Below, one piece after another: positions 1 through 10,459 of a stretch of 10,459 nucleotides of DNA. The stretch is taken from NCBI RefSeq assembly GCF_003334765.1, contig NZ_QOWT01000058.1; one strand, written 5' to 3'. Position 1 is the stretch's first letter. Each line of letters begins with the position of its first letter. The notes under the pieces are model-generated. The model was not told the origin of the DNA. It ran no database searches and was given only the letters and a program-made list of their open reading frames with translations. This DNA is from Escherichia coli (GTDB lineage: Bacteria > Pseudomonadota > Gammaproteobacteria > Enterobacterales > Enterobacteriaceae). The position numbers and the translations under genes were made by a program.

Positions 1-1016
1 ACCGAGAAAGACACTGAAGTTCAAAACACCGAAAGAGATAATTGAAAGGGGTGTTGCATTGACAGATTGAATCTACAACAGCGTATTTTGCACAGGAGTC
101 GCTGAAAAATACGCGTTAATCGAACAATGGCGACAACAATTTCCCATTGAAGCGATGTGTCAGGTATTTGGTGTATCCAGGAGCGGTTATTACAACTGGG
201 TACAGCATGAACCCTCAGACAGAAAACAAAGTGATGAGCGGCTAAAACTGGAGATTAAGGTGGCACATATCCGCACTCGCGAAACATATGGAACCCGGCG
301 GCTCCAGACGGAGCTGGCAGAGAATGGCATCATCGTTGGTCGTGACCGACTGGCACGTCTTCGTAAGGAGCTAAGGCTACGCTGTAAGCAGAAACGCAAG
401 TTCAGAGCGACTACGAACTCGAACCACAATCTGCCAGTTGCGCCAAATCTGCTGAACCAGACGTTCGCTCCTACAGCACCAAATCAGGTCTGGGTGGCGG
501 ACCTGACGTATGTTGCCACACAGGAGGGATGGTTGTACCTCGCTGGCATCAAAGATGTTTATACGTGCGAAATTGTCGGCTACGCCATGGGAGAGCGCAT
601 GACAAAAGAGCTGACAGGTAAAGCCCTGTTTATGGCGCTCAGGAGCCAGCGCCCACCTGCCGGGCTAATCCACCACTCTGATCGAGGTTCACAGTACTGC
701 GCATACGATTACCGGGTCATACAGGAGCAGTTTGGTCTGAAAACATCAATGTCGCGTAAAGGTAACTGTTACGACAACGCTCCGATGGAAAGCTTCTGGG
801 GAACGCTGAAAAATGAGAGCCTGAGCCACTATCGTTTTAATAACCGGGATGAAGCCATCTCAGTAATACGGGAATACATTGAGATTTTCTACAATCGTCA
901 GCGTCGTCACTCTCGTCTGGGGAATATCTCCCCGGCAGCCTTCAGGGAAAAATATCATCAGATGGCTGCTTAAAAAAAGAACAAATGGTAGTGTCCGCTA
1001 TTGCCAGTACACCTCA
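1..1016 (+). mobile_element. IS3-family insertion sequence (possibly IS600-like), 3' ~1 kb; left end lies outside the window
   Basis: OrfB frame is open from 71 and contains the 272-aa ORF 155..973. An OrfA-like C-terminal tail (QIESTTAYFAQESLKNTR, 63..119) sits in the frame that is -1-shifted relative to OrfB, the usual IS3-family arrangement. The proposed right end CCAGTACACCTCA (1004..1016) ends in CA; its reverse complement TGAGGTGTACTGGCAATAGCGGACAC resembles IS3-type terminal repeats as I recall them. The right boundary is an estimate. Confidence 0.7.
155..973 (+). CDS. IS3-family transposase OrfB (DDE integrase-core domain)
   Basis: 272-aa ORF with typical IS3 OrfB features: N-terminal VSRSGYY motif, WLYLA...D, HSDRGSQY and CYDNAPMESFWGTLK motifs. 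In IS3 elements this frame is normally expressed as an OrfAB fusion by -1 frameshifting; the frame is open upstream to 71. The specific IS name is from memory only. Confidence 0.9.
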   Translation: MCQVFGVSRSGYYNWVQHEPSDRKQSDERLKLEIKVAHIRTRETYGTRRLQTELAENGIIVGRDRLARLRKELRLRCKQKRKFRATTNSNHNLPVAPNLLNQTFAPTAPNQVWVADLTYVATQEGWLYLAGIKDVYTCEIVGYAMGERMTKELTGKALFMALRSQRPPAGLIHHSDRGSQYCAYDYRVIQEQFGLKTSMSRKGNCYDNAPMESFWGTLKNESLSHYRFNNRDEAISVIREYIEIFYNRQRRHSRLGNISPAAFREKYHQMAA

Positions 1017-1447
1017 CGCTTCCAGTCTTCGCGGTCGTTGTCGATAACTTCTTTTTTTGCCCAGCGATGGATGCTGCCGTCAATGTTTCCGGCATCCACA
1101 TCACTAGGCCAGAGAGCGTAGGCCAGTTCGTCATCCAGTGTTTTCCATGTCTGCTTGTATTCGCGATGAATGGCAGCAATGACCGGGCTGATTTTTCCTG
1201 TTGAATTTTCAGTGTACTGTTGATTGGCTCTGGCGCGGGCGAGATCAACAACAGACGTGTATTTTCCGGTTTCCTTGCGTTCACCTTCGCGACGTTTTTT
1301 CCAGATGCGCATCTCTGCCTGAATTTCGGGCCATTTAGCACCAGGAATACATTTATGCTTAACCCACCCAATGGCGTGCAACTTAAGCTCCGGATACGGG
1401 TTATTCCCCTCTGAACAGGCGCGTAAGGACTGGCAAAACGCCCGCAA
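998..1447 (-). CDS. hypothetical protein (phage-like), 3' end runs into the IS3-family element
   Basis: 149-codon ORF with protein-like composition, but the first codon is TTG and the first ATG is 46 codons in. The last 5 codons plus stop (998..1016) lie inside the proposed IS terminal sequence, so the native C-terminus may have been replaced by the insertion. A second minus-strand frame (970..1464) has low-complexity translation and is considered spurious. Confidence 0.3.
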   Translation of the reverse strand: MRAFCQSLRACSEGNNPYPELKLHAIGWVKHKCIPGAKWPEIQAEMRIWKKRREGERKETGKYTSVVDLARARANQQYTENSTGKISPVIAAIHREYKQTWKTLDDELAYALWPSDVDAGNIDGSIHRWAKKEVIDNDREDWKREVYWQ

Positions 1448-1466
1448 AAAACTCTCGAGGGCAAAG

Positions 1467-1637
1467 GTGAAGAAACCTGCTGTGGTTGATCCGGACCTTA
1501 TCTGGTCATCACCTGACGGAGAAATACGTCGCTACGACAGTCGCCTAAACATAATCTGTCGCGAGTGCCGGAAGAGCGAAGTTATGCAGCGCATACTGGC
1601 TTTCTATCAGGGTAATTTTCAGGACGTGGCGCAGTGA
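1467..1637 (+). CDS. small hypothetical ORF, translationally coupled (GTGA overlap) to the downstream methyltransferase-like gene
   Basis: The track ORF starts at 1371, but that would overlap the divergent minus-strand ORF. GTG at 1467 is preceded by GAGGG (1457..1461). Its stop TGA (1635..1637) overlaps the GTG start at 1634 of the next ORF. No recognised domain. Confidence 0.25.
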   Translation: MKKPAVVDPDLIWSSPDGEIRRYDSRLNIICRECRKSEVMQRILAFYQGNFQDVAQ

Positions 1638-2080
1638 GTGCACCGGCAACCATTCTTGATATGTGCTGTGGCAGCCGCATGTTCTGGTTCGATAAGTCTG
1701 ACGAACGGGCGATATTCAGCGATATCAGAAAAGAAGGATACACATTACGCAATGGGAGACGCTTGATTATCAGCCCTGACATTATCGCAGATTTTCGTGC
1801 ATTATCATTTGCAGACGCATCTTTTTCGATGGTTGTATTAGACCCTCCGCATCTTGAGAGTGTTGGTGATAACGCCTGGATGGGAAAGAAATATGGACGG
1901 CTGAATAAAGATGCCTGGCGTGATGATTCGCGACAGAGATTTAAAGAAGCCTTTCGGGTGTTGAGGCCGCACGGCGTTCTGATTTTTTAATGGAATGAAA
2001 CGCAAATACCGGTAAGCCAGATTCTGGCACTGACAGACAGAAAACCTGTTATCTGTCAACGAACAGGGAAAAAACGATAA
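1634..2080 (+). pseudogene. SAM-dependent (DNA) methyltransferase-like gene interrupted by an in-frame TAA at 1988..1990
   Basis: Translation contains a motif-I-like DMCCGSR and a motif-IV-like VVLDPPH (DPPY/NPPY class), then LRPHGVLIF before the TAA. The same frame stays open for 29 more codons (WNETQIPVSQILALTDRKPVICQRTGKKR) to TAA 2078..2080. Assignment to the N6-adenine/N4-cytosine methyltransferase class is by motif only. Confidence 0.45.
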
Positions 2081-2252
2081 AACCCACTGGATTATTTTTA
2101 TGAAAGAGGCATCCAGTGAGTAGATTCGTAAGGCTACAGATACGTATATCTGAATAATTAAATTCAGTTCTGTAAATAAAATTTAATCCTTAACCGGATG
2201 GATTTCTGCACCCTCAGAACATCAGGAGGCCGCCCGAAAGGGCGGTAGTGAA

Positions 2253-2363
2253 ATGCGAAAGTTCAAAATTATTATTGAAACGGGAATAGCTGGTGGAGAT
2301 TTTGAGGATGTATTCGAAGTGGACGATGACGCAACACCTGAGGAAATTCATGACGGAGCATAA
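2253..2363 (+). CDS. small acidic hypothetical ORF (36 aa)
   Basis: ATG 2253 to TAA 2361..2363, translation MRKFKIIIETGIAGGDFEDVFEVDDDATPEEIHDGA. AGGAGG lies at 2224..2229, separated from the ATG by a GAAA-capped hairpin (2229..2246). Below the ORF-track length cutoff and unverified. Confidence 0.2.
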   Translation: MRKFKIIIETGIAGGDFEDVFEVDDDATPEEIHDGA

Positions 2364-2412
2364 GAAATTTTCTTTAACTACTGCAATTACTCATACCACG
2401 AAATAAAAGACG

Positions 2413-2604
2413 ATGAGGAAGAACAAAGTGGCTGATTTTTGTTCAGCTAAATATAACATCAGTTTTGAAGAGCGGGATGAACTATTAATGGACTATGGTG
2501 AGTTACGCGGTGGAAGTGCTGCTGATGTCGAATCCTAGCGTGATGACTATGAAGCGGGAAAAACTCCGGTCGAAGCATATTGTGATGAGTGGGGCGATGA
2601 ATGA
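2413..2604 (+). pseudogene. short ORF interrupted by in-frame TAG (2536..2538); probable decayed prophage gene
   Basis: ATG 2413, 41 codons, TAG, then 21 more open codons to TGA 2602..2604. The alternative frame is also open, which fits decayed coding DNA. Confidence 0.2.
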
Positions 2605-2888
2605 GCGAGATTAATTATCAGGAAGGGCATGAAACGGCGGGGCAAGCAAAACCAGTGGCATGGCGATATCGCTACGTGAAAAAAGGCGTTACGGACTTTC
2701 AGGGGAAGTAGTGGTCTGGTGACTGGAAATATGTACCGAAAAAAGAGGATTGTAACGACAGGCCGAACTATCAAATTCAGGCCTTATTCACTGCCTCACC
2801 AGTCCCAGTTACATCAGAAGAACTGGTTAAAGCTGTGCACTTTTATGAACAACTAAAACGCGAAAATCCACCAACATCCGGCAACTAG
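2601..2888 (+). pseudogene. short ORF interrupted by in-frame TAG (2709..2711); probable decayed prophage gene
   Basis: ATG 2601 overlaps the upstream stop (ATGA). 36 codons, TAG, then 58 further open codons (WSGDWKYVPKKEDCNDRPNYQIQALFTASPVPVTSEELVKAVHFYEQLKRENPPTSGN) to TAG 2886..2888. Confidence 0.25.
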
Positions 2889-3142
2889 ATTAATGGATTA
2901 ACTATGTCGGTTAAACGACCAGCCAACTGAAAAAGCGGAAACCTGATTACAGGTTGCCAGATAAGGCAATGAGCTACCTGGCGCGGAACGGACTGATAAG
3001 TATGGGGAATGTTTTACGATGAACCTTTAGACTAAAGAGTTTGTAACGCTATGTAAGTGATTTTTTCTGGTTTAGATATTTATATGTCCGGCCAAATTGA
3101 GGTGTGTTTAAATGTAATTGCACATTGATTGTAGGAGGAATA

Positions 3143-3322
3143 ATGAAAAACGCATTGCAGTTTTTGTTTGTTGCGTTCTGGTTGTTCGCATCATGTATGC
3201 CCATCATCTTCACAGCAAGGTATATGGAAAAAGTTGATGTTTTGATATTAATATTTGGATATATAAATGCCCTTTTTTTAGGGGTGTTCATGGCGGTCAT
3301 GTGCATTGAATACTGGCGGTAA
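3143..3322 (+). CDS. small predicted membrane protein (59 aa, two hydrophobic helices) in an AT-rich islet
   Basis: Strong Shine-Dalgarno AGGAGG (3133..3138) 4 nt before ATG 3143. Translation MKNALQFLFVAFWLFASCMPIIFTARYMEKVDVLILIFGYINALFLGVFMAVMCIEYWR has two hydrophobic segments. Local GC content is low. The track lists a longer 3104 start with no ribosome-binding site. Confidence 0.4.
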   Translation: MKNALQFLFVAFWLFASCMPIIFTARYMEKVDVLILIFGYINALFLGVFMAVMCIEYWR

Positions 3323-3508
3323 ATACAGCGAACTCCATTGGTTTAGTTGGATATTTACTGTGCTGGACAAAAACGGTTTGCGGGGAAATCTTAGTTAAGT
3401 AGAATGACTGCGGGTGCTTGAGGCTATCTGCCTCGGGCATGGACACCAACGGCAGATAGAGAAAAGCCCCAGTTAACATTACGCGTCCTGCAAGACGCTT
3501 AACATTAA

Positions 3509-3590
3509 TCTGAGGCCAATTTCATGCTAGACACATGTAGGTTAGCCTCTTACGTGCCGAAAGGCACGGAGAAGCAGGCTATTGTTAACA
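3509..3590 (+). other. degenerate relE-3'end/hok-leader-like segment (paralogous remnant of the hokD translation-initiation region), no intact toxin ORF
   Basis: 3568..3582 GGAGAAGCAGGCTAT is identical to the hokD ribosome-binding site and start region at 6857..6871. The upstream hairpin CGTGCC-GAAA-GGCACG (3553..3568) parallels CACC-GAA-GGTG (6824..6834) with compensatory changes. 3509..3537 weakly resembles 6794..6818. The start position reads ATT and only 6 codons follow before TAA. Confidence 0.4.
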
Positions 3591-3627
3591 CCAAGCTGTA
3601 ATGTCCCCTTTGAACCATTCTAAAATG

Positions 3628-3654
3628 TCCCCAGACAATTCTCTGGGGGATTTT
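3628..3654 (+). other. stem-loop CCCCAGA-caattc-TCTGGGG plus T-run directly upstream of the transposase start
   Basis: 7-bp perfect stem followed by GATTTTTC, ending 2 nt before ATG 3657. It is terminator-like; it may insulate the transposase gene from read-in transcription or be part of the IS end. Confidence 0.4.
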
Positions 3655-3656
3655 TC

Positions 3657-4970
3657 ATGATCAAAGAGACTGTTACGATGAGTCATAAGGAACTCCACCG
3701 ACTTCAGATTATTCAGGAACAAGCTGCGGCACGCATTGGCATTTCTATTCGGCAGGTTAAACGTCTGGTGCAACGGTATAGAAATGAAGGGCCTTCTGGT
3801 CTGGTTTCCCACCGACGTGGAAAGCGTCCTAATAATTCCTTTTCTACTGAATTCAGAGCAACAGTAATTTCACTCCTCAAAGGCCGTTACGCTGATTTTG
3901 GACCTACGTTTGCGTGCGAAAAATTGCGCGAGATACACGGTTTATCTTTATCCGTTGAAACTCTCAGAAAGTGGATGATAGAAGAGGGGTTATGGCGTGA
4001 ACGCCGTCGTAAAATTGCCCGTATATATCAACGCCGCATGCGACGACCATCTTACGGTGAACTGATCCAGATTGATGGCTCACCTCATGACTGGTTTGAA
4101 AATCGAGGCCCCAGATGTACACTGATCGTTTTCATTGATGATGCCACCAGTGCGTTGATGGCGTTGCGTTTTGTGCCTGCTGAAACAACCCGGGCTTACA
4201 TGGAAACCCTCCGGGGTTACCTTAATGATCATGGCGTACCGCTCGCTCTCTACTCTGATAGACACAGTATATTCAGGGTAAATAACCCAGAGCGGGAAGG
4301 TGAGCTGACCCAGTTCACTCGTGCGATAAAGACACTGGGCATCGAGCCAATCCATGCCAACAGCCCGCAGGCAAAAGGGCGGGTAGAGCGCGCCAATCAG
4401 ACACTACAGGACAGGCTGGTCAAAGAAATGCGGCTTCAGAATATCAGTGATATTGAAACAGCAAATGCATGGTTGCCGACCTTTATTGAAGCCTATAACA
4501 ACCGGTTCGCTACGTCGCCTCGTACTACTGATAATGCTCATCTTGATGTGCACCATTCTGAAGAGGAACTGGGTTATATCTTCAGCCTACAGGCGAAGCG
4601 CGTTCTGTCTAAAAATCTCACTTTCCAGTACAAAAGCAGTGCGTTTCAGGTACGCAGTGAGGGCCGGGGATATCGACTTAGGCATTCGGTTGTTACTGTA
4701 TGCGAGAACTTTGACGGTGAAATTAACGTTCTGTATGACGGGAAAGCGCTGGGCTGGGAAAAGTATGTTGATGGCCCGGAGCCTATACCACTGGATGATG
4801 AAAAGAGTGTCCATGAACGAGTGGATAATGCCCGTATTGATTTACGCTCAAAATACTATGTTAAACCTAAAGCTGACCATCCCTGGCTTACGCGCCGAAC
4901 GCAAAGTCATCAGCAAGTTAAGCCCCCGAAGTTACCTAAAAAGAAGCCTGATCCCGATAAAAAAGATTGA
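3657..4970 (+). CDS. DDE transposase with N-terminal helix-turn-helix and integrase-core domain (ISNCY/IS1202-group or IS481-like)
   Basis: 437-aa ORF. The N-terminus (RIGISIRQVKRLVQRYRNEG) looks like a helix-turn-helix. Candidate catalytic residues are D in IQIDGSPHDW, D in ALYSDRHSIF and E in KGRVERANQTL. The basic lysine/proline-rich C-terminus is typical of transposases. GGGGGA precedes the ATG by 7 nt. Family assignment is from memory. Confidence 0.85.
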   Translation: MIKETVTMSHKELHRLQIIQEQAAARIGISIRQVKRLVQRYRNEGPSGLVSHRRGKRPNNSFSTEFRATVISLLKGRYADFGPTFACEKLREIHGLSLSVETLRKWMIEEGLWRERRRKIARIYQRRMRRPSYGELIQIDGSPHDWFENRGPRCTLIVFIDDATSALMALRFVPAETTRAYMETLRGYLNDHGVPLALYSDRHSIFRVNNPEREGELTQFTRAIKTLGIEPIHANSPQAKGRVERANQTLQDRLVKEMRLQNISDIETANAWLPTFIEAYNNRFATSPRTTDNAHLDVHHSEEELGYIFSLQAKRVLSKNLTFQYKSSAFQVRSEGRGYRLRHSVVTVCENFDGEINVLYDGKALGWEKYVDGPEPIPLDDEKSVHERVDNARIDLRSKYYVKPKADHPWLTRRTQSHQQVKPPKLPKKKPDPDKKD

Positions 4971-5366
4971 AACCAAGATCGATTCGGTTGAGTGCATATC
5001 CATTCATAGGGTAGATTCTTAAGTCGCGTTTCTGGTGTTCATTTTCGGGTGGTTTGTTACTTGTTTTACCGGGGATATGCCAGAAACGCGCTGAGTCAGT
5101 CTGGGCGGTGCGCGTAATGAGGCGTTATGGTAAATAGCCTATGCTAATGTCCGCTAAGAGCAAGAAGCGGAAGTTGGCAGTTTTGTGGACTGTCCCCACA
5201 AAAGTGACTACAGAAATAGTTGCAATTCATAATTGATCATGGGTTGTCAGTTAAACTCGTGGCGATTTAAATAGACTAATTGGGAGTGCGTCCATTACTT
5301 ATATCTTGTAATGTTAACTATCAGAAATGATACAAAGATAATATGTCTTTAAAGAAAAGGCTGATG

Positions 5367-5392
5367 GCGAAAAGTGGCCCGATGAGGGCCAC
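5367..5392 (-). terminator. rho-independent terminator of flxA
   Basis: Hairpin GTGGCCC-gatga-GGGCCAC (5374..5392). On the minus strand it is followed by TTTTCGCC, 14 nt downstream of the flxA stop. Confidence 0.5.
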
Positions 5393-5406
5393 AATACGGC
5401 TGTCAC

Positions 5407-5739
5407 TTAGACGTAAATATCAATGGTGCCAGCGGTATTTGTATCGTCTTTTTTCTCTTCTTTTTTATCAGGCTGAACTGTCGCGTCTTCATTCTTTTTC
5501 TCTGCCTGCTGCCTTAACAACTGCTCCAGTTGAGCCCAGAGGCTTTCAATTTGCTTCTGTACCAATGCAGCCATTTCTTTTTTCTGCTGTGTCGTCATCC
5601 CCTCTTCCGATGAGATTTTCCCAAGCTTTTCAGTCAGCACCTGAATTTGTCTTGTGATTTTGGCTATTTCTGATGTTCCTTCCGGGGCGGAGTTGTTTGA
5701 AATAACGGTTGAGGTATTTCCCTGAATTGTGACAGACAT
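5407..5739 (-). CDS. flxA: FlxA (FliA-regulated prophage protein)
   Basis: 110-aa ORF (MSVTIQGNTSTVISNNSAPEG...QQKKEMAALVQKQIESLWAQLEQLL...) recognised from memory as E. coli FlxA. GGAG lies 7 nt upstream of the ATG on the minus strand, and a sigma-28 promoter lies just upstream. Confidence 0.85.
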   Translation of the reverse strand: MSVTIQGNTSTVISNNSAPEGTSEIAKITRQIQVLTEKLGKISSEEGMTTQQKKEMAALVQKQIESLWAQLEQLLRQQAEKKNEDATVQPDKKEEKKDDTNTAGTIDIYV

Positions 5740-5762
5740 AGATTTCTCCTTTTAAAAAAGCA

Positions 5763-5789
5763 CTATCGGCATGCACAAAAAAATCTTTA
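5763..5789 (-). promoter_or_regulatory. sigma-28 (FliA) promoter for flxA
   Basis: Minus strand reads TAAAGATT-N11-GCCGATAG against the class-3 flagellar consensus TAAAGTTT-N11-GCCGATAA (14/16). The -10 element ends about 24 nt upstream of the flxA ATG. Confidence 0.6.
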
Positions 5790-5941
5790 ATCGTATTTCT
5801 TGTGTCATTAATTGTTTGATGTTCAGATTGTTTTCCTCGCGGGCTGGCGCGCCTCAGAAAGTAAAGCTTGTTGACAGGGGTAAACGTTCGGCAATAATTT
5901 TCTGCCGCATGCGGGTGTTGCATAAAACGTGTTACGTTCCT

Positions 5942-6247
5942 TTATCGACAGGTCAGGTCACCGCTCACCCGCCGACGAGAAAGCAACACTGACATGCTAA
6001 AGCAAAAAATAGATGAATAAGTTGAGTTGTGCATATGTAGCCTGACCGTCACAAAGTATATGGTGTCTGTACCAGTAAGATGATGGCCGGACTCTTTAAA
6101 AACGAGCTGACCTGCACAATACAGGATGGACTTAGCAATGGCTGCTCCTGGCACAAAGCGGACAGTGATCACCGTTCTTACGACTACTTTCTGACTTCCT
6201 TCGTGACTTGCCCTAAGCATGTTGTAGTGCGATACTTGTAATGACAT
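5942..6247 (-). CDS. ydfV: YdfV-like hypothetical ORF (doubtful coding status)
   Basis: 101-codon ORF at the position where K-12 annotates ydfV, as I recall. Its ATG (6245..6247) lies inside the relBE operator repeats and the translation is S/T/C-rich and poorly protein-like, so it is kept at low confidence. Confidence 0.4.
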   Translation of the reverse strand: MSLQVSHYNMLRASHEGSQKVVVRTVITVRFVPGAAIAKSILYCAGQLVFKESGHHLTGTDTIYFVTVRLHMHNSTYSSIFCFSMSVLLSRRRVSGDLTCR

Positions 6248-6259
6248 TTGTAATTACAA
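6208..6259 (+). promoter_or_regulatory. relBE promoter and operator (relO)
   Basis: -35 TTGCCC (6208..6213), 17-nt spacer, -10 GATACT (6231..6236). TTGTAAT repeats at 6236..6242 and 6248..6254, and the palindrome TTGTAATTACAA (6248..6259), lie between the promoter and the relB ATG at 6272. This is the classic RelB-RelE autoregulation site. Confidence 0.65.
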
Positions 6260-6271
6260 GAGGTGTAAGAC

Positions 6272-6511
6272 ATGGGTAGCATTAACCTGCGTATTGACGA
6301 TGAACTTAAAGCGCGTTCTTACGCCGCGCTTGAAAAAATGGGTGTAACTCCTTCTGAAGCGCTTCGTCTCATGCTCGAGTATATCGCTGACAATGAACGC
6401 TTGCCGTTCAAACAGACACTCCTGAGTGATGAAGATGCTGAACTTGTGGAGATAGTGAAAGAACGGCTTCGTAATCCTAAGCCAGTACGTGTGACGCTGG
6501 ATGAACTCTGA
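6272..6511 (+). CDS. relB: RelB antitoxin
   Basis: 79-aa ORF MGSINLRIDDELKARSYAALEKMGVTPSEALRLMLEYIADNERLPFKQTLLSDEDAELVEIVKERLRNPKPVRVTLDEL, near-identical to E. coli RelB from memory. Its stop overlaps the relE start (TGATG). Confidence 0.93.
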   Translation: MGSINLRIDDELKARSYAALEKMGVTPSEALRLMLEYIADNERLPFKQTLLSDEDAELVEIVKERLRNPKPVRVTLDEL

Positions 6512-6798
6512 TGGCGTATTTTCTGGATTTTGACGAGCGGGCACTAAAGGAATGGCGAAAGCTGGGCTCGACGGTACGTGAACAGTTGAAAAAGAAGCTG
6601 GTTGAAGTACTTGAGTCACCCCGGATTGAAGCAAACAAGCTCCGTGGTATGCCTGATTGTTACAAGATTAAGCTCCGGTCTTCAGGCTATCGCCTTGTAT
6701 ACCAGGTTATAGACGAGAAAGTTGTCGTTTTCGTGATTTCTGTTGGGAAAAGAGAACGCTCGGAAGTATATAGCGAGGCGGTCAAACGCATTCTCTGA
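6511..6798 (+). CDS. relE: RelE mRNA interferase toxin
   Basis: 95-aa ORF MAYFLDFDERALKEWRKLGSTVREQLKKKLVEVLESPRIEANKLRGMPDCYKIKLRSSGYRLVYQVIDEKVVVFVISVGKRERSEVYSEAVKRIL, recognised as RelE. It is translationally coupled to relB. Confidence 0.93.
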   Translation: MAYFLDFDERALKEWRKLGSTVREQLKKKLVEVLESPRIEANKLRGMPDCYKIKLRSSGYRLVYQVIDEKVVVFVISVGKRERSEVYSEAVKRIL

Positions 6799-6869
6799 AC
6801 CAAAGCATGACATCTCTGTTTCGCACCGAAGGTGACACTTCTGCTTTGCGTTGACAGGAGAAGCAGGCT

Positions 6870-7025
6870 ATGAAGCAGCAAAAGGCGATGTTAATCGCCC
6901 TGATCGTCATCTGTTTAACCGTCATAGTGACGGCACTGGTAACGAGGAAAGACCTCTGCGAGGTACGAATCCGAACCGGCCAGACGGAGGTCGCTGTCTT
7001 CACAGCTTACGAACCTGAGGAGTAA
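6870..7025 (+). CDS. hokD: HokD (RelF) Hok-family type I membrane toxin
   Basis: 51-aa ORF MKQQKAMLIALIVICLTVIVTALVTRKDLCEVRIRTGQTEVAVFTAYEPEE, not in the ORF track because it is short. It has a ribosome-binding site GGAG at 6857..6860. The Hok family signature is a transmembrane helix followed by LCE. Confidence 0.9.
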   Translation: MKQQKAMLIALIVICLTVIVTALVTRKDLCEVRIRTGQTEVAVFTAYEPEE

Positions 7026-7083
7026 GAGACCCGGCGGGGGAGAAATCCCTCGCCACCTCTGATGTGGCAGGCATCCTCAACGC

Positions 7084-7115
7084 ACCCGCACTTAACCCGC
7101 TTCGGCGGGTTTTTG
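7084..7115 (+). terminator. rho-independent terminator after the relB-relE-hokD operon
   Basis: Hairpin CCCGC-ttcg-GCGGG (7086..7099) followed by TTTTTGTTTTTATTTT (7100..7115). Confidence 0.6.
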
Positions 7116-7241
7116 TTTTTATTTTCAACGCGTTTGAAGTTCTGGACGGTGCCGGAATAGAATCAAAAATACTTAAGTAGCGCGCAGGGATAAGAGGGAT
7201 GGTCCCTTAAAGGGGAGAGCTAATTATCCGGAAGGATTCTG

Positions 7242-7493
7242 ATGATGAACATCGAAGAACTGCGTAAAATTTTTTGTGAAGATGGCCTCTATGCTGTGTG
7301 CGTTGAAAATGGAAATCTTGTTAGTCATTACCGCATTATGTGTTTGCGAAAGAATGGGGCTGCGTTAATTAATTTTGTGGATGCTCGGGTCACGGACGGA
7401 TTTATCTTGCGCGAAGGTGAGTTTGTCACTTCATTACAGGCATTGAAAGAGATCGGAATAAAAGCTGGCTTTTCTGCTTTTTCAGGAGAATAA
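7242..7493 (+). CDS. rem: Rem-like prophage protein
   Basis: 83-aa ORF MMNIEELRKIFCEDGLYAVCVENGNLVSHYRIMCLRKNGAALINFVDARVTDGFILREGEF..., matching Qin prophage Rem by memory and by its position between hokD and ydfU. Confidence 0.8.
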   Translation: MMNIEELRKIFCEDGLYAVCVENGNLVSHYRIMCLRKNGAALINFVDARVTDGFILREGEFVTSLQALKEIGIKAGFSAFSGE

Positions 7494-7559
7494 ACTCATC
7501 TACAATCTTGCGCGGGGCTGAACTCCCGCTGAGTAACACCGTGCCACCGGAGAAAACCG

Positions 7560-7838
7560 ATGGCACGCAACGCAAAATATTACAATTCTGATAATTCGCC
7601 CGTTCTTGCCTGCACGCACGGGCGGTATTCTCACGCATTCAAGTCTGAATGGTTCCAGCACCCTCCATGCACTGCAGAACAGGCCGAATGGCTGATTCAT
7701 TCTTACCGCAGGCGCGGGTTCGAGGTTAAGAAAGCTCTCAGTCTCGACTATCGGCACTGGATAATCTCTGTCAGGCTGCCTTATTCCGAACGCCCACCAC
7801 GTGCGTCCCGCACTTTCCAGCAACGGATCTGGAGGTAA
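7560..7838 (+). CDS. hypothetical prophage protein (92 aa), tightly coupled to ydfU
   Basis: GGAG sits 7 nt upstream of the ATG. Its stop at 7836..7838 is followed 1 nt later by the ydfU GTG start, whose ribosome-binding site GGAGG (7831..7835) lies inside this ORF. No recognised domain. Confidence 0.45.
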   Translation: MARNAKYYNSDNSPVLACTHGRYSHAFKSEWFQHPPCTAEQAEWLIHSYRRRGFEVKKALSLDYRHWIISVRLPYSERPPRASRTFQQRIWR

Positions 7839-7839
7839 C

Positions 7840-8889
7840 GTGCGGGTATTACTTAGACCTGTTCTGGTGCCTGAGCTTGGGCTGGTGGTCCTTAAGCCGG
7901 GCCGTGAATCCATACAGATATTTCATAATCCTCGAGTGCTGGTGGAACCGGAACCAAAAAGCATGCGTAATCTGCCATCCGGAGTCGTTCCTGCCGTTCG
8001 CCAGCCGCTGGCGGAAGACAAAACATTGCTGCCGTTTTTTAGTAACGAACGGGTGATTCGTGCTGCTGGCGGCGTTGGCGCATTGTCCGACTGGCTATTA
8101 CGTCATGTTACATCCTGCCAGTGGCCTAATGGCGATTACCATCACACTGAAACAGTCATTCACCGTTATGGTACCGGCGCAATGGTGTTGTGCTGGCACT
8201 GCGACAACCAACTGCGTGACCAGACATCGGAATCACTGGAGCTGCTTGCTCAACAAAATCTGACAGCATGGGTGATTGACGTCATCCGTCACGCAATAAG
8301 CGGTACGCAGGAGCGGGAATTATCTTTGGCTGAATTATCCTGGTGGGCGGTCTGCAATCAGGTGGTGGATGCACTACCTGAGGCTGTATCGCGTCGTTCG
8401 CTGGGATTACCAGCGGAAAAAATCTGCTCGGTGTACCGCGAAAGCGACATCGTACCGGGAGAGCAGACCGCCACCAGCATATTGAAACAACGCACAAAAA
8501 ATCTTGCACCGTTGCCTTACGCCCACCAGCAACAAAAATCACCACAGGAAAAGACGGTGGTAAGCATCACCGTTGATCCAGAGTCTCCGGAATCTTTCAT
8601 GAAGCTGCCTAAACGTCGCCGCTGGGTTAAGGAGAAATACACACGTTGGGTTAAGACACAGCCGTGTGCTTGCTGCGGTATGCCAGCCGACGATCCGCAT
8701 CATCTGATTGGTCACGGGCAGGGCGGAATGGGAACAAAAGCACATGATCTCTTTGTGTTGCCTTTGTGCAGAAAGCATCACAACGAGCTGCATACGGATA
8801 CAGTGGCATTTGAAGATAAGTATGGCTCCCAACTGGAGCTGATATTTCGTTTTATCGATCGCGCGCTGGCAATTGGCGTACTGGCGTAA
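7840..8889 (+). CDS. ydfU: YdfU-like DUF968 protein (HNH-like C-terminal motif)
   Basis: The track ORF 7801..8889 is trimmed to GTG 7840, which is preceded by GGAGG, giving 349 aa. The C-terminus CACCGMPADDPHHLIGHGQGGMGTKAHDLFVLPLCRKHHNELH has a Cys/His pattern like HNH/zinc-binding nucleases. Identity is from memory. Confidence 0.8.
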   Translation: MRVLLRPVLVPELGLVVLKPGRESIQIFHNPRVLVEPEPKSMRNLPSGVVPAVRQPLAEDKTLLPFFSNERVIRAAGGVGALSDWLLRHVTSCQWPNGDYHHTETVIHRYGTGAMVLCWHCDNQLRDQTSESLELLAQQNLTAWVIDVIRHAISGTQERELSLAELSWWAVCNQVVDALPEAVSRRSLGLPAEKICSVYRESDIVPGEQTATSILKQRTKNLAPLPYAHQQQKSPQEKTVVSITVDPESPESFMKLPKRRRWVKEKYTRWVKTQPCACCGMPADDPHHLIGHGQGGMGTKAHDLFVLPLCRKHHNELHTDTVAFEDKYGSQLELIFRFIDRALAIGVLA

Positions 8890-8902
8890 GTGGAGAACGA
8901 GC

Positions 8903-9655
8903 ATGAACCTTGAAGCCTTACCAAAATATTACTCCCCAAAATCTCCAAAATTGAGCGATGACGCTCCAGCGACAGGCACCGGTTGTTTAACAATTACGGA
9001 TGTAATGGCAGCGCAGGGGATGGTGCAGTCGAAAGCACCACTTGGGTTGGCCTTATTTCTGGCAAAAGTTGGTGTTCAGGACCCTCAGTTTGCGATTGAA
9101 GGCCTGCTAAATTACGCGATGGCACTGGATAACCCGACATTGAACAAATTGAGTGAAGAAATCCGGTTACAGATTATTCCTTACCTCGTGAGTTTTGCCT
9201 TTGCTGATTACTCCAGGTCTGCGGCAAGTAAGGCTCGCTGTGAGCATTGTTCAGGTACGGGATTTTATAATGTATTGCGCGAAGTGGTGAAACACTACAG
9301 ACGCGGGGAATCTGTAATCAAGGAAGAATGGGTGAAGGAACTATGTCAGCATTGCCATGGTAAGGGCGAAGCCAGCACAGCGTGCAGAGGGTGTAAGGGT
9401 AAAGGGATTGTTCTGGATGAAAAAAGAACCCGGTTTCATGGCGTACCGGTATATAAGATTTGTGGGCGTTGTAATGGAAACCGGTTTAGTCGTTTACCGA
9501 CCACGCTGGCACGACGTCATGTCCAGAAGCTGGTACCAGACCTGACCGATTATCAGTGGTATAAGGGGTATGCGGACGTCATTGGTAAACTGGTAACAAA
9601 GTGCTGGCAGGAAGAAGCATACGCGGAAGCGCAATTGAGGAAGGTGACGAGATAA
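8903..9655 (+). CDS. quuQ: Q-family late-gene antiterminator (QuuQ-like)
   Basis: 250 aa from ATG 8903, which has GGAG 6 nt upstream; the track ORF starts 10 codons earlier. Contains several CxxC pairs (CEHCSGTG, CQHCHGKG, CRGCKGKG, CGRCNGN) and is followed by a promoter-terminator pair arranged like lambdoid P_R'-tR'. Confidence 0.85.
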   Translation: MNLEALPKYYSPKSPKLSDDAPATGTGCLTITDVMAAQGMVQSKAPLGLALFLAKVGVQDPQFAIEGLLNYAMALDNPTLNKLSEEIRLQIIPYLVSFAFADYSRSAASKARCEHCSGTGFYNVLREVVKHYRRGESVIKEEWVKELCQHCHGKGEASTACRGCKGKGIVLDEKRTRFHGVPVYKICGRCNGNRFSRLPTTLARRHVQKLVPDLTDYQWYKGYADVIGKLVTKCWQEEAYAEAQLRKVTR

Positions 9656-9686
9656 ATGATTTTTGCTGAAGATGGCGACATGATGT

Positions 9687-9715
9687 TTGCATTTTTCAAA
9701 AAATATGGATAAAAT
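9687..9715 (+). promoter_or_regulatory. putative late promoter (P_R'-like sigma-70 promoter) downstream of quuQ
   Basis: -35 TTGCAT (9687..9692), 17-nt spacer, -10 TAAAAT (9710..9715), beginning 32 nt after the quuQ stop. Confidence 0.5.
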
Positions 9716-9760
9716 TTTTTCAACGATGGGCTTTGTATACCCGACGTTAAGAAAAAGTAG

Positions 9761-9790
9761 AAAACCCGCTGATGAGCGGGTTTTGTGCTT
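9761..9790 (+). terminator. rho-independent terminator (tR'-like, possibly bidirectional)
   Basis: Hairpin CCCGCT-gatg-AGCGGG (9765..9780) followed by TTTTGTGCTTT. An A-run precedes it, so it could also act on the minus strand. It lies about 50-60 nt downstream of the predicted start of the putative late promoter. Confidence 0.55.
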
Positions 9791-10076
9791 TAAATGGGGC
9801 AATGGTAATGTTGAATCTCATCCCGGGACTCATGTCTGTTAACTTATTATTTAGCTGGTGACTTGGTTATTTGCCTGATGTTTAAAATGTTTTCTTCCAG
9901 TACAATGTCCCTAAACACAATGAGTCTGCTTATTATATTATTAGCAGAGCTATTACGGCCAAAGTACAGCATAAGCTTTTAAAGCCAATCAACCAGTCAT
10001 CAAGACAGACGGGGTTATTCATAAAAACTCTCCATGTGTGATCCGATGGGGCCTGAAATTAAAGCTTTAATATAGC

Positions 10077-10289
10077 TCATGAAAGGTAAACATTGGCAGC
10101 TGAAGGGCCACGCAGACCATTTATCCGGCAAAATTCCACGCGTAATCCGGTGGTAATTTCTTCTGCATCGCGGAGATTGAGCGCTGAAACATGAAGCTGG
10201 ACATCGATACGACCATCGGATGGGGTGATAAGACCCTTGCCGCTTTTGCCGTCAAAGGTTTTGACAATTCCTGTCATTTTACGGGACAA
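10077..10289 (-). CDS. cspF: cold-shock-domain protein, CspF/CspH family
   Basis: 70-aa [73 protein letters not shown] with CspA-family motifs. It is convergent with quuQ. The first codon is TTG, with AAGGA 6 nt upstream. Confidence 0.8.
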
Positions 10290-10459
10290 AAAAATTCCTT
10301 AATACTGATAACTTGGCGCACTATACACACGTTCCTGAAGAAAGCTATAGTTTTTTGATGGGGTTGAAGATGGCTGGATGTCTAAGGAAGGTGCGAATAA
10401 GCGGGGAAATACTTCTCGGCTGACTCAGTCATTTCATTTCTTCATGTTTGAGCCGATTT

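Follow-up and report, generated by a model that had tools for sequence, protein, structure and literature searches.

The binding site for the Q protein of phage lambda sits between the -35 and -10 hexamers of the late promoter. Structural work has shown that lambda Q contacts a 13-bp site, that its arm touches a sigma region 4 moved to just upstream of the pause element, and that its N-terminal segment forms the RNA-exit nozzle (PMC9388147). The sigma-dependent pause element itself has been defined as a -10-like sequence with a discriminator-like GGG, position 3 of which corresponds to lambda +3, and the lambda pause has been located at +16/+17 (bioRxiv 10.1101/2022.01.24.477500). The 6S RNA of lambda is present in lysogens. 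In Shiga-toxin phages, termination at tR' likewise gives rise to a regulatory small RNA, StxS, which arises from the late promoter through constitutive termination in uninduced cells; RNase E cleaves a longer precursor to give its 74-nt species (PMC7547250).

We have analysed a stretch of 10,459 nt of Escherichia coli DNA (contig NZ_QOWT01000058.1; hereafter the window), and we judge, with a probability of about 0.85, that its segment 9687-9791 is a lambda-style PR'-qut-tR' late switch of a Qin-type prophage, served by the lambda-family protein QuuQ. The cassette is directed at lysis genes that lie outside the window, and it is largely ordinary. An earlier sequence-only reading had described quuQ followed by a promoter and a terminator, and both direct reading of the sequence and scanning placed every one of these elements where it had been described: the near-consensus sigma-70 promoter sequence, expected within 32 nt of quuQ, is TTGCAT-17-TAAAAT and begins 31 nt past the stop codon, and the strong intrinsic terminator, expected about 50 nt further on, is a hairpin that begins 46 nt past the -10 hexamer. 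The features of the region are listed below.

8903-9655, plus strand: quuQ (ydfT), encoding a lambda-family Q antiterminator of 250 aa (ATG at 8903, stop TAA at 9653-9655; RefSeq ydfT, antitermination protein)
9687-9791, plus strand: probable late-gene control cassette (Qin-type lambdoid prophage), comprising predicted promoter, pause signal and terminator 3' of quuQ
9687-9692, plus strand: -35 hexamer TTGCAT, part of a predicted late promoter equivalent to PR', read from the sequence
9693-9709, plus strand: 17-nt spacer TTTTCAAAAAATATGGA, candidate Q-binding element by its position as in lambda (conservation, lambda match)
9710-9715, plus strand: -10 hexamer TAAAAT (sequence read, promoter scan)
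9722-9730, plus strand: sigma-dependent pause element, AACGAT (+1 to +6) with GGG (+7 to +9), its first letter A9722 being the predicted start, from identity with lambda
9731-9738, plus strand: early transcribed region CTTTGTAT, expected pause zone, +10 to +17 (conservation, lambda position)
9722-9788, plus strand: terminated leader RNA with a predicted length of 67 nt, corresponding to lambda 6S RNA (5' end by lambda homology, 3' end by Term-seq)
9761-9791, both strands: intrinsic terminator, bidirectional by its sequence, the tR' counterpart for the leader (scan, fold, covariation, Term-seq)
9933-10022, minus strand: ynfS, gene of a small protein (29 aa), running towards the leader (translation; RefSeq hypothetical protein WP_120795389.1)
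10077-10289, minus strand: cspF, encoding a cold-shock-like protein, likewise running towards the leader (ORF list, RefSeq)
10386-10459, no strand assigned: terminal part of an IS5-family element lying between cspF and cspB (alignment break, strain EC4)

QuuQ belongs to the same protein family as lambda Q. It matched Pfam PF03589 twice (E 9e-31 and 1e-19) and DnaJ_CXXCXGXG besides, and phmmer related it to the lambda Q structures 7UBM/7UBN at E 4.6e-36, the matches to 7UBM, 4MO1 and 7UBJ spanning E 5e-36 to 1e-20. Residues 1-120 of QuuQ align with residues 1-125 of lambda Q, and residues 160-250 with residues 117-207; the match covers the N-terminal segment that makes the RNA-exit nozzle in lambda Q. 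The 2 proteins are about 33% identical, and differ from each other in the zinc-ribbon arm, where QuuQ carries an insertion of about 40 aa with an extra pair of CXXC motifs, for a total of four. Our literature search for quuQ/ydfT returned incidental mentions only. Lambda-Qin recombinants described by Espion et al. in 1983 reportedly showed that the Q and lysis region of Qin is functional; we do not count this as evidence, and a literature search on lambda qin hybrids found nothing.

Conservation of the cassette was followed in an alignment of 33 distinct related leaders, taken from phages and IMG/VR, and we observed that promoter, spacer and pause element were nearly invariant across this set, whereas the flanks were much less conserved. 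All 6 positions of the -35 hexamer are invariant in 33/33 leaders; at the -10 hexamer 4 of 6 are, the relatives having TAAGAT or TAGGAT. Within the spacer, 14 of the 17 columns are invariant, a degree of conservation beyond the needs of promoter spacing. By its position, as in lambda, the spacer is a candidate Q-binding element, to which QuuQ may bind. Comparison with known pause and Q sites, which had been proposed as a check on the sequence-only reading, showed a pause element equal to that of lambda and a spacer identical at 11/17 positions to the lambda spacer, TATTGAATAAAATTGGG. Because the arm of QuuQ is about 40 aa longer, and the spacer shares only those 11 positions, details of the Q site may differ from lambda. 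A generic promoter scan called the late promoter in a slightly shifted form, as TTTGCA-18-TAAAAT (9/12 matches). Sigma-factor SELEX papers report binding in the cspB-cspF spacer, and none for the quuQ-cspF spacer.

The sequence AACGATGGG (9722-9730) lies 6 nt past the -10 hexamer and is identical, in sequence and in spacing, to its lambda PR' counterpart (TAAATT-TGACTC-AACGATGGG). The 9-mer occurs a single time in the window, against 0.11 occurrences expected, and its AACGAT portion shows a mean conservation of 99% across the 33 leaders. In lambda PR' the first A of AACGATGGG is at coordinate 44587, which we take to be the transcription start; by this homology, transcription is predicted to start at about A9722, that is, K-12 NC_000913.3 1642422 on the minus strand. 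Around K-12 1642422, or the corresponding position in U00096.2, the Cappable-seq and SMRT-Cappable-seq supplements list no entry. Immediately downstream, 8 of the 11 columns of the block GGGCTTTGTAT (9728-9738) are invariant, and divergence begins directly to its 3' side. From the position of the lambda pause, polymerase would be expected to pause at +10 to +17; the supplements of the RNET-seq sigma-70 pause dataset contain no entry for the cassette region. A 51-aa ORF at 9687-9842, carried as hypothetical in PhiR42_1, was considered as a gene and rejected: it begins 5' of the predicted transcript start, and the sequence following the terminator is unconserved.

The terminator consists of the hairpin AAAACCCGC-TGATGA-GCGGGTTTT at 9761-9784, followed by GTGCTTT. 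Its core stem pairs CCCGC (9765-9769) with GCGGG (9776-9780), and the T tract at 9781-9791 is interrupted on the plus strand (TTTTGTGCTTT). The terminator scan reported it on the minus strand, with tail CTACTTTTTC, and by its sequence the terminator would therefore be bidirectional; cspF-ynfS is a convergent cargo unit that would share it with the leader, and the hairpin probably ends the cspF-ynfS transcripts on the minus strand. On folding positions 9723-9788 (66 nt), we obtained -24.7 kcal/mol (z = -5.3), and none of 200 shuffles was equally stable. The sequence of the terminator varies among the leaders, but pairing is kept through compensatory changes, with 98.8% of cells paired, as against at most 55% in slid controls, and with 3 of 5 pairs altered on both sides.

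Published Term-seq data for K-12 include an "orphan" 3' end at 1642356(-), which corresponds to window position 9788. This end was reported in 3/3 conditions of uninduced cells (LB OD 0.4, LB OD 2.0 and M63), in which no 3' end was reported at the terminator for the cspF strand. Such an end in uninduced K-12 fits a constitutive PR' whose transcripts stop at tR', the situation known from 6S RNA in lambda lysogens, although it could instead derive from read-out of quuQ transcripts. Of the two RNA ends whose mapping had been suggested for the short transcript, a 3' end is on record at 9788; for the 5' side, near 9722, the supplements named above yielded nothing. In the aggregate, the lambda-family Q, the lambda-identical pause element, the conservation among phages and the K-12 RNA 3' end argue for the lambdoid PR'-tR' arrangement proposed in the sequence-only reading.

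By this arrangement, sigma-70 RNA polymerase would initiate at about A9722, sigma region 2 would re-bind the -10-like AACGAT(GGG) at +1 to +9, and the complex would pause within the first ~13-17 nt. Without Q, polymerase would escape and stop at the hairpin, leaving a 67-nt RNA that ends at 9788. With Q, spacer-bound QuuQ would load onto the paused complex and render the polymerase resistant to the terminator. Transcription so modified would pass tR', run antisense over ynfS and cspF and, in the window strain, through IS5, and then proceed in the sense direction through cspB and its terminator into essQ-ydfR-rrrQ-rzpQ. Antisense transcription of cspF under Q would thus follow soundly from the layout and, because 2H10 and PhiR42_1 have the same layout, would have to occur in these phages too; reading through cspF in reverse is probably a side effect.

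The sequence-only reading took cspF to be the next gene. It is indeed found on the opposite strand at 10077-10289, but ynfS, which lies between it and the terminator, had been overlooked; synthesis of YnfS has been shown by epitope tagging and immunoblotting (PMC6001520). Nor does the leader strand end its course at cspF: the antisense geometry is as described, but in K-12 and related genomes it goes on past cspB, and past another strong terminator that follows cspB, to essQ-ydfR-rrrQ-rzpQ, which begin ~1.9 kb downstream in the same orientation as the leader. Outside the window, essQ/essD, ydfR, rrrQ and rzpQ were located on the leader strand in K-12, EC4 and FORC 064. The actual targets of the cassette are cspB and then essQ-ydfR-rrrQ-rzpQ. 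Antisense late-operon read-through was also considered as the source of a reported AZT induction of cspF, and was rejected, the library behind that report being strand-specific. K-12 and most genomes align with the window only up to 10385, and the terminal sequence from 10386 onward is presumably IS5. In strain EC4 an ISKpn26/IS5-family transposase occupies the same place, and the cspF-cspB interval is 1499 bp, as against 300 bp.

It is possible, if somewhat doubtful, that the switch is intact but that the copy examined here is silent, Q not being made in a decayed prophage, so that the sole output would be a constitutive 67-nt RNA with, perhaps, a StxS-like role in trans. Upstream, the prophage is interrupted by IS600, IS30 and ISNCY and has pseudogenes; in the window strain, IS5 lies between the cassette on one side and cspB and the lysis genes on the other; and the 9788 end was present in every uninduced condition, all of which would suit such a state. 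As for a regulatory role, short RNAs derived from PR' can regulate, as StxS does (PMC7547250), lambda 6S is found in lysogens, and an A-rich stretch, AAGAAAAAGUAGAAAA, lies in the leader 5' of the hairpin. Against it, Rfam gave no match at 9656-9800 with E up to 1, and among relatives conservation is lowest in the middle of the leader, which speaks against a conserved seed there. In addition, the leader ends in UUUUGUGC, a poor Hfq-type U tail. We consider it unlikely that the predicted 67-nt leader (9722-9788), which would be constitutive in K-12 and is encoded in about one quarter of complete E. coli genomes, is a trans-acting or cis-antisense regulator like StxS, and/or that read-through under Q deliberately silences the convergent cspF-ynfS upon prophage induction.

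Quite improbable, in our estimation, is a dedicated link by which the cassette would be there to drive Q-dependent antisense control of cspF (and ynfS), coupling late control to a cold-shock paralogue. The geometry is real, in that any read-through from 9722 is antisense to ynfS and cspF; one terminator, bidirectional by its sequence, is common to the leader and cspF-ynfS; and the phages 2H10 and PhiR42_1 retain the full cspF/cspB layout with cspF convergent at the same position. However, an identical cassette also occurs beside a deletion of 258 bp in which ynfS and the 3' end of cspF are lost, the rest of cspF being frameshifted, and the same Q and leader, found 5' of lysis genes in PhiR42_1, 2H10, mEp460, SfV (in whose record the terminator is annotated), Salmonella 118970_sal3 and Stx2k phage records, accompany other cargo altogether in SfV, mEp460, the Salmonella phage and the stx2 phages; the conserved downstream targets are the lysis genes. 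A dedicated regulatory connection to cspF, of the kind that the sequence-only reading had suggested, is without support here. Finally, that a chance promoter, its hexamers coincidental in AT-rich DNA, lies by an ordinary gene-end terminator of quuQ and/or cspF-ynfS mRNAs is very improbable: promoter-like hexamer pairs are not distinctive in themselves (6 sites in 8800-10459, where shuffles gave 3.0 +/- 1.7) and the Term-seq end is silent on where the RNA began, but the composite TTGCAT-N17-TAAAAT-N6-AACGAT, at lambda spacing, occurs once against 0.01 times expected with up to 3 mismatches permitted, its elements are retained in the 33 leaders while neighbouring sequence drifts, and the terminator is kept at an unchanged distance in phages that lack cspF.

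A PR'-qut-tR' switch served by QuuQ is thus our preferred reading, and it overturns nothing in current understanding. The cassette and its predicted leader RNA, which 1422 of the 5426 complete E. coli genomes encode and which their RefSeq annotation lacks, are now annotated, and the "orphan" 3' end of K-12 is explained, on this reading, by termination of a late prophage leader at tR'. Since the Stx2k phage has such a QuuQ-type cassette 5' of stx2, and Stx2c phages share both the Q and the leader, the properties of its promoter, pause and terminator bear on toxin expression. The locus also offers a comparison case for the mechanism of Q, with a pause element identical to that of lambda, a doubled zinc arm in the Q protein, and a leader predicted to be only 67 nt.

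In relation to lambda PR'-qut-tR', the cassette shares the Q family (PF03589), a predicted promoter directly 3' of the Q gene whose hexamers stand 17 nt apart, an identical pause element, AACGATGGG, at an equal distance from the -10 hexamer, and an intrinsic terminator followed by lysis genes on the same strand; it differs in the predicted length of the leader (67 nt, against 194 nt in lambda), and in the ~1.9 kb of cargo, with convergent cspF-ynfS, that lies between tR' and the holin gene. The closest relatives, SfV, mEp460, 2H10, PhiR42_1 and the Stx2c/Stx2k phages, have Q proteins 93-100% identical to QuuQ, the same promoter, spacer and pause element, and a terminator at the same position, but the sequence of that terminator and the cargo differ: SfV and mEp460 carry a DNA methylase, and the Stx2k phage carries tRNAs and stx2AB downstream of the cassette. 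Unlike these phage late regions, the window copy resides in a decayed prophage with IS5 downstream. The leader would resemble StxS as a short late-promoter RNA, here with a 3' end at the terminator in uninduced cells, yet we detected no sequence relation between the two, and the whole leader is predicted to be shorter than the 74-nt StxS species. With bidirectional terminators between convergent genes, the hairpin shares a GC stem with an A tract to its one side and a T tract to its other, whereas here an RNA 3' end is reported on the leader strand only.

The sequence-only reading had placed a promoter and terminator after quuQ, and we located all of these elements in the sequence at 9687-9784, as listed below.

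Elements of the quuQ-adjacent cassette (basis in brackets)
8903-9655, plus strand: quuQ (sequence)
9687-9692, plus strand: -35 element, TTGCAT (sequence)
9693-9709, plus strand: spacer, 17 nt (sequence)
9710-9715, plus strand: -10 element, TAAAAT (sequence)
9761-9784: hairpin AAAACCCGC-TGATGA-GCGGGTTTT (sequence and terminator scan)

Past the hairpin, the plus strand reads GTGCTTT and the minus strand CTACTTTTTC and, because tails are present on both strands, we regard the terminator as bidirectional. By themselves the promoter hexamers were unremarkable (6 sites, versus 3.0 +/- 1.7 in shuffles), so that the remaining evidence had to come from elsewhere. The 9-mer AACGATGGG was found a single time in the window, where 0.11 occurrences would be expected; for the composite promoter and pause pattern, even when 3 mismatches were tolerated, the figures were one observed and 0.01 expected. 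The comparison with known pause and Q-site sequences that the earlier reading had proposed gave the following alignment.

lambda PR': TTGACT, 17 nt, TAAATT, TGACTC, AACGATGGG
window: TTGCAT, 17 nt, TAAAAT, TTTTTC, AACGATGGG (9722-9730)

The -10-like pause element plus GGG is identical in sequence in the window and in lambda and lies at the same 6-nt gap from the -10 element, and the two spacers are identical at 11 of 17 positions. The first A of the lambda AACGAT is coordinate 44587, which we take to be the PR' start. Sigma-dependent pause elements (SDPEs) are -10-like sequences, often with a discriminator-like extension, and the lambda element is at +1 to +6, with pausing at +16/+17 (bioRxiv 10.1101/2022.01.24.477500); SDPE position 3 has been published as lambda +3. 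Because the pause element is lambda-identical and at lambda spacing, the predicted transcription start is A9722, in agreement with the earlier guess of a start near that position.

Term-seq of wild-type MG1655 has reported an "orphan" RNA 3' end at 1642356, minus strand (Adams et al. 2021, PMC7815308, supplementary file 1), which is listed three times in that file of three conditions (LB OD 0.4, LB OD 2.0 and M63). The flanking sequence, TACCCGACG...GGGTTTTGTGC/TTTAAATGGG with the end at the slash, maps it to window position 9788, 8 nt past the stem; from the published ynfS coordinates (PMC6001520), K-12 = 1652144 - window, and the window plus strand is the K-12 minus strand. This end and the predicted start at 9722 together define a 67-nt RNA, and the segment 9723-9788 (66 nt) folds at -24.7 kcal/mol (z = -5.3). 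Possibly, transcripts reading out of quuQ contribute to the 9788 end. Its presence in K-12 fits termination of a PR'-type transcript: uninduced lysogens likewise make lambda 6S RNA and StxS from PR'. A second plus-strand 3' end, at K-12 1642188(-) or window 9956, appeared in one of the three conditions, probably LB OD 2.0 as judged by file position. It lies 8 nt past a hairpin (TCTGCT, 9925-9930; AGCAGA, 9943-9948). This hairpin overlaps the stop codon of ynfS, and a T tract is lacking; the 3' end implies either some transcription past tR' or a start within 9792-9920, antisense to ynfS.

Proteins 93-100% identical to QuuQ are encoded by phages PhiR42_1, mEp460, Stx2c and Stx2k converting phages and Salmonella phage 118970_sal3, and by about 600 IMG/VR stretches, 80 of which were taken for the leader comparison. 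The 160-nt segments that follow the Q stop comprised 34 distinct leaders, and 33 of these were aligned for column statistics.

Conservation among 33 aligned leaders (invariant columns; mean top-base frequency)
-35: 6/6; 1.00
spacer: 14/17; 0.96
-10: 4/6; 0.94
AACGAT: 4/6; 0.99
GGGCTTTGTAT: 8/11; 0.94
middle of leader: 8/26; 0.76
hairpin: 2/16; 0.80
after terminator: 0/14; 0.52

The spacer is as conserved as would be expected of a Q-binding element and is a candidate Q site. The terminator varies in sequence among lineages with its pairing kept: 98.8% of cells pair, versus at most 55% with the partner slid, both partners have changed in three of the five stem pairs (two GC-to-CG swaps and one CG-to-AU), and none of 500 shuffles reached the covariation score. 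Depositors annotated a terminator at the equivalent spot in the SfV and Ayreon records. The leader is present, without any annotated feature, in 1422 of 5426 complete E. coli genomes. Among the leaders of related loci L054, L052, L021, L051 and L086, the pause element is AATGAT in four and GACGAT in one; AATGAT is nearer the -10 consensus than AACGAT, and these leaders could act as natural tests of pause strength. In phage HannyBb (1296-3134), a diverged leader copy right after Q, with CAATGATGAG replacing CAACGATGGG, is probably dead; a second leader, 97% identical to that of Qin, lies ~1.7 kb beyond it, and the ORFs predicted in this interval are all tiny, with no tRNAs among its features. 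PhiR63_1 has the same partial leader match (query 12-145, 97%).

From 8800 to 10385 the window matches the E. coli K-12 Qin prophage, and many other strains, at 100% identity. The RefSeq gene order, in window orientation, is ydfU(+), ydfT/quuQ(+), a 29-aa gene(-), cspF(-), cspB(+), ynfU(-), essQ/essD(+), ydfR(+), rrrQ(+), rzpQ(+) and cspI(+). The sequence-only reading saw cspF alone because the window ends at 10459; in K-12, the same strand continues through cspB and a strong terminator (AAACCCGCTCAGGCGGGTTT, then a T run) to the lysis cassette essQ-ydfR-rrrQ-rzpQ, which begins ~1.9 kb after the Q stop. Convergent cspF and ynfS occupy the stretch between tR' and cspB; epitope tagging has confirmed that ynfS encodes a small protein (PMC6001520). 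Phages 2H10 and PhiR42_1 have exactly this cspF/cspB layout, and their late transcript has to run antisense through cspF before it arrives at the holin gene. Q-driven antisense transcription over cspF can safely be inferred. A selected regulatory link between Q and cspF, the other part of the earlier proposal, looks unlikely. Compared with K-12, four IMG/VR prophage contigs (L035, L038, L044 and L050) have lost 258 bp at ~175 nt downstream of the Q stop, and with it ynfS and the final codons of cspF; what is left of cspF is frameshifted, and the late cassette and cspB-essQ are intact. The same cassette also precedes unrelated cargo, namely orf47/48 in SfV, a methylase in mEp460, and tRNAs plus stx2AB in a Stx2k phage. 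Conservation of the cassette thus does not depend on cspF, and the antisense transcription looks like a by-product of cargo insertion.

Full-length matches to the window came from non-K-12 strains such as FORC 064. Decay of the prophage is plain to see there: fragments of IS600, IS30 and ISNCY lie upstream, together with several pseudogenes. The terminal sequence from 10386 to 10459 is the end of an IS5-family element. It is missing in K-12 and most genomes and is found in EC4 at the same position of the cspF-cspB spacer, an interval of 1499 bp there versus 300 bp without the element. This insertion falls within the promoter region between the divergent genes cspF and cspB, 96 bp ahead of the cspF start, and could affect expression of either gene; it also stands between the late promoter and cspB plus the lysis genes. 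Given the broken upstream prophage and the downstream IS5, the switch in this copy may rarely or never fire, in which case its routine product would be the 67-nt RNA. Elsewhere in the window, 3412-3583 (+) strongly matches sok antitoxin RNA (RF01794, 104 bits, E 2e-23); it carries no annotation in FORC 064, lies just upstream of an ISNCY transposase fragment, and probably represents a hok/sok-type locus, either a remnant or an unannotated one, separate from hokD. A sub-threshold isrK similarity at 7034-7115 (+), over the hokD 3' end and terminator (25 bits versus a gathering score of 50), probably reflects terminator shape only.

The cassette explains an orphan K-12 RNA 3' end and recurs upstream of stx2 in a Stx2k phage; Stx2c phages share its Q and leader, and the leader RNA could also have a function of its own. 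We found no description of a QuuQ-type cassette with a 67-nt leader in the searchable literature. The kind of element is textbook, and the combination of a QuuQ-type Q, a lambda-identical pause element and a 67-nt leader is an unannotated instance of it.

QuuQ gave two Pfam matches to Antiterm (PF03589) and one to the DnaJ CXXCXGXG domain, and matched the solved lambda Q structures (7UBM/7UBN, 4MO1, 7UBJ) with E values of 5e-36 to 1e-20, so that the lambda paradigm applies and not that of phage 21 or phage 82. Most likely, the cassette works by the lambda mechanism: initiation at 9722 would be constitutive, a sigma-dependent pause would occur on AACGAT, and transcription would terminate at 9788 without Q; QuuQ would load at the paused complex and give processive read-through, presumably with help from NusA, as for lambda Q (PMC9388147). 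QuuQ residues 1-120 align to lambda Q 1-125, covering the equivalent of the N-terminal segment that in lambda Q refolds into an RNA-exit nozzle (PMC9388147), and residues 160-250 align to lambda Q 117-207. The two proteins differ at QuuQ residues 113-190 (window 9239-9490) in that QuuQ has four CXXC motifs and lambda Q two, the additional two being supplied by a ~40-aa insertion in the QuuQ zinc-ribbon arm; this insertion gives the DnaJ-like CXXCXGXG match. Since the lambda Q arm touches positions 11-13 of the Q-binding element and sigma region 4 (PMC9388147), Q proteins of the QuuQ type may recognise their site differently from lambda Q.

Follow-up and report, generated by a model that had tools for sequence, protein, structure and literature searches.

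A TTG start codon of cspF is shared by cspF and cspH genes across several enterobacterial genera

The window, by which we mean the whole analysed stretch of 10,459 nucleotides of Escherichia coli DNA, carries on its minus strand, at 10077..10289, an open reading frame of 70 amino acids plus a stop codon, as given by the ORF list and its translation. The encoded protein matches the NCBIfam profile NF012007, 'cold shock-like protein CspF', with 160.4 bits against a cutoff of 111, and the match runs over residues 1-70 of the 70-position profile, which places it in the CspF subfamily. The literal translation starts from TTG; if this codon initiates, the first residue is fMet and the protein opens with MSRKMTG. 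Positions 1-10385 are 100% identical to a Qin cryptic-prophage region present in many E. coli genomes. In the FORC 064 annotation, the matching region contains IS600 and ISNCY remnants, ydfW, flxA, ydfV, relBE and hokD, and further rem, ydfU, ydfT (antiterminator), a 29-aa ORF and cspF; the left part of the window, with its IS600 and ISNCY remnants, thus resembles FORC 064-type strains and differs from K-12. Against K-12 MG1655, nucleotide identity is 100% for 10040-10385, a stretch that spans the Shine-Dalgarno (SD) sequence, the TTG, the coding sequence and the downstream small ORF. RefSeq places K-12 cspF (b1558, WP_000087756.1, 213 nt) at 1597-1809 of the K-12 locus (L001), with a start that coincides exactly with the TTG of the window. 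The genomic context agrees: the K-12 and FORC 064 loci that are 100% identical at the DNA level are both annotated with WP_000087756.1, and ydfT and ydfU adjoin cspF, while the cspB side is lost to IS5 and the window end. Judged by these matches, the gene is the wild-type cspF of the Qin cryptic prophage, and the first-pass annotation, which had named it a cspF-like cold-shock paralog, was right on this point. The features considered below are as follows.

10077..10289, minus strand: cspF coding sequence, 70 aa plus stop, with a TTG start (ORF list, NCBIfam CspF, K-12 identity)
10275..10277, minus strand: internal ATG, codon 5, at +12, a possible secondary start (invariant; TetRP signal; without an SD of its own)
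10287..10289, minus strand: TTG (UUG) initiation codon, codon 1 (19/19 coding sequences, 56/56 viral or prophage copies, literature)
10296..10301, minus strand: Shine-Dalgarno sequence UAAGGA, 6 nt 5' of the TTG (sole anti-SD site in -30..+12; AGG core invariant)
10320..10325, minus strand: TATAGT, a -10-like box and probable -10 element of the cspF promoter (placed by alignment only; putative function)
10386..10459, no strand assigned: IS5 end, inserted after CTAA (10382-10385) (K-12 identity ends at 10385; matches IS5 end)

The last 74 bases of the window (GGAAGGTGCGAATAAG...) match the end of IS5 beside an annotated IS5 transposase that reads toward cspF. This end lies between cspF and cspB, at a distance of 96 bp from the cspF TTG on its upstream side, and the K-12 cspF locus differs from the window in that no IS5 end replaces the sequence from this point. 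Among 5,426 complete E. coli genomes, none had this junction. Since IS5 is known as an insertion element that can activate the genes next to it, the promoter activity of cspF or cspB could be altered here.

Two further observations concern other parts of the window. On the minus strand, 54 nt 3' of the cspF stop codon, a small hydrophobic ORF of 29 aa (9933-10022) corresponds to the RefSeq hypothetical protein WP_120795389.1 and has a GGAG-type SD of its own. At 3412-3583 on the plus strand lies the sole Rfam match of the window, to the sok antitoxin RNA (104 bits), which overlaps a plus-strand ORF of 25 aa (3524-3601, MLDTCRLASYVPKGTEKQAIVNTKL) and extends just upstream of it. The ORF, which we take to resemble the N-terminus of Mok, stops a short way ahead of the ISNCY transposase gene (3657-4970). 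The RefSeq record used has no annotation at this place, neither hok nor any other gene, the annotated hokD being separate (~6870-7025), and the interval 3412-3657 has the look of a hok/mok/sok locus that an IS has cut short.

Read 5' to 3' on the minus strand, the cspF initiation region is ...GTATTAAGGAATTTTT TTG TCC CGT AAA ATG ACA GGA ATT GTC..., with AAGGA at 10300-10296, the 6-nt spacer ATTTTT at 10295-10290 and the TTG at 10289-10287. A scan for duplexes with the anti-SD sequence from -30 to +12 returned a single SD-like site, UAAGGA at -12 to -7 (-6.1 kcal/mol), and found no SD for the internal ATG, for which every scanned window gave +0.6 kcal/mol or worse. The distance from the SD is 6 nt to the TTG versus 18 nt to the codon-5 ATG. 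The TTG has the layout of an SD-led UUG start, being in frame with the ORF and preceded by an SD within the range of 5-9 nt, and this layout is not due to chance, since orthologues of at least five genera repeat it to the base (see below). The coordinates and the scan bear out what the first-pass annotation had read from the letters without naming the strand, namely that AAGGA stands 6 nt from a TTG opening MSRKMTG and that the first ATG, four codons further in, is badly spaced from the SD. Local RNA folding gave a weak hairpin in which the UUG pairs with codons 6-7; its z-score of -1.0 was not significant and it was dropped, a covariation test being impossible with an initiation region of such invariant sequence.

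This layout raises a key question: is the TTG peculiar to the strain under study, or is it the ordinary state of the gene? The former had been proposed on first reading, as a start-codon variant through which this paralog would be expressed less than in other strains, and the general frequencies of start codons in E. coli speak for it, with AUG at 83%, GUG at 14% and UUG at 3% (Hecht et al., bioRxiv 10.1101/063800); the paralogs of cspF also begin with ATG. To compare alleles, a 63-nt stretch centred on the start was used as the query against 5,426 complete E. coli genomes, about a quarter of which (~1,370) carry cspF. The cspF start region was recovered at a coverage of at least 80% in 1,327 genomes and exactly in 1,234, so that the sequence of the window is shared not only with K-12 and its RefSeq TTG start but with more than 1,200 other genomes. 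Neither an ATG nor a GTG version of the stretch had a match of at least 99% among the 5,426 genomes, and with such queries every cspF match fell to 98.4%, that is, to one mismatch. In the CFT073 allele, the single differing base sits in the leader and the start codon is unchanged. For cspH, the corresponding region with TTG was present in 5,391 of the 5,426 genomes (exact in 4,893), and its ATG version had no full-length exact match there, the top-ranked rows reaching 98.4%. Five cspH-ATG records fell in the band of at least 99%; we read them as partial alignments rather than ATG alleles because they are not at the top of the ranking by coverage times identity. In prophage and viral contigs of IMG/VR, searched with a pattern that left the first base of the start codon free, TTG was found in 56 of 56 copies.

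No ATG or GTG allele has thus appeared in any surveyed set, whether E. coli, viral or, as described below, other genera, and a strain-specific change from ATG to TTG has a negligible probability. As far as these comparisons reach, the TTG of cspF is the reference state and not a mutation, a strain-specific variant is excluded, and in practice the codon should not be flagged as a mutation. The comparison with cspF and cspH alleles of other strains, which the first-pass annotation had itself suggested, returned TTG throughout E. coli, in cspH and in other genera, and with no ATG or GTG allele in ~1,370 genomes its start-codon variant has to be given up. Its expectation of lowered translation fares differently: it is plausible as a wild-type property of the whole clade and fails as a property of this strain.

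The UUG start is already known for both genes, from the reference annotation and from the literature. A study of 2025 (PMC11648934) states that cspF and cspH initiate at UUG and treats the codon accordingly in swapping it for AUG; our own literature search for cspF with 'TTG' returned irrelevant papers only. What the present survey adds is the fixation of UUG throughout the CspF/CspH clade, in a number of enterobacterial genera.

A scan of species-representative genomes yielded 18 loci of the cspF/cspH type and one CspA-type gene. The former come from Escherichia (E. coli, E. albertii, E. whittamii and other Escherichia), Citrobacter, Salmonella enterica diarizonae and arizonae, Klebsiella oxytoca and spallanzanii, Enterobacter and unnamed Enterobacteriaceae. 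At the homologous position, 17 of the 18 have TTG, and the CspA-type gene opens with ATG TCT AAT AAA ATG. The exception (L003, 389-598, in the Citrobacter MAG DXKH01000110.1) has CTG at codon 1 and carries the substitutions R3P, T11N and C54Y; either decay of a prophage copy or a sequence error of the MAG may account for it, and if the copy is functional, initiation would have to come from the internal ATG. Together with the cspF of the window and E. coli cspH, the 17 TTG loci form a set of 19 distinct coding sequences with pairwise nucleotide identities of 65-97%. TTG is present in all 19, a set in which invariance extends to no more than 2 of 17 four-fold sites and 5 of 69 third positions. 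When the 5' regions are aligned, three blocks stand out as conserved, namely the TATAGT box, the AGG of the SD core and the TTG, against a variable leader and a variable spacer between SD and start. Codons 2-3 differ between loci mostly by synonymous changes (TCC/TCT in 6 loci, CGT/CGA in 2), and the interval from TTG to ATG is free of indels at every aligned locus, although the leader upstream does contain them. Orthologues therefore commonly use TTG, across cspF and cspH of several genera, which the first-pass annotation had named, together with normal expression, as something that would tell against its variant.

The paralogs indicate which codon of the relatives this TTG corresponds to. 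In cspB and cspG, the divergent neighbours of cspF and cspH, the opening reads TAAGGAA-N7/8-ATG TCx AAT AAA ATG ACT GGT, and the cspF TTG is the homologue of their ATG because it occupies the same codon position in the aligned openings. CspF likewise aligns with E. coli CspA from residue 1 (MSRKMTG versus MSGKMTG). The CspA chain in the structure 1mjc starts at Ser2, and CspA-type proteins are therefore made from their first codon and not from Met5. The codon is thus both conserved in orthologues and homologous to the starts of paralogs, and the earlier remark that TTG stands where an ATG would be expected holds in this evolutionary sense. From the aligned sequences, UUG is taken as the ancestral state of the CspF/CspH clade in Enterobacteriaceae, the codon being AUG in CspA, CspB and CspG.

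Within the coding sequence, codons 4-9 of cspF (AAA ATG ACA GGA ATT GTC; window 10263-10280, minus strand) are near-invariant even at synonymous sites among the 19 distinct genes, and the sole two invariant four-fold sites of the cspF/cspH coding sequences fall here. We take it to lie where cspA-type mRNAs have their 'downstream box'. The conservation of codons 4-9 indicates an RNA-level constraint on the initiation region. Part of the conservation of TTG could likewise reflect such nucleotide-level constraint rather than start function, since codons 4-9 are also near-invariant at synonymous sites.

Another important question is which of the two codons, UUG or the AUG at +12, is used. The CspF N-terminus is annotated by homology and geometry, and the only published start-site mapping of cspF, by tetracycline-inhibited ribosome profiling (TetRP), is ambiguous between UUG and the +12 AUG. 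In that data set (Nakahigashi 2016, PMC4909307, Table S2, row 146), the +12 ATG of cspF is listed as a candidate new start of the class '4. multiple', with values over three replicates of 0 / 94.06 / 75.25 for the +12 ATG and 0 / 47.03 / 0 for the annotated TTG start; the ATG signal is thus the stronger in two of three replicates, the TTG has a signal in one of three, and the column for N'-peptides is empty for cspF. The values resemble simple fractions of 301 (75.25 = 301/4, 94.06 = 301 x 5/16, 47.03 = 301 x 5/32), and we therefore infer that they rest on very few reads. Moreover, cspH and cspF are identical in sequence from -2 to +41, and a footprint centred on +12 may therefore not reach the single spacer base that tells the two genes apart and so be assigned ambiguously. 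Taken as they stand, these data are experimental support for initiation at both codons; we weigh them lightly because of the few reads, the risk of cross-mapping from cspH and the lack of an SD at the ATG. Searches of the literature text for retapamulin or Onc112 start-site data gave no match for cspF or cspH.

If both codons initiated, UUG at codon 1 and AUG at codon 5, isoforms of 70 and 66 aa would be made, and the share of the AUG might be substantial. The TetRP signals at both positions and their 'multiple' class agree with such dual initiation, as does the invariance of the codon-5 AUG with AAAA before it, and the Citrobacter copy with CTG at codon 1 would depend largely on this AUG. However, the second site has no SD of its own, the nearest one being 18 nt away, and PMC4909307 gives no N-terminal peptide for cspF. 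The few reads and the cspH footprints, which may not be uniquely mappable, weaken the TetRP evidence; Met5 is also kept in CspA, CspB and CspG, which start at codon 1, so its conservation is no evidence for a start; and the Citrobacter copy has other unusual substitutions and may be decaying. We regard dual initiation as unlikely on balance, though worth keeping in mind. It is far less probable that the internal ATG is the sole start, yielding a protein of 66 aa, with TTG TCC CGT AAA as a leader conserved for RNA-level reasons. The third TetRP replicate, with signal at the ATG alone, and the nucleotide-level constraint on the initiation region beyond coding needs would fit this reading. Against it, the geometry of the SD fits the TTG; codons 1-4 are homologous to the translated MSGK/MSNK of CspA, CspB and CspG; the TTG-ATG interval keeps its length at loci whose upstream leaders do not; the changes in codons 2-3 are mostly of the synonymous kind; and the TTG itself has a TetRP signal in one replicate.

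We therefore favour, with a probability of roughly 0.7, the reading that cspF starts principally at UUG, directed by the SD, and that this codon is ancestral and fixed in the CspF/CspH clade. Under this reading, the 30S subunit would be placed by pairing of the anti-SD sequence with UAAGGA, and fMet-tRNA would read the UUG with a first-position mismatch to give MSRKMTG.... Canonical AUG, GUG and UUG starts work at 10-100% of the strength of AUG (Hecht et al., bioRxiv 10.1101/063800), and by this general range the output from the UUG would be lower than from an AUG by anything from no reduction to ~10-fold. The invariance of the UUG across genera, beside a spacer and synonymous sites that do vary, suggests purifying selection that keeps the start weak. 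The sequence, its match to K-12, its conservation and the placing of the SD are observed; that UUG serves as the main start in the cell, and that selection acts on its weakness, we infer. A fixed UUG agrees with selection for weak initiation in divergent Csp paralogs that are induced by cold and urea. Both cold and urea induce cspF and cspH, which encode the most divergent Csps, in which several RNA-binding residues are missing (PMC9947658). Overexpressed CspF and CspH, unlike other Csps, barely changed the baxL-bax and gdx mRNAs (PMC11648934).

A more far-reaching and rather doubtful possibility is that the invariant UUG and the invariant SD-less AUG four codons on together form a selected, clade-wide regulatory device that would hold basal translation low and perhaps, when cold shock or urea stress sets in, shift start use or output. 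If this were true, the isoforms of 70 and 66 aa would differ in the N-terminal SRK segment, including Lys4, a residue that has been implicated in the target specificity of CspA-type proteins and is conserved in CspB, CspF and CspH (PMC11648934).

Upstream of the initiation region, 31-36 nt before the TTG, the TATAGT box is preserved at 16 of the 17 aligned cspF/cspH loci in the midst of a variable leader. A scan for consensus sigma-70 promoters called none for cspF on the minus strand; the box went uncalled because its -35 is a poor match. If TATAGT is the -10 element, the cspF leader is only ~25-30 nt long. The cspA-type genes have thermosensing leaders of roughly 160 nt, than which the putative cspF leader is much shorter, and the Rfam scan of the window found no cspA-type 5'UTR thermosensor near cspF.

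Among the known systems close to cspF is cspH. It has the same SD, the same opening TTG TCC CGT AAA ATG ACA GGA ATT GTC and a TATAGT box, and RefSeq annotates it from TTG too. It differs in the spacer (ATTTGT versus ATTTTT), in the leader and in the later codons, and also in its setting, since cspH is chromosomal, lies beside cspG and, by its presence in the genomes surveyed above, belongs to the core genome, whereas cspF is prophage-borne. The cspA, cspB, cspG and cspI genes share with cspF the N-terminus M-S-x-K-M-T-G and an SD of the TAAGGAA type at a similar distance but have ATG at codon 1, and CspA-type proteins keep the aromatic residues of RNP1 and RNP2 (KGFGFI, VFVHF), which CspF and CspH lack (KGKGLI, VQLHV). 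Outside this family, infC and pcnB have regulatory AUU starts, conserved non-AUG codons that limit translation (see also the introduction of Hecht et al.). We know of no autoregulatory circuit for cspF or cspH. The UUG of cspF resembles the AUU of infC and pcnB in being a conserved non-AUG start and differs from it in belonging to the canonical class of AUG, GUG and UUG.
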